A stretch of DNA of 64,000 nt from Clostridiales bacterium (GCA_022791685.1 JAAVZO010000034.1:415-64414); one strand, 5' to 3'; counted from the first letter of the stretch, positions 1-64,000 are shown. Numbers and translations are program-made. Notes: generated by a model from the letters alone, not told the origin.

Positions 1-187
1 GACACGGATATATGCGGCAGCGCCTGATATTGTCGATTTTATAACTATTTTATCACAGCGTAAAAAATGACAGATTGAAATTGCGTTCTTGCAAAATCAT
101 TTCCAATATTTGTTTGTTTGAGATGATACATGAATTATCGCATTAAAACTATACTATATTTTGTCAATGTTGTACATCACGTTTTGC

Positions 188-216
188 TTGACAAATCGAC
201 TATTTTGATTTATAAT
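188..216 (+). promoter_or_regulatory. SigA-type promoter for the T-box/ABC transporter operon
   Basis: TTGACA (188-193), 17-nt spacer, TATAAT (211-216). It lies about 45 nt upstream of the T-box leader. Confidence 0.7.
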
Positions 217-261
217 ATTACTATCAATATTTTTATTGAGTCTTTGTAATAATATAAAGAC

Positions 262-535
262 GCTGACCGGAAATAGTAGGAGCGGTGAAGGCTTTCAGAG
301 AGCCGTCGTCTGGTGTGAGACGGCAGTCGTGTACCCGTTTTGAATTCACTCCGCGAGTCTCCGCCGAAAGGCCGGACGGGCGCGACCGTTATATCGCCGA
401 CAATTTTATTTCATTATTATATGTTATGATCTTGTCACAAAGGGTGCGCCCGCGAGGTCGCGCCGAATCAAGGTGGTAACACGGTGTCTTTTCCGTCCTT
501 TGACAGAAATTACTTCTGTCGGACGGTTTTTTAAT
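262..535 (+). promoter_or_regulatory. T-box riboswitch leader (tRNA-sensing transcription attenuator)
   Basis: Ordered T-box elements are present: AGUA (275-278), AG-bulge AGAGAG (297-302), distal-loop UGGUGUGAG (311-319), F-box CCGUUA (386-391) and T-box core AAUCAAGGUGGUAACACGG (466-484). An intrinsic terminator follows. The ORFs at 285-479 and 473-832 over this region are judged non-coding. Confidence 0.85.
493..532 (+). terminator. Intrinsic terminator of the T-box leader
   Basis: CCGTCC/GGACGG plus GACAGAA/TTCTGTC stem (493-526) followed by TTTTTT (527-532). ACGG of the T-box core can alternatively pair with CCGT of the 5' arm, forming an antiterminator. Confidence 0.8.
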
Positions 536-560
536 TTTATTTTTCTAAGGAGTATTTACC

Positions 561-1532
561 ATGAAACTGAAGAAACTCATCTGTGCTGCATTGGCAGCCG
601 CGCTGACCCTATCCCTTTCAGCTGGAATGACCTCTTGCGGCAGCGATGCCAAGTACAAGGTCGGTATCTGCCAGCTCACTCAGCACCCCGCGCTCGACGC
701 TGCTACAGAAGGCTTCAAAGCCGCTCTGACGGACAAGCTCGGCAAGGATGTCGCTTTCGATTATCAGAACGCGCAGAACGATTCGCCTACTTGCGGCGTT
801 ATCGCAAACAAGTTCGTATCGTCGAATGTTGACCTCATTATGGCAAACGCGACCCCTGCACTTCAGGCAGCTGCAGCTGCTACCGACAAGATTCCGATAG
901 TTGCTACCTCGATCACCGACTACGGAACCGCACTTGAAATGGAATTCGAAGGCAAGACCGGACGCAACATCACCGGTACCGCCGACCTCGCTCCGCTGGT
1001 TGACCAGGCTGCAATGGTCAAGGAGCTCTGCCCCGACGCTAAGACTGTTGGTCTCGTTTACTGCTCTGGTGAAGCAAACTCGAAGTATCAGGTAAACATC
1101 GTTAAAGCTGAGCTCGAAAAGCTCGGATTCGCTACCAAGGAATATGCAAGCGCTGACTCGAACGACCTTTCTGCGGTTGTGACCTCCGCGTGCAAGGACT
1201 GCGACGTGCTCTACATCCCGACCGACAACACCATCGCAAACGCTGCTTCTATCGTTGACGGAATCGCTACTCCTGCTGGTATTCCGGTAATCTGCGGCGA
1301 AGAGGGAATCTGCAAGGGCTGTGGTATCGCTACTCTGTCGATCGACTACTACAACATCGGCTACAACGCTGGTCTGATGGCATACGAGATCCTCGTAAAC
1401 GGCGCAAACCCTGCCGAAATGGACATCCAGTTCGACAAGTCGCCGGTCAAGAAATATCACGCTTCACGCTGCGAGAAGCTCGGAATCACCGTTCCGGACG
1501 GCTACGAAGCTATTGACGAAACCGCTGAATAA
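561..1532 (+). CDS. ABC transporter substrate-binding lipoprotein (ABC_sub_bind / COG2984-type)
   Basis: Signal peptide with lipobox LSAGMTS-C. Family-typical blocks are present: VGICQLTQHPALD, QNAQND, DLIMANATPALQAA, IPIV. An RBS (aaggag) precedes the ATG. Confidence 0.8.
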   Translation: MKLKKLICAALAAALTLSLSAGMTSCGSDAKYKVGICQLTQHPALDAATEGFKAALTDKLGKDVAFDYQNAQNDSPTCGVIANKFVSSNVDLIMANATPALQAAAAATDKIPIVATSITDYGTALEMEFEGKTGRNITGTADLAPLVDQAAMVKELCPDAKTVGLVYCSGEANSKYQVNIVKAELEKLGFATKEYASADSNDLSAVVTSACKDCDVLYIPTDNTIANAASIVDGIATPAGIPVICGEEGICKGCGIATLSIDYYNIGYNAGLMAYEILVNGANPAEMDIQFDKSPVKKYHASRCEKLGITVPDGYEAIDETAE

Positions 1533-1632
1533 TCTAAATTCAAATAGAAAATAGTTTATGCGCCCGCTCAACCACTAAGTGGAATGAGTCGGCGCATAAA
1601 CATAAATACATCAAATTAGTTAGGAAGTAAAA

Positions 1633-2550
1633 ATGTCATTTCTGAACTTTGTCCCCGGTGCAGTCGCGAACGGCGTAATATGGGGAATAATGGCTATAGG
1701 GCTATATATTACCTACAAAATTCTCGATGTCGCCGATCTGACGGTCGACGGCTCGTTCGGAACCGGCGGCGCGGTACTTGCTATCTGCGTCACGTCGGGC
1801 ATGAACGTCTGGCTCTCGATGCTGCTTGCATTCATCGCCGGATGTCTGTGCGGACTTGTAACCGGTATATTTCACACTCGTTTCGGAATTCCTGCGATAC
1901 TCGCCGGAATCCTTACCCAGCTTGCGCTTTATTCGGTAAACCTGCGCATACTTCAGGGTTCAAACCGCCCGATTTCAGTAGATAAATACAATCTTATACT
2001 TTCACTGCGCAACAATACGACCGCTATCATCGCAGCGATATTGTTCACTGTGGCGGTTATTGCCCTGCTCTACTGGTTCTTCGGAACTGAATTCGGACAC
2101 TGCCTGCGCGCTACTGGCTGCAATCCCAACATGGCGCGCGCAAACGGAATCAACACAAATGTCGCTAAAATCGTAGGTATCACCGTGTCGAACGGTATCG
2201 TCGCAATGGCTGGCGCACTGCTCGCGCAGTACAACGGCTTCGCGGATATCAACATGGGACGCGGCGCGATCGTAATCGGTCTCGCTGCAATAATTATTGG
2301 CGAGGTAATATTCGGTCATTTCTTTACGAATTTTGCACTTCGCCTGTTCGCGTCGGTCATCGGCGGCATAATTTACTACATAGTGCTGAACATAATCATG
2401 CAGATGGGCTTCTTCGATGCAAACGACCTGAAGCTGTTCTCTGCACTCGTCGTCGCAGTCGCGCTCGGAATCCCATACTGGAAGAAAGAGCTCGCCTCGA
2501 AAAATAAGAAAAAATCCGACAGCGCCGTGGCTGAAAAGGAGGCAAAGTAA
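1633..2550 (+). CDS. ABC transporter permease (COG4120-type, BPD_transp_2-like)
   Basis: 305-aa polytopic hydrophobic protein lying between the SBP and ATPase genes. Its stop overlaps the next start (ATGA-type junction at 2550). Confidence 0.75.
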   Translation: MSFLNFVPGAVANGVIWGIMAIGLYITYKILDVADLTVDGSFGTGGAVLAICVTSGMNVWLSMLLAFIAGCLCGLVTGIFHTRFGIPAILAGILTQLALYSVNLRILQGSNRPISVDKYNLILSLRNNTTAIIAAILFTVAVIALLYWFFGTEFGHCLRATGCNPNMARANGINTNVAKIVGITVSNGIVAMAGALLAQYNGFADINMGRGAIVIGLAAIIIGEVIFGHFFTNFALRLFASVIGGIIYYIVLNIIMQMGFFDANDLKLFSALVVAVALGIPYWKKELASKNKKKSDSAVAEKEAK

Positions 2551-3344
2551 TGCTTGAACTTAAAAACATAACTAAAACCTTCAACGCCGGAACTGTCAAT
2601 GAAAAAAAGGCGCTCAACGGACTCTCGCTGACCCTAAATGACGGCGATTTCGTCACGGTCATCGGCGGCAATGGCGCTGGTAAGTCCACCATGCTCAACA
2701 TGATCGCCGGCGTGTATCCGGTCGATTCCGGTTCGATCGTGATCGACGGCGTTGATGTTACGAACCTGACAGAGCATAAGCGTGCGAAGTATCTCGGAAG
2801 AGTGTTTCAGGACCCGATGATGGGTACTGCGTCAGACCTCTGGATCGAGGAAAATCTCGCAATTGCACGTCGTCGCGGCAAGTCGCACTCTCTGCGTTGG
2901 GCTATCACAAACTCCGAACGCGCTGAATACAAAAAACTGCTTTCCACGCTCGACCTTGGACTGGAAAACCGACTTTCAACTAAAGTTAAGCTGCTTTCAG
3001 GCGGTCAGCGTCAGGCGCTGACACTGTTGATGGCGACTATGAACTCGCCGAAGCTGCTGCTGCTCGATGAGCACACCGCAGCGCTCGACCCAAAAACGGC
3101 AGCGAATGTGCTTGCGTTGTCGGACAAGTTCATTGAAGAAGAGCACTTGACGGCGCTGATGGTAACGCATAATATGCGCGACGCAATCGCGCACGGAAAC
3201 CGCCTCATCATGATGAACGCCGGAAACATCATTCTCGACATCTCCGGTGAGGAAAAGAAAAAGCTAACCGTCGACGACCTGCTGAAGGCATTCGCAGAGC
3301 TGAGCGGTTCGCAGTTTGCAAACGACAGAGCATTACTTAACTAA
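2550..3344 (+). CDS. ABC transporter ATP-binding protein (COG1101-type)
   Basis: Walker A GGNGAGKST, signature LSGGQRQ, Walker B LLLLDEHTAALD. Confidence 0.9.
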   Translation: MLELKNITKTFNAGTVNEKKALNGLSLTLNDGDFVTVIGGNGAGKSTMLNMIAGVYPVDSGSIVIDGVDVTNLTEHKRAKYLGRVFQDPMMGTASDLWIEENLAIARRRGKSHSLRWAITNSERAEYKKLLSTLDLGLENRLSTKVKLLSGGQRQALTLLMATMNSPKLLLLDEHTAALDPKTAANVLALSDKFIEEEHLTALMVTHNMRDAIAHGNRLIMMNAGNIILDISGEEKKKLTVDDLLKAFAELSGSQFANDRALLN

Positions 3345-3357
3345 ATAAAAATGCTAC

Positions 3358-3397
3358 AAGGGAGTAGATAGCCTCACAGGAGGTTCTCTACTCCCTT
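3358..3397 (+). terminator. Hairpin after the ABC operon (putative terminator)
   Basis: AAGGGAGTAGA / TCTACTCCCTT 11-bp stem. T-rich sequence follows only after the next ATG, so efficiency is uncertain. Confidence 0.45.
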
Positions 3398-4543
3398 ATG
3401 CTTTCAAATTTTTTGTGCAATTTTATCATTTATTTGCTAAAATCGAAGGAGGAATTTTATACGTTTACACACAAATTTATCGTACCAGATTATTACCCAC
3501 AATTCGCCTGCAAATGCGGCGACTGCCGTTCGACCTGCTGCAACGGCTGGGGGATATCATTGACGACCGACGAATATTTCCGATTACTTGGACTCGAATG
3601 CTCCGCTGAGCTGCGGCGCAAGCTTGATACAGCTTTTCATCTCGCTGACGAGCGCTCGCCTGAACATTACGCGCTGATGAATCCGCGTTTCGACGGACAT
3701 TGCCGCTTGCAGGCGGATGACGGTTATTGTATGCTCCAACGGGAGTGCGGCGAAAATGTGCTGACCGCCGTCTGCCGCTACTATCCGCGTGCGCCGCGCA
3801 CTTCCCCGCTCTGCGAATGCTGTACGTCCGCGAGCTGTGAAGCGACGCTTGAGCTGCTGTTCGCAGATGAAAATCCGGTGAGATTTATCGAAACTGAACT
3901 GAACTTTGATTTTGACGAGCCGCCGCGATCCGACGTAGACGCAGCTTACTACTCCGAATTGCGCGGGCTTGCGTTTTCAACGCTCGCCGACCGCTCGATA
4001 GGCTTTGAAGCAAGGCTGCAAAAGCTTGGCAATGAGCTATACCATCGTGACAATATTGCATTGCCGATTGACAGCGAAACAGATAATGAAATTGAATTAG
4101 CATACCAATTGTTTGTGCAGCTATCACATACAAGTCAGACGTTCAGCGAGTTGATTCCTTGCTGCGAAAGGTTCCTATCCTCAATTCCGGATACCTCAGG
4201 AGCAAGTTTTCGCGTCGACTCCCACGTTCGCGAAATATTTCCGCAGCTCGATATCTATTACGAAAAATTGTTTGTAAACCATATTTTCTACAAAGGATTC
4301 CCGAACTCATTCCCGCATCAGTCGGAACACCAGCTTGCAGACGAATTCGCACCGCTCGCCGCCACATTCGCACTCGTAAAGCTGATTTCGGCTTCGTACA
4401 TGGTCGATAAAAGCTCGCTTTCAGACTTCGTCGACGTGGTATCGGAGCTGTTTCGAGTGATAGAGCACTCGCGTTTCGATGAGTGTGCACTGAAATTTGT
4501 CCAAGCTCACCAAATCAATCCATTCCAATTGATGAAAATCTGA
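3398..4543 (+). CDS. Cysteine-cluster protein, FliB/YkgJ-like (flagellin lysine-N-methylase family fold)
   Basis: N-terminal FACKCGDCRSTCCNGWGISLT matches the CxxCxxxCC-GW cluster of the FliB/CxxCxxCC family. The start is uncertain because the ATG at 3398 abuts the upstream hairpin and a strong AAGGAGG lies inside the ORF at about 3447. Confidence 0.5.
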   Translation: MLSNFLCNFIIYLLKSKEEFYTFTHKFIVPDYYPQFACKCGDCRSTCCNGWGISLTTDEYFRLLGLECSAELRRKLDTAFHLADERSPEHYALMNPRFDGHCRLQADDGYCMLQRECGENVLTAVCRYYPRAPRTSPLCECCTSASCEATLELLFADENPVRFIETELNFDFDEPPRSDVDAAYYSELRGLAFSTLADRSIGFEARLQKLGNELYHRDNIALPIDSETDNEIELAYQLFVQLSHTSQTFSELIPCCERFLSSIPDTSGASFRVDSHVREIFPQLDIYYEKLFVNHIFYKGFPNSFPHQSEHQLADEFAPLAATFALVKLISASYMVDKSSLSDFVDVVSELFRVIEHSRFDECALKFVQAHQINPFQLMKI

Positions 4544-4573
4544 ATATATTTGTAATTATTCTAAATATATTTG

Positions 4574-4602
4574 TTGACATTGAAGCAATACTGTGGTATA
4601 AT
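4574..4602 (+). promoter_or_regulatory. SigA-type promoter with extended -10
   Basis: TTGACA (4574-4579), 17-nt spacer, TGgTATAAT (4594-4602). This implies the ATG at 4631, not 4571, is the real start of the next gene. Confidence 0.7.
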
Positions 4603-4630
4603 TAGCTATCTTCTAATTGAGGTGACAATT

Positions 4631-5971
4631 ATGCACAGTATTGCTTCTTATCTTAATAATGACATTATTTACCAAATAAATCTGCGTGCATTCACAAATG
4701 AGGGCACGCTCAACGCGGCAGCCAAGCTGCTCCCGCACATCAAGGACATAGGCGCTGACATCGTCTACCTGTGCCCGTGTTTTGTTGCGGACTCCGACAC
4801 CGATAAAAATGGGTGGTCGGCACGCCAACATAAGTCCGGCTTGGAAAATCCGCAGAATCCATATCGCATAAGCGATTACTTTAATGTCGATCCCGAATAT
4901 GGAACAAACGACGATTTGCGTGCTTTTGTTGACGCAGCGCACAAAATTGGCCTGCGAGTTATACTTGACCTTGTGTATTTTCACTGTGGGCCCAAGGCAG
5001 TATTTCTCTATGAGCACCCGGAATTCATACTCCGCGATGAATTCGGCGATCCGTTGCTCGGCGAGTGGTGCTTTCCGCGATTGAACTACGAAAGCCGTGA
5101 ACTGCGTGAGTATTTGATAGCAAACATGGAGTTGTTCGTCCGCGATTACGATATCGACGGTTACCGCTGCGATGTTGGAGATTCCGTTCCGCTCGATTTT
5201 TGGGCTGAAGCACGTGAGCGAATAGATCAGCTTAAGCCAGATTTAATGATGCTGAACGAGGGAATCAAGGCAGATTATCTCGACGTTTTCGATCTCAACT
5301 ATTCGTGGAATCTTCGCGCTGCTTTCGTGAATTGCGTCGAGAATGGCAAATCGGTTCAATCATTCGTTGAAAACATGACTAATTTTGTGAATAATCACCT
5401 ACAAGGAAGCTATCATTCGATAAATCTCCTTGAAAATCACGACAGTGTAAACGATGATTACGAAAATCGCCTCGAAAAGCGAATCGGGTTTGCGGCAATG
5501 AACGCTGGACTCGTTCTTCAATACACGCTGCCGAACGTGCCATTCTTATACAACGGACTTGAAGTCGCTGACACCAATCGCCACTCGATTTGGGGAAATC
5601 GTACTCATTCTGCCAATCTCGTCATCGACTGGCAAAATGCGCTGACCAACGATGGTACTGCAAGATTAAAGCTCGTGAAAACGCTTTCAGCACTTCGCCA
5701 TACCTGCGAGCCGATTGGCATGAATGGAAATTTGGAATTTGCAAGCACAAGCAGCGACAATGTACTCGCATATAAGCGAACTCTCGACGGAAAATCAATA
5801 GCGATTATTGTAAATCTCAGTCCTGATACTATAAACGTCAAGAGCGAAATTGAAGCATATGACATATCCCCGCTCCTGATAAATAATTCGGCGATATCGT
5901 TGTCAGGATGTGACGGCAAATTCAGCGCACATCTTAGCGCTTATGGATTCGCAATTGCGGAGATCATTTAG
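4631..5971 (+). CDS. GH13 alpha-amylase-family glycoside hydrolase (cytoplasmic, no signal peptide)
   Basis: GH13 regions are recognisable: LDLVYFH (I), DGYRCDVGD (II), MLNE (III), LENHD (IV). RBS GAGGTGA lies 5 nt before the ATG at 4631. Confidence 0.8.
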   Translation: MHSIASYLNNDIIYQINLRAFTNEGTLNAAAKLLPHIKDIGADIVYLCPCFVADSDTDKNGWSARQHKSGLENPQNPYRISDYFNVDPEYGTNDDLRAFVDAAHKIGLRVILDLVYFHCGPKAVFLYEHPEFILRDEFGDPLLGEWCFPRLNYESRELREYLIANMELFVRDYDIDGYRCDVGDSVPLDFWAEARERIDQLKPDLMMLNEGIKADYLDVFDLNYSWNLRAAFVNCVENGKSVQSFVENMTNFVNNHLQGSYHSINLLENHDSVNDDYENRLEKRIGFAAMNAGLVLQYTLPNVPFLYNGLEVADTNRHSIWGNRTHSANLVIDWQNALTNDGTARLKLVKTLSALRHTCEPIGMNGNLEFASTSSDNVLAYKRTLDGKSIAIIVNLSPDTINVKSEIEAYDISPLLINNSAISLSGCDGKFSAHLSAYGFAIAEII

Positions 5972-6005
5972 TTTGATTTTTACAATGTTATGTTTGATTT
6001 TTACA

Positions 6006-6034
6006 TTGACAACACATAAGTTTTGTGATAGAAT
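6006..6034 (+). promoter_or_regulatory. SigA-type promoter with extended -10
   Basis: TTGACA (6006-6011), 17-nt spacer, TGaTAGAAT (6026-6034). Confidence 0.6.
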
Positions 6035-6073
6035 ATAACAAAATTTATAGCATTTCTGAAAGGAATCAACATT

Positions 6074-6925
6074 ATGAATAAGCAATTTCCGCGCACGACT
6101 GTCGGTGGCGTTTCTATGCCGCGAATGCTGATTGGAACTAACTGGCTGCTTGGATACAGTCACACCGGAGCGGCGGCAGACCGTGGTATCCGCGAGAAGT
6201 ATCGCAAGCCTGAAGATTTTTATCCGGTTCTGAACGCATACCTCGAAAATGGAATTGACGCTGTAATGGGACCGATCAGTACTACCCAGCTCTGTCTCGA
6301 AGCCATTCGCTATGCAGAGGAAAAATCCGGAAAAAAGCTGATAATTATTGACACGCCCGGCATGAATGTCGATGATTCACCTGCTGCTTGTGCCGAGGCG
6401 AACGCGGTGATAAAGCATAGTGCGGAAATCGGCTCGACATTTTGCCTGATACATCACTACAGTGCTGAGCAGCTTGTCAACAAAAATAAACAAAATATCA
6501 CCCGCCTGCCGGATTATCTGGCAATGATTCGTGATGCTGGTCTGATTCCTGGGCTGTCCGCGCATATGCCGGAGCTGATAACCTACAGCGACGCAAACGG
6601 TTATGATGTCGAAACATACATACAGATATTCAATTGCATGGGCTTTTTGATGCAAATAGAAGTGGAATCGGTTGCCCGGATTATCCATAATGCTAAAAAA
6701 CCGGTTATGACAATCAAACCAATGGCAGCCGGACGCTGCACTCCGTTTGTAGGATTAAACTTCAACTGGGCAGTGTTGCGTGACTGCGACATGATTACGG
6801 TCGGTGCGGGAAGTGAAGCGGAAGCTCGCGAGGATATCGAAATCAGCCTCGCCGCTCTCGAACGCCGCGCGCCAGATCTTGCTGCCCGCTCATCACCAAT
6901 GGCACAAAAAATTTTAGGTCACTAA
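6074..6925 (+). CDS. Hypothetical protein (283 aa, family not recognised)
   Basis: Long ORF with its own promoter and a strong terminator. No motif I can name. Alternating beta/alpha-like hydrophobic pattern. Confidence 0.6.
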   Translation: MNKQFPRTTVGGVSMPRMLIGTNWLLGYSHTGAAADRGIREKYRKPEDFYPVLNAYLENGIDAVMGPISTTQLCLEAIRYAEEKSGKKLIIIDTPGMNVDDSPAACAEANAVIKHSAEIGSTFCLIHHYSAEQLVNKNKQNITRLPDYLAMIRDAGLIPGLSAHMPELITYSDANGYDVETYIQIFNCMGFLMQIEVESVARIIHNAKKPVMTIKPMAAGRCTPFVGLNFNWAVLRDCDMITVGAGSEAEAREDIEISLAALERRAPDLAARSSPMAQKILGH

Positions 6926-6928
6926 TAA

Positions 6929-6972
6929 AATGTTCCGTGAAAAAATTTCACGGAACATTTTTCTGTTTTTTT
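6929..6972 (+). terminator. Intrinsic terminator
   Basis: AATGTTCCGTGAAA / TTTCACGGAACATT 14-bp stem followed by TTTCTGTTTTTTT. Confidence 0.85.
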
Positions 6973-7010
6973 CGTCTAATATAATAATACAAAAAGAAAG
7001 AGGTACTATT

Positions 7011-7430
7011 ATGAAGCTAAAATCTATAGTTTTGCTTGTCATTGCGGGGCTGATTACTGCATTTATGCTCACAGGCTGCGGAGATAAAGCTTGGGATGCT
7101 TCAAAATTGCAGCTCGCTGAGCCGCTCGATCCGCCAGCCGATGTGACATTGACACTCGATTCATTCGAAAACGGCAAATCAATATCAGTAAATTTGACTA
7201 ACAATAGCGATGAGCCATTCTATTTTACTGAATATTTCGCACTGCAAGTCAAAATTAACGATGATTGGTACGTTGTGCCAAGTGACCTCGCCTTCATAGA
7301 TATAGCTTATGAACTTCAGCCAGGTGTGACCGCGCCGAAGGAATTCGACATAAGCTCATATGGAAAGCTTCCAAGCGGAAATTATCGACTCGCGGCATGG
7401 AAAATTGCAGTTGAGTTTGAGGTAAAATGA
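7011..7430 (+). CDS. Small secreted lipoprotein
   Basis: MKLKSIVLLVIAGLITAFMLTG-C lipobox. The internal ATG at 7011 is preceded by AGAGG. The upstream part of the 6930 ORF overlaps the terminator. Confidence 0.65.
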   Translation: MKLKSIVLLVIAGLITAFMLTGCGDKAWDASKLQLAEPLDPPADVTLTLDSFENGKSISVNLTNNSDEPFYFTEYFALQVKINDDWYVVPSDLAFIDIAYELQPGVTAPKEFDISSYGKLPSGNYRLAAWKIAVEFEVK

Positions 7431-7434
7431 ACAA

Positions 7435-7474
7435 AATACCCACCGAATATAAAATTTCGGTGGGTATTTTTTAT
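7435..7474. terminator. Bidirectional intrinsic terminator
   Basis: AATACCCACCGAA / TTCGGTGGGTATT stem flanked by A-run and T-run, lying between convergent genes. Confidence 0.8.
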
Positions 7475-8676
7475 TTCTTCACAGTTACGATAAATCCATC
7501 AACATTGTTGCCAGAAACCGTGTACTCATGATCCTTCGGTACAGGAACCTGCGTCGATTCGCCGTTCAGGGACACGAAATACACTTCCCACGATACACCT
7601 TCGTCATCGATTATCGTCAGATTATCTCCGCCAAACTTGTATTTATCGCGCAGCAACTCGATGTATTCTTCAAGACACAAGTTATTCTGCTGCATATAAT
7701 ATGCGTGCGGCTTGCCAATATAGCGATAATGCCAGTTTTCGTACGCAATTTTCGTGATATCGGTCTTGTCGCTCGGATAACGCTGGATGAAGCCGTATTT
7801 GTGCGCGTTTGCATTCAGCCACTCAGGATAATCGGTCATCTCATCGAAAGTCTTGCTTTCACCCTTATCGGTGTAGACGGTGAAGTCAACCGCAAGTCCG
7901 GTGTGATGTTCGCTGTAGCCCGGAACTGCGACGTATGCTTTCGCATATTCCTCACCGTAAGCATTCGCGCGCGACGAATATATCTCCTCTTGCTCTTCAA
8001 GTGTACGGTACGAGCTGTTCACGAGTATATCATGCCGCCCAGTCGAGGCTTCGAACGCCGCCATCATCTGATTGCACCAATCCATCGCATACGAATCGAG
8101 CGAAACCAGCGAGTCGCGCAGCCTGTACTTCTTATTTGTATTACCGTAAAATGGCTGAATTTTGAAGTCAGTATTAAAACTGTACGCGTTTTGATAATTT
8201 ACCAAAATCAAATAGCCCTTGTGCATATCCTCTTCAGTCATCATCTTATAGTCGTAGAGCTCGTCAATCGCACTTGTAACAGGTTCCGGCGGAGTCGTAA
8301 CTGTCGGCGATGTTACCGCATTGTCGGTCGATGGAGGAGTACTGCTATTAGGCGTGCTGTCGGATACCGAATCGCTGTCAATGTTGCCAGGCTCAGTTAT
8401 TTTACCATTCGCACAGCGCGCAACGAATATAATAACCGAAATCAGCAGCATTACCAAGATAATTACAGTCAATACCACCAATCCCGCTGCACGGTATGTA
8501 GCCTGCCGCGACTTATGCTTTACTGGCGGATAAGTCTGACGCGGCGCGTTATATCCGCGATTCTGGTACTGCGGCGGGCGATTTGGCATACCACCACCGC
8601 GATTATTTGCCGACTGATTCTGCGAAGTAGTCTTCCGATTCGACGGTTTATTGTTCGGATTTTGGTTGTTATTCAA
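7471..8676 (-). CDS. VanY-type D-alanyl-D-alanine carboxypeptidase (peptidase M15B), membrane-anchored
   Basis: SYRTLEEQ, PGYSEHHTGLAVD and ENWHYRYIG motifs. Low-complexity N/Q/P-rich N-terminus followed by one TM helix. Confidence 0.8.
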   Translation of the reverse strand: MNNNQNPNNKPSNRKTTSQNQSANNRGGGMPNRPPQYQNRGYNAPRQTYPPVKHKSRQATYRAAGLVVLTVIILVMLLISVIIFVARCANGKITEPGNIDSDSVSDSTPNSSTPPSTDNAVTSPTVTTPPEPVTSAIDELYDYKMMTEEDMHKGYLILVNYQNAYSFNTDFKIQPFYGNTNKKYRLRDSLVSLDSYAMDWCNQMMAAFEASTGRHDILVNSSYRTLEEQEEIYSSRANAYGEEYAKAYVAVPGYSEHHTGLAVDFTVYTDKGESKTFDEMTDYPEWLNANAHKYGFIQRYPSDKTDITKIAYENWHYRYIGKPHAYYMQQNNLCLEEYIELLRDKYKFGGDNLTIIDDEGVSWEVYFVSLNGESTQVPVPKDHEYTVSGNNVDGFIVTVKK

Positions 8677-8759
8677 AACTGCTTCGTCCTTTCAATACAC
8701 TAAGCTGAACGCCATTTTGTGAATGACGTTCAGCTTGTATTTTAATTATCTGTAAATTA

Positions 8760-10853
8760 TTATATTACAAATGCGTCCTTGCGGGAGAGGTTAAGTCTGC
8801 CCTTTTCGTCAGTTCCGAGGAACTTTACACGCATTTCGTCGCCAACTGCACAAACGTCCTCGACCTTTTCAACGCGGCGATTCTCGAGCTTCGAGATGTG
8901 GACGAGACCTTCCTTACCGGGAGCAATTTCAACAAATGCACCGATCGGAATGATTCTTGTGACCTTACCGTCGTATATTTCGCCGGGAATCGGCTCGAAT
9001 ACGATACCTTCGATGATCTTCTTTGCAGCGTATGCGGAATCGGAGTTTATCGCAGAGATGAAGATATCGCCAGTCTCCTCGATATCGATCTTCGCGCCGG
9101 TGTCAGCGGTGATCTTCTGGATCACCTTTCCGCCCGAACCGATAACTTCGCGAATCTTATCAACGTTGATCTTCATAGTCAGCATCTTAGGCGCGTACTT
9201 CGAAACCTCAGCGCGCGGCTTGTCGATAGCCTTCAGGATGATGTCGTCGATGATATAATCGCGTCCCTTATGGGTTACAGCGAGCGCTTCCTTGATGATT
9301 TCGGGAGTCAGACCGTCGATCTTCAGGTCCATCTGAATCGATGTGATACCCTTGTGAGTTCCGGCTACCTTGAAGTCCATGTCGCCGTAGAAGTCCTCGA
9401 GACCCTGAATATCGATCATGGTCGTCCAGCTGCCGTCCTCGGCGGTGATAAGTCCGCACGAGATACCAGCTACCGGTGCCTTGATCGGCACGCCAGCGTC
9501 CATAAGTGCGAGCGTCGAACCGCAGACTGAACCCTGAGAGGTAGAGCCGTTCGAGCTTACGACCTCAGAAACGAGACGAATCGCATACGGGAATTCCTCA
9601 ACCGACGGAAGTACCGGAACGAGCGAACGCTCAGCAAGCGCGCCGTGACCGATCTCACGTCTGCCCGCACCGCGGGAAGCCTTAGCTTCACCAGTCGAGT
9701 AGCCGGGCATATTATAATGGTGCATATAGCGCTTCGACTCTTCCTCGTCGATACCGTCGAGCATCTGCGCGTCGGATATCGGACCAAGTGTAGCGATAGT
9801 CATGACCTGGGTCTGACCGCGGGTGAAGAGTCCGCTTCCGTGAGTTCTCGGAAGGATACCAACCTCAGCTGCGAGCGGGCGGATCTGGTCCATGCGGCGG
9901 CCGTCAACGCGCTTGTGGTCGTTGAGCAGCCAGCGGCGTACTATCTTCTTCTGGATCTTGTAAATGAGCTCGGGCATGATGACCTCAAGGTCGGGGTACT
10001 CTTCGCTGAACTTCTCGACGATCGCGTCCTGAACCGGGACCATACGCTCGTCGCGTACATTCTTGTCGTCGGTGTCGAGTGCGAACATTACGTCCTTTTC
10101 GCAGAAGTCGAAAATCTTATCGAACATATCGTGGTCGAGCTCGCCGGAAGCGTACTCGAACTTCGGCTTGCCGATCTCAGCGACAATCGAATTTATGAAT
10201 ACAAGCAGCTGCTTGATTTCCTCATGAGCGAGCATGATTGCGTTGAACATATCGTCATCGCTGACTTCGTTCGCGCCGGCCTCGATCATTACTACCTTCT
10301 CTGCCGTAGCTGCTACGGTGAGCTGAAGGTCGCTGACCTTGCGCTGCTCAGAAGTCGGATTAATGACCGGCTTACCGTCAACCATTCCAACAAATACGCC
10401 GCCTATCGGGCCGTTCCACGGAATATCCGAGATGGAAAGTGCGATCGACGCGCCGATCATCGCGGTGATCTCAGGCGAGCAGTCGTTGTCTACCGACATT
10501 ACAGTCAGCGACAGGTTGACATCGTTGCGCAGATCCTTCGGGAAAAGCGGACGAATCGGACGGTCGATAACGCGCGATGTGAGTATCGCCTTTTCGGAGG
10601 GCTTGCCCTCGCGCTTCAGGTAGCCGCCTGGGATCTTGCCGACAGCGTACATTTTTTCTTCAAAATCTACCGACAGCGGCAGAAAGTCGATGCCGTCGCG
10701 GGGCTTCGCGGACGCAGTCGCGCACGCTAAAATAACGGTGTCGCCGTAACGGACGAGCGCCGAGCCGTTCGCAAGTCCTGCGAGCTTTCCAGTCTCGACG
10801 ACCAGTTCACGTCCTGCGAAAGTGTAATTAAATACCTTGTAATTTTCGAACAT
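8760..10853 (-). CDS. pnp: Polyribonucleotide nucleotidyltransferase (PNPase)
   Basis: Two RNase PH domains plus KH and S1 domains, ending ...GKVTRIIPIGAFVEI...SKL. The start was chosen at MFENYKVF (10853), which follows AAGGAGGA. Confidence 0.95.
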   Translation of the reverse strand: MFENYKVFNYTFAGRELVVETGKLAGLANGSALVRYGDTVILACATASAKPRDGIDFLPLSVDFEEKMYAVGKIPGGYLKREGKPSEKAILTSRVIDRPIRPLFPKDLRNDVNLSLTVMSVDNDCSPEITAMIGASIALSISDIPWNGPIGGVFVGMVDGKPVINPTSEQRKVSDLQLTVAATAEKVVMIEAGANEVSDDDMFNAIMLAHEEIKQLLVFINSIVAEIGKPKFEYASGELDHDMFDKIFDFCEKDVMFALDTDDKNVRDERMVPVQDAIVEKFSEEYPDLEVIMPELIYKIQKKIVRRWLLNDHKRVDGRRMDQIRPLAAEVGILPRTHGSGLFTRGQTQVMTIATLGPISDAQMLDGIDEEESKRYMHHYNMPGYSTGEAKASRGAGRREIGHGALAERSLVPVLPSVEEFPYAIRLVSEVVSSNGSTSQGSVCGSTLALMDAGVPIKAPVAGISCGLITAEDGSWTTMIDIQGLEDFYGDMDFKVAGTHKGITSIQMDLKIDGLTPEIIKEALAVTHKGRDYIIDDIILKAIDKPRAEVSKYAPKMLTMKINVDKIREVIGSGGKVIQKITADTGAKIDIEETGDIFISAINSDSAYAAKKIIEGIVFEPIPGEIYDGKVTRIIPIGAFVEIAPGKEGLVHISKLENRRVEKVEDVCAVGDEMRVKFLGTDEKGRLNLSRKDAFVI

Positions 10854-10909
10854 TTCGTTCCTCCTTGTTTTTGTCGGAAGAAACGCGAAATCCGTGTGGT
10901 TTAGCACTT

Positions 10910-10938
10910 AAAAACGCCCCGAAGCGCACTTCGGCGAA
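10910..10938 (-). terminator. Terminator-like hairpin in the pnp leader (possible attenuator)
   Basis: On the minus strand, CCGAAG-UGCG-CUUCGG followed by GGCGUUUUU, about 55 nt upstream of the pnp start. Confidence 0.5.
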
Positions 10939-11008
10939 TTTTTAACTGCTAATCCGGGAAAGACGGTTTCTTCCGTACATAATTGATTTCGTCTAACTAA
11001 ATCTCAGC

Positions 11009-11052
11009 CTGCAAGCCACGTCGGCATAAAATATGCCGACGTTCGCTGCAAG
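11009..11052 (-). terminator. Long rpsO-pnp intergenic hairpin (rpsO terminator / RNase processing site candidate)
   Basis: 10-bp perfect inner stem ACGTCGGCAT/ATGCCGACGT plus an outer TGCA pairing, immediately after the rpsO stop. Confidence 0.5.
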
Positions 11053-11059
11053 TCCGTGA

Positions 11060-11326
11060 TTACTTTCTGATACCGAGCTTTTCGATAATCGCACGATAGC
11101 GCTCGATGTCCTTCTTCTGGAGGTAGCCGAGAAGATTTCTTCTGTGACCTACCATCTTGAGAAGACCGCGGCGGCTGTGGTGATCCTTCGGGTTGGCTTT
11201 CAGGTGCTCAGTGAGCGAGTTGATACGATTTGTGAGAATCGCGATCTGTACTTCAGGCGAGCCTGTGTCCTTCTCGTTGATCTTGTTTTCAGCAATTATC
11301 TGCTGCTTAACATCCTTTTGAATCAT
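11060..11326 (-). CDS. rpsO: 30S ribosomal protein S15
   Basis: 88 aa containing [32 protein letters not shown]. Confidence 0.97.
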
Positions 11327-11495
11327 GGTGTTTCACCTCATAAAAATAATATTATACTATCCCGCGAAGCAAGGCAGACGGTCGGTGAGATCCGATAAAC
11401 TTTGCAGCCGGTATTCATACAGCTTTTATTATACCACATTTTTTTTGTTTTGTAAATAGCTTTTGCGATTTTTATTTGGAATTTTACAAATTATC

Positions 11496-11524
11496 TTGAA
11501 ATTGAGGAAAAAGTATGATATAAT
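11496..11524 (+). promoter_or_regulatory. SigA-type promoter with extended -10
   Basis: TTGAAA (11496-11501), 17-nt spacer, TGaTATAAT (ending 11524). Confidence 0.65.
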
Positions 11525-11578
11525 ATTAGTCGGCATAATTCAGAGCTCGTGCTCAAGTTAGATCAGGATCAAAATAAA

Positions 11579-12301
11579 ATGACTGAAGTTACAAAAAACA
11601 CCTACCGCGCCGGACTTATCGACGGCGTACCGATCGGGCTCGGCTACCTGTCGGTCTCGTTCACATTCGGGATCATGGCGTCGTCGCTCGGGATACCGTT
11701 CGGCTATACCCTGCTCATCTCGATGACAAACCTCACCTCAGCCGGACAGCTCGCCGGTATCGGCGTTATCGCCGCGAACGGCTCTTACGCTGAGATCGCA
11801 CTGACACAGCTTATCATCAACCTGCGATACGCGCTGATGAGCCTGTCACTGTCCCAGAAGCTCGACAAAAGCTTCAACATCTTCCATCGACTCGCCGTCT
11901 CATTTGGCATAACCGACGAAATTTTCGCCGTCGCCGCCGCAAAGGAGCACGATGTCGGCACAAAATATATGTACGGACTCATAACGATACCGTACATCGG
12001 CTGGTCCGCCGGAACTGCACTCGGCGCACTCGCGGGCAGCATTCTGCCGGAGCTGATACGGAACGCACTCGGAATCGCGCTCTACGGAATGTTCATCGCG
12101 ATCGTCGTACCGCCCGCACGCAAAACGCCGCGGCTGTTAGTCGTAGTCGGAGCTGCCGCCGGACTCTCCTGCATGATACGCTACATACCGATACTTTCGT
12201 TCATTTCGGACGGATTTTCGATAATTATCTGCACGCTCGCCGCCGCACTGCTCGGTGCGCTGCTCTTCCCCATTGACGAAGGAGAAAAAAATGCAGAATA
12301 A
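11579..12301 (+). CDS. azlC: AzlC-family branched-chain amino acid exporter subunit
   Basis: Polytopic protein with GLIDGVPIGLGYLSVSFTFG and TNLTSAGQ blocks typical of AzlC. The ATG at 11579 is preferred over the GTG at 11549. Confidence 0.75.
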   Translation: MTEVTKNTYRAGLIDGVPIGLGYLSVSFTFGIMASSLGIPFGYTLLISMTNLTSAGQLAGIGVIAANGSYAEIALTQLIINLRYALMSLSLSQKLDKSFNIFHRLAVSFGITDEIFAVAAAKEHDVGTKYMYGLITIPYIGWSAGTALGALAGSILPELIRNALGIALYGMFIAIVVPPARKTPRLLVVVGAAAGLSCMIRYIPILSFISDGFSIIICTLAAALLGALLFPIDEGEKNAE

Positions 12302-12611
12302 TATCATTATTTATATACTCGTTATGGCGCTCGTCACGTACCTGACGCGAATGATACCAATGGCGCTCGTTAAAGGTAAAATCGAATCGCGGTTCGTGAA
12401 AAGCTTCATATATTATGTTCCCTACGCCGTACTGTCAGCAATGACGATACCTGCGATATTCTACTCGACCGCCGACACGTTGTCCGCCGTCGTAGGATTC
12501 ATCGCAGCAATAGTGGTCGCATTCTTCGGGCGCTCACTGCTGACCGTGGCGCTCAGCGCCTGCGGGTCAGTGCTGATTTGCGAGCTTGTTATGAAATATT
12601 TAATAATATAA
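12291..12611 (+). CDS. azlD: AzlD-family small membrane subunit
   Basis: About 106-aa hydrophobic protein directly overlapping the azlC end. RBS GAAGGAGAAA precedes the ATG at 12291. Confidence 0.7.
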   Translation: MQNNIIIYILVMALVTYLTRMIPMALVKGKIESRFVKSFIYYVPYAVLSAMTIPAIFYSTADTLSAVVGFIAAIVVAFFGRSLLTVALSACGSVLICELVMKYLII

Positions 12612-12634
12612 ACTTCAAAAAAACGGAGGAAAAC

Positions 12635-13705
12635 ATGGAAATCACACAGATCATTGAAAAATTCAAGGTTGCGGGTAATCCAACCGAAATCAAGCAGTTA
12701 ACATGCGGCAACATCAACCAGACCTACCGCATAACTATGTCGGACGGTGTTCGCTATATTTTGCAGAACATCAACATCAATATCTTCACCGACCCGGTCG
12801 GACTCATGAACAACATTTTCGGAGTTTGCGCGCACATCAAGGCTAAGCTGCCCGAAGAAGAACGCGACCGCCGTGCGATGACCTTCATCGACACAAAAGA
12901 CGGCGAGCATTTCTACCGCGACGATGACGGCAAATGCTGGAGAATGTACGTTTACATCGACGCTATTTCCTATCAGTCCATCGAAAAGCCCGGCCTGTTC
13001 TACAAGGCAGCAAAGGCGTTCGGTGAATTCCAGCAGCAGTTAGCCGACTACCCTGCCGACACACTCGCTGAGACTATCAAAAATTTCCATAACACTGTAA
13101 GCCGTTTCGCTGATTTCAAGGCTGCGATCGCGAACTGCAAGCTGCCGGAACGCCTTGAGGAGTCCAAGGACGTAATCGACGCGTTCCTCGCACGCGAGTC
13201 GCTCGCACACGTAGCTGTCGATAAGCTGGCGACCGGCGAGCTTCCGCTGCGCGTTACGCACAACGACACCAAGCTCAACAATATACTCATGGACGAAGCG
13301 ACCGATGAGGGACTCTGCGTTATCGACCTCGATACCGTAATGCCCGGCTCGGTGCTCTACGATTTCGGCGATGCGATCCGCTTTGGCGCGGCAACTACCG
13401 CTGAGGATGACCCCGACACCTCGAAAATGGCGCTCGACCTCGACCTGTTCGCTGAGTTCGTGCGCGGCTTCATCGACGGCACTAACGGCAGTTTGACTCA
13501 GACTGAGCTCGACCTGCTTCCGGAAGGCGCAATGCTGCTGACATACGAGTGCGCGATCCGCTTCATCGGCGACTACCTGAACGGCGACACATATTTCAAA
13601 ATCAACTACGAAAAGCACAACCTCGTTCGTGCGCGCGCTCAGCTCGCACTGCTCGTCGATATGGAAAAGAAGCTCGACGATATGCGAAAAATTGTCAAAG
13701 GCTGA
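12635..13705 (+). CDS. APH-fold sugar/small-molecule kinase (N-acetylhexosamine 1-kinase NahK-like)
   Basis: Catalytic-loop HNDTKLNNIL and Mg-binding IDLDTV motifs of the aminoglycoside-phosphotransferase fold. RBS GGAGGA precedes the ATG at 12635. Confidence 0.6.
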   Translation: MEITQIIEKFKVAGNPTEIKQLTCGNINQTYRITMSDGVRYILQNININIFTDPVGLMNNIFGVCAHIKAKLPEEERDRRAMTFIDTKDGEHFYRDDDGKCWRMYVYIDAISYQSIEKPGLFYKAAKAFGEFQQQLADYPADTLAETIKNFHNTVSRFADFKAAIANCKLPERLEESKDVIDAFLARESLAHVAVDKLATGELPLRVTHNDTKLNNILMDEATDEGLCVIDLDTVMPGSVLYDFGDAIRFGAATTAEDDPDTSKMALDLDLFAEFVRGFIDGTNGSLTQTELDLLPEGAMLLTYECAIRFIGDYLNGDTYFKINYEKHNLVRARAQLALLVDMEKKLDDMRKIVKG

Positions 13706-13786
13706 ACAATTTGTAAATCATCTGTAAATCAGCCAAAATTACGGAACTTTATATAATTCATCTGCGTCATATATAATAGGAAATTT

Positions 13787-13808
13787 ACAGCGGTAAATTT
13801 ACCGCTGT
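13787..13808 (+). terminator. Hairpin after the kinase gene
   Basis: Perfect palindrome ACAGCGGTAAA/TTTACCGCTGT. The T tract is weak. Confidence 0.4.
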
Positions 13809-13889
13809 TATTCCTATGTTCCTACATCGTATAAAAAATGCGAGCTGGTTCAAACTAAAGATGAAATGTAATTCAAGAAAGGTGAAACT

Positions 13890-14465
13890 ATGAAAAAATT
13901 AGTATCAATCGCGCTCATACTTGCAGCGCTCCTAACACAAACTCTCGTCAGCTGCGGAAACAATGACACTCCCAACGATACAAACGACACTGAAAACACC
14001 GACTCGGTGAAGAACGATGTTCCAGTAGCCGATATCTGCAAAGCGATCGAGGAAGAATTTGGCGATAATTTTACAGCTGATTTTGAAGTTGATTCGGAAA
14101 CTCTCGATGCGACTTACGGAATAAAATCAGAATGGGTAAAAGAGTATTACGCTAAAATCGCTATGATAAGCTTCCAGATCGACCAGCTGATCGCTGTTCG
14201 CGCTGCTGACGGTCACGGCGACGACGTGTACAAAGCACTCGAGAGCTACAGAGATTACTATGTAGATAACTCAATGCAGTACCCGATGAATATGTCGAAG
14301 GCAAGCGCCGCGACTGTTTATCGTAACGGAGACTATGTATTCTTTATGATACTCGGCTACTCCGACGACGACAGTCTGCTCGATGACGACGCAAAAGCGC
14401 TCGAATTCTACAAAAATGAAAATCAGCGCGCAATCGACGTAATCGATTCAAAGCTCGGCAAATAA
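13890..14465 (+). CDS. DUF4358-like lipoprotein
   Basis: Lipobox LVS-C. Sequence and size are typical of DUF4358 proteins that accompany MBOAT/DHHW pairs in Clostridia. Confidence 0.6.
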   Translation: MKKLVSIALILAALLTQTLVSCGNNDTPNDTNDTENTDSVKNDVPVADICKAIEEEFGDNFTADFEVDSETLDATYGIKSEWVKEYYAKIAMISFQIDQLIAVRAADGHGDDVYKALESYRDYYVDNSMQYPMNMSKASAATVYRNGDYVFFMILGYSDDDSLLDDDAKALEFYKNENQRAIDVIDSKLGK

Positions 14466-14520
14466 AATATATGCGGGAGACGACCTCTCCCGCATACTGC
14501 TATAATATAAGGAAAGAAAT

Positions 14521-15933
14521 ATGGTCTTCAGCAGTCTTTTATTCCTGTTCCGCTACCTTCCAGCGGTACTTCTACTCTACTTCATCTGTCCCAAAAAGCT
14601 GCGAAATCTGCTGCTTTTTATCGTTAGCCTCATCTTTTACGCGTGGGGAGAGCCGATTTACGTGGGAATCATGCTGTTTTCGACAGTAGTCGACTACACA
14701 CACGGCCTACTCGTTGCGCGTTTCAAAAATTCCGGTCGCATTCGGGCGGCAAAATGCACCGTCGCGTCGTCGATGATAATCAACCTCGCGCTGCTCGGAT
14801 TCTTCAAATATTACGACTTCATCATCGGCAACATCAATTCAATAGCCGGACTCGCGATTCCGACGCTCGGACTTGCACTGCCAATCGGAATATCATTCTA
14901 TACGTTCCAGACAATGTCGTATACTATCGACGTTTACCGCGGCGACGCTGAACCGCAGAAAAATATAATCAGCTTCGGCGCATACGTCGCACTCTTCCCA
15001 CAGCTCATCGCAGGACCTATCGTGCAGTACAAAACGGTCGCTGAGCAACTGAATAACCGCACTGAAAACTTCGACAAATTCGGTTACGGTGTCAATCGCT
15101 TCGTCACCGGACTTGGCAAAAAGGTGCTGCTCGCAAACAGCGCCGGTCTCATCTGGGACACTGTAAATGCGATGAACCTTGATAGTCTGCCAGTAATGAC
15201 AGCGTGGATTGGCATTATTGCATATACATTCCAGATATACTTCGATTTTTCAGGCTATTCCGACATGGCTATCGGACTTGGAAGTATGCTCGGATTCAAG
15301 TTTCTTGAGAACTTCGACTACCCGTATATGTCAAAAAGTATCACCGAATTCTGGAGAAGATGGCACATATCGCTCGGAAGCTGGTTCCGCGATTACGTCT
15401 ACATCCCGCTCGGCGGCAACCGCAAAGGCTTTGCCAAGCAGATACGCAATATATGCGTCGTCTGGCTGCTGACTGGATTGTGGCACGGCGCTAATTGGAC
15501 GTTTGTGCTGTGGGGCGTTTATTTCGGTGTGATTCTAATAATCGAAAAGCTGTTTTTATTGAAGCTGCTCAAAAAAGCGCCAGCTATCGTTGGGCATATC
15601 TACACAATGCTGCTCGTAGTTGTCAGCTGGGTAATATTTGCGATCGACGAGCTGCCTCGCGTTATCAGCTATATAGGCGCAATGTTCGGTTCAGGCGGAT
15701 CATTGTTCGACCAGACCTCGCTCTATATGTTGACAACAAATGCGATTTTGCTTGTAATCCTTGCGATCGCTGCGACCCCGTACCCGAAACAGATAGCGCA
15801 AAAGCTGACCTCACGTATCGGCGACAAGCCAACCGCCCTCGTGCAGAATATGGCATTTTGTGCAATAATATTCATCTCGGTCGCATATCTCGTTGACGCA
15901 AGCTACAATCCATTCTTATATTTCAGATTCTAA
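14521..15933 (+). CDS. MBOAT-family membrane O-acyltransferase (AlgI/DltB-like)
   Basis: 470-aa polytopic protein with the conserved FWRRWHISLGSWFRDYVYIPLGG block, which includes the catalytic His. Confidence 0.85.
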   Translation: MVFSSLLFLFRYLPAVLLLYFICPKKLRNLLLFIVSLIFYAWGEPIYVGIMLFSTVVDYTHGLLVARFKNSGRIRAAKCTVASSMIINLALLGFFKYYDFIIGNINSIAGLAIPTLGLALPIGISFYTFQTMSYTIDVYRGDAEPQKNIISFGAYVALFPQLIAGPIVQYKTVAEQLNNRTENFDKFGYGVNRFVTGLGKKVLLANSAGLIWDTVNAMNLDSLPVMTAWIGIIAYTFQIYFDFSGYSDMAIGLGSMLGFKFLENFDYPYMSKSITEFWRRWHISLGSWFRDYVYIPLGGNRKGFAKQIRNICVVWLLTGLWHGANWTFVLWGVYFGVILIIEKLFLLKLLKKAPAIVGHIYTMLLVVVSWVIFAIDELPRVISYIGAMFGSGGSLFDQTSLYMLTTNAILLVILAIAATPYPKQIAQKLTSRIGDKPTALVQNMAFCAIIFISVAYLVDASYNPFLYFRF

Positions 15934-15970
15934 CTTTTTTACAGGTTAGCAATAAATTGATAATAAAATC

Positions 15971-17119
15971 ATGAAAATAACAAACAAAGCTACAACTATT
16001 ATTTTCTGCGCAGTCATTGCACTGCTCACCGTCGCAAGCTTATTCAATCCTGTGCGCAGCGAATCGGAAGTCGAAAATCGACAGCTCGCACAAATGCCGG
16101 AGCTCTCAATTGACGCGCTGTTTGATGGCATATACTCCGCTGGCAACGAATTAGGCAAATTTACCTCCAACTACGAGAAATTCGTCACCGATCAATTTGT
16201 CGCGCGTGACTCGTGGATCTCGGTCAAGACGAGCGTCGAGCTTGCCCTTGGAAAGCGCGACACTAACGGCGTTTATTTTGCCGACGACGGCTACTTCATC
16301 GAGCAGTTCACACCAGACGATGCGATCGTTTCGAGAAATATCGGCTTTATAAACAGCTTTTTAGACTTCGCTCGCGACAAATACAACGTTCGCGTACTCA
16401 TTGCGCCGACCGCGTCACTCGTGCATTCTGACAAGCTCCCCCCACTCGCGCCAAACTGGAATCAGGACGAAATGCTCGACAATTTAGCAAAATCTCCCGA
16501 ATTTGTCGATACACGCGACCAGTTAATTGTGCATAAAGACGAATACATCTACTATCGTACCGACCACCATTGGACAACGTTGGGGGCGTATTATGCGTAT
16601 TGCCAGCTGATGGAATCGCTCGATTTGCAGCCGGTTAGCGATTATAACGAAGTAACGCTGAGCGAAAATTTCCTTGGCACCGTCATCGCGAAGGTCGGCA
16701 TAAAAACTGAGCCGGATACGCTAACAACGTTCGAATCAAAGTCTCAGCCGACAGTTTCGCTCGATTTTAACCTCGGAATGAAGACATCCGACTCGCTCTA
16801 CGCGCCCGAAAAGCTCGAAACTCGCGATAAATACGGCGTTTTTCTCGGTGGAAACGACGCGATCGTAGACATAAAAACGTCGACCAAAAACGGCCGCATG
16901 CTGCTGATGGTGAAGGATTCGTATGCGCATTGTATGGTGCCGCTGCTAGTCAACAATTATGAACGTATAATTTTGATCGACCTGCGTTACTATAATCTGG
17001 GTGTAGAGTCATATCTCGCCAGTCTTGAAGCCGACGGAACAACAGTCGACGACGTTATCGTACTGTACAACGCCAACAGCTTTGCTGACGACAGATATCT
17101 ATTGAAAATAACAAAATAA
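15971..17119 (+). CDS. DHHW-family protein (AlgX/AlgJ-like extracytoplasmic acyltransferase partner)
   Basis: N-terminal TM anchor and the eponymous YYRTDHHWT motif. Confidence 0.8.
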   Translation: MKITNKATTIIFCAVIALLTVASLFNPVRSESEVENRQLAQMPELSIDALFDGIYSAGNELGKFTSNYEKFVTDQFVARDSWISVKTSVELALGKRDTNGVYFADDGYFIEQFTPDDAIVSRNIGFINSFLDFARDKYNVRVLIAPTASLVHSDKLPPLAPNWNQDEMLDNLAKSPEFVDTRDQLIVHKDEYIYYRTDHHWTTLGAYYAYCQLMESLDLQPVSDYNEVTLSENFLGTVIAKVGIKTEPDTLTTFESKSQPTVSLDFNLGMKTSDSLYAPEKLETRDKYGVFLGGNDAIVDIKTSTKNGRMLLMVKDSYAHCMVPLLVNNYERIILIDLRYYNLGVESYLASLEADGTTVDDVIVLYNANSFADDRYLLKITK

Positions 17120-17124
17120 AAACA

Positions 17125-17166
17125 ATCCAGCGAACTATCCTTTGGATATATTCGCTGGATATTTTT
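17125..17166. terminator. Bidirectional terminator
   Basis: ATCCAGCGAA / TTCGCTGGAT stem followed by ATTTTTA, lying between convergent genes. Confidence 0.7.
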
Positions 17167-18010
17167 ATGTGTAGTAGTCGAATTTTCCGAGCGCCTTTTT
17201 CGAAAACGCACTCGGTGTTTGTCCGGTGTACTGGCGGAAAGCTTGAATGAAGTAGGAAAGGCTCTCGAATCCACACTCCTCCGCCGTTTTGCGCACTCCC
17301 TCACCGCCTGCGAGCATGGCCTGCGCGTATTTCATACGCAGCGCGATCAAATATTGCTTGATAGTCGAGCCGGTATAGCGCTTGAAATCGCGGTTGAGCT
17401 TGTTCACACTCACAAAAAAGCGTGTCGCGAGGTCCGGTGTTGTAATTTCGTTTTTATAATTCAACCCGATGTACTCGACAACATCCTTTATGTAGGTTTT
17501 AATTGGGCTGAGCGAGCGCATATTGCTCTCGTTCGAATACTCCTTCAATTCAGTCAGAATCAGCGCAGTATACAAAAGTTTCTTGTCATTTGAGATATTT
17601 TCTCGTGCAATTTCATTAAGATAGTGTTCGATTATGCGCATCTCATTGTTATCAAGATCAATAACCGCAGACCCAACGTTTGCAAACTTCCCAAGATCAC
17701 CGACACTTCCACCAAGCATAGCTAATGCGCTTTCTCCGCAATAAAGCACTATTCTGTCATAAAATACATCACTCGGCACATTATTTCTGTGCAATACATG
17801 AGAATTATGAAAACAAACACACCTTCCGTTGCTTTCAATGCTGCCGCCTGTGTTCGAAAATACAATTTTTCCCTCGCTCATAACAAAAATGAATTCATAA
17901 TAGCTGTGCGAGTGGTATAGCGGCATATAATGACCCTTCTGCGAGAGTCGATATGCGATTATTTCACATTTCCGCTCACGCGAAAACGGGTAAAATGCGT
18001 CGTCAAGCAT
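17165..18010 (-). CDS. AraC-family transcriptional regulator (cupin plus HTH)
   Basis: C-terminal AraC HTH (...IKQYLIALRMKYAQAML...ECGFESLSYFIQAFRQYTGQTPSAF). The start at MLDDAF follows AAGGAGG. Confidence 0.85.
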   Translation of the reverse strand: MLDDAFYPFSRERKCEIIAYRLSQKGHYMPLYHSHSYYEFIFVMSEGKIVFSNTGGSIESNGRCVCFHNSHVLHRNNVPSDVFYDRIVLYCGESALAMLGGSVGDLGKFANVGSAVIDLDNNEMRIIEHYLNEIARENISNDKKLLYTALILTELKEYSNESNMRSLSPIKTYIKDVVEYIGLNYKNEITTPDLATRFFVSVNKLNRDFKRYTGSTIKQYLIALRMKYAQAMLAGGEGVRKTAEECGFESLSYFIQAFRQYTGQTPSAFSKKALGKFDYYT

Positions 18011-18155
18011 TTCTGCTCCTCCTTGCAATGTTGTTTATTTTACCATTTCTTAGAAAAGTTGAATATATAAACATTTTGGTCGAATTTCTTAATCTATATA
18101 ATATAATACCATATTTTCGACCATTTGTAAAGAGGAAATCGCAAATTTCTTTAAT

Positions 18156-18884
18156 TTAATTGTTAGTGTAATTTACTATTGCACGGAAAAGTTCAACATA
18201 CGCTGCATGGTGCTTTTCTGTTTTTTTTGCGCCCTTGAGGTGCTTAAGGGTCGATATACGACGAATGCAGAGTATTGTGTCCGGCGGAAGGTCATCAATT
18301 CCATTGAACGTCTGGCCAAACTCAGTCTTCGAAAGCACGATCCCGCAATCGTCATACGCGGATTCGGGTATGTCGTCCACACCGAATATCTCTGCGAGCG
18401 GCAGAAATCCGCTCTCTTCACTTACAATATTATACACATATGGAGATAAAAAGCAAATAACCGCGTCACCAGCGATAATTTGCTGATAGAATTCAGTCTT
18501 CGTTTGCTGTTGAAACTGCGCATCGAATACTGCCCCGCTCTCCTGCGCGGCTGCAACCTCATCCGGTGAGAGCATTACTATGTCGTTGAGCGCAACCTTC
18601 ACATCTCCGTCTCCGTTGTAGTCATCCGCCACCGCCGACAGCGCACGCTGAATATACACACCATCCTGCACCGCCAAGATCTGCGGACCAGCATACATCG
18701 TATAATAATCGAAATTATCCTTTGTCAGCATTTGCACGCTGCAAATAATAGCGGTGATAATAGCAACTCCTGCTATTATTGTCTGCGCCTTGTAGTGATA
18801 CCAAAAATTGTCGAACCACTTTTTAAACTTTGAATCCGCCTCGACAAAGCCTTCCACTTTGTCATTTTGTGGTTTTTCATCCAT
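18156..18884 (-). CDS. Hypothetical membrane-anchored protein
   Basis: Single N-terminal TM (TIIAGVAIITAIICSV) followed by a soluble domain. The ATG at 18884 follows AAGGA. Confidence 0.55.
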   Translation of the reverse strand: MDEKPQNDKVEGFVEADSKFKKWFDNFWYHYKAQTIIAGVAIITAIICSVQMLTKDNFDYYTMYAGPQILAVQDGVYIQRALSAVADDYNGDGDVKVALNDIVMLSPDEVAAAQESGAVFDAQFQQQTKTEFYQQIIAGDAVICFLSPYVYNIVSEESGFLPLAEIFGVDDIPESAYDDCGIVLSKTEFGQTFNGIDDLPPDTILCIRRISTLKHLKGAKKTEKHHAAYVELFRAIVNYTNN

Positions 18885-19001
18885 ATATAAACATCCTTTC
18901 AATTACAAGAATCTTTTATACTATTATACCAAATTCGCGCGTCAGTTGCAAGAACTAACGCGCGAATTTTACAAAATATTAGCATTTCGATAAAGCAATA
19001 T

Positions 19002-20216
19002 CTATTTCTGTTCCAGCTTTCGCTCGTCGCTGCGATACGACGCTTGCAGACAAATCGGCGTGATGAAGCTGGTCAGTATGATCATTATAACGATGAACGG
19101 CATTATTGACGAGTCGATTATGCCGTGCTCAATTCCCTTTTGCGCGGTGACAAGCGCCACCTCAGCGCGCGCCATCATGCCAAGTCCGACCTTCAGCGAG
19201 TCGCTGAATCCGTATCCACACGTAAGCGCGGCAGCACCGCATCCGCAGAGCTTACCTACAATTCCGGCTGCGATGAACAGGAATCCGAAGAGCAGCATTT
19301 CGCCGCCGATACCCGAAAACTGTGTCGATATTCCTATATTTCCAAAGAATACCGGGACAAAAAACATATACGACAACACGTCCGACTTGCGGTCGATGTA
19401 CTTGCGGTCTGGATTCGTCGACAGAATAAGACCGACGACGTATGCGCCCGTGATATCGGCGATTCCGAAGAAGCGCTCTGAGCAGTAAGCTACCGCAAAA
19501 CAAAACGCCAGACTAAATATAGGAACGAGTCTGTGGTGCGGGAATCGCTTATCGAGACCGTCGAAAAAGCGTTTTGCAATTACAGATAATACCATAATTA
19601 CCACGAAATACAGTACCGTTTTCAGCAGAACGATCCACGGATTCGAGCCGCCATCTCCTCCGCTGAGCGAAAGTACGAACGAAAGCACAACGATTCCAAG
19701 AATATCGTCGATTATCGCCGACGCAACAATGCTCGTTCCAACCTTTGTGTTGAGCTTTCCGGACTCGCGCAGTGTCGCGACCGTTACACTTACAGATGTA
19801 GCGGTCAAAATCGTACCGTAAAACACCGATTTTAGCGCGGTTTCAGTCGTAAGCGCTGCGAATCCGCCGTGACACAGGACCGAAACCACAAAACCGAGTG
19901 CCATCGGGAATATCACACCCGCAGCAGTTATCAGCACCGCCGGTCCTCCGACCTTCTTTATCTGACCGAGATCGGTTTCGATTCCGGCAGAAAACATTAT
20001 CAGTATTACACCGATTTTTGAAATAAACCCAAGTCCTGTTAGTGCAGTATCACTAAGAATAGTCTGCGATGGGATATATTGCAGAAAACCGACGACAACT
20101 CCGGCGAGCAGCATTCCGACTACCGACGGGATACCAACTTTTGAACAGAGCTTCATTAAGACTTTCGACACGATCAACAGCAATGCGAGCGGAAGCAATA
20201 TTTCATAGTATGCCAT
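19002..20216 (-). CDS. Cation:proton antiporter (Na_H_Exchanger / CPA family)
   Basis: About 400-aa protein with 11-13 predicted TM helices and glycine-rich helices typical of the NapA/KefB-like core. Confidence 0.7.
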   Translation of the reverse strand: MAYYEILLPLALLLIVSKVLMKLCSKVGIPSVVGMLLAGVVVGFLQYIPSQTILSDTALTGLGFISKIGVILIMFSAGIETDLGQIKKVGGPAVLITAAGVIFPMALGFVVSVLCHGGFAALTTETALKSVFYGTILTATSVSVTVATLRESGKLNTKVGTSIVASAIIDDILGIVVLSFVLSLSGGDGGSNPWIVLLKTVLYFVVIMVLSVIAKRFFDGLDKRFPHHRLVPIFSLAFCFAVAYCSERFFGIADITGAYVVGLILSTNPDRKYIDRKSDVLSYMFFVPVFFGNIGISTQFSGIGGEMLLFGFLFIAAGIVGKLCGCGAAALTCGYGFSDSLKVGLGMMARAEVALVTAQKGIEHGIIDSSIMPFIVIMIILTSFITPICLQASYRSDERKLEQK

Positions 20217-20324
20217 AAAATTAAGACCTCTTAACAATTGAATTCCAATTGTTTATTATACCACATCCGCGCGCATTTTTCAATAGCTGTTGACAAAATT
20301 CAGCATTTACAACAATATTTCATG

Positions 20325-21431
20325 TCAGAATATGCGTTCAATAAGCCCCTTCGCATAGCTGTCCACTGCCTCAAAATCCATGGCAGCAATGTAAATTTTT
20401 TCCACATCCGCGTGGATCCGTTTTACCTCATCAAGCTTAGCCAGTGCGCCGTCGAGCAGCTCACGCGAGCACTTCGACAACATTCTGCGGCGTTGGCGGT
20501 CGCTTGCTTCAAGCGAATCGCGGTCGATAAAACGCGCCATATTAATGATTTTTTCAAACTCACAGGAAGATTCATCAAGCGACGGCGTGTTGACTATCGA
20601 CAAACCGAGCTCAGGCAGATATAGCGCTTCGCTGAGTTTCGGGTCGAGCGGCATTGGCGCACGCTGCGTGTCGAGTCCCATCTGCTTCGCCGTGTCGATG
20701 AGCGCATCGAACAGGAACGGCGCACTGCCCATCAGATCGGCGACAGCGTAAATTTTACCCGGAAGTTCGCGGTATGTGTCGTAGCTGACAAGTCCACTTG
20801 TCGAAATGGCGCTGACTGGACGTGTTGTCGCAATCGGCTCGCGGCGCTTTGAATTCGGCGAAAAATGCACACTTCGCGCAAACTGCGTCAACAAGCGCTC
20901 GACTGCACTTTCGAGCTTTTCGCGCAGAACAAACCGTGCAGCATCCTGACGTAGCAGCCTATCAAGCTCGCCGGCAGCGAAAAGATACTCATATGCCTGC
21001 GAAAACAGCGCCGATTTCGCACTGCAAAGCTTTGCGATCTCGCCGCGGTGCTCACGCAGCGCGTCAGTATGCCAAAATTCGCCAAGATTTACAATTTCCT
21101 CTGCCGCTCCGGGCAGTTTGGGGTCGCGAGTATGCGGAGCGGTTCCGTCAATCACCGCGATACTATCGTATTTCATTCCTTTGCCGCCGCGCAGTATGAT
21201 TCCGTCGAGCGAATACGGGTCGGACGAGCAGTAGAAGTACTCGCAGGTGCAGCCAAGCTCAACTCCGCGTGCGGCGATACGCTTCATCAATGTGCTTTTT
21301 CCGGTGCCGCTGCCGCCCTTGATTATGTAAATGCGGTCGATGTTGTCGGGCGAAAAAATCTCATCAAACCAGCTAACGAAGCCGCCCGCGCTGTTCGCCG
21401 CTGCAAAATATTTCTCTTGCATAGTTTCCAT
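20325..21431 (-). CDS. Conserved uncharacterised P-loop NTPase
   Basis: Walker A IIKGGSGTGKSTLMKRI. CSSDPYSLDGI and IDGTAPHTRDPKLPGA blocks recall a Firmicutes-wide hypothetical ATPase family. Confidence 0.6.
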   Translation of the reverse strand: METMQEKYFAAANSAGGFVSWFDEIFSPDNIDRIYIIKGGSGTGKSTLMKRIAARGVELGCTCEYFYCSSDPYSLDGIILRGGKGMKYDSIAVIDGTAPHTRDPKLPGAAEEIVNLGEFWHTDALREHRGEIAKLCSAKSALFSQAYEYLFAAGELDRLLRQDAARFVLREKLESAVERLLTQFARSVHFSPNSKRREPIATTRPVSAISTSGLVSYDTYRELPGKIYAVADLMGSAPFLFDALIDTAKQMGLDTQRAPMPLDPKLSEALYLPELGLSIVNTPSLDESSCEFEKIINMARFIDRDSLEASDRQRRRMLSKCSRELLDGALAKLDEVKRIHADVEKIYIAAMDFEAVDSYAKGLIERIF

Positions 21432-21556
21432 ATTTCCCTTATATTAAAAATGTATCAGAGTACATCTCAGTGGTGGACTTCTCCGCCGTTTCGATTACTC
21501 TGATACCAGTTTATGCCAAATATTGAAAATATGATTTTGGAAATCTGAGAAAATAT

Positions 21557-22318
21557 TTACTGCTCTGCGGCAAAATCTCCGTACTCTACCCTTCTGAGAT
21601 ACAGTCCCTCGGGCGGCGCGGTAAATCCAGCGCGCGAGCGGTCACATAACGCGATAATCGCCGCCATATCGTCCGCAGCAATTCGTCCATGTGCAGTGTC
21701 AAGCAGCGTTCCGACGATTATTCGCACCATATTATACAGAAAACCATTTGCAGCAACGCGTATTTTTATCAAATTATCATCAACGATTACATCAAGCCAA
21801 TCGACTCGACGCACGGTGTCGGCAACCGACGAGCCAGCCGACATGAACCCGCTAAAGTCATGCTCGCCGACAAAAGCCTTCGCCGCACATTGCATTAACG
21901 AAATTTCGTGCTCACCGAGAATGTGCGGGATACGGTAGACCCGCCCTTCAAGAAATGGGTCGCGAATCCGGCTATTAAGCAGGCGATATTCGTACTCCTT
22001 TCGCAGCACGTCGTGGCGAACATGGAAGCTATCCGGCACGATCCGCGCAGAGCGAACGGCGATATCCGCGGGCAGCGCACTGTTGAGTGCGAGCGGAATC
22101 CGTTCAGTCGGAATCGCACGCGCGGTGTCGTAAGTCGCAAAATATTGCAGTGCATGGACACCAGAATCAGTGCGGCTGCACCCTTTGACAGGAAGCCGCT
22201 CGCCGTAAACACGTTCGAGCGCATCCTGAATCGCGGACTGCACGGTCGCCTTGTTAGGCTGCACTTGAAATCCGGCGTAGTTCGTGCCAATATATGACAG
22301 CTCAAGCAGTATTTTCAT
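21557..22318 (-). CDS. truA: tRNA pseudouridine(38-40) synthase
   Basis: MKILLELSYIGTNYAGFQVQ and the catalytic RTDSGVHA motif. The start overlaps the ecfT stop in an ATGA arrangement. Confidence 0.92.
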   Translation of the reverse strand: MKILLELSYIGTNYAGFQVQPNKATVQSAIQDALERVYGERLPVKGCSRTDSGVHALQYFATYDTARAIPTERIPLALNSALPADIAVRSARIVPDSFHVRHDVLRKEYEYRLLNSRIRDPFLEGRVYRIPHILGEHEISLMQCAAKAFVGEHDFSGFMSAGSSVADTVRRVDWLDVIVDDNLIKIRVAANGFLYNMVRIIVGTLLDTAHGRIAADDMAAIIALCDRSRAGFTAPPEGLYLRRVEYGDFAAEQ

Positions 22319-23136
22319 AATGATATCGCACAAGGCAACTGATTAAGTGCGATAAGTCCAGCGCCAAACAACAGCATAACCAATAATGCAGCAGCATCTT
22401 TAAAACTGCAGTGCAATATGCTCATGCGTGTACGGCCTTCCCCTCCGTGGTAGCAGCGGCATTCCATCGCAGTCGCGAGCTCATCTGCGCGCCGGAACGC
22501 CGATATGAACAGCGGGATCAGTATCGGAACGAGCGCTTTTGCACGTTTTGCGAGGCTTCCGGTCGTGAAATCCGCACCGCGTGCCTTCTGAGCCGACATG
22601 ATCTTATCGGTTTCTTCGATAAGCGTAGGAATAAATCGAAGTGCGATCGTCATCATCATCGAAAATTCGTGTACCGGAAGCTTGATTTTGCGAAGCGGCG
22701 CGAGCAGCTGCTCGAGTCCGTCGGTAAGCATGATCGGCGATGTGGTATAAGTGAGGATAATTGTAGTGCCGATGAGCAGCGCGGTTATGCGGATGATCAT
22801 CATAATCGCGTATACAATACCTTCTAAATATATGCGTATCTTCCATATACTAACAAGCAGCACGTCGCCTTCAGTCCAGAATATGTTAAAGAAGGTAGTA
22901 AACGCCAGCACGAAAATCAGCGGTTTCATGCTTTTCAGCAGTGTTTTATATGAAATTTTGGAAATAAGCACCAGTGCGAGCGCACTTGCAACGACCAGCA
23001 TGAACGACCAAAGATTCTTCGCAAAGAAAATCACGACGATGTACATAATAGTAAGAATTATTTTAGCGCGAGGGTCGAGGCGATGTATCACCGTATTGCC
23101 CGGAAAATACTGACCTAAAGTGATATCTTTAATCAT
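22315..23136 (-). CDS. ecfT: ECF transporter transmembrane (T) component
   Basis: CbiQ-like polytopic protein with the ARG...RA coupling-helix motifs (AQKARGADF, FRRADELATAMECRCY), lying downstream of two EcfA genes. Confidence 0.88.
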   Translation of the reverse strand: MIKDITLGQYFPGNTVIHRLDPRAKIILTIMYIVVIFFAKNLWSFMLVVASALALVLISKISYKTLLKSMKPLIFVLAFTTFFNIFWTEGDVLLVSIWKIRIYLEGIVYAIMMIIRITALLIGTTIILTYTTSPIMLTDGLEQLLAPLRKIKLPVHEFSMMMTIALRFIPTLIEETDKIMSAQKARGADFTTGSLAKRAKALVPILIPLFISAFRRADELATAMECRCYHGGEGRTRMSILHCSFKDAAALLVMLLFGAGLIALNQLPCAISL

Positions 23137-23999
23137 TTTGCACCTCTTTTTGCACTGATAAGGCGCAGAAGTTCAGCCTTCGCGTCGTCGACGGTGTATA
23201 TTCCGCGGCGAACGTCGAGTCCGCGGTCACGCAGCGTATTCATGAGCTCGGTGATCTGCGGCACGCTGAGTCCGACCGCGCAGAGCTCGTCCGCACGCTC
23301 GAAAATTTCGGCGGTAGTTCCCTGCATATAGACCTTCGCATGGCTCATGACAATAATTTCGTCCGAATATCGCGCCATATCCTCCATCGAATGGCTGACG
23401 ATAACAACTGAGCTTCCGCGGCGGCGCTGATAATCGCGGATTCCTCCGAGTATCTCCTCGCGGCCGCGCGGGTCGAGTCCGGCTGCCGGCTCATCGAGCA
23501 CGAGCACCTCAGGCTCCATCGCCATAACTCCAGCGATAGCTACGCGTCTTTTCTGACCGCCAGACAGATCGAACGGCGATTTTTCGAGCAGCGACGGTGC
23601 GATTCCACAGAATTCAGCGGATTCCTCAACTCTGCGCTTGATCTCGCTCTCATCGAGCTCCATATTTGTCGGACCGAACGCGATATCCTTGCGCACGGTC
23701 TCCTCGAACAGCTGATATTCGGGATACTGGAACACGAGCCCGACCTTGAATGCGAATTTTCGCACCTGCTTCGGGTCAGCCCAAATGTCCTCTCCACCTA
23801 CAAACACTTGACCGCTCGTCGGCTTATTGAGCCCATTCAAAAGCTGTACAAGCGTAGATTTACCCGATCCGGTGTGTCCCATCAGCCCAGTGATGACACC
23901 GCCGTGAATAGTCAGCGACACGTCATCGAGCGCCGTCTTCATAAACGGCGTATCCAGGCTGTACACATATGATACATTTTTTAACTCAATTTCAGTCAT
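23133..23999 (-). CDS. ecfA2: ECF transporter ATPase A2
   Basis: Walker A GHTGSGKST, LSGGQKRRVAIAG, VLVLDEPAAGLD. It overlaps ecfT by 4 nt. Confidence 0.9.
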   Translation of the reverse strand: MTEIELKNVSYVYSLDTPFMKTALDDVSLTIHGGVITGLMGHTGSGKSTLVQLLNGLNKPTSGQVFVGGEDIWADPKQVRKFAFKVGLVFQYPEYQLFEETVRKDIAFGPTNMELDESEIKRRVEESAEFCGIAPSLLEKSPFDLSGGQKRRVAIAGVMAMEPEVLVLDEPAAGLDPRGREEILGGIRDYQRRRGSSVVIVSHSMEDMARYSDEIIVMSHAKVYMQGTTAEIFERADELCAVGLSVPQITELMNTLRDRGLDVRRGIYTVDDAKAELLRLISAKRGAK

Positions 24000-24011
24000 T
24001 GTTATTCCTTA

Positions 24012-24890
24012 TCACAAACTCTCCATCAAGCTCATAATTTCATTGGCGCATTCGTCTACTGACAATCGTCCCAGCGGCAGTGGTTTACCGTTATTTTTTA
24101 TTCCTGCGCAGTTCAATTCGTACAGCAATTCAGCGGTCTGAGGCACGTCGAGTCCGATTTTTTGCAGTTGCTCAACGTGCGTGAACACGTCCTTCGGCTT
24201 TCCGTCGAGCTCGATTTCACCCTCGTTTATCACGACCACACGGTCGCACTGCGCCGCTTCATTCATGTAATGCGTTATATGCAATATCGTTATGCCGAAC
24301 TCTCGGTTAAGGCGGATTATCGTATCCATTACCTCGCGCCGTCCTTTTGGGTCGAGCATGGCGGTCGATTCGTCGAAAATTATACATTTCGGCATCATAG
24401 CGATTATTCCCGCAATTGCGATTCGCTGCTTCTGTCCACCTGACAGCTGGTGCGGCGAATGGCGGGCAAACTCCGTCATTCCGACTGTCGCAAGCGCGTC
24501 GTCGACACGTTTTCGTATCTCCTTCGGCTCGATTCCGAGGTTTTCCGGTCCGAACGCGATGTCTTCTTCGACTATTGTCGCGACAAGTTGGTTGTCTGGG
24601 TTCTGGAAAACCATACCAATATTCCTGCGATTTTCAAACAGCTGCTCTTCCGTCAGGTCAGGTGACGTGATATCGAGCCCATCGATCGTGATTTTTCCGC
24701 TTTGCGGAATAAGAATGAGATTGAGCAGCTTCGCGAGCGTCGATTTTCCCGAGCCGTTATGCCCAAGAATCGCGACGAGTGAGCCGCGTTCGATCTCGAG
24801 ATTGAGATTTTTCAGTACTTCATTTCGCCCATTTTCCTCATCCGTGTAGGCAAAAGTGAGGTTTTCAATTTTGATAAATGGATCTTTCAA
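24012..24890 (-). CDS. ecfA1: ECF transporter ATPase A1
   Basis: Walker A GHNGSGKST, LSGGQKQRIAIAG, IIFDESTAMLD. Confidence 0.9.
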   Translation of the reverse strand: MKDPFIKIENLTFAYTDEENGRNEVLKNLNLEIERGSLVAILGHNGSGKSTLAKLLNLILIPQSGKITIDGLDITSPDLTEEQLFENRRNIGMVFQNPDNQLVATIVEEDIAFGPENLGIEPKEIRKRVDDALATVGMTEFARHSPHQLSGGQKQRIAIAGIIAMMPKCIIFDESTAMLDPKGRREVMDTIIRLNREFGITILHITHYMNEAAQCDRVVVINEGEIELDGKPKDVFTHVEQLQKIGLDVPQTAELLYELNCAGIKNNGKPLPLGRLSVDECANEIMSLMESL

Positions 24891-24938
24891 CTTTTTGTTA
24901 CCACTTTCTCAACTTGCGATTGACATTTTCCTTCATTA

Positions 24939-26084
24939 TTATATTTCCGAAATTTCGTGGTAATTTCCCATAAAACGGAAATCACCGAGTTCATCCGACA
25001 GCGCGCATATCAAGTCGAACGCCGACTCGTCGCGCATAGAGCCGATAAAATCGAGGAAAAATCGATATTCGAACGGGCGCGACGGAATCGGGCTGCTTTC
25101 TATTTTGGTGAGGTTAAGTCCGAGTGCGGCGAAGCAGCCGAGTATGCGCGAAAGCGTACCTTCACGGTGCGCGAGTGAGAAACGAATACTGATCTTATCG
25201 GCATCCGAAGGGATTTCAAGCTGGCGCGAAACGGCAACAAAACGGGTCGCGTTGTGCGGCTCATCCTGCACGCCGCGCTCGAGAATTTCGAGTCCGTACT
25301 TCTCCGCGCAGTCGATACGTGCGATGGCGGCAAGGTCATTCCGGTCTGATTTCGACACGGTTTCAGCGGCAACCGCAGTATTTGTAGCGCTGACAGGCTT
25401 GCAGCCATGCTTCGAAATATAGCCCGCACACTGACCGAGCGCCTGCGGATGTGACATTATTTCGCGCACGTCGTCAAGCTTAGTGCCCTGCTTTGCAAGC
25501 AGACAGTGCTCGATTTTTAGGCAATTCGCCGCAACGATGTAAGCGTCGTGTTCGTTTATGAGACGGTAAACGTCTGTAACCGAACCGTAGGTGGAGTTCT
25601 CGACGGGAAGCACGCCGTATACGATCTCGCCAGATTCGAGCGCGGCGAACACCTGCGACCAATTGGCGTAGAAGCGGATATCAGCGTTAGGGAACATCGC
25701 GCGCGCCGACATCTCCGAGTACGCGCCTTCAACTCCCTGCACCCCGACGACAAACACGCCGTCGGAAGCGTGCGAAGTTTCGAGTGCACGCTTAAAACCA
25801 TCGCGCGCTGGTGATTTTTGACTCGTAATGCGGTACTCGTGCAGCTTCGCCATATTCATAATACTGTCGAATGTTCCGGTCATCTCAGCAGTCATATCGG
25901 ATGGAGCGAGCGACGCGATTTTATCGAGTATCGCCTTTTCGCGCTCCTCGTCGAAAACCTTCATATTATTGGCAATTTTGTACTCAGCAACGCTGTCGGT
26001 AACGCGGATACGTCGTTCGAGCAGCTTCAGAAGCTCAGAATTTATTTCGTCGATTTCCTTGCGGCATTCGGTCAGTGATTTCAT
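24939..26084 (-). CDS. pheA: Bifunctional chorismate mutase / prephenate dehydratase
   Basis: N-terminal CM_2 helix (LRKEIDEINSELLKLLERR), a PDT domain (VGVQGVEGAYSE ... TRF) and a C-terminal ACT domain. Confidence 0.85.
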   Translation of the reverse strand: MKSLTECRKEIDEINSELLKLLERRIRVTDSVAEYKIANNMKVFDEEREKAILDKIASLAPSDMTAEMTGTFDSIMNMAKLHEYRITSQKSPARDGFKRALETSHASDGVFVVGVQGVEGAYSEMSARAMFPNADIRFYANWSQVFAALESGEIVYGVLPVENSTYGSVTDVYRLINEHDAYIVAANCLKIEHCLLAKQGTKLDDVREIMSHPQALGQCAGYISKHGCKPVSATNTAVAAETVSKSDRNDLAAIARIDCAEKYGLEILERGVQDEPHNATRFVAVSRQLEIPSDADKISIRFSLAHREGTLSRILGCFAALGLNLTKIESSPIPSRPFEYRFFLDFIGSMRDESAFDLICALSDELGDFRFMGNYHEISEI

Positions 26085-26146
26085 TTTGTTCCCTTTCGTA
26101 TGTTATATACAAATATATGCGATATGTTACAATATTTCAGCGCATA

Positions 26147-27016
26147 TCATTCAATCCACCAGCGCGAGCTTGAGCCGCACGGCAAAGCCGCACCCGTTTC
26201 ATTGACAGGCAAGCCGATCTCGTCCGACTCGACCTGTCCACCGAGCTTCGACTTAAGGTGCAGCGTCAAGAGATAGCCCATCGTCGACGGCGAGAGTCCA
26301 GTTGTGTACGAATTCACCAAGAAAAATAGCGGTTTATCCGACAATACTTGTACAGTCAGTGCAATAAGCGAGTCGATATTTTCCTCTAATTTCCAAACCT
26401 CGCCGGACGGTCCGCGGCCATACGACGGCGGGTCCATGATCACTGCGTCATAGCGATTTCCGCGGCGAAGCTCACGCTCGACGAATTTTTTGCAGTCATC
26501 GACGATGTAGCGGATAGGCGCGTCGGAGAGCCCCGACAGTGCAGCGTTTTCCTTAGCCTGAGCGACCATTCCCTTAGCCGCGTCGACGTGGCAGACCGAC
26601 GCGCCGGCTTTAGCCGCCGCGACGGTCGCTCCGCCCGTGTATCCGAACAAATTCAGCACTTTTATCGGTCGGTTCGCATTTTTTATGAGCTCAGAAAACC
26701 ACTCCCAGTTGACCGCCTGCTCAGGGAAAAGTCCGGTGTGCTTGAATCCCATCGGCTTTATCAAAAATGTGAGTCCTAATTTTTCGTAGCTGATTTTCCA
26801 GTCGGCAGGCAGCTTGTTAGCGTTCCAAGCGCCGCCGCCGCTTGACGAACGACGATACGCCGCGTCTGGGCGCGACCAAAGCTTATTTTTCTTCACACCG
26901 TGCCAGATTATCTGCGGGTCAGGGCGCACCAAAATGTACTTCCCCCACTTCTCGAGCCGCTCGCCGTCCGATGTGTCTATCAGTTCATAATCCTGCCAGT
27001 TGTTGGCTGTCCACAT
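26147..27016 (-). CDS. Class I SAM-dependent methyltransferase (RlmI/YccW-like rRNA methyltransferase fold)
   Basis: Motif I VLNLFGYTGGATVAAA and motif IV IMDPPSYG. Confidence 0.7.
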   Translation of the reverse strand: MWTANNWQDYELIDTSDGERLEKWGKYILVRPDPQIIWHGVKKNKLWSRPDAAYRRSSSGGGAWNANKLPADWKISYEKLGLTFLIKPMGFKHTGLFPEQAVNWEWFSELIKNANRPIKVLNLFGYTGGATVAAAKAGASVCHVDAAKGMVAQAKENAALSGLSDAPIRYIVDDCKKFVERELRRGNRYDAVIMDPPSYGRGPSGEVWKLEENIDSLIALTVQVLSDKPLFFLVNSYTTGLSPSTMGYLLTLHLKSKLGGQVESDEIGLPVNETGAALPCGSSSRWWIE

Positions 27017-27059
27017 AATTATTGCATGTTACCTTTCAAAAGTTAGTATATACGCCGAT

Positions 27060-28151
27060 TTATTTATCCGCTTCAGTCGAGCCCGACTCGGTCATCTGCG
27101 CGAAAATATCGACCTGTTTTTCATCCGGTTTTGTTCCGCCGGGCTGGTTGAACGGCAGATTCAAATGCTCGTATGCGAGCCGTGTCGCACAGCGTCCACG
27201 CGGCGTTCTCGACAAATATCCGATCTGCATGAGGTAAGGCTCGTACACGTCCTCGAGCGTTATCGACTCCTCTCCGACTGTAGCCGCGAGCGTTTCAAGT
27301 CCGACCGGACCGCCGCCGTAATAATTGATGATAGTTTCGAGCATTTTTCGGTCGATGTTATCGAGTCCGAGTTCGTCGATTTCGAGCATATTCAGTGCCG
27401 CACTCGCAGTTTTTTGGTCGATCTTACCGTCCCCGCGCACTTGCGCAAAGTCACGAACACGCTTGAGCAGGCGGTTTGCGATACGCGGTGTACCGCGTGA
27501 ACGTGAAGCGAGCTCGAGTGCGCCGTCGTTGTCGATATCGATACCGAGTATCGAAGCCGACCGCGTTACTATCGTCGCGAGTTCCTCGACCGTGTACAGC
27601 TCAAGTCTGAGCAGCACGCCGAACCGATCTCGCAGTGGCGTTGAAAGCTGTCCAGCACGCGTCGTCGCACCGATGAGCGTAAACCGCGGCAGCGGCAAAT
27701 GCACACTCTGCGCCGACGGTCCCTTACCTATAATAATATCGACGACATAATCCTCCATCGCTGGATACAGAATTTCCTCGACCTGCCGCGGCAATCTGTG
27801 TATCTCGTCAATAAACAGGACATCTTTATCGCTCAAATTGGTAAGGATCGCTACCAAATCGCCTTGCTTCTCGATTGCCGGGCCGCTTGTAACTCGAATA
27901 TTGACACCAAGCTCCCGTGCAATAATATTGGAAAGCGTCGTCTTACCGAGACCTGGCGGGCCATACAGCAGCACATGGTCGAGCGTTTCCTCGCGCATTT
28001 TGGCAGCGTCGATATAAATTTTCAGATTTTCCTTAGCTTTTTCCTGTCCAATATAGTCATCAAGCCTAACTGGTCTCAGGCTATTATCGACATCAGCATC
28101 CTCAGGCGAATACTCACTGCCGACAAGCCTGTTCTCATCATACTCCATCAT
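27060..28151 (-). CDS. ruvB: Holliday junction branch-migration helicase RuvB
   Basis: [12 protein letters not shown], Walker [10 protein letters not shown], Walker [15 protein letters not shown]. Confidence 0.95.
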
Positions 28152-28199
28152 GTGCCCTTCCTTTTGTTTGTTTGCGCGAATTGCTTCAAGGGGTTACGC

Positions 28200-28334
28200 G
28201 GCTTTTCTGAACGTCCTCGCTTGCGAGGACGTAAAGCCATGGCAAAAGACTTTTTATAAGCTATCACAAATTATGCGCGTTCGACTCCGTTGGCCCCATC
28301 GCCTTGCAAGCAAGGCGAGACTTCTCCGTCGAAC
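28200..28334 (-). other. Structured intergenic element between ruvA and ruvB (two nested hairpins)
   Basis: Hairpin 1 (28200-28238) has a GGCTTT/AAAGCC outer stem and an ACGTCCTCG-CTTG-CGAGGACGT inner stem. Hairpin 2 (28279-28334) has a GTTCGAC/GTCGAAC outer stem and a TCGCCTTGC..GCAAGGCGA inner stem. Confidence 0.5.
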
Positions 28335-28369
28335 TAATCTCTGCCATTTGTTTCAAAAACGTAATATTA

Positions 28370-28969
28370 TTATTTCATTAACCGGCGCAGTGCAGCGGTT
28401 ATCATGGCTTCCAAAGTCATCGAATTGCTGTCGATTCCCTTCAAGGCTTCGGTCGCTTCCTGTTTCGTGTATCCGAGCACGAGCAATGCGTTTACTGCGT
28501 CCGAAATTCGTCCGCTCGTCTGTATTCCCACCGGCGCGGCTGTCAACGCTGACGCTCCGTATTCTTTTGTCAATTTTTCCTTCAATTCAAGGATTATTCG
28601 CTCAGCGCCCTTTGCACCAAGTCCCTTAGACTTCGCGAGCGTTTTCGCGTCGCCTGAGCATACCGCAGCCGCGAACTGCTCCGGCGTTAATGTCGACAAT
28701 ATCGAGACCGCGACCTTCGGACCAACTCCCGAAACACTGATCAGCTGCTTAAACGCCGAGTGCTCACTCTCCGATGCGAATCCGAACAGCTCCATCGCGT
28801 CCTCACGCACTGCAAGATACGTGTATAATTTTACTTCTTTTCCAAGCTTTGGTGAAATATTCGCCAAAGTATTCGCGCTGACCGTCAATTTATACCCGAC
28901 TCCGCCGCAATCAACGACCGCCGTATGTGCTTCAGCAAGCGCAAGCTCGCCTCTCAGATAATAATACAT
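28370..28969 (-). CDS. ruvA: Holliday junction DNA-binding protein RuvA
   Basis: MYYYLRGEL..., HhH motifs (LISVSGVGPKVA) and a C-terminal domain III. Confidence 0.93.
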   Translation of the reverse strand: MYYYLRGELALAEAHTAVVDCGGVGYKLTVSANTLANISPKLGKEVKLYTYLAVREDAMELFGFASESEHSAFKQLISVSGVGPKVAVSILSTLTPEQFAAAVCSGDAKTLAKSKGLGAKGAERIILELKEKLTKEYGASALTAAPVGIQTSGRISDAVNALLVLGYTKQEATEALKGIDSNSMTLEAMITAALRRLMK

Positions 28970-28996
28970 CAGTTACCCTCTCACAAATAAGTAATA

Positions 28997-29509
28997 TTAT
29001 TTACGCAGATTATAGTAATTCTGCACACGCGAGCCGTTGCAGTTTGCGTGACAGACTGCAATTGCGAGTGCGTCGCAGGTATCGTCAAGCTTCGGCGTAT
29101 TTTCGAGCCGCAGTATCAGCGACACCATGTGCATTACCTGCTTTTTGACCGCGCGGCCGTAGCCAACTACCGACTGCTTGACTTGCAGCGGCGTGTACTC
29201 CGCAATGCTCAGTCCATTCTGACGCGCGCACAAAAGTATGACTCCGCGCGCTTCGGCAACTGGGACCATCGTTTTTTGGTTGGTGTTGAAGAACAACTCC
29301 TCGATCGCCATTTCGCTCGGGTGATACATTTTTATTATCGTGTCGAGCTCGTCATATATCTGCATGAGCCTGTCCTCGACGTTTGTGTGCGCGGGTGTCT
29401 GTATCGAGCCGTGAGCGAGCGTCACAAAACGCGAATTTTTGTACTCGATAACTCCGTAACCAACTATCGCTATCCCCGGGTCTATACCTAAAATGATAAT
29501 ACGTACCAC
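28997..29509 (-). CDS. ruvC: Crossover junction endodeoxyribonuclease RuvC
   Basis: ILGIDPG...GYG catalytic N-terminus. The likely start is GTG/TTG at 29509-29512, because the listed ORF start at 29572 adds 20 non-homologous residues. Confidence 0.85.
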   Translation of the reverse strand: MVRIIILGIDPGIAIVGYGVIEYKNSRFVTLAHGSIQTPAHTNVEDRLMQIYDELDTIIKMYHPSEMAIEELFFNTNQKTMVPVAEARGVILLCARQNGLSIAEYTPLQVKQSVVGYGRAVKKQVMHMVSLILRLENTPKLDDTCDALAIAVCHANCNGSRVQNYYNLRK

Positions 29510-29612
29510 CAACTTTTCTTCATAATATAATATTATACCACATATTGCACGCCTTGTCAATAAAATAAGCAATTTTCAATCATTGACACATTTTTAAAAG
29601 TTTTTGCGGATT

Positions 29613-29644
29613 CTAAAGGAGCTTTTTTCAAAAAGCTCCTTTAG
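29613..29644 (-). terminator. Terminator after polA
   Basis: CTAAAGGAGCTTTTT / AAAAAGCTCCTTTAG long stem immediately downstream of the polA stop. Confidence 0.7.
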
Positions 29645-29681
29645 CAGGGTTTGGGACAGAGTCCCATGATAATCAATTATT

Positions 29682-32222
29682 TCATTGCTTGCACTGGTAC
29701 CATGTCTCGCCTATGGACGATGATACGGTCAGTGGCAGCAGCAGCTCTACCGCTGATTCCATTTCTTTTACGAGGAGCGACATTGCCTCCTCTGCGTCAC
29801 CGCGGCTCGACTCGACGATCAGCTCGTCATGCACCTGCAATATCAGCTTAGCGTCAAGCCCGCTCGCACGCAGTGTGCGGTCGACGTTTATCATAGCAAG
29901 CTTGATTATATCAGCTGCGCTTCCCTGTATCGGGCTGTTCATAGCCACCCGCTCGCCGAACGCACGCAGCATTTTCTTGCCGGACGAAAGCTCCGGGATA
30001 TAGCGTCTGCGTCCGAACATCGTAGTAACATAGCCGTCACGTCCCGCAGCCTCAACTATATCATGCAGATACTGAGCTACCTTCGGGTACTTCGCAAGGT
30101 AAGAGTCGATGTACTCCCCCGCCTGCTTCTTCGATACGCCGATGTCCTGCGCCAGCGAAAAGTCGCTGATACCATACACGATACCAAAATTTACCGCCTT
30201 TGCACGTTTGCGCATTTCATGCGTCACAGCGTCGAGCGGCACACCGAACACCTGAGACGCAGTCACTGAGTGAATGTCGATCCCGCTTCGGAAGGCTTCG
30301 AGCATAGCCTCGTCGCCCGAAATGTGCGCCAAAATTCGCAGCTCGATCTGCGAATAGTCAGCGTCGATGAGCACACGGTCGGGGCTGTCCGGTATGAAGA
30401 AGCGGCGCATTTCACGTCCCAGCTCGGTGCGTACAGGTATATTCTGCAAGTTCGGCTCGGTCGACGAAAGCCGTCCGGTCGCTGTTATCGTCTGATTGAA
30501 GCTCGAATGGATGCGTCCGGTCGAATCGGCTGCCTTTGCCAGTCCCTCTCCGTAGGTCGTGCGCAGTTTCGTCAGCTGGCGGTAGTCGAGTATGTCACTG
30601 ACTATTGGTGCATAAGGTGCGAGACGCTCGAGCACATCCGCGCTCGTCGAATAGCCGCGGGCGTTGCGTTTGCCGGTCGGCAGTCCGAGCCGTCCGAACA
30701 GCACCTCGCCAAGCTGTTTAGGTGAGTTTATGTTGAATTCCATTCCGGCGGCAAAGAATATGCGCTCGCGCAGCTCGTTCGCACGCTGAGTGAGCTGCTC
30801 TGAGAACGAACTCAACCCGCGCAGATCGACTTTGAATCCTGCACGCTCGACACGCGATAACACTCTCGCGAGCGGCTGCTCTATCTCTTCAAGCAGGCGC
30901 TCCTGACCGCGCTCGACGATTATCCGCTTGGTCGCTTCAGCAAGCCGCCACAGCTCGGACGCGTCAAGTCTGTCGCCTGCTTCGCCTAAATATTTCAGCT
31001 TAAGCCGTTCTGCAAGATACGAACCTTCCGACGGGTCTACCACATAAGCGGCGAGCATTACGTCATAATCGAATATGAAATCTTCATCAAACAGCGGGCA
31101 CTCCGCATAATATTTCTTCGAGTCGTACACGATGGTCTTGTAGCCCTTCTCGGTCAGAGCGACCGCAAACTGCGTGAATTTAGCAGAATCCGCGTTCGAT
31201 ATATAAATATTCACGCCATCGCAGCAGACTTGTACACGCGATCCGTCGAATATCAGCGCACAGCTTCCCGACATTTTATCAAGGCAGCTGTCTATATTGC
31301 TAAGTGAAGTTACGTTGCGCGGCGCACGCTCTGAATTTGAAGACACAGGCTCGAGTTCGTCAAGTCCGAAACGCTTGATAAGTCCCGAAAATTCAAGCTC
31401 GCGGAACAACTCAAGCAGCTCATGATGCTTATAGCCGTCGCTGATAAGCTCATTCAGCGTGACATCGATCGGCGCATGGCAGTCTATACGTGCGAGCTTC
31501 TGCGACATATACGCTGACTCCTGTCCCATATTAAGCCTGTTGCGAATACCCTTCGATATATTCGGCGAGCCGATATTCGCGTACACACTGTCAAGTGACG
31601 AAAACTCCGCTATCAGCTTCAGCGCCGTCTTTTCGCCGATACCCGCAACTCCCGGTATGCTGTCTGAGGCATCGCCCATCAGCGCCTTTACGTCGACGAA
31701 CTGCTCCGGCTTTACGCCGTACATCTCGATAAACTTATCGCGGTCCACGTGGATCGTGTCGGCGTTGGTCGCAAGCAAGATCATCGTGCTGTCAGATATG
31801 AGCTGCAACGAATCGCGGTCGCCGGTGAGGATATCCACGCGCCACTCATCCTCGTCTGCTGCGCCAAGTTCAGCCAGCGTTCCGAGAATGTCGTCAGCCT
31901 CCCAGCCCTCGAGTGTGAGCACGCGCGCGCCCATGCACTCAGCACAGCGTTTAGCGTAAGGCAGCTGCACAGCCAGCTCTTCTGGCATACCCTTACGGTT
32001 CGCCTTGTAGCCTTCATACTGCTTGTGGCGGAAGGTCGGCGCTTTCACGTCGAATGCGACCGCAAAAGCGTCCGGCTTGACCTCCTCTATCTGCCTTGCG
32101 AGAATGTTCGCGAATCCATATACCGCGTGAGTATATAGTCCCGCAGAGGTGGTAAGCGGGCGTATTCCATAAAATGCGCGGTTCAGAATGCTGTTTCCGT
32201 CGACCGCAAGTAAGGTTTTCAT
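29682..32222 (-). CDS. polA: DNA polymerase I
   Basis: 5' nuclease domain (LLAVDGNSILNRAFYG). Pol motifs A DYSQIELR, B RKRAKAVNFGIVYG and C QVHDE. The ExoI region reads FDGSR rather than DxE, so the proofreading domain is probably inactive, as in Bst-type enzymes. The start at 32222 or 32234 is uncertain. Confidence 0.93.
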   Translation of the reverse strand: MKTLLAVDGNSILNRAFYGIRPLTTSAGLYTHAVYGFANILARQIEEVKPDAFAVAFDVKAPTFRHKQYEGYKANRKGMPEELAVQLPYAKRCAECMGARVLTLEGWEADDILGTLAELGAADEDEWRVDILTGDRDSLQLISDSTMILLATNADTIHVDRDKFIEMYGVKPEQFVDVKALMGDASDSIPGVAGIGEKTALKLIAEFSSLDSVYANIGSPNISKGIRNRLNMGQESAYMSQKLARIDCHAPIDVTLNELISDGYKHHELLELFRELEFSGLIKRFGLDELEPVSSNSERAPRNVTSLSNIDSCLDKMSGSCALIFDGSRVQVCCDGVNIYISNADSAKFTQFAVALTEKGYKTIVYDSKKYYAECPLFDEDFIFDYDVMLAAYVVDPSEGSYLAERLKLKYLGEAGDRLDASELWRLAEATKRIIVERGQERLLEEIEQPLARVLSRVERAGFKVDLRGLSSFSEQLTQRANELRERIFFAAGMEFNINSPKQLGEVLFGRLGLPTGKRNARGYSTSADVLERLAPYAPIVSDILDYRQLTKLRTTYGEGLAKAADSTGRIHSSFNQTITATGRLSSTEPNLQNIPVRTELGREMRRFFIPDSPDRVLIDADYSQIELRILAHISGDEAMLEAFRSGIDIHSVTASQVFGVPLDAVTHEMRKRAKAVNFGIVYGISDFSLAQDIGVSKKQAGEYIDSYLAKYPKVAQYLHDIVEAAGRDGYVTTMFGRRRYIPELSSGKKMLRAFGERVAMNSPIQGSAADIIKLAMINVDRTLRASGLDAKLILQVHDELIVESSRGDAEEAMSLLVKEMESAVELLLPLTVSSSIGETWYQCKQ

Positions 32223-32442
32223 AGTAGATACCATACTTCGCACAAGCGAAGTCTTCCTTATATAATATATTTACGTCAAGCTAAAGAAGCTGTCGATTTT
32301 CTATTACCTATATTATACCACAAAACACCTGTTCAGTCATTATATATTTTGTTACTTTTTTTATTTTAGGGCAAAAACGAAATAGATTAACAATTACTTC
32401 AAAATTATGTCACAAGCTACATACCACTATTTTAAAAACTTG

Positions 32443-32451
32443 TGTTATAAT
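32443..32451 (+). promoter_or_regulatory. Extended -10 promoter element
   Basis: TGtTATAAT with no good -35. It would give a leader of about 200 nt before the ATG at 32666. Confidence 0.4.
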
Positions 32452-32665
32452 ATAGAGAAGTGAATTTATATAAACATAGTAACTATATAAACAAATTCTC
32501 CGCAAGACAACTAACTCAGGAGGAAAGTCTGAAAATAAATTTTCAGACTCACCTTTTGTGGCTTTATCGTGGTCAATGACCACGATTTGGCTGCGCAATA
32601 CGGGCTATGCCCGTAATACAAGCCCCAAGAAGGAAAGAAAGGAAGCTTTCGCTGCGGCGAAAGCT

Positions 32666-33958
32666 ATGGTCATAGAAATGCAGCGCCAGCTCTCCGGACC
32701 GGATAATAATAAGTACTACGAAAACGTAGCCAAGCACTTCCGGCGTGCCAAATATTTTACCATTATTTTGCTCATAGCCTTTCTGCTCACGTCGATCACC
32801 TTCAACCGCAGCGAGATAACTATCGAGAATTTACAATATCTAATGAAGTTCATAAGCTTCACAAACACCGAAACTTCGATCACTGCTACAAAGATAAACT
32901 ACTCATCGAGCGACAACACCCGCCTGTCGCTGTTCATCGGCGATCTGTGCTACCTATCGCCGAACGGGTACGCGCTCTACGACTCGCGCGGCAACACCAT
33001 CATGACCGACTCGGTCAAGTACACCTACCCGATACTCAAAACAAGCGCAAAGTTCGCACTCTGCCTTGACCTCGGCGGCAACTCGTACTCGATATTCAAC
33101 ACCTTCGCACGTCTGCACTCCGAAACGCTCGACTACCCCATCACCGGTGGTGACATCGCCGACTCGGGCGCGTTTGTTATCGCGACCTCGACCCGCGAAT
33201 ACCGCACCGCCGTGCAGCTCTACGACTCCGACTTTAACCTCATCAGCCGTATCCTGCGCGAGAGCTACCTCGCCGACGTTAAGTACAAGTCCGACGGCTC
33301 GGAGGTCGCTATCATGACCTTCACCAGCCGCGACGGCAGCTTCGTTTCAACGCTCGACCTCGTCAAGCCCGGCAGCGACAGCGTGCGTAAGTCGGCTAAA
33401 ATTAGCGGGCTCGCGTACTCGCTCTACTACACCGGAAGCGGCGTGACCGTCATCACCGATTCGGGGCTCTTGTTCTACAACGCCGACCTTGACCTCGTGC
33501 GCGCAGTAAGCTTCCCTTCCTCGCTCGTCATGGCGGACTGCTCGGATAAGTACCTCACCTGTGTATATGCGAGCGGCATCCTCGGCAACAGCTACCGCGT
33601 CGTCGTGTACGACATGACCGGACGCGCGACCTGCGAGATCGAGCTCGACGGCAAGCTTGCGGCAGTTTCACACGACGAGTCGGGCGACTATATTTTCATA
33701 CTCGCCAACAATCGTGTTACGCGTCTAAACCTCGTCAACCGCAGAATTGGCGAAATGCTCGTCGAATCGGGCGGATTTGACATACTCCCGCTTGACAGCA
33801 ATTCCTTCCTGCTCGCGATGAACAACTACGCGCTGACCTGTGAAACGAGCAGTTGGGCAGAACGGTACATCGACCGTGATGCCGTCGAAAACGGCAATAA
33901 TTCCGTTGAAAGCGGAAATGCTGTTGATAGTAATAATGCTGGATCAGCGGAACAATAG
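32666..33958 (+). CDS. DUF5711-like membrane-anchored protein
   Basis: Short cytoplasmic N-terminus, one TM (YFTIILLIAFLLTSITF) and a large repeat-like extracytoplasmic domain. This family often sits next to cvpA. The start is uncertain (GTG 32558, ATG 32576 or ATG 32666). Confidence 0.55.
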   Translation: MVIEMQRQLSGPDNNKYYENVAKHFRRAKYFTIILLIAFLLTSITFNRSEITIENLQYLMKFISFTNTETSITATKINYSSSDNTRLSLFIGDLCYLSPNGYALYDSRGNTIMTDSVKYTYPILKTSAKFALCLDLGGNSYSIFNTFARLHSETLDYPITGGDIADSGAFVIATSTREYRTAVQLYDSDFNLISRILRESYLADVKYKSDGSEVAIMTFTSRDGSFVSTLDLVKPGSDSVRKSAKISGLAYSLYYTGSGVTVITDSGLLFYNADLDLVRAVSFPSSLVMADCSDKYLTCVYASGILGNSYRVVVYDMTGRATCEIELDGKLAAVSHDESGDYIFILANNRVTRLNLVNRRIGEMLVESGGFDILPLDSNSFLLAMNNYALTCETSSWAERYIDRDAVENGNNSVESGNAVDSNNAGSAEQ

Positions 33959-33969
33959 AAAGGCAGCAT

Positions 33970-34686
33970 ATGAGTTTAATCATTGATATTATAATAATCC
34001 TCGCCGCAGTATCTGCGATATATCTCGGTATAATGCGCGGATTCGTGAAGTCGATAATGAGCTTTCTGTCGCTGATACTGGCGATAGTAGCCACCGTCAT
34101 TTTTACCGCGCCAGTATCACAGATACTGAGCGAAAAATATATAGACAGCTGGGTGAACGACATCGTTAAGAGCTCGATAGTCGAAATAGTGTCCGCCGGC
34201 GAACAGCAGCTCGAGCTTTCTAAGATAATGACAGACAAACCGGAAGCGCTCGTGCTTGTTGCGGCGCGGTTCGGCTGCGATATCGAGAAAATCGACGAGT
34301 ACTACAACGACGCGCTCGCCGGAAAAACCGACAGCGACGCAATAAATGAGCTCGCCGGATACATCGCCTCGCCGACCGCTGAAACGATAAGCAATGTGGT
34401 CGCAGCAATACTTGTATTCATCGCCGCGCTTATCGCGCTGAATCTCATAACGTTCATCCTCGACCTGATATGCCGCCTTCCGGTGCTGAATACGCTGAAC
34501 ACGCTGCTCGGTATGATATTCGGAATCGCGAGCGCGCTCTTGTCGGCATGGGTGATATCGAACATCGCAGTCGGACTTATCCGCGCGCTGTCAGCGATAA
34601 ACACCGGCGTATTCAACGACACTGTTATCTCAAGCTCAATTATCCTACGCTTCTTCTACAACAGCGGCGTGCTGCTGTTTAAGTAA
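33970..34686 (+). CDS. cvpA: CvpA-family membrane protein
   Basis: MSLIIDIIIILAAVSAIYLGIMRGFVKSIMSFLSLILAIV is the typical CvpA N-terminus. Four TM helices. Confidence 0.75.
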   Translation: MSLIIDIIIILAAVSAIYLGIMRGFVKSIMSFLSLILAIVATVIFTAPVSQILSEKYIDSWVNDIVKSSIVEIVSAGEQQLELSKIMTDKPEALVLVAARFGCDIEKIDEYYNDALAGKTDSDAINELAGYIASPTAETISNVVAAILVFIAALIALNLITFILDLICRLPVLNTLNTLLGMIFGIASALLSAWVISNIAVGLIRALSAINTGVFNDTVISSSIILRFFYNSGVLLFK

Positions 34687-34726
34687 TACCAAATAAAAGC
34701 AAACAACTAAGGAGTAAATATAAAAT

Positions 34727-37054
<2,328 letters not shown>

Positions 37055-37075
37055 TGAAGCTATTGTAAAATAATC

Positions 37076-39856
37076 ATGAACGAAACCTGGTACGATAAAT
37101 CAATCGAGCAGCTGGAGAAGCGCTTCTCTACCGACCGCGGCGTGGGGCTCAAACGTTCCGCCGCCGCGAAAACTCGCCGCGAGTACGGCGCGAATAACAT
37201 CTACCCAACGCCGACCAGCAGCTTCTTCGGCTACCGCTCGTACATTCTCCCCGATTTCGCCTCGCTGCTGCTGCTCGTAGTGGCAGCTGTAGCTGCAATT
37301 TTCGAGGTTCCGGTCGCCGCCGGAGCCATCGTCCTCATGCTGATTATCAACTACATTGCAGCGGTATTTACATTTGTCAAGGCGCAGCGTGTGCTTGAGG
37401 GCATGGCTGCCTACTCGCTTCCGACCGCGAAGGTCATGCGCGACGGCAAGCTGTCGCTCGTCGACATGCGCTCGCTCGTCCCGGGCGACGTGATATTCCT
37501 GTCCGCCGGCGACATCGTGCCCGCAGACTGCCGGATCTTCGCCGCCGAAAATTTCTTTGTAAACGAAGCGATTCTGACTGGCGTGCAGACTTCGGTGCGA
37601 AAGGACGCGAATTTTTCGTATTTTGCGCCCGGACTCGCACCCGAACGGCAGTTGAACATGGCATTCGCGGCTACGATAGTGACCGCCGGAAATGCGCGCT
37701 GCATCGTCGCCGCGACCGGAGACGGAGCGCTTGCCGCGTCGCTTGGCAAGACAAAACCGATAGTTACGCACGAAAATCTCCATGTTTTAACAAAACTGAA
37801 AAAATACTGCTCTATTTGGAGCATGACCATGCTCGCGATAATTTTCGCAGTAACTATAGCTGACTTGTTTATCGGCTACGGCGACAACGGTGTGTTCGAT
37901 GTATTTCTAACCGGAATTTCACTCGCCGCCGCATCGATGTCCGAGTTGTTCATGGCGTTCGGCTACATAATAATCGGCTGCGGAATCTTCAACGCAATGA
38001 AGCGTCGCCGCGACATAAACGTCGGTGCGCTTATCAAAAATGCCGAAAAATTGGAGCAATTGAAGCAACTTGATGTGCTTATTGTCCCAAAAGACGGCAT
38101 GATTACCCAGTCGCACGCCTTTGCTGACAAAATCTACCTGCCGCGCAAATTGTACAGTGCGACTGACATCGACCGCGTCGACAAGCTGACGCAGATCGTG
38201 CTTCGCGCTGTAATTTCGACCGGGATCTACTCATCGGGACTCGCAAGCCTCAACTCGAGCTCGCGGCGAATCACGCCTGAAGAGGAATCCATCATCAACC
38301 TCGCGTCCGAGCTGAAGCTCTACAATGCTAATATCGACCGCGCGTACCCGATAATCGAGCACAAATCCGCTGGCGGCGCGTCGAAATTCGACACTACCCT
38401 GACCCTCGACCCCGACCGTCACTACTTTGCAGTCTGCCGCGGAGGTGCGGAAGAAATATTAAATTCTTGTGAATATTTCATTGAAAATAGAAGAACATTT
38501 CATATGTCGACCGACGACCGACTCGCGTTCCTTGGCGCGGCGGAGAGTCTGACGAAGAACTCGTACAAGGTCGTCGCGGTCGCGTCCGGTACAACTGGTT
38601 ACAATAATCTACAGCGAATCGGAGCAATTCAGAGCGACCTCGTGTTCGAAGGGCTCATCGCCATCCGCGAGCCGCTGCAATCTGGCGTTGCGCAGACTAT
38701 CGAACGTTGTAGAGCCGCCGGAATCCGCGTTATTATGACGACCGAACGCTACACCGAGAGCGACAAATATCTCGCGATTTCGATCGGAATAATCAAAAAT
38801 GAGCGCGAAATTCTGACCGAAAACCGCTTGCTCGCGATGAATCGCGACATGCTTCGCACAAATCTATCATTATATAATATGTACTGTGGCATTCCGGCAG
38901 CGCGGCTCGCTGAGCTCGTCGCAATGCTGCGTGAGGACGGACACCACGTCGGGTTGCTCGCAGGCGGAATCAACGGCGCGCTGCTGCTGAGGCAAGCGGA
39001 CGTTGGATTCGCGCAGAGTGTGACAATTTCACCGAAAGCGTCGCACCACGGAATCGACATTCGCAGCCGCCAGACTCCCGCATACTCGCGAATCGCGAAC
39101 CCAAACGGAAAGACTTTCGATTCGGAGGCTCTGAAATTCATCTCGGACGTAGTTGTTTCCGACGCGGACGAGCATGGCGACGGCGGAATTGCAGCAGTCG
39201 TATCAGCGCTGGAATACTCGCGGTCGATCTATAAAAATCTGCTGCGCATCGTTCGCTATCTCGTCACTGTGCAATTTGCACGAATTTTTCTGATACTTGG
39301 CGCAAATTTCGCAGGAGTAAGCGCATTATCTCCCGAACAACTAATATTCGGTGGACTGATTTTCGATTTTGCTGCGGTGATTTCATCTGCATTTGCGAAG
39401 CCGCCGCACGACGCTCTGACTATGCGTGATGACGCTGAACAAGCGCTCGACCACGTCGTAATAACTAACTTACGTCCGATTTTGTACGCGCTGTTCGAAG
39501 CAGTTATGCTGCTTTCGATTGATCCGCTGCTGACGTACCTCAATATTCCGCTTGGCGCAGAAGAATATTCATCGCTTATCTTTATTTCATTCACACTATT
39601 CCAGCTCATGACATTGACTGAACTTGGAAGCGACCGCAGCTTGTTAGCGGCAAATATGCGTGTAAATACGATATATGCGCTGCTCGTCGTCGGACTTGTC
39701 GGATTTATCGCTGCAGGAATACTCATCCCGAGTTTTGGTGCAATTTTCGGAATTACCGCGCTGTCACCGCTTGCGATAGGCATATGCGCTATAATGACGT
39801 TGATGACGTTCGCTCTGCACGAAATATACAAGCTTATAGTTGCAAGAAAGAAATAA
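37076..39856 (+). CDS. P-type ATPase homologue with degenerate catalytic motifs (pseudo-enzyme candidate)
   Basis: 926 aa with overall P2-type cation ATPase architecture (N-terminal Cation_ATPase_N-like WYDKSIEQLEKRF, VPADCRI, 8-10 TM). TGES reads TGVQ (37577-37588), PEGLP reads MSELF, DKTGT reads PKDGM (Pro338, 38087-38089), TGD reads TER (38741-38749) and GDGVND reads AGGING (38960-38977). Confidence 0.8.
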   Translation: MNETWYDKSIEQLEKRFSTDRGVGLKRSAAAKTRREYGANNIYPTPTSSFFGYRSYILPDFASLLLLVVAAVAAIFEVPVAAGAIVLMLIINYIAAVFTFVKAQRVLEGMAAYSLPTAKVMRDGKLSLVDMRSLVPGDVIFLSAGDIVPADCRIFAAENFFVNEAILTGVQTSVRKDANFSYFAPGLAPERQLNMAFAATIVTAGNARCIVAATGDGALAASLGKTKPIVTHENLHVLTKLKKYCSIWSMTMLAIIFAVTIADLFIGYGDNGVFDVFLTGISLAAASMSELFMAFGYIIIGCGIFNAMKRRRDINVGALIKNAEKLEQLKQLDVLIVPKDGMITQSHAFADKIYLPRKLYSATDIDRVDKLTQIVLRAVISTGIYSSGLASLNSSSRRITPEEESIINLASELKLYNANIDRAYPIIEHKSAGGASKFDTTLTLDPDRHYFAVCRGGAEEILNSCEYFIENRRTFHMSTDDRLAFLGAAESLTKNSYKVVAVASGTTGYNNLQRIGAIQSDLVFEGLIAIREPLQSGVAQTIERCRAAGIRVIMTTERYTESDKYLAISIGIIKNEREILTENRLLAMNRDMLRTNLSLYNMYCGIPAARLAELVAMLREDGHHVGLLAGGINGALLLRQADVGFAQSVTISPKASHHGIDIRSRQTPAYSRIANPNGKTFDSEALKFISDVVVSDADEHGDGGIAAVVSALEYSRSIYKNLLRIVRYLVTVQFARIFLILGANFAGVSALSPEQLIFGGLIFDFAAVISSAFAKPPHDALTMRDDAEQALDHVVITNLRPILYALFEAVMLLSIDPLLTYLNIPLGAEEYSSLIFISFTLFQLMTLTELGSDRSLLAANMRVNTIYALLVVGLVGFIAAGILIPSFGAIFGITALSPLAIGICAIMTLMTFALHEIYKLIVARKK

Positions 39857-39890
39857 CTTGAGCATTATGCTATTTGGGAGATGATATAAA

Positions 39891-40139
39891 ATGGATTTTA
39901 TATTCGAATTTATTGCAACGTTGGCATTAGAACTCGGCATTGAAATAGCAGGAGATTCGAAAGTGAGTCGGTGGATCAAGTATCCATTATTTGGTATTTT
40001 GTGCTTAGCTTTCTTATTTGTGCTTGCTCTAACATTGTATCAGAAAAACATACCAGCTGCGATTGCGCTGTGTGTGATGATAGTTGTTGGAATCTTCTTA
40101 GCTTTTATCGCCAAAAATGCAAAGGCAAGGAAGCGTTAA
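39891..40139 (+). CDS. Small membrane protein (82 aa, 2-3 TM)
   Basis: Hydrophobic ORF with RBS GGGAG and a basic C-terminal tail (KNAKARKR). Confidence 0.5.
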   Translation: MDFIFEFIATLALELGIEIAGDSKVSRWIKYPLFGILCLAFLFVLALTLYQKNIPAAIALCVMIVVGIFLAFIAKNAKARKR

Positions 40140-40142
40140 TAT

Positions 40143-40628
40143 ATGCAGTATATTCATACTTTTCCTCCTGTTTGGAATGCAGAATCGCGCATTTTGATAC
40201 TTGGCAGCTTCCCGTCTGTAAAGTCGCGTGAAGAAGGATTTTTCTATGGACACCCGCAAAACCGCTTCTGGAAGCTTATCGCACAATTGACAAATTCGCC
40301 GATACCAAATACGATCGAAGAAAAGCGACAATTGTTGCTTAGCAATCACATCGCGTTGTGGGATGTCTGTGCCGCATGCGACGTTGAAGGCTCGTCCGAC
40401 GCAAGCATCCGCGATGTTATACCAAATGATATTTCATTAATATTATCGCAAGCTAATATTGCACAAATATTCACAAATGGCAAAACCGCTGACAAATTAT
40501 ATCGGCAATATATGTTGACAGTAACTGGAATTACTGCCACTTGTCTTCCATCTACCAGCCCGGCAAACGCCGCATGGACACTTCCCCGCCTCGCTGATAA
40601 ATGGAATAATATATTACAATTTATGTAA
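40143..40628 (+). CDS. UDG-superfamily DNA glycosylase, family-6-like (DNA-deoxyinosine/hypoxanthine glycosylase)
   Basis: ILILGSFPS, GHPQNRFW, ALWDV and PSTSPANA blocks. Confidence 0.65.
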   Translation: MQYIHTFPPVWNAESRILILGSFPSVKSREEGFFYGHPQNRFWKLIAQLTNSPIPNTIEEKRQLLLSNHIALWDVCAACDVEGSSDASIRDVIPNDISLILSQANIAQIFTNGKTADKLYRQYMLTVTGITATCLPSTSPANAAWTLPRLADKWNNILQFM

Positions 40629-40674
40629 TATATTTTTGTGTTTTTGTGACATTACAAATTGAAAGGAAAATATC

Positions 40675-41754
40675 ATGATCAATGTAAAAAGCTTTAGCTG
40701 CGAGGAGCTTGGAATCACTTCCAACGAGCTCACATCTCGCGAAAATCTCCGATTCTACAACGTAAAATCCGACCCGTTCAGAATCTACGGACTCTATGAC
40801 GCGAAAAATCAATCGGTTTATCACCGAATTCCCGAATCAGTCGCCGAGGCAACAAGCGACAGCGTAAAAGGACTCAACTTTGAAACCGCTGGAGGGCGTG
40901 TTCGCTTTAAGACGACATCGCGCTATCTTGCAATGAAAGTTATAACCAAAAGTTCAGCAAAAATGATAAATATGTGTCTGATTGGCTCATCTTCTTTGGA
41001 TGTTTATATGTCCAAAAATGGTGGCAGAGATACATTTCTGTCGCTGTTCAGACCGCCATACGACTACACCACCGGATATGATGGAATCATCGAGCTTCCA
41101 GACGGTGAAAAGGAGCTCACTGTCAACTTCCCACTCTATTCGGGCGCAGTCGAATTATATCTTGGACTCGATTCGACCTCGACGCTTGACGCACACAGCG
41201 ACTACAAATACGAGCGGCCAGTACTTTTTTACGGCTCGTCAATAACTCAAGGTGGGTGTGCATCCCGCGCTGGAATGGCGTATGAAGCGATAATCTCACG
41301 TCGCCTCGACACAAACTACATAAATCTCGGCTTCTCCGGAAGCGCAAAAGCCGAAGACGCAATCGTAGACTACATGGCATCGCTCGATTTTTCGGTTTTC
41401 GTTTGCGACTATGACCACAACGCTCCAAATCCGGAATATCTTGCAGAAACGCATGAGAAAATGTACACAAAAATTCGTACTGCTCACCCCGATATTCCTG
41501 TGATATTTGTCGGAAAGCCTGACTTTTGGCTCAGAAGCGCCGACCCGCTCAAGCGCCGCGACGTAATATACAATACATACAACAACGCACGACTGCGCGG
41601 TGAAAAGGTTCTGTTTGTCGACGGATACTCCCTGTTCGCAGGAGAAATGCGTGAGGATTGCACGGTCGACGGCTGCCATCCAAACGATCTCGGTATGACT
41701 CGTATGGCTGATGTCATCGGAAAAGCAGTCGAATTTGCGCTTACTGAAATGTAA
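40675..41754 (+). CDS. SGNH/GDSL-family hydrolase with N-terminal beta-sandwich (CE2-like esterase)
   Basis: Block I FYGSSITQG with the nucleophile Ser. Block V DGCHPND with the catalytic His. No signal peptide. Confidence 0.65.
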   Translation: MINVKSFSCEELGITSNELTSRENLRFYNVKSDPFRIYGLYDAKNQSVYHRIPESVAEATSDSVKGLNFETAGGRVRFKTTSRYLAMKVITKSSAKMINMCLIGSSSLDVYMSKNGGRDTFLSLFRPPYDYTTGYDGIIELPDGEKELTVNFPLYSGAVELYLGLDSTSTLDAHSDYKYERPVLFYGSSITQGGCASRAGMAYEAIISRRLDTNYINLGFSGSAKAEDAIVDYMASLDFSVFVCDYDHNAPNPEYLAETHEKMYTKIRTAHPDIPVIFVGKPDFWLRSADPLKRRDVIYNTYNNARLRGEKVLFVDGYSLFAGEMREDCTVDGCHPNDLGMTRMADVIGKAVEFALTEM

Positions 41755-41769
41755 TTATTTATTACTTTT

Positions 41770-42321
41770 ATGAGCACAACAATAGAAACTAAACGTCTAA
41801 AAATGCGCGAAATGAATCAGGAAGATTACACCGCATTATGTAAAATTTTACAGGACAATGATGTAATGTACGCATATAATGGTGCCTTCAATGATTCTGA
41901 AGTGCAGGATTGGCTCGACCGTCAACTCGCGCGTTATATTGAATACAACCATAAATTCGGTCTTTGGGCCGTAATTTTAAAGGAAACTGGCGAGATGATT
42001 GGGCAATGCGGACTCACAAAACAGCCTTGGCATGATGAAATAGTACTGGAAATTGGTTATTTGTTCCAAAAAGCCTACTGGCATAAGGGATATGCGACCG
42101 AGGCAGCAATAGCTTGTAGGGACTATGCCTTCACACGGCTTGGGGCTGACGAAGTTTGCTCGATCATACGCGACACGAACATCGCGTCGCAGAAGGTAGC
42201 GCAGCGCGTTGGAATGGAAATTGCTGACAGTTGGACGAAGCATTATCGAGGTGTCGACATGCCGCATTATCGTTTTAAAATAACTAACCAGAAAGGCATA
42301 TATAATAATGAAGGAAACTAA
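41770..42321 (+). CDS. GNAT-family N-acetyltransferase (RimJ/RimL-like)
   Basis: Acetyltransf_3-type pattern ...GQCGL...EIGYLFQKAYWHKGYATEA... Confidence 0.7.
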   Translation: MSTTIETKRLKMREMNQEDYTALCKILQDNDVMYAYNGAFNDSEVQDWLDRQLARYIEYNHKFGLWAVILKETGEMIGQCGLTKQPWHDEIVLEIGYLFQKAYWHKGYATEAAIACRDYAFTRLGADEVCSIIRDTNIASQKVAQRVGMEIADSWTKHYRGVDMPHYRFKITNQKGIYNNEGN

Positions 42322-43339
42322 ATTTGACGGCTCGGTGGTCGCGCTGCCAGACACAGTTGCGCTCGACGATGAACGCAGCGCACTGGTTATAATCGACCAA
42401 ACTCAGCTGCCGCGCCGACTCGAGCTCATCGCATTGACCGAGCAAGTGCAGATTTTCGAAGCGATTCGCTCACTGCGAGTCCGCGGCGCTCCAGCGATCG
42501 GTGTATCGGCAGCAATTGGGTATTATCTTGCCGCGAAACAGTTGGTTAATTGCGGAGATAAATCAATATTTTTCCAAAAGATAGGCGCTGCACGTGAATA
42601 TCTCGCATCGTCACGTCCCACGGCAGTCAACCTCTTTTGGGCGCTCGACCGTATGCAGAATGTAACTGATACACACTCGAATTTATCGGTTGTCGAAATT
42701 GTCACTAAACTTCACGAGGAATGCTTGAAAATCCGTGATGAAGATATAGAATCATGCCGTAGAATTGGTGAAAATGGACTAAAAATACTTGGCAGATCGC
42801 GCAATATTCTAACACATTGCAATGCCGGCCAGCTCGCCGCTGTTCGCTACGGAACCGCCCTCGCGCCGATTCATCTCGGACACGAACGTGGAATAGACTT
42901 CAAAGTCTACTGTGACGAGACTCGTCCACTGCTGCAAGGTATGAGATTGTCGGCGTTTGAACTGGCAGCAAATGGAATTGACACGACAGTGATATGTGAC
43001 AACATGGTGTCGAGTCTGATGTCGCAGGGCAAAATCGACGCGGTGATCGTCGGTGCGGACCGCATCGCTGCGAATGGTGACACTGCGAACAAAATCGGTA
43101 CATCCGGAGTAGCAATTTTGGCGAAATATTATAATATTCCCTTCTATGTTGCCGCGCCGAAGTCAACATTTGATATGTCGACACCGACCGGCAAAGATAT
43201 CATAATCGAACAGCGCGATCCGAGTGAGATCGGCGAATTATGGTTCAGTGAACCACTGTCGCCCGACGGTGCGAAGACCTATAACCCCGCGTTCGATGTT
43301 ACACCGCACGAGCTGATAACCGGATTTATAACCGATTGA
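42308..43339 (+). CDS. mtnA: S-methyl-5-thioribose-1-phosphate isomerase
   Basis: IIDQTQLP, VRGAPAIG, RPTAVNLFWAL, THCNAG, CDETRPLLQG, GADRIAANGDTANKIGT, NPAFDVTP. Confidence 0.88.
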   Translation: MKETKFDGSVVALPDTVALDDERSALVIIDQTQLPRRLELIALTEQVQIFEAIRSLRVRGAPAIGVSAAIGYYLAAKQLVNCGDKSIFFQKIGAAREYLASSRPTAVNLFWALDRMQNVTDTHSNLSVVEIVTKLHEECLKIRDEDIESCRRIGENGLKILGRSRNILTHCNAGQLAAVRYGTALAPIHLGHERGIDFKVYCDETRPLLQGMRLSAFELAANGIDTTVICDNMVSSLMSQGKIDAVIVGADRIAANGDTANKIGTSGVAILAKYYNIPFYVAAPKSTFDMSTPTGKDIIIEQRDPSEIGELWFSEPLSPDGAKTYNPAFDVTPHELITGFITD

Positions 43340-43377
43340 TTCATATTTTGCCGTCGTGAAAATGTACATTACGCCTA

Positions 43378-43406
43378 TTGACAAGCGCTTATAAATTTGA
43401 TATAAT
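43378..43406 (+). promoter_or_regulatory. Consensus SigA promoter for alaS
   Basis: TTGACA (43378-43383), 17-nt spacer, TATAAT (43401-43406). The short leader of about 45 nt means there is no T-box here. Confidence 0.7.
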
Positions 43407-43458
43407 ATAGTAATAAACATAATCTGATAACTATCGGAATTTCCGGAGGAATTTTACA

Positions 43459-46089
43459 ATGCAATGGACAGGCTTAAATGAGCTGCGCGAAAAATACCTC
43501 TCCTTCTTCGAATCGAAGGGTCATCTTCGCCTTCCCAGCTACTCGCTGATACCAAATAACGATAAATCTTTGCTGCTGATCAATTCCGGCATGGCACCGA
43601 TGAAGAAATTCTTCACCGGTGAGGTCACACCACCTCGCAACCGCGTCACTACCTGCCAGAAATGTATTCGCACACCCGACCTTGACCGCGTCGGTCACAC
43701 CGCGCGTCATGGAACTTATTTCGAAATGCTCGGCAACTTCAGCTTCGGTGACTACTTCAAGCATGAAGCGATCGCATGGGCATGGGAATTTTTGACAAAA
43801 GTGCTCGAGATCCCGGCTGACTTGCTCTGGCCTTCTGTATATGAAAACGATGACGAGGCTTACAACATCTGGAAAGATGAAATCGGTGTCGATCCGGCAC
43901 ATATCGTTCGTCTCGGCAAGGCCGATAATTTCTGGGAACATGGTTCAGGTCCATGTGGTCCCTGCTCCGAAATTTATTTCGACCGCGGAGAAAAGTACGG
44001 TTGCGGCTCGCCTGACTGCAAGCCCGGCTGCGATTGCGACAGATATATGGAAATCTGGAACAACGTTTTTTCGCAGTTCAACAATGATGGAAACGGCAAC
44101 TATACCGACCTTATACAGAAGAACATTGATACCGGAATGGGACTTGAGCGTCTTGCATGTGTTATGCAAGGTGTCGATAATCTCTTTGAAGTTGACACAG
44201 TTCGCAAAATTTTAGATACAGTTTGTTCGATTTCTTGCAAAAAATATGGTGTCGATGCAAATAATGATATTTCTATCCGTGTTGTAACCGACCACATCCG
44301 CAGCGCAACATTCATGATTTCGGACGGCGTTATTCCGTCGAACGAGGGTCGCGGATATGTGCTTAGACGTATTCTGCGCCGCGCCGCACGTCATGGTAAG
44401 CTGCTCGGAATCAATCGTCCGTTCCTGACTGATCTCTGTGAAGTTGTTATCGACCAGAATGCCGGCGCATATCCAGAGCTCGTCGAAAAGCACAGCTACA
44501 TTCTGAAAGTAATTTCGATGGAGGAAGAGCGCTTCGACGCTACAATTGACGCAGGACTTACAATTTTGTCGAATCTCACTCGCCGCGCACTTACCGACGG
44601 AATAAACACTATCTCGGGTGAAGAGGTCTTCAAGCTTTACGATACATTTGGATTCCCGATTGATCTTACACGCGAGATCGTCAGTGAAAAGAATCTCGGA
44701 ATTGACGAGGACAAGTTCAAAGAACTGATGGATGCTCAGAAAAACCGTGCACGTCAGGCGCGCGCTAATATCTCAGGATGGAGCGATACGTCAAAGACTA
44801 TGCTTGCTGAGCTCCCCAAAACAATTTTCACAGGTTATGAAGAAACTATTACCAACGACGCTAAGGTTATCGCACTTATCGTCGATGACACTCCAGTTGA
44901 GCGTGTCACCGAAGGCGACTGCACGATAATTCTTGACAAAACCCCCTTCTATGGCGAGGGTGGCGGTCAGGTTGGTGACACTGGAACTATTTACGATCAC
45001 GACACGATGATAACCGTAACTGACACGAAAAAGTCGGACGGAGTGTATATCCATCTCTGCACGCTGGTCAACGGTGATGTCAAGGTCGGCGACCCAGTCA
45101 GAGCTGAGGTCAACGAAATGCGCCGTCAGGCAATCAAGCGCAATCATTCTGCGGTACACCTTCTGCAGGCTGCACTTCGTCAGGTGCTCGGCACTCATGT
45201 TCAGCAGTCGGGTTCGTATGTTGACGAATACCGCGCACGTTTTGACTTTACACACTTTGCGGCGCTGACTGAGGAAGAGCTTACCGCGGTCGAATCGCTC
45301 GTCAACGCTCATATCTTGCTCGGAGAAGACATTGTCACAACAGAAACCGACATCGCAACCGCACGTGCGAATGGCGCAATGGCATTATTTGGCGAAAAGT
45401 ACGGTGATGTTGTCCGCATGGTAAAGATGGGAACATTCTCGACCGAGCTCTGCGGAGGTACTCATCTCGATAATACTGGAAAATGCGGTCTGTTCAAAAT
45501 AATTTCTGAGTCATCAGTCGCAGCTGGAGTTCGTCGAATCGAGGGAATTACCGGTCTTGAAGTGCTGAAGTTCCTGCACGAACGCGAACAGCTCATCAAC
45601 GACACCGCGCGCGAGCTGAAATCCGCACCTGCTGAGATCGCAAAGCGCGGCGCACAGATTTCCGACGAGCTAAAATCAGCAAAGCACGAAATCGAATCGC
45701 TCAACGCGAAGATCGCAGCTTCTAAAACCGCTGATATCATGAATAACGCGGTTACGGTTGGCGCAGTTACAGTTGTGGTATCAAGTACCGATGGAATGAA
45801 CCCCGATGCAGCACGTCAAGTAATCGACGACCTCAAGTCGCAGAACTCAAATGCGGTGATTTTACTTTCGACCAATTGCGAAGGTAAGGTAAATCTGCTC
45901 TGCGGCTGTGGTAAAGACGCAGTTTCTGCTGGCGCTCATGCTGGAAAAATCGTCGGCGCAGCAGCTCAGCTCACCGGCGGCAAGGGTGGCGGCCGTCCAG
46001 ACAACGCAATGTCCGGTGTCAAGGATGTGTCAAAGCTGTCTGAAGCACTTGCGGCAGTTGTTGGAATTGTCGAAGGCATATTAAAATAA
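43459..46089 (+). CDS. alaS: Alanine--tRNA ligase
   Basis: 876 aa. HTARHGTYFEMLGNFSFGDYFK. Editing-domain HxxxH (HSAVHLL) and CGGTH. C-terminal DHHA1 (GGKGGGRPD). Confidence 0.97.
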   Translation: MQWTGLNELREKYLSFFESKGHLRLPSYSLIPNNDKSLLLINSGMAPMKKFFTGEVTPPRNRVTTCQKCIRTPDLDRVGHTARHGTYFEMLGNFSFGDYFKHEAIAWAWEFLTKVLEIPADLLWPSVYENDDEAYNIWKDEIGVDPAHIVRLGKADNFWEHGSGPCGPCSEIYFDRGEKYGCGSPDCKPGCDCDRYMEIWNNVFSQFNNDGNGNYTDLIQKNIDTGMGLERLACVMQGVDNLFEVDTVRKILDTVCSISCKKYGVDANNDISIRVVTDHIRSATFMISDGVIPSNEGRGYVLRRILRRAARHGKLLGINRPFLTDLCEVVIDQNAGAYPELVEKHSYILKVISMEEERFDATIDAGLTILSNLTRRALTDGINTISGEEVFKLYDTFGFPIDLTREIVSEKNLGIDEDKFKELMDAQKNRARQARANISGWSDTSKTMLAELPKTIFTGYEETITNDAKVIALIVDDTPVERVTEGDCTIILDKTPFYGEGGGQVGDTGTIYDHDTMITVTDTKKSDGVYIHLCTLVNGDVKVGDPVRAEVNEMRRQAIKRNHSAVHLLQAALRQVLGTHVQQSGSYVDEYRARFDFTHFAALTEEELTAVESLVNAHILLGEDIVTTETDIATARANGAMALFGEKYGDVVRMVKMGTFSTELCGGTHLDNTGKCGLFKIISESSVAAGVRRIEGITGLEVLKFLHEREQLINDTARELKSAPAEIAKRGAQISDELKSAKHEIESLNAKIAASKTADIMNNAVTVGAVTVVVSSTDGMNPDAARQVIDDLKSQNSNAVILLSTNCEGKVNLLCGCGKDAVSAGAHAGKIVGAAAQLTGGKGGGRPDNAMSGVKDVSKLSEALAAVVGIVEGILK

Positions 46090-46096
46090 ATAAAAT

Positions 46097-46131
46097 TAAA
46101 AGTAGAGAGCTATAAGCTCTCTACTTTTTTT
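46097..46131. terminator. Bidirectional intrinsic terminator
   Basis: AAAAGTAGAGAGC-TATAA-GCTCTCTACTTTTTTT between convergent genes. Confidence 0.85.
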
Positions 46132-46138
46132 GCTATAT

Positions 46139-47221
46139 TCAAATATGCAAATCGCGTTTTCCAGAACGAATATCCTTCATCGCATGAACGATCAAGCCCC
46201 GTACTTCAGCGTTTTGTATAGTGTATAGCTCACGCAAAATTGTGTCTGTACCAATAATCCTCGTGTCTTGGCTGGCAAAATCTGACAAATATTCTTTCAA
46301 ACTCAACAACGCATTGAGAAAACATAAACTATTCATATGTCCCTCGCGGCATAGCTTCTGATATTCACATCCTACCCTGCCCTCACGACCGCATGCCGAA
46401 CAAAAGCTCGGAAGAAATCCGGCGTGCAGAAACTGATTCACAGTCATATCGAGCGACATCACTGTGGAGTCAATTTGAACACTTGTTGCACTTGTTTTGA
46501 ATATATTCAGCGGCTCATTCGACGATATCATCAATCCAGCTTGCGGACACGCAATGCGCAGAACAGCACAAATTCGCAAGAAAATTTCGTCAGCGACAGC
46601 TTCATCACGCTTAACGACGATAGTTCTTACAATCGTCTCATCAGTGCATTTTTTTATAGATTCTGTACGATCAAGCAACACTCGTAGCTCATTTTTGTAA
46701 TCTACCGTGAAGCGCGCACTGAGTCCAATATCTGCAAATCCTATGTTGAGTGCCGCAAAAATTTCGGGAGTAAGCTCGACCGACTCGCCAGACTCGAGTT
46801 CAACATCAAGCGGCTCACCAGAATTCGCAGCCGGAAGTATCAGCGTAGAAATAAGCGGACGCAAGTTTTCAAATTGTGCTGGGCTCGATTGACCGACCAT
46901 ACACGCGTCGATACGGCGAATTCCACACTTTCCGCTGCGATACGCGAGCATTTGCTCAACCGAAAATTCATCGCAATCGCCGCCAACACGACAAATCAAC
47001 CGCCTATGCCCCGCACCAGCAAGCGCTTCTCCTGCACCAACCGAATCGAACGGTGCGGTAATTGTCACCACTTTTGAGAAATACCTGCTGCGCAACTCTT
47101 CTGCAATCTCATCAATCAAAGTATCGGATTCGAAAAGCGTGAGCGCGTCATCTGCCGAGAGAGCGTCGCCAGTGCGCGCGCGCGCCAAAATTTCATTTAT
47201 ATTTTTTATTGACATTGCCAT
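46139..47221 (-). CDS. ThiH/HydG-like protein with BATS-type C-terminus but no canonical radical-SAM cysteine triad
   Basis: The C-terminal LPSFCSACGREGRVGCEYQKLCREGHMNSLCFLNALLSLKEYLSDFA closely mirrors the ThiH/HydG PSFCTACYR.GRTG..FM...K.G.I...C.PNA..TL.EYL.DY block. The segment where CX3CX2C belongs reads ITAPFDSVGAGEAL. Confidence 0.6.
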   Translation of the reverse strand: MAMSIKNINEILARARTGDALSADDALTLFESDTLIDEIAEELRSRYFSKVVTITAPFDSVGAGEALAGAGHRRLICRVGGDCDEFSVEQMLAYRSGKCGIRRIDACMVGQSSPAQFENLRPLISTLILPAANSGEPLDVELESGESVELTPEIFAALNIGFADIGLSARFTVDYKNELRVLLDRTESIKKCTDETIVRTIVVKRDEAVADEIFLRICAVLRIACPQAGLMISSNEPLNIFKTSATSVQIDSTVMSLDMTVNQFLHAGFLPSFCSACGREGRVGCEYQKLCREGHMNSLCFLNALLSLKEYLSDFASQDTRIIGTDTILRELYTIQNAEVRGLIVHAMKDIRSGKRDLHI

Positions 47222-47246
47222 TTTCCTTTAAAATTATGTTATGTAT

Positions 47247-47275
47247 ATTATATCATATATTTGCAAAAAATGCAA
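47247..47275 (-). promoter_or_regulatory. SigA-type promoter for the ThiH/HydG-like gene
   Basis: On the minus strand: TTGCAT, 17-nt spacer, TGaTATAAT. Confidence 0.6.
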
Positions 47276-47334
47276 TATAAGCGAGCAAAAAAATCACATT
47301 ATACAATTTTTATAATTATAAAATTAAACAACAA

Positions 47335-47370
47335 AATGACTATGAAACATATGCTTCATAGTCATTTTTT
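47335..47370 (-). terminator. Terminator of the arg operon
   Basis: AATGACTATGAA / TTCATAGTCATT stem with U-rich flanks on both strands, 12 nt after the argF stop. Confidence 0.8.
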
Positions 47371-47381
47371 ATATTATTAAA

Positions 47382-48308
47382 TTATTTTTGACCCATCAGC
47401 TTGACCATGACAGCCTTCTGAGCATGGAGACGGTTTTCGGCTTCCTCGAAAATCTCTTTTGCGTGCGCTTCAAACACCTTCGCAGTGATTTCCTCGCCAC
47501 GGTGAGCCGGCAGACAATGCTGAACCATAACGTCCTTCGCAGCAACATCGATCAATTCATCGTTTATCTGATATCCCTTGAACGCGATGCGGCGTTTTTC
47601 AGCCTCGGCTTCTTCTCCCATTGATGTCCAAACGTCGGTAAAAATGACATCTGCATCCATTGCTGCCTCAAAAATGTTGTCGGTGAGCTTGAAATTAGTT
47701 CCGTATGGCTTAGCAAAATCGAGCACCTGTGCGTCCGGATGATATCCGTCAGGGCAAGCAGCCGAAACCTTCATCCCAACAGTCAAGCCGCCAACGATAA
47801 GCGAGTTCGCCATGTTGTTTCCATCGCCGATGTAGCACATTTTCAAGCCGTCAAATCCACCCTTGAACTCACGAATGGTCTGCAAATCCGCCAGTACCTG
47901 ACATGGATGGCAATAATCGGTAAGTCCGTTAATTATCGGAATATCCGCATACTCTGCAAGATCCTCAACTTCCTTCTGAGCGAATGTACGGATCATGATT
48001 CCGTCGAGGTAGCGAGAGAGCACACGCGCGGTGTCCTCAACTGGCTCGCCGCGTCCGATTTGGAGGTCGCGTGAAGACAGGAACAGCGCCTGACCGCCGA
48101 GCTGGTACATACCAGTTTCAAACGAAACACGAGTACGTGTGGAAGCCTTCTGGAAAATCATACCAAGCGACTTACCGGCAAGGTGGTGATGCTCAATACC
48201 ATTCTTGCGCTCGTATTTGAGCTGAGAGGCAAGATTAAGTATGTCGAATATATCATCTTTGGTGAGATCAGCCATTTTTAAGAGATCATTTTTCATCTTT
48301 ATGTTCAT
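47382..48308 (-). CDS. argF: Ornithine carbamoyltransferase
   Basis: STRTRVSFE, HPCQ, HCLPAHRGEE. The start may be at 48308 or 48296. Confidence 0.93.
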   Translation of the reverse strand: MNIKMKNDLLKMADLTKDDIFDILNLASQLKYERKNGIEHHHLAGKSLGMIFQKASTRTRVSFETGMYQLGGQALFLSSRDLQIGRGEPVEDTARVLSRYLDGIMIRTFAQKEVEDLAEYADIPIINGLTDYCHPCQVLADLQTIREFKGGFDGLKMCYIGDGNNMANSLIVGGLTVGMKVSAACPDGYHPDAQVLDFAKPYGTNFKLTDNIFEAAMDADVIFTDVWTSMGEEAEAEKRRIAFKGYQINDELIDVAAKDVMVQHCLPAHRGEEITAKVFEAHAKEIFEEAENRLHAQKAVMVKLMGQK

Positions 48309-48331
48309 CCTTTCGAAAATTGTAAATATAT

Positions 48332-49510
48332 TTATTTCAGCGCGTCGATAAGTATAGCCAGTCCTGCGTCAATTTCTTCATAAGAAATCGTAAGCGGCGG
48401 AAGGAGTCTAACGACATCTTTTCCGGCAGTCAGCACAAGCAGACCGTTATCTGCACAAATATGCAGGATATCCTTCGGATTTGCATTAGTCTGAACACCG
48501 ATCATCATACCCTTTCCACGAATGCCAATGAGCTTAGCTGGTGCAGCTTCTAATAATTTTGTGCGAAAATACTCACCTTTTTTGTTGATTTCGTCAAGGG
48601 ATTCAGGCTTCGATACTCGTGCTATTACCTCAAGTGCGCCTGCGCATACAACGGGATTCGAACCGAAAGTAGTTCCATGCATACCCGCGCCAAGACAATC
48701 CTTTACCTTTTCGCCTCCGATAAATACACCAATCGGAAGTCCACCGCCAAGTCCCTTCGCAAGAGTCATTATATCCGGCTTGATTCCAAAATATTCATGT
48801 GCAAAGAATTTTCCAGTGCGTCCTATTCCGGTCTGCACTTCGTCAAATATAAGCAATATATCGTGTTCATCGCAATATTTACGTAATTTTTGTACATATC
48901 CATCTTCGAGTACATTTACTCCGCCCTCGCCCTGTATCGGCTCAGCGATTATAGCACAAACATCGGATGTGCAAGCTGCTTCAAGTGCTGAAAAATCGTT
49001 TGCTGGAACGTACTTGAACCCCTCAGTGAATGGGTAAAAATACTGGTGGAATACGTCCTGACCGGTTGCAGCGAGCGTTGTAATCGTTCGTCCGTGGAAC
49101 GAGCTTTCGAGTGAAACTATTGTCGCACGTCCAGCTCCATATTTATCGTATGAATATTTGCGTGCAAGCTTTATTGCACCTTCGTTCGCCTCTGCACCGG
49201 AATTTCCGAAGAACACCTGCGCCATTCCTGATAGCTTGATAAGCTGTTCTGCAACTTTTCCTGCATTTTCGCAATAGTAATAGTTGCACATATGCTGGAT
49301 TGAATTCAGCTGTGCAGTTATCGCTTTTATCCAATTTTCATCGCAGTAGCCCAAAGAATTTACACCGATACCACTCGTGAAGTCGATGAAAGTTTTTCCA
49401 TCTGCATCAACCATTGTAGCGTTTTTGCCAGACTTAGGCGCTATCGGAAGCCGTCCATATGTTGGCATTATGTACTGTTGGTCAAGCGAAATTATTTCAT
49501 TTGTATTCAT
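48332..49510 (-). CDS. argD: Acetylornithine aminotransferase
   Basis: Class-III aminotransferase with GNSGAEANEGAIKLARK, DEVQTGIGRTG and the PLP-Lys block LAKGLGGG. Confidence 0.9.
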   Translation of the reverse strand: MNTNEIISLDQQYIMPTYGRLPIAPKSGKNATMVDADGKTFIDFTSGIGVNSLGYCDENWIKAITAQLNSIQHMCNYYYCENAGKVAEQLIKLSGMAQVFFGNSGAEANEGAIKLARKYSYDKYGAGRATIVSLESSFHGRTITTLAATGQDVFHQYFYPFTEGFKYVPANDFSALEAACTSDVCAIIAEPIQGEGGVNVLEDGYVQKLRKYCDEHDILLIFDEVQTGIGRTGKFFAHEYFGIKPDIMTLAKGLGGGLPIGVFIGGEKVKDCLGAGMHGTTFGSNPVVCAGALEVIARVSKPESLDEINKKGEYFRTKLLEAAPAKLIGIRGKGMMIGVQTNANPKDILHICADNGLLVLTAGKDVVRLLPPLTISYEEIDAGLAILIDALK

Positions 49511-49524
49511 AATAAATTCACCTA

Positions 49525-50394
49525 TTATTTTTTAAATAACGTTCCGATACCTTCATCAGAGAGCATTTCTATAAGTATCGAGTGAGGGATACGACCATCG
49601 AGAATTACTGTGTGATTGATCCCACCACGGACTGCGTCTACGCAGCACTCAACCTTCGGAATCATGCCGCCACTAATTACGCCGTTGTCGATAAGCTGCT
49701 GAACTTCATCCACACGAACCTCCGGAATAAGCGTTGATTCGTCGTGAGCGTCGCGAAGAATTCCGCGTGTATCGGTGAGCAACATTAAATTCTGCGCGCC
49801 GAGTGCGATAGCAATTTTGCACGCAGCTGTGTCCGCATTGATATTATATACCGAACTGTCAGAATCACCATAAGCGACGGTTGATACAACAGGAATATAG
49901 CCTTTTTCGATATTATCGCGTATAATCGAAGCGTCAACTTCGTATATTTCGCCGACATTTCCAAGGTCAACATCACCGCCAAGTTTCTTCGCCTTGATGA
50001 GTGCGCCGTCGATTCCGCAAAGTCCAACCGCACGACCACCAATCTGCTGTATCTTGTTTACGAGATCTTTGTTTGTTTTTCCGGCAAGAACCATTTGCAC
50101 AATGTCAATAGTTTCATCATCGGTATAACGCAATCCGTTGATAAATTTCGACTCTTTGCCGATTTTTTTGAGCATTTGTGAAATTTCTGGTCCGCCGCCG
50201 TGAACAAGTACAGTATTGATTCCAACCAGCGAAAGCAGCACAATATCAGAAATTACCGCCTGTTTCAGTTCTTCGTTTATCATCGCATTTCCGCCGTACT
50301 TTATTACAACGGTTTTGCCGGTATATTTTTGTATATATGGAAGCGCCTGGATTAAAACCGACGCTTTATCCTGATTTGATATTATCATTGCCAT
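49525..50394 (-). CDS. argB: Acetylglutamate kinase
   Basis: VVIKYGGNAM, VLVHGGGPEI, NINADTAA. Confidence 0.93.
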   Translation of the reverse strand: MAMIISNQDKASVLIQALPYIQKYTGKTVVIKYGGNAMINEELKQAVISDIVLLSLVGINTVLVHGGGPEISQMLKKIGKESKFINGLRYTDDETIDIVQMVLAGKTNKDLVNKIQQIGGRAVGLCGIDGALIKAKKLGGDVDLGNVGEIYEVDASIIRDNIEKGYIPVVSTVAYGDSDSSVYNINADTAACKIAIALGAQNLMLLTDTRGILRDAHDESTLIPEVRVDEVQQLIDNGVISGGMIPKVECCVDAVRGGINHTVILDGRIPHSILIEMLSDEGIGTLFKK

Positions 50395-50441
50395 TCCTCT
50401 ATCGTTTACAATATAGCCACAATTATGTGCGATTAGCCAAA

Positions 50442-51695
50442 TTACGAGCGATAATCTCCGTTAATATGCACGTATTCGTAGCTTAAATCGCAGCCCCACG
50501 CTTTAGCCGACTTATCACCGGACTTCATGTCAACATCAATTGTTATAGAATCGCGCAGGAGTATATCCTTTGCCTTCTCCTCTGAGAACGGATAGCCGCA
50601 GCCATTTTCGCATACGAGAATTTCGCCTGCATCACTAATGAATTTCACATCGATTTTACTTGTGTCAATGTCGAGCCCAGCATATCCGAGTGCGCATAAT
50701 ACGCGTCCCCAGTTCGCGTCTGCACCGAACATCGCAGTTTTTACAAGTGACGAATTGATTACAGATTTTGCAAGCACACGAGCGCCATTGGAATCGCTGA
50801 AATTGCGGATATCGCACTCTATCAGCTTTGTTGCGCCCTCACCGTCAGCAGCAATAGCCGTACAAAGTTTTGTGCAAATCAGTTTGAGAGCGGACTTGAA
50901 TACTTCGAATTCTGTGCAATCAGCTGCAATTTCGTCATTTCCAGCAAGTCCCGATGCCATAACAGTTACCATGTCATTCGTAGAAGTATCGCCATCAACA
51001 CTCACCATATTGAATGTGTCACAAATAACTTCAGACAGTGCCTTTTGCAGCATTTCTGACGAAATATTTGCGTCGGTTGTGATAAAGCACAGCATAGTTG
51101 CCATATTTGGCTGAATCATTCCTGAACCCTTGCATATACCACCGATTCGTGCAATTTTGTCGCCGAGCTGCATTTCGAATGCAAATTCCTTCTTTTTCGT
51201 GTCAGTCGTCATGATCGCACTCGCTGCACGATCTGATGCGTCACAATCATCGCTAAGCGTGTCTATCAAGGTCGGGATTCCAGCTACGAGCGGTTCGATT
51301 GGAAGCGAAACACCGATGACTCCAGTCGAAGCGACGATGACATCGTCCGCCTGAATTCCAAGCTTTTCGGCGAGAGCCGCACAGGTTGCTTCCGCTTTTT
51401 CGTAGCCGTCAGTGCAGCACGCGTTTGCATTTCCACTGTTGCAGATCGCCGCTCTCGCTTTTCCATTTTTCAGGTGAGCGCGGGTAACTCCAACAGGCGC
51501 TGCGAACACACGGTTAGTCGTGAAAACACCGGCGGCGTTGCACTCTTTTTCTGCGCAAATCAACGCAAGGTCGAGTTTATCTTTATTTTTGCGTAGTCCT
51601 GCGTGAATACCGGTCGCTTTGAAGCCTTTCGCCGCGCAAACACCGCCATCGCAGGGTACAATACCATTGCATGGTATATTATTATATTCAGTCAT
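50442..51695 (-). CDS. argJ: Bifunctional ornithine acetyltransferase / N-acetylglutamate synthase
   Basis: KGFKATGIHAGLRK, autoprocessing-site PNMATMLCFITTDA, YVHINGDYRS at the C-terminus. Confidence 0.93.
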   Translation of the reverse strand: MTEYNNIPCNGIVPCDGGVCAAKGFKATGIHAGLRKNKDKLDLALICAEKECNAAGVFTTNRVFAAPVGVTRAHLKNGKARAAICNSGNANACCTDGYEKAEATCAALAEKLGIQADDVIVASTGVIGVSLPIEPLVAGIPTLIDTLSDDCDASDRAASAIMTTDTKKKEFAFEMQLGDKIARIGGICKGSGMIQPNMATMLCFITTDANISSEMLQKALSEVICDTFNMVSVDGDTSTNDMVTVMASGLAGNDEIAADCTEFEVFKSALKLICTKLCTAIAADGEGATKLIECDIRNFSDSNGARVLAKSVINSSLVKTAMFGADANWGRVLCALGYAGLDIDTSKIDVKFISDAGEILVCENGCGYPFSEEKAKDILLRDSITIDVDMKSGDKSAKAWGCDLSYEYVHINGDYRS

Positions 51696-51727
51696 GGTTA
51701 TTTATCTCCATTTTATTCACAATAAAA

Positions 51728-52453
51728 TTACATTACTATTCCGCCATTTGGAGCTATTATCTGACCCGTAATATAGTTGCCATTTTCACACAGAAAATAT
51801 ATGCACTCTGCCACTTCTCTCGCTGTCCCGATACGACACATCGGTATTTCCTCGGAAAGTGCAGAAATGTCAGTTTCTGATAAATGTGCGTTCATTTCGG
51901 TGTCGATAACTCCGGGTGCGACACAGTTTACCCGTATTCCAGACGGCGCGACTTCCTTTGCCAATGCCTTCGTAAAGCCAATAATCGCCGCTTTCGCGGT
52001 CGAATACTGAACCTCACACGACGCGCCGACTTGTCCCCACATCGATGAAATGTTCACAATTGCGCCATTTTTTTCATGTATCATATGCGGCAAAATTAGC
52101 CGCGAAAGATTCATCGGTGCAAACAAATCGACATCGAACAAGCGTCGTTCACGTTCAATCGACAGCATATCGAACAGCCCCACCTCAGATATTGCCGCAT
52201 TATTAACAAGTGCATCAACTTTTCCGAATGACAAAGCATATTCAACAAGTGCTTTACATTGTTCGTATTCGCCGACATCAGCCTGAAACGCGTATGCTTC
52301 ACCATTATTTGCACGAATTGTATCAACAAGCGCCGTTGCTTCAGCCGCACTATGGTTATAATTTACAATCACTCGCCAGTCATGCTCAGCGAAATACTCC
52401 GCAGTCGCTCGTCCAATACCACGTGATGCGCCCGTTATTATTACTGTTTTCAT
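51728..52453 (-). CDS. Short-chain dehydrogenase/reductase (FabG-like) embedded in the arg operon
   Basis: TGASRGIG cofactor motif, NNAAI, catalytic S...YSTAKAA (YxxxK). The gaps to argC and argJ are only 24 nt and 32 nt, both on the same strand. Confidence 0.85.
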   Translation of the reverse strand: MKTVIITGASRGIGRATAEYFAEHDWRVIVNYNHSAAEATALVDTIRANNGEAYAFQADVGEYEQCKALVEYALSFGKVDALVNNAAISEVGLFDMLSIERERRLFDVDLFAPMNLSRLILPHMIHEKNGAIVNISSMWGQVGASCEVQYSTAKAAIIGFTKALAKEVAPSGIRVNCVAPGVIDTEMNAHLSETDISALSEEIPMCRIGTAREVAECIYFLCENGNYITGQIIAPNGGIVM

Positions 52454-52477
52454 ATCCAGTTGCAGCGATATATCTGT

Positions 52478-53527
52478 TTAAAATGCCGGCGGAGGTGTGA
52501 GAAGTCCGGTTGACTCGTCGAGTCCGAAACGTATATTCATATTCTGAAGTGCCTGTCCAGCTGCACCTTTGACCATATTATCGATTACAGACGAGATTAT
52601 CAGCGTGCTGCAATGCTCGTCGAGGTGCAACGATATGTCGCAGTAATTTGACATACGCACATTCTTAATATTAGCATAATTGCCAAGTTTTTCAACTCTA
52701 ACAAAACGTTCATTAGCGTAAGCGTCAGTATATATTTTGTGAATCTGCTCGATATTCATCGTGCTTCCTTTTTCGTTCAACGTTACATACATCGACGATT
52801 CGATTCCGCGATTGACAGGAAGCAGGTGTGGAACGAACGTTACCTTCACCTTCGAGCCCGCAAGCTCGGTCAGTGTCTGCTCAATTTCGGGCGCATGACG
52901 ATGACAGCCAGCCTTGTATGCAGCGAACGCTTCGTTCGTATCGGGATAGTGTGTGCCCTGCGTGAGTCCGCGGCCAGCACCAGTCACTCCCGACTTAGAA
53001 TCTATTATTATATGTGCAGTTTCAATAATTCCTGACTTAATCGCAGGCATAAGTCCCAGCGAAATTGACGTAGGATAGCAGCCCGGATTGCCGATAATCG
53101 GCGCATTCTTTACTCTGTCGCGGTGCAGCTCGGGTATGCAGTACACCGATTTTTCGTGCAGCTCGGGGTGCTTGTACTCCTTGCCGTACCATTTTTTGTA
53201 ATCCGCTTCATCATTCAAACGGAAGTCCGCGCCAAGGTCAATAAGCACGGTGTCGGCAGCCTGACATTTTACTGCCATTTCCTCGGAAACTCCGTGTGGA
53301 ACGGAGGCAAAAACCACGTCGCAGCGCGCGATTATTTCATCGACGCTTTCGAGCGTCATCGGCACAATTTCCTTTAAATTCGGGTAAATATCGTCAAGCC
53401 GCTGTCCTTCATACGACACCGACGAAACGGCAGTTATCTCGGCTGCCGGATGATTCACGAGTAATCTTACCAGCTCAGCGCCCGCATATCCGGTCGCGCC
53501 GATTATTCCGACTTTGATTTTATTCAT
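52478..53527 (-). CDS. argC: N-acetyl-gamma-glutamyl-phosphate reductase
   Basis: [11 protein letters not shown] and the active-site GNPGCYPTS. The start overlaps the argH stop by 8 nt. Confidence 0.93.
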
Positions 53528-54917
53528 TAGTCTTACCTCCGTGGTTATTTTTTAAAAATTCGTCCACAATTTCAATCTGTCTGAGCACCGACTCACGCGC
53601 TGGACCACCTCTTACCTTGCGTCCGTTTACGCAGTTCATCAGGTCGATCGCCTCGTACACATCCTCATCAAATTCAACGCACACGTCGCGGTACTCGTCG
53701 AGCGTCAGCTCTTCAAGTGTCTTGTCATTATCTACACAATATGCAACCAATGTTCCCGAAGCTTTGTACGCGTCGCGGAACGGCATACCCTTCTTTACGA
53801 GATAATCAGCGCAGTCGGTCGCGTTGATGAAGCCCTTAGCAGCTGCCTTACGGAGACGGTCAGCACGGACGGTCATCGTCGCAAACATCGACGTAAATAC
53901 CTCAATCGAGATAAGTGTGTTGTCAATTGCGTCGAAAATCGCTTCCTTGTCCTCCTGCATATCCTTGTTGTACGCGAGCGGCAGCGATTTCATCATCGTG
54001 AGCAGCGTTGTGAGGTCGCCGTATATGCGTCCAGTCTTGCCGCGGACCAGTTCAGCGACATCGGGGTTTTTCTTCTGCGGCATTATCGACGAACCAGTCG
54101 AGAACGCATCGTCGAGTTCGATAAATCCAAACTCAGATGAACACCAAAGGATTATTTCCTCGGAAAAACGGCTCATGTGCATCATCAAAATTGACAGCGT
54201 TGATGCAAGTTCGATTGCGAAATCACGGTCGGAAACTCCGTCAATAGAGTTCTCCGTAACCGCCGGAAAACCAAGCAGCTCAGCGACTCTCTCACGATTT
54301 ATCGGGTAGGTCGTCGACGCAAGCGCTCCGGAACCGAGCGGCATTGCATTCATTCTTTTTTCACAGTCGCAGAGTCTGCCGTAATCACGCATTAACATCT
54401 GCGCATACGCAAGGATATAGTGTGCAAAAGTGACCGGCTGTGCGCGCTGCAAATGTGTGTATCCTGCCATAACCGTATCTACGTGCAGTTTTGCCTTTTC
54501 GGATATCGCCGACAGCAAGCCGAGCACACGCGCCTTTATTTCCTGTACCTCAGTCAGGAGATACATACGTATGTCCAGCGCGACCTGATCGTTGCGGCTG
54601 CGCGCGGTGTGAAGACGCTTACCGGTGTCGCCGATACGCTCGGTCAGTATCGTTTCAATATTCATGTGGATGTCCTCAGCGTCGATTGAAAATTCGAGCG
54701 CGCCCGACTCAACGTCAGCGAGAATTCCCTTCAGCGCCTCGACTATCTTCTCCGACTCCGATTTTGCGATGATACCGCACTCACCTAGCATGGTCGCGTG
54801 CGCGATCGAGCCCTCAATGTCTTGACGGTACATGCGTCCGTCGAACGAAATCGACGAATTGAAGTCGTTTACACGCGAATCGACATCCTTTTTAAATCTT
54901 CCAGACCATAATTTCAT
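53520..54917 (-). CDS. argH: Argininosuccinate lyase
   Basis: MKLWSGRF and the fumarate-lyase signature [12 protein letters not shown]. Confidence 0.95.
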
Positions 54918-54935
54918 AATGTTCTTCTATATCAG

Positions 54936-54981
54936 CACCGAAGGGAAAATATTCCACTCCGCGGAATATACCCCTTCGGTG
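54936..54981 (-). promoter_or_regulatory. Long hairpin in the argG-argH intergenic region, 18 nt upstream of argH
   Basis: CACCGAAGGG/CCCTTCGGTG outer stem and ATATTCC/GGAATAT inner stem. There is no U-tract after it on the coding (minus) strand. AAGGAGA lies just 5' of it. Confidence 0.5.
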
Positions 54982-55067
54982 TTTCTCCTTAACTAACTTG
55001 TACTTTGGAAATCAATATATAAATATTATATACTATATTTGTTATATATTATACATAATAATGTAAC

Positions 55068-56297
55068 TTATTTTGAACGGCGAGCGTCAAGCTTAGCCTT
55101 TTCCTTGATCGGAAGACCGAACAGGTTGATGAAGCCGGCTGCATCTGCCTGGTTGTAATCCTCGTCCTCGCCGAAGGAAGCGGTCTGCTCATCGTAGAGA
55201 GTGTATGGCGAGGTAACGCCAGCGTTGATGAGGTTGCCCTTGTAGAGCTTCAGAGTAACGTCGCCAGTAACGGTTTCGTTAGCCTTGTCAACAAATGCGC
55301 TGATAGCCTCACGGAGAGGTGTGAACCACTGACCATTGTAAACGAGGTCTGCCATCTTCGGCGCGATCTGTGCGTACATGAAGTGGAAGGTCTCCTTGTC
55401 GAGGGTGATAGTTTCGAGCACGTTGTGCGCCTTGTAGAGGATAGTTCCGGCGGGAGTTTCGTATACGCCGCGGCTCTTCATGCCGACGAGACGGTTCTCA
55501 ACGATGTCGAGGAGTCCGATTCCATTCTCACCGCCGAGCTTGTTCAGCAGAGTAACGAGCTCAACTGCGCCCATTTCCTTGCCGTCAACTGCGGTCGGAA
55601 TGCCCTTTTCGAAATGAATGGTAACATAGGTGGGCTTGTCTGGAGCCTGTTCAGGCGATACGCCGAGCTCGAGGAAGCCTTCCTTGTTGTACTGCGGCTC
55701 ATTTGCTGGAGACTCGAGGTCGAGACCTTCATGTGAAAGGTGCCAGAGATTCTTATCCTTCGAGTAGTTGGTTTCGCGGTTGATCTTCAGCGGGATGTTG
55801 TGAGCTTCTGCGTAGTCGATCTCTTCGTCACGGGACTTGATATCCCACTCACGCCACGGAGCGATTATTGCCATATCAGGAGCGAATGCCTTGATCGTGA
55901 GCTCGAAACGTACCTGGTCGTTTCCCTTACCGGTGCAGCCGTGACAGATAGCGTCAGCGCCTTCAGCGATCGCGATCTCAACGAGACGCTTAGCGATGCA
56001 GGGACGCGCGTGCGACGTGCCGAGGAGGTAGTCCTCATACTTCGCGTCAGCCTTGAGGCAGGGCCAGATGTAATTTTCAATGTAATCCTGTTTGAGGTCT
56101 TCGATGTAGAGCTTCGACGCGCCAGTCTTTATAGCCTTTTCTTCGAGTCCTTCGAGCTCAGTTCCCTGTCCAACGTCACCGGAAACCGCGATAACTTCGC
56201 AATTGTTATAGTTTTCCTTCAGCCACGGAATGATGATTGAAGTGTCAAGTCCGCCCGAATATGCGAGTACGACTTTTTTAATATCTTTTTTATTCAT
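55068..56297 (-). CDS. argG: Argininosuccinate synthase
   Basis: [15 protein letters not shown]-binding motif. The start at MNKKDIKK (56297) follows AAGAGG. Confidence 0.95.
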
Positions 56298-56334
56298 GGT
56301 AATGTACCTCTTTTGATTCAAATTTATTTTTAAC

Positions 56335-56413
56335 TTGGCAAGGTATTCATAATGGGATCTTGTCCCATTATGAATACGAAATGCCGCTCAACGAGCCAGC
56401 GGCATCTTGCCAA
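56335..56413 (-). promoter_or_regulatory. Compact three-helix palindrome cluster in the argG 5' leader (RNA three-way junction or operator)
   Basis: Outer arms TTGGCAAG (56335-56342) and CTTGCCAA (56406-56413). Perfect 15-bp hairpin (56343-56357 / 56363-56377). 8-bp hairpin (56381-56388 / 56398-56405). Linkers are 0-3 nt. Confidence 0.6.
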
Positions 56414-56425
56414 CGTTATGCATAT

Positions 56426-56454
56426 ATTATACACCTTTTTTTGCATAAAAGCAA
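56426..56454 (-). promoter_or_regulatory. SigA-type promoter for argG
   Basis: On the minus strand: TTGCTT, 17-nt spacer, TATAAT. Confidence 0.6.
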
Positions 56455-56668
56455 GACAAATCCTGTATAATCATGTATAAATATTCAGGTATATCTTTAC
56501 GCATTCTGACCAAATATGTATACGCAGGCTGTATATCGCGGGTTTTATGCAATTTTCTTCTGGTGTCCTGCATTGCTGCGGTTTTATGCTTTAGCACGAA
56601 TACGATTTTAAATAAATACATTTTTTCATCAATCAAAATAAAAAATATTATCTATTTTTCAATAACCA

Positions 56669-56697
56669 TTGACAAGCAAAATTTTCTATGATATAAT
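56669..56697 (+). promoter_or_regulatory. Consensus SigA promoter with extended -10
   Basis: TTGACA (56669-56674), 17-nt spacer, TGaTATAAT (ending 56697). Confidence 0.7.
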
Positions 56698-56857
56698 ATA
56701 GTTGTAGTAATCGATTGCACAAATCATTATTTCAAGATAGTCATATGCTATGTGCACGATGGTAAATGACAGTCTGCCAGATGGACATTCTTGCCATGTA
56801 TCACAGAATGTGAAATGAAAGTTGGTACAAATTTTATAAGTAAAGTGAGGACACCTC

Positions 56858-57217
56858 ATGAAAACGAAACATCGGGTTTCAATCGCACTCCTACTCGCGC
56901 TCTCCTGCTCTGCCCTCAGCTTTGGTACCCAGATTACCGCGCAAGAAAGAACTTTATGTTATCACTTGTATTTAGCGAAAAGAAGCGAAAGCAGGGATAA
57001 CTACTCCGTTATTGATAAGCAAAATCATTCATTCTATTTAACTGAGGATTTTCAATGCTTAGACTGCGGAGTGCACTTTATCGAAGGTCCAACGTATACG
57101 ATAGATACTCACACTACAACTTCATATATCTTTGATTATGTAGGTAGCAAGTGTGAACGAACATATTGTGTAGAATGTGGACACATCATTTCGGATCGCT
57201 ACATTCCATACGATTGA
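56858..57217 (+). CDS. Small secreted cysteine-motif protein (119 aa)
   Basis: Signal peptide (ALLLALSCSALSFGTQITA), then CLDCG and CERTYCVECG motifs. RBS GAGGA. Confidence 0.55.
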   Translation: MKTKHRVSIALLLALSCSALSFGTQITAQERTLCYHLYLAKRSESRDNYSVIDKQNHSFYLTEDFQCLDCGVHFIEGPTYTIDTHTTTSYIFDYVGSKCERTYCVECGHIISDRYIPYD

Positions 57218-57226
57218 CAGTGAATA

Positions 57227-57257
57227 GTCCAAAGCGGTATAATGTACCGCTTTGGAC
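57227..57257 (+). terminator. Hairpin after the small secreted protein gene
   Basis: 13-bp stem GTCCAAAGCGGTA/TACCGCTTTGGAC. No clear T tract. Confidence 0.45.
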
Positions 57258-57279
57258 TTACTGCAAAAGGAGGTAATCA

Positions 57280-59730
57280 ATGCGTAATAAGATTTTATCT
57301 ATATTACTTATATCATTAATAATTATTTCTCTGTCATATGTCGCATCATGCGATAAAAGTAACGATAGCAACATTGAAAGCACAACAAAAAAAGACTATA
57401 GTAAATCACCCGAAAAGATGATTTACAAGTTCGATTACATAAATCCACCTCCAGGTTTTTCCGATTATTTTTCCAACAACTATTTTTCAACAATTGAATA
57501 TGCAATCGCAGTCAACGATATGATACCAATAAAAGATGGCATACAATATTACACATATAATATTGAAAATAACGAGTATGATATTGTGCATTTCAACAAT
57601 GAAATACAATTCAATGAATACTACTATTATTATTCTTTCGATAACTATGTTGAAACAGTCGATGGAAGCTATTATGCGTTAGGATTTGAAACAACCAAAA
57701 GTAATGACATACCCAATAATAACCGCGAAGTCTTTATAAAATATGACCCAGATGGAAATATAGCGTATGCAGTTCCAATTGCGGATATTGATTCACGAAT
57801 AAATGTATACTCTACTAAGTTCTGCGTCGATGCCAACAACAATATTTATTTCTTTTTGGGGCACAATTATGATGAGCTTATTATCGTGTATTCTGACAGT
57901 CTCGAATATTTGTTCTCAATAAATAATTTCTTAGGTAAATCAAGATTTAATCAAACTGATATTTTTTCGGACAGCGAGCAAACTGTCTACTTATGTTATA
58001 CAGAACGAACCACTCCATTAGACAGTGAAATACGATTTCTCCGCATAGATCCAGAAATAAAAGGGCTTCGTGACTACAGCGAAATGCCGCAGCTTTTATG
58101 CCGAATTGCTCGTGATGCCAACACGCATATGACCAAGGGAACGCTCGGCGGCGGCGAGTATGATGCATACGCATATGACTACACCGGCGTTTATGGCTAT
58201 AAGCTGGGTGAAGATCCAGTTCAGTTGTTCGATTGGCTGCAATTCGGACTTGACATCAACATGGTGAAGGATATCTACATCCACTCGGAAGACGAAATTT
58301 TCGTAGTTCTCTACCGCTCGGAAGATGAATATGACAGCTATTTTGACCGGATGTACGATTATGGCAGAATCCACAAAGTGCCGATTTCGTCGGTTTACGG
58401 CGAAGGCGCGACCGAAGAGATTACTTTGACACTTGCGATTGATGAAGAAAACAACGCAAGCTATGCAAAAATACTTGAATGTGCTGCGTCGTTTGTGCGA
58501 AATTCTGGATGCCTTGTGGAAATTGTGTCATACAGCGACACTGAGGGCGGATTCAGCGCCAATCAAAAGCTGGTGCGCGACATAGCTGCGGGAAATGTTC
58601 CGGATGTTGTGGCGTTCGGCGGCGATATCACCTATGAGCAATTGGCTAATATAGGTGTATTCGTCGATTTGTACAGTCAAATTGACAACGACAGCGAAAT
58701 AAATCGCAGCGATTTTCTTCCCTGTGTACTAAAGCCATTCGAAAACAAAAAAGGCGAACTATTGCAGTTGATAAACGAATTCTCTATATCTACGATGATA
58801 ACAAAAAAATCAGTATCAGATGAGTATTTTAATGGCAGCTCGCCAACTTGTGAACAATTACTGGCACTTAATAGTACGCTTAAAAATAACCAATATTTGT
58901 TCGATGTGCGCAATATTTCGTCGATATCTGAGGCTTCAAATAAACTATTTAGTGATATTTTGCCGCACATGCTCGGTAATTTTATTGATTATGAGCAAAA
59001 GACTTGCAATTTCGATGGTTTAAAAGACCTTTTAAGATTATGCAAAGAATCAAAATTGAACGTGATAAATGGATTTAGCGATCCGAACAAAACAATGTCT
59101 GGCGATTTGAAAATATTGCAATCGACATACGCTAATGCAGCTTTGTATTTATATGACAGAAATATGTATTTCAACAGTAATGATATTAGCTATATTGGAT
59201 ATCCAAGTGTTTCTTATAGCAGTGCAAGCATTATACCAGCAAGCAGTTTTTCAATCACGAAACAGAGTAATAATCAAGAATTTGCGTGGAAACTTATCAG
59301 ACATTTCATTGCTATAAAGGAAAACAGCTTAAATAACAAACAAAATTATGGAACATTTTCATATTTTCCTTGTACATACCGCGGTATTGATATAGTTTTT
59401 GAAAACATCGGCAAATGTATAATTCAAATGGGAGGAGATTATTATCGCAATGCTGGAGATGCCGACGATTCATTTTCGATAATACTTTCATTTAACGAAA
59501 GCACTCCAGAATTTCGAGCACAAGTTGGAAATAATATTGTAGAAGTTAATGAATCAGACAAAACAGCATTGATAGAATTGTTTGAAAATATTAACACTGC
59601 ATACATTTCAGATACTATTATTTCGTCAATCATCATTGAAGAAGCATCATATTACTTCTCTGGAGTAAAGAATCTCGACGACACTATTAAAGTTATAACG
59701 AGCAGAGTTGAGGCAAAAGTATTTGAATAA
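57280..59730 (+). CDS. Large lipoprotein (816 aa) whose C-terminal half resembles an extracellular solute-binding protein
   Basis: Lipobox LSYVAS-C. The N-terminal roughly 370 aa are Tyr/Asn-rich. The C-terminal half has SBP-like stretches (ITLTLAIDEEN..., AAGNVPDVVAFGG). No permease or ATPase gene is adjacent. Confidence 0.5.
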   Translation: MRNKILSILLISLIIISLSYVASCDKSNDSNIESTTKKDYSKSPEKMIYKFDYINPPPGFSDYFSNNYFSTIEYAIAVNDMIPIKDGIQYYTYNIENNEYDIVHFNNEIQFNEYYYYYSFDNYVETVDGSYYALGFETTKSNDIPNNNREVFIKYDPDGNIAYAVPIADIDSRINVYSTKFCVDANNNIYFFLGHNYDELIIVYSDSLEYLFSINNFLGKSRFNQTDIFSDSEQTVYLCYTERTTPLDSEIRFLRIDPEIKGLRDYSEMPQLLCRIARDANTHMTKGTLGGGEYDAYAYDYTGVYGYKLGEDPVQLFDWLQFGLDINMVKDIYIHSEDEIFVVLYRSEDEYDSYFDRMYDYGRIHKVPISSVYGEGATEEITLTLAIDEENNASYAKILECAASFVRNSGCLVEIVSYSDTEGGFSANQKLVRDIAAGNVPDVVAFGGDITYEQLANIGVFVDLYSQIDNDSEINRSDFLPCVLKPFENKKGELLQLINEFSISTMITKKSVSDEYFNGSSPTCEQLLALNSTLKNNQYLFDVRNISSISEASNKLFSDILPHMLGNFIDYEQKTCNFDGLKDLLRLCKESKLNVINGFSDPNKTMSGDLKILQSTYANAALYLYDRNMYFNSNDISYIGYPSVSYSSASIIPASSFSITKQSNNQEFAWKLIRHFIAIKENSLNNKQNYGTFSYFPCTYRGIDIVFENIGKCIIQMGGDYYRNAGDADDSFSIILSFNESTPEFRAQVGNNIVEVNESDKTALIELFENINTAYISDTIISSIIIEEASYYFSGVKNLDDTIKVITSRVEAKVFE

Positions 59731-59749
59731 ATCTATGGAGGTAAGATAC

Positions 59750-60154
59750 ATGAAGCTACGCATATACATGCTGCTTTCGGCATTATTCATAATATTCGCA
59801 CTCCCCTCCTGCGGTATACACTCAGACGTTTCTACCAATACAGGCTATCCATCCGGGCAAATTCAGCGCGAAATGCTGTATTATGACGGCTCGGTCTGGG
59901 GTCGCGACTTCTACGGGGATGACAACTACGGAAGCGGGCGCTATCTCGACGAACTCCCATCCGGATATACTCTCGTCGGCGAAATCACCAGTGAAGATTC
60001 GTACAACATTCCAGCGGTAGACTTCCAGTCGGCACATATCAAAGTTGGAGTAAAGGTATACGCAAGTGATGAAAATTCCGATTATATTTATCTGGAAGAT
60101 AGCGATAAAACCAAAATTCACTATGACCGTTTTTTGAAAATCAGTATAAATTAA
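59750..60154 (+). CDS. Small lipoprotein (134 aa)
   Basis: MKLRIYMLLSALFIIFALPS-C lipobox. RBS GGAGG precedes the ATG at 59750. Confidence 0.6.
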   Translation: MKLRIYMLLSALFIIFALPSCGIHSDVSTNTGYPSGQIQREMLYYDGSVWGRDFYGDDNYGSGRYLDELPSGYTLVGEITSEDSYNIPAVDFQSAHIKVGVKVYASDENSDYIYLEDSDKTKIHYDRFLKISIN

Positions 60155-60157
60155 CCA

Positions 60158-60203
60158 ATATAAACGCTATATAGATACATCTATATAGCGTTTATATATT
60201 TTC
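60158..60203 (+). terminator. Intrinsic terminator
   Basis: 18-bp stem ATATAAACGCTATATAGA/TCTATATAGCGTTTATAT followed by ATATTTT. Confidence 0.75.
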
Positions 60204-60295
60204 AAAATTAAAATAAAATATGCAAAAATATCAACACAAGCTTTTAAAAAATCGGGAGAAAATAAAATTGAAAACGAATTGAAAGGAATGATAAA

Positions 60296-61078
60296 ATGAA
60301 AATAACCAAGCTGACTGCCGCGATTTTGACTGCTTTCATCATTATCGCACTTGCTCTTAGCGTCTCTGCCAACAATGAATTGCATTGGTATTTCAAGAAA
60401 AATGACACGCACACGCAGCCGCCGATTCCGTCGGAATTCGCATTCATCGAAAACTACGGAGGCTACTATATCGACCACGCGCATGACGATGCCAATGCTG
60501 AAAAGGTGATCTACCTCACTTTCGACGCGGGATATGAGAATGGCAACGTCGCAAAGGTTCTCGACGCACTGAAAAAGCACAACGCGACCGGAACTTTTTT
60601 TGTGCTCGAGAACCTGATCACGCGCAACACCGACCTTATCAAGCGAATGTTCGACGAAGGTCACACCGTAGCGAACCACACGATGAAGCACAAGAATATG
60701 TCGCAAATAACCGACCGCGCCGTATTCGAAGCCGAGCTTTACGGTCTCGAACAGCTATGTCTCGATATGACTGGACACAAAATGGCACGTCTCTACCGTC
60801 CGCCGGAAGGCAGCTTCTCTGAAGACAACATGAAAATCGTAAACGACATGGGCTTCAAAACGGTGTTCTGGAGCTTCGCATACGCCGATTGGGACAACAA
60901 CAAGCAGCCTTCCACCGACGCTGCGTTGTCAAAGCTGCTTGCGCACGTTCATAATGGCGAGATCCTGCTGCTTCACCCAACCAGCGCAACAAATGCAGCA
61001 ATACTCGATGAATTCCTGACCCGCCTCGAGCAGGAGGGCTACCGATTCGGCTCACTTGAGGAGCTCTGCGATGTATGA
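60296..61078 (+). CDS. pdaA: Polysaccharide deacetylase (CE4), PdaA-like delta-lactam-biosynthetic de-N-acetylase
   Basis: Signal/TM N-terminus. IYLTFDAGYENGN..., ATGTFFV, EGHTVANHTMKH, LYRPPEG, LLLHP. Confidence 0.7.
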   Translation: MKITKLTAAILTAFIIIALALSVSANNELHWYFKKNDTHTQPPIPSEFAFIENYGGYYIDHAHDDANAEKVIYLTFDAGYENGNVAKVLDALKKHNATGTFFVLENLITRNTDLIKRMFDEGHTVANHTMKHKNMSQITDRAVFEAELYGLEQLCLDMTGHKMARLYRPPEGSFSEDNMKIVNDMGFKTVFWSFAYADWDNNKQPSTDAALSKLLAHVHNGEILLLHPTSATNAAILDEFLTRLEQEGYRFGSLEELCDV

Positions 61079-61796
61079 ACTGAAAAAAGTATTTCCGCAC
61101 CGTAGACTCGCGCAGTTTCTTTCATTATTATATATACTGACGCTGCCGTTATCAATCACAGTCAGCTCAGTCGATAATTCAACAGATAACAACCAGATCG
61201 CGGTGTATTATCACGACAACAGCGAAAAACTCATCGCATTGACTTTCGACGACGGACCGCACTACAAGTACACCGAAGAAATTCTCGATATCCTCGACGA
61301 GTACAACGCAAAAGCAACTTTTTTCGTAGTTGGCGAGCTTGCCGAACGGTATCCGGAACTAATTTTACGTGAGCTTGCCGAAGGGCATGAGATCGGTAAT
61401 CACACGTGGAGCCATCCGAAGATGAAAAAATTATCCTCAAATCAACTAACAAATGAGCTCATGCGTACTGAAGAATTGTTGAATGAAATCGCCGATTACC
61501 GTCCGAAGCTATTCCGTCCGCCGGAGGGCTCGTTCGGTAAAAGCGTCGAAAATATCGCTGAACAGAACGACTACACGCTGATCCTCTGGACCGTCGACAC
61601 GCGTGACTGGGCACACACACCAGTTGACGATATCGTAAAAAACGTAATCGACAGCACCGAATCCGGCTCAATAATCCTCTGCCACGACTTCATCGGACGC
61701 GACAGCCCGACACCTGACGCAATACGCAAGTTTATTCCCGCGCTAATTGACGCAGGCTATAAATTTGTAACGGTGTCCGAATTGTTGTCTAAATAA
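61071..61796 (+). CDS. Polysaccharide deacetylase (CE4 NodB domain)
   Basis: ALTFDDGP, ATFFVVG, GHEIGNHTWSHP, LFRPPEG, ILCHD. The start at 61071 overlaps the previous gene by 8 nt. Confidence 0.8.
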   Translation: MYELKKVFPHRRLAQFLSLLYILTLPLSITVSSVDNSTDNNQIAVYYHDNSEKLIALTFDDGPHYKYTEEILDILDEYNAKATFFVVGELAERYPELILRELAEGHEIGNHTWSHPKMKKLSSNQLTNELMRTEELLNEIADYRPKLFRPPEGSFGKSVENIAEQNDYTLILWTVDTRDWAHTPVDDIVKNVIDSTESGSIILCHDFIGRDSPTPDAIRKFIPALIDAGYKFVTVSELLSK

Positions 61797-61806
61797 ACAA
61801 AATTCA

Positions 61807-61834
61807 GCAACCGAAACTATATAGTTTCGGTTGC
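61807..61834. terminator. Bidirectional terminator palindrome
   Basis: GCAACCGAAACTAT/ATAGTTTCGGTTGC between convergent genes. Confidence 0.65.
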
Positions 61835-61841
61835 TTTGCTG

Positions 61842-62764
61842 TTAGTCAATCTGCCAATAGAAGTGGTAATTCGTAAGTCCGTTAGAAATATTCACATCAT
61901 CCCGCATTTCATCAGCTGCATTTTCAGGCAGTTTGCAGTTGTACATGGAAATTTGCAGTTCATCCCAACATTTATTGAGCGGTGAGATGTCGTCAATCTC
62001 TGCCTCTTCAATGTATAAATTAGACAAACATCTCTGATTCTTTATCGGAGATATATCAAGTTTTCCCCACCAACTCTCAGAAATTCAAGCTTAATCCCGC
62101 TATTATTCAGCGCAGATATGTCAATATTTGGACATATAAGTACAAGTGAGCGCAAACTTCCGACCGCACCAAGCACATCCTGATCGACGATATCGCAGCG
62201 ATTGTATCGAATATACAGTCGCTCCAGCTCATGCAAAGCCGCAACACACCACATTTTTTCAATCGAACAGCCGCTGATTTCAAGATGTTTCAGATTCGTC
62301 AAATTAGCCAAAGGTGAAATATCACTGAGGTTTTCAACGCCATAAATAGTCAGCTTTTCAAGCTTTGTGCAATTTTTAAGCGGTGAAAGATCATCGAACG
62401 CACCCATGTAAATTTCAAGCGAACGCAGTTCGGGCATAGTTGCCACAAAGTCTATGTTGTCCAGCTCTGAATTATAGAATATTGACAACTTCGTAAGGTT
62501 TGTACACTTCGCCAGCTCATCCGGCATATTGCCAAACTGCTCGTCCCAGCCGCGGAGTTCATCTTTCCAGTAATAGCCATCCGTATTAAACGGCACACAT
62601 TCAAGGCTCTTGGCGGTGAAACAATTTCCAGCAATGGTCAGCTCAGTGACCGAATCATAATCCACCGATTCAACATTTCCCGGGACAATTGAATTTTCAA
62701 CAGCCCCACAAGCTGTGATCGATACTATCAGCACCGCAAGCATGAGCATTAGTATTTTTTTCAT
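61842..62764 (-). pseudogene. Leucine-rich-repeat lipoprotein interrupted by a -1 frameshift at a G4A4 run
   Basis: The ORF at 62042-62764 has lipobox VSITA-C and LRR units (LTNLKHLEISGC...). The LRR pattern continues in the -1 frame (...KLDISPIKNQRCLSNLYIEEAEIDDISPLNKC...) through the ORF at 61842-62027. The frames switch at GGGGAAAA (62061-62068). Confidence 0.65.
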
Positions 62765-62783
62765 AATTTACCCAACCTTTCTG

Positions 62784-63566
62784 CTATTTTTTACAGTATT
62801 GGCAGTCTGCACCCGTACATAGTTGGTCATTTTTAGCATTCCGACGTGAATTTCCGCACTTTTGACATATATCGTACCCTTCGTGAACTTTACCAATTGA
62901 AGTCTCGGACACCATGCTTTCGAATTCGCACTCCTCGATGCTGTCTCTTATCACATAGTCGCAGTAAGGATTATCGCATATCAGCTGATGCTTCGAATCG
63001 CTTATCGGAGTCCAAAAAGTGTAGTGTCCTCCTCCGACAATAAATTCGCCGCAGCTGCAATGATATGACTCAACGCACGGAATTTTGCGCTCTTCTCGCC
63101 CGTCATGCTCCACTCCGCGTACCACATACCCGCACAACACGCAGCGTTGGGAGTGAAAGTCCCACGTTCTCCCGAAATATACCCATTCATGCTCGCAAAC
63201 TTCAGCCTTTATTGTAAAAAATGACGTAATCATAGCTATAATACAGGCACATACCGCCGCCGACAGTTTGTGCAATTTCACATATTTTGCTCTCCCCTGC
63301 CGAATATATTTTCTTTGGATCGCCCTGATCGCCCGACGTTTAGTCCGCTCGTCAGGTTCATAAGCTCCTTTTTCAATTTTATCAAGCAATGCGCTGCATT
63401 TGTTAATAAGATCCATATCTGGATCATCTTTGTCAATTTCAAGGTCGATGATCGCGTTTAGATAGCTTTGCAGTCGCTCGCTTTCGTAATTTTTTTTATT
63501 CAAGAGGATCACCTCGATTGTTAGTTTACATGATTTCACTCCTCCACTCATTATTGAGCCGCTCAC
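62784..63566 (-). CDS. Anti-sigma-factor-like single-pass membrane protein with Cys-rich extracytoplasmic domain
   Basis: It sits immediately downstream of a sigma-factor gene. One central TM (LSAAVCACIIAMITSFFTI). The C-terminal 140 aa carry 17 Cys in CxxCG / Cx4C / Cx4CxxC motifs. The true start may be TTG at 63503, which follows GAGGTGA. Confidence 0.5.
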   Translation of the reverse strand: MSGSIMSGGVKSCKLTIEVILLNKKNYESERLQSYLNAIIDLEIDKDDPDMDLINKCSALLDKIEKGAYEPDERTKRRAIRAIQRKYIRQGRAKYVKLHKLSAAVCACIIAMITSFFTIKAEVCEHEWVYFGRTWDFHSQRCVLCGYVVRGVEHDGREERKIPCVESYHCSCGEFIVGGGHYTFWTPISDSKHQLICDNPYCDYVIRDSIEECEFESMVSETSIGKVHEGYDICQKCGNSRRNAKNDQLCTGADCQYCKK

Positions 63567-63613
63567 CTATATAGTCGGAGAAAAATCAATTTGTGACATA
63601 TGAATTTAAAATT

Positions 63614-64000
63614 TTATAAAAATATTGCACTGAGGAAACCGCGAATCGACTTCATCAGCTTCAGCTTGAGTCGTGAAACACGCTGTCTCATGGTCGCTTC
63701 TGACACATTATTTTCGGCAGAAAGTGCCGTATAATCAGGCTTTTTACCGATTGCACCGTGGTACAAAAGCAGCTCATCAGCGTCGAGAGCACCGAGAATA
63801 TTCGCCTTTATCTCGTCTATTTCAGCATCACTCAGTTCGTCAAACGGATTCGTCAACGCGCCATGTATCTGCTCGTCAAGCTCATCAAGAATGAAGTTTT
63901 TCCGTATTTTTCCAGTTTCTCGATAAAAATCGTCGACTTTAAATTTCGCAACACGCAGCAGCCACGCCTGCATTTTTTCAGGAGCGACCGTCTCCCAGCT
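63614..64000 (-). CDS. Sigma-70-family (ECF-like) RNA polymerase sigma factor, 5' end outside the window
   Basis: Region 2-like AWLLRVAKFKVDDFYR and region 4 HTH (NNVSEATMRQRVSRLKLKL). The reading frame stays open to position 64000. Confidence 0.7.
   Translation of the reverse strand, partial: SWETVAPEKMQAWLLRVAKFKVDDFYRETGKIRKNFILDELDEQIHGALTNPFDELSDAEIDEIKANILGALDADELLLYHGAIGKKPDYTALSAENNVSEATMRQRVSRLKLKLMKSIRGFLSAIFL

Follow-up and report, generated by a model that had tools for sequence, protein, structure and literature searches.

A stand-alone P2-type ATPase homologue without catalytic motifs, encoded next to a ClpE-type unfoldase in uncultured Clostridia

The window, i.e. the whole stretch of 64,000 nucleotides that was analysed, contains on its plus strand a cluster of four genes in the order DUF5711, CvpA, ClpE and, in last position, a P2-type ATPase homologue that we call the pseudo-pump, with intergenic gaps of 11, 40 and 21 nt. 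Three of these genes, all except ClpE, encode membrane proteins. The first gene (32558-33958, +) encodes a DUF5711 protein (Pfam) whose short N-terminus is cytoplasmic and followed by a single TM helix and a β-propeller outside the cytoplasm (AF2 model, pLDDT 85.2); the Foldseek hits of this model were generic β-propellers throughout and gave no hint of a function. The second gene (33970-34686, +) encodes a membrane protein of the CvpA (Colicin_V production) family with 238 aa (Pfam). In related loci, DUF5711 likewise opens the conserved cluster, and CvpA occupies the same position. The mechanism of both proteins is unknown, and the module to which they belong is present in abundant uncultured gut Clostridia.

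The third gene (34727-37054, +) encodes a double-AAA+ unfoldase of 775 aa, assigned to the ClpE type by Pfam and homology. It contains an N-terminal CxxC...CxxC zinc ribbon, both Walker A/B motif pairs and an AGF loop for ClpP docking, which are conserved in 27 loci, and the combination expected of ClpE-type proteins (zinc ribbon, two AAA+ modules and an (x)GF loop) is met. The protein scores 657 bits against Bacillus subtilis ClpC and 596 bits against ClpE (29hb), stays under the ClpA and ClpB equivalog cut-offs and has no ClpE-specific match in NCBIfam, and a Clp_N domain is absent from every homologue. Upstream of the cluster, a possible extended -10 element, TGTTATAAT (32443-32451, +), was recognized by eye and is given low weight; the consensus scan did not list it, and the promoter/terminator scan was not above the shuffled expectation. 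No obvious Shine-Dalgarno sequence precedes the pseudo-pump copy of the window. A search of the window for the CtsR operator (RGTCAAANANRGTCAAA), by which the cluster might have been assigned to the class III heat-shock regulon, produced four matches with three mismatches versus 5.2 expected, none of them convincing.

The pseudo-pump gene (37076-39856, +) is an unbroken 2.8-kb frame of 926 codons plus stop, and the assignment of its product as a pseudo-P2-type ATPase of 926 aa is based on the ORF, Pfam, NCBIfam, PDB alignment, AF2, Foldseek and dN/dS. The Pfam models E1-E2_ATPase (92 bits), Cation_ATPase_C and Cation_ATPase_N all match above cut-off, and Hydrolase/HAD (PF00702) has no match at E<=0.01. 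The NCBIfam P2/P3 equivalogs align lengthwise with scores well under their cut-offs: the best model, TIGR01522 (PMR1-type), reaches 171 bits versus a cut-off of 798, TIGR01116 (SERCA-type) 158 versus 703 and TIGR01647 (P3A-type) 137 versus 615. The phmmer alignment to the Ca2+-ATPase LMCA1 (6zhf; E 8e-42) extends along the full length. The AF2 model (pLDDT 84.2, pTM 0.79) retains a complete A/N/P headpiece and 10 TM helices, so that the homology and fold expected of the P-type superfamily (A, N and P domains on a 10-helix membrane domain) are present, and Foldseek gives TM scores of 0.68-0.77 to E1 states of SPCA1, SERCA and LMCA1 (E about 1e-44), including 0.75/0.77 to hSPCA1 (8iwp) and 0.73 to SERCA (4h1w). 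The model is nearest to open E1 states, which is not counted as evidence for the state in vivo. After ADVGFAQS, the P-domain contains a family-specific insertion of about 40 aa (residues 648-690; 39017-39145, +), defined by the LMCA1 alignment and the family consensus, and residues 664-681 inside it (pLDDT <50) are the sole low-confidence stretch of the model.

The defining property of P-type ATPases is a reaction cycle with an aspartyl-phosphate. In the pseudo-pump, the phosphorylation loop reads LIVPKDGMIT for ICSDKTGTLT (38078-38107, +), and phmmer aligns LIVPKDGMITQ to VICTDKTGTLTQ of LMCA1, which places Pro338 (38087-38089) at the phospho-Asp column. The A-domain loop TGVQ (37577-37588, +) stands in the LMCA1 alignment for the dephosphorylation motif TGES, and the P-domain hinge is TTERY for ITGDH (38738-38752, +), with TGD changed to TER (38741-38749). 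The K684 region reads IPAARLA and is devoid of the conserved Lys. The Mg2+-site motif TGDGVND is replaced by AGGING (38960-38977, +), where LAGGINGA lies opposite MTGDGVNDA of LMCA1, and the N-domain motif KGAPE by RGGAE (38438-38452, +), which pairs with KGGPD of LMCA1 and contains Arg455 in place of K515. A regular expression search found no DKTG, GDGxND or TGE[SN] string anywhere in the protein, and canonical motifs sitting elsewhere are excluded by this search together with the HMM alignment. None of the superfamily hallmarks phospho-Asp, TGES and TGD/K684/GDGxND is therefore met.

An earlier, sequence-only reading had described a full-length P2-type homologue with an unbroken frame in which every catalytic signature is replaced. 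The homology is borne out by Pfam, phmmer, AF2 and Foldseek, the model being a confident fold that superposes on SERCA, LMCA1 and also SPCA1, and the 926 codons indeed contain no internal stop. A script reproduced every coordinate given for TGVQ, Pro338, TER and AGGING, and the substitutions at TGES, PEGLP, DKTGT, TGD and GDGVND reappear in the phmmer alignment to LMCA1, as does the KGAPE-like RGGAE. The word "every" is justified for the phosphorylation, dephosphorylation, Mg2+ and nucleotide-binding residues, but not for the membrane ion site, where E290 and D764 are kept. Two features had escaped that reading: the conserved cluster with a ClpE-type unfoldase and the remodelling of the TM ion site.

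The pseudo-pump is a member of a larger family. All 95 nearer relatives, with identities from 76% down to 29%, lack both DKTG and GDGxND; the next-best canonical matches contain both in 25 out of 25 cases. An exhaustive profile search identified at least 116 motif-less clusters at 50% identity, of which at least 109 are full-length. In a neighbour-joining tree, which is rough and was calculated from the 109 full-length representatives and 34 canonical pumps, the former form one clade with the latter outside. Identities within the family span 76% to under 25% (median internal identity 24%), and members were found only in MAGs of uncultured Clostridia. One homologue, P0295, retains the Asp, is basal to the pseudo-pump clade and is not adjacent to clpE.

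The losses extend over the entire family. All 95 nearer relatives have Pro at the phospho-Asp column, while the 118 clusters of the wider family contain P/C/L/R/S/H there and no conserved Asp. The phospho-site, D703, N706, TGES-Glu and K515 columns are replaced or unconserved across the 118 clusters, and D707, T625, G626 and K684 are likewise unconserved. The TGES-Glu column is variable (N33/S13/D11/V10 and others), and a deeper subfamily has G(R/H)ELDE as Mg2+-site motif. The D703 column of the family contains S/R/T/G. The family columns aligned to the canonical E-x-P-F-D-S-x-R-K stretch, including the adenine-stacking Phe and the following Lys, which we take to be SERCA F487 and K492, are not conserved, and neither is the column that in our numbering we equate with R560. 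As the phospho-acceptor Asp, the Mg2+ ligands, the hinge and its Lys, TGES and most ATP-pocket residues are lost, a Post-Albers phosphoenzyme cycle is not possible.

The dN/dS values of the pseudo-pump are 0.085-0.17 overall and 0.05-0.13 per domain and equal those of the adjacent clpE on the same genome pairs. The family is large, old and under strong purifying selection, and we are highly confident that it is a dead but selected pseudoenzyme family. This agrees with the earlier suggestion of a maintained, non-catalytic pseudo-pump rather than decay: relatives throughout the clade are motif-less, and selection is not relaxed. The genes are annotated as 'cation-transporting P-type ATPase' or 'Ca2+-transporting ATPase'; these transport labels are almost certainly wrong. 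No description of the family or the cluster was found in the literature on pseudoenzyme or degenerate P-type ATPases, on DUF5711 or on ClpE, CvpA and P-type ATPase combinations.

In contrast to the headpiece, the membrane ion site is partly kept. TM4 reads MSELF for (I)PEGL (37937-37951, +), opposite IPEAL of LMCA1 in the phmmer alignment, and Glu290 (37943-37945) corresponds to SERCA E309. TM5 contains VQFAR (39269-39283, +), with Gln733 for N768 and Arg736 for E771, and TM6 contains GGLIFDF (39350-39370, +), in which Gly760 replaces N796 and Asp764 is the counterpart of D800. The requirements of the P2A Ca2+ site II (E309, N796, D800 and PEGL) are not met, because E290 and D764 are kept but accompanied by Gly760, SELF and Arg736. 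The signature of the clade, i.e. no DKTG or GDGxND, Q-x-x-R in TM5, G-L-x-x-D in TM6 and (S/C/T)-E in TM4, is met by Q733, R736, G760, D764 and S289-E290. The TM4 Glu is retained in 97 of 113 family clusters and the Pro before it is substituted, most often by Ser. The E771 column contains Arg or Lys in 116 of 117 clusters versus Glu in 34 of 35 canonical pumps, and Gly at the N796 column and Asp at the D800 column are each found in 116 of 117. Judged by these alignment columns, no other feature of the family is conserved as strongly as the remodelled TM ion site. The combination of E309 and D800 with Arg/Lys at E771 and Gly at N796 leads us to infer a self-neutralised ion site, which may act as a built-in counter-charge that permanently occupies the site. 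The salt-bridged reading of E290, R736 and D764 is derived from alignment columns and not from model coordinates.

ClpE is encoded directly upstream of the pseudo-pump in 29 of the 31 loci with upstream sequence, compared to 0 of 58 loci of canonical pumps; a canonical pump in the post-clpE position as ancestral state was rejected on the latter count. The gap between both genes is <=12 nt at 18 of 31 measured junctions, the genes overlap at 7, and the gap exceeds 100 nt at 5. The four-gene block is constant while its flanks differ, with PolA or ECF-TruA upstream and variable genes downstream. Co-transcription of the pseudo-pump with clpE is probable. Two loci, L009 and L020, contain a pseudo-pump without ClpE upstream, and one well-sampled lineage contains DUF5711-CvpA-(PgsA-like)-ClpE with no pseudo-pump following. 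A 953-aa protein without Pfam match, encoded downstream of ClpE at L095, was considered as an ultra-diverged pseudo-pump and rejected (hhalign probability 0.06). All loci originate from one Clostridia lineage, and the adjacency could partly reflect phylogenetic inertia.

Several other explanations were weighed against a role linked to ClpE. A recent pseudogene, or an artefact of alignment or assembly, has nothing in its favour besides the missing motifs and is refuted: the 2.8-kb frame is intact, motif-less orthologues are present in dozens of independent assemblies, the AF2 fold is confident and the motif columns are fixed by HMM alignment, while dN/dS (about 0.09) and family-wide conservation rule out recent decay. 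The protein could still be an enzyme that uses the acidic residue at position +2 from Pro338 (PKDG) as nucleophile, or a nucleotide-binding sensor, and the D/E found at the +2 column in 60 of 118 clusters and the fairly conserved E442 and Arg at K515 would fit such a function. However, this column is unconserved and also contains S, N, T and K, the Mg2+ ligands D703, N706 and D707 are not conserved and neither are T625, G626, K684 and the adenine-stacking Phe column, and there is no match to the HAD profile, which makes residual catalysis or nucleotide sensing very improbable.

An uncoupled ion pathway, in which the TM4 Glu, the TM6 Asp and the new TM5 Arg constitute a passive H+/cation channel or carrier, would explain why the membrane site (D800 and R/K, and to a lesser extent E309) is so well conserved, and the Arg/Asp pairing would resemble that of the plasma-membrane H+-ATPase. 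A channel, however, does not need a headpiece of ~500 aa, yet A, N and P are full-length in >100 clusters and under purifying selection in each domain. The fixed Arg and the loss of N768, E771, N796 and T799 furthermore remove most cation ligands, and in the absence of flux data we consider such a pathway improbable. An independent membrane role, as ion, pH or voltage sensor or as structural envelope protein, with the clpE adjacency merely reflecting conservative gene order, is rather unlikely but has more substantial support: the surrounding region (RuvC/RuvAB, methyltransferase, ECF ABC transporter and TruA) is likewise syntenic in distant members, ClpE clusters exist without a pseudo-pump, and the pseudo-pump is found away from ClpE in L009 and L020. 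Against this stands that the four-gene block outlasts the rearrangement of both flanks, that at most of the 31 junctions the stop codon of one gene touches or overlaps the start codon of the next and that remote DUF5711 homologues with only 27-30% identity retain the whole block.

Comparison with known systems shows both shared and unique features. The pseudo-pump shares domain order, 10-TM fold, A-domain core, TM4 Glu and TM6 Asp with the P2A Ca2+-ATPases (LMCA1, SERCA, SPCA1/PMR1), but lacks their phospho-Asp, TGES, TGD, K684 and GDGxND, has a degenerate ATP pocket, contains Arg for E771, Gly for N796 and the P-domain insertion, and stays below the equivalog cut-offs. In P3A plasma-membrane H+-ATPases (AHA2/Pma1), a TM6 Asp and a TM5 Arg serve as built-in counter-ion. 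In the pseudo-pump, too, TM6 contributes an Asp and TM5 an Arg in the place of the former cation site or adjacent to it, and the P3A Arg is presumably one residue off in the alignment; this likeness is a lead and not a test, and P3A pumps are fully catalytic, unlike the pseudo-pump. The only degenerate P-type ATPase modules found in the literature are the N-terminal halves of Mycobacterium tuberculosis CtpH/CtpI, described as 'degenerate P-type ATPase' modules (PMC13460109). Like the pseudo-pump, they have a P-type fold and are presumably non-catalytic, but they are fused to a functional C-terminal pump, whereas the pseudo-pump is stand-alone, constitutes its own large clade and is linked to clpE. 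A stand-alone, evolutionarily maintained and catalytically dead P-type lineage was not found described in the literature.

P-type ATPases also occur as subunits of multi-protein membrane complexes, such as KdpFABC and the Na,K-ATPase αβ complex. As in these systems, the P-type fold of the pseudo-pump shares a probable operon with other membrane proteins, and the topology of DUF5711, with an internal N-terminus, a single TM helix and a large ectodomain, is β-subunit-like. The pseudo-pump differs from KdpB and the Na,K α-subunit, both of which are catalytic, and no homology to KdpA, KdpC or β-subunits was found. The link to the ClpE/ClpC-ClpP systems is the neighbouring gene, whose product is a genuine ClpE-type unfoldase that contains the loop for ClpP docking. 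Membrane-tethered AAA+ proteases are an established concept (FtsH), and the ClpE/ClpC adaptors MecA and McsB are soluble. We know of no P-type ATPase-like adaptor or anchor for ClpE/ClpC and of no precedent for an AAA+ unfoldase as ATP-consuming partner of a P-type ATPase.

The role that we propose, for which the case is evenly balanced, is that of a selectively maintained, non-catalytic P2-type paralogue that serves the ClpE module as membrane scaffold or transducer; the scaffold step is inferred and not shown. The pseudo-pump would then be a membrane-embedded scaffold or conformational transducer of an envelope-associated module, and, instead of transporting ions, may tether a ClpE(-ClpP) machine to the membrane or regulate it there. 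That it is a physical or functional partner of ClpE is supported by gene neighbourhood only and remains tentative, somewhat short of an even chance. It is conceivable, though doubtful, that pseudo-pump, β-subunit-like DUF5711 and CvpA constitute a membrane complex in which the AAA+ motor of ClpE is the sole ATP consumer and the P-type chassis serves as conduit or anchor. Such an unfoldase-driven machine might extract or degrade envelope proteins, or couple an extracellular signal to ClpEP proteolysis, and, if true, would represent a new class of AAA+/P-type hybrid system.

The presence of Arg for Glu771 and Gly for Asn796 represents a natural experiment in which a pump carries its own counter-ion, and the family shows that the scaffold of a pump can be retained for purposes other than pumping. 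The near-constant pairing with ClpE and two further membrane proteins provides a concrete hypothesis, open to testing, for an uncharacterised envelope module.

The pseudo-pump is encoded by an intact open reading frame (37076-39856, +; 926 aa) with Pfam matches to E1-E2_ATPase (the A-domain/TM model, 92 bits), Cation_ATPase_C and Cation_ATPase_N. The Pfam search gave no match to the HAD/Hydrolase model, which every working P-type ATPase matches. NCBIfam models of Ca2+, Mg2+, H+ and Na/K pumps cover most of the protein at no more than one quarter of their cut-off scores, the best being TIGR01522 (171 bits versus a cut-off of 798). The motif columns were set by aligning the protein with phmmer to LMCA1, the Ca2+-ATPase of Listeria (E 8e-42); in this alignment TGVQ, MSELF, LIVPKDGMIT, RGGAE, TTERY and LAGGINGA occupy the positions of TGES, IPEAL, ICTDKTGTLT, KGGPD, ITGDH and MTGDGVNDA, respectively. 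A scan of the whole protein found no DKTG, GDGxND or TGE[SN] string elsewhere, hence the canonical motifs are not merely displaced. The sequence-only reading had described an unbroken frame, full-length P2-type homology and replacement of the catalytic signatures; each is borne out here, with all nucleotide coordinates exact. Its homology and fold make the protein a member of the P-type ATPase superfamily, with the P2A Ca2+ pumps as the closest group; it satisfies none of the catalytic criteria for membership and reaches no equivalog cut-off.

An AlphaFold2 model built from a 39-sequence family alignment (mean pLDDT 84.2, pTM 0.79; pLDDT below 50 only at residues 664-681) contains ten long membrane helices. 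Foldseek against the PDB returned solely full-length P2/P3-type pumps, including hSPCA1 CaE1 (TM 0.75/0.77), SERCA E1·Mg2+ with sarcolipin (0.73) and LMCA1 E1-Ca (0.68/0.73), at 17-21% sequence identity. The structural comparison with SERCA and LMCA1 suggested earlier thus points to a protein that, as modelled, folds as a complete pump (TM 0.68-0.77).

A word-indexed protein search retrieved 94 relatives with identities from 76% down to 29%, none with a precomputed PF00702 match. The scores then break off at 399 bits and resume at 231 bits with the first canonical pumps. DKTG and GDGxND are absent from all 95 proteins (pseudo-pump included) and both present in 25/25 canonical matches; Pro fills the aligned phospho-Asp column in 95/95. 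In an exhaustive profile search covering 1.84 billion representatives at 50% identity, at least 116 of the 150 best matches listed lack both motifs, and the motif-less family is larger than 116 clusters because the count covers only these matches. In a rough neighbour-joining tree, one clade holds all 109 full-length motif-less representatives and excludes 34 canonical pumps, with a median identity of 24% within the clade versus 45% in the canonical set.

Nei-Gojobori dN/dS is 0.09 between the pseudo-pump gene and a 77%-identical relative, 0.085 for a closer pair (86% identical) and 0.05-0.13 per domain, N and P domains included. The adjoining clpE gives 0.10-0.14 for the same genome pairs. 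These values are overestimates, if anything, because dS is near saturation. Recent inactivation is excluded, since close relatives are motif-less too and dN/dS is 0.085-0.09. The earlier view of a maintained rather than decaying gene is therefore supported by purifying selection (dN/dS ~0.09) and by motif loss across the family, the substitutions being shared by the clade.

Family members all derive from metagenome-assembled genomes (MAGs) labelled Clostridia, Clostridiales, Oscillospiraceae or similar, with no cultured carrier among the matches found. Typical Clostridia-type clusters also occur in MAGs labelled Selenomonadaceae, Candidatus Colimorpha enterica (placed in Bacteroidales by NCBI taxonomy) and Lachnospiraceae (loci L010, L012 and L024), which likely reflects mis-binning or taxonomy problems. 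Several members (proteins P0199, P0207, P0209 and P0200; 1118-1286 aa) have C-terminal extensions of 150-350 aa past TM10, and extended members are also tied to loci L013, L015 and L019. Protein P0295 (locus L094, 679-3315) is another degenerate P2-type ATPase, which retains the Asp (VDAEG), has PKGLP, TGA and GIGVDD, and already carries Lys at the E771 and Gly at the N796 column (SERCA numbering). It is sister to the whole dead-pump clade, its gene does not adjoin ClpE, and it may resemble an intermediate.

Counted over 118 motif-less clusters, the phospho-Asp column contains P (54), C (11), L (7), R (6), S (6) or H (5), and no conserved Asp. The TGES Glu is mainly N, S, D or V, K515 mainly Arg and R678 mainly Gly, and the T353, T625, G626, D627, K684, D703 and N706 columns are lost or unconserved. 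The adenine-stacking Phe of the N-domain and its neighbouring Arg and Lys are likewise unconserved in the family alignment. Phosphoryl transfer, dephosphorylation and Mg2+ binding are therefore gone and, judged from the alignment, ATP binding probably too. The A-domain core is retained, as are the TM4 Glu (E309 equivalent; 97/113 clusters) and the TM6 Asp (D800 equivalent; 116/117). Within the membrane, E771 is replaced by Arg/Lys and N796 by Gly, each in 116/117 clusters, and N768 by Gln in 86. Constraint in the family is thus strongest at the transmembrane site. The Arg may serve as an internal counter-charge for the Glu and Asp that remain, filling the former cation site, an inference from alignment columns alone, without model distances. 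The TM5-Arg/TM6-Asp arrangement is, by analogy only, reminiscent of P3A proton pumps.

The pseudo-pump gene closes a run of four genes on one strand, with gaps of 11, 40 and 21 nt, and follows those for a DUF5711 protein (Pfam; 32558-33958, +), CvpA (33970-34686, +) and a 775-aa ClpE-type double AAA+ protein (34727-37054, +). The DUF5711 product is confidently predicted (pLDDT 85) to be a type-II membrane protein whose short N-terminus is cytoplasmic and whose single TM helix leads to an extracytoplasmic β-propeller; its PDB fold matches are generic propellers only, and a literature search on DUF5711 found nothing relevant. The AAA+ protein shows a zinc ribbon of the ClpE type (CxxC...CxxC), a ClpP-docking loop (AGF) and, in each of its two modules, intact Walker A and B motifs, with ClpC and ClpE as its best solved relatives. 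It lacks a Clp_N domain and contains, besides the ClpE-like ribbon, a linker of ~90 aa that is charged and probably disordered. Its database labels are merely 'AAA domain-containing protein' or ClpC, and its close homologues all come from MAGs. Just downstream of the pseudo-pump, a hydrophobic 82-aa ORF (39891-40139, +), preceded by a Shine-Dalgarno-like GGGAGA and without Pfam match, may encode a small membrane protein. Elsewhere, the window encodes polynucleotide phosphorylase (8760-10907, -) and a protein of 816 aa whose solute-binding-protein domain is weak (57280-59730, +).

The DUF5711-CvpA-ClpE-pseudo-pump order recurs where the pseudo-pumps are 64%, 42%, 35%, 32% and 29% identical to that of the window, in GTDB species representatives, and in loci found independently through remote DUF5711 homologues (27-30% identity). 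ClpE lies directly upstream in 29 of the 31 motif-less loci with upstream sequence and in 0/58 canonical-pump loci. The gap from ClpE stop to pump start is at most 12 nt in 18/31 measured junctions, seven of which overlap by 4 or 1 nt, and the ClpE features are conserved in 27/27 full-length copies. Upstream flanks are PolA, or an ECF transporter and TruA, depending on the locus; downstream flanks are GDSL lipase, UDG, ParA, lysozyme, CNNM, PFK or Bmp. The cluster stays intact as the identity of the pseudo-pump falls from 76% to less than 25% and both flanks vary, an observation that refers to the window and to loci L001, L003, L005, L008, L010-L025, L092 and L093. On the contig of the closest relative (L089, 1583-3907), the ClpE gene is broken into two ORFs (256 and 504 aa), the cause being a frameshift or else faulty assembly.

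A well-sampled gut lineage (loci L095 and L096, 4453-13250) has DUF5711-CvpA-CDP-alcohol phosphatidyltransferase-ClpE without a pseudo-pump. ParA comes next, along with two very long proteins (953 aa and 839 aa or more) that have no Pfam match at all. The 953-aa protein after ClpE is not homologous to P-type ATPases (hhalign probability 0.06). Two further loci carry the pseudo-pump in other surroundings, after an ABC-2 permease and a PBP-like gene (L009), or after a small stand-alone HAD_2 phosphatase-family hydrolase gene whose stop overlaps the pump start by 4 nt (L020, 7327-9335). The L020 pump gene is truncated by the contig end; its pairing with HAD_2 is curious, the pump having lost its own HAD chemistry. 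Given these exceptions, the ClpE pairing is strong but not obligate.

The analysis establishes the predicted fold, purifying selection, the absence of the catalytic residues, a conserved remodelled ion site and a conserved cluster of closely spaced genes that includes a seemingly competent ClpE; the function of the pseudo-pump is an inference. In the favoured but tentative reading it would act as a non-catalytic membrane scaffold or conformational transducer of a ClpE-containing envelope module, a partnership proposed from gene context. Of the four cluster products, all but one are membrane proteins, the exception being a cytosolic partner of the unfoldase-protease kind; translational coupling hints that production is matched. 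We know of no ClpE or ClpC adaptor or anchor resembling a P-type ATPase. A membrane role independent of ClpE is rather unlikely, given the linkage, and yet deserves consideration, because the loci are related and upstream housekeeping genes are also syntenic in deeper members, so that part of the adjacency may be inertia.

The headpiece of ~500 aa is full-length and under selection despite drifting catalytic residues, which argues against a purely membrane function, a leak channel for example, and for a binding platform or conformational role. The same retention makes a passive ion pathway, for which the constrained transmembrane site might speak, improbable. Residual non-canonical enzymology is very hard to credit beside the lost catalytic columns, and a pseudogene or artefact can be practically dismissed beside the purifying selection and the recurrence of the family.

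The literature searched contained nothing relevant on the pseudo-pump family or its gene combination. Degenerate P-type ATPase modules turned up there only as the N-terminal halves of CtpH and CtpI from mycobacteria, which differ in being fused to working pumps (PMC13460109). The interpretation of a maintained, non-catalytic pseudo-pump is thus upheld, and what appeared as one odd gene represents a large, monophyletic and apparently undescribed family of dead P2-type pumps, marked by a membrane signature that is diagnostic of it and by a conserved gene cluster that includes ClpE.
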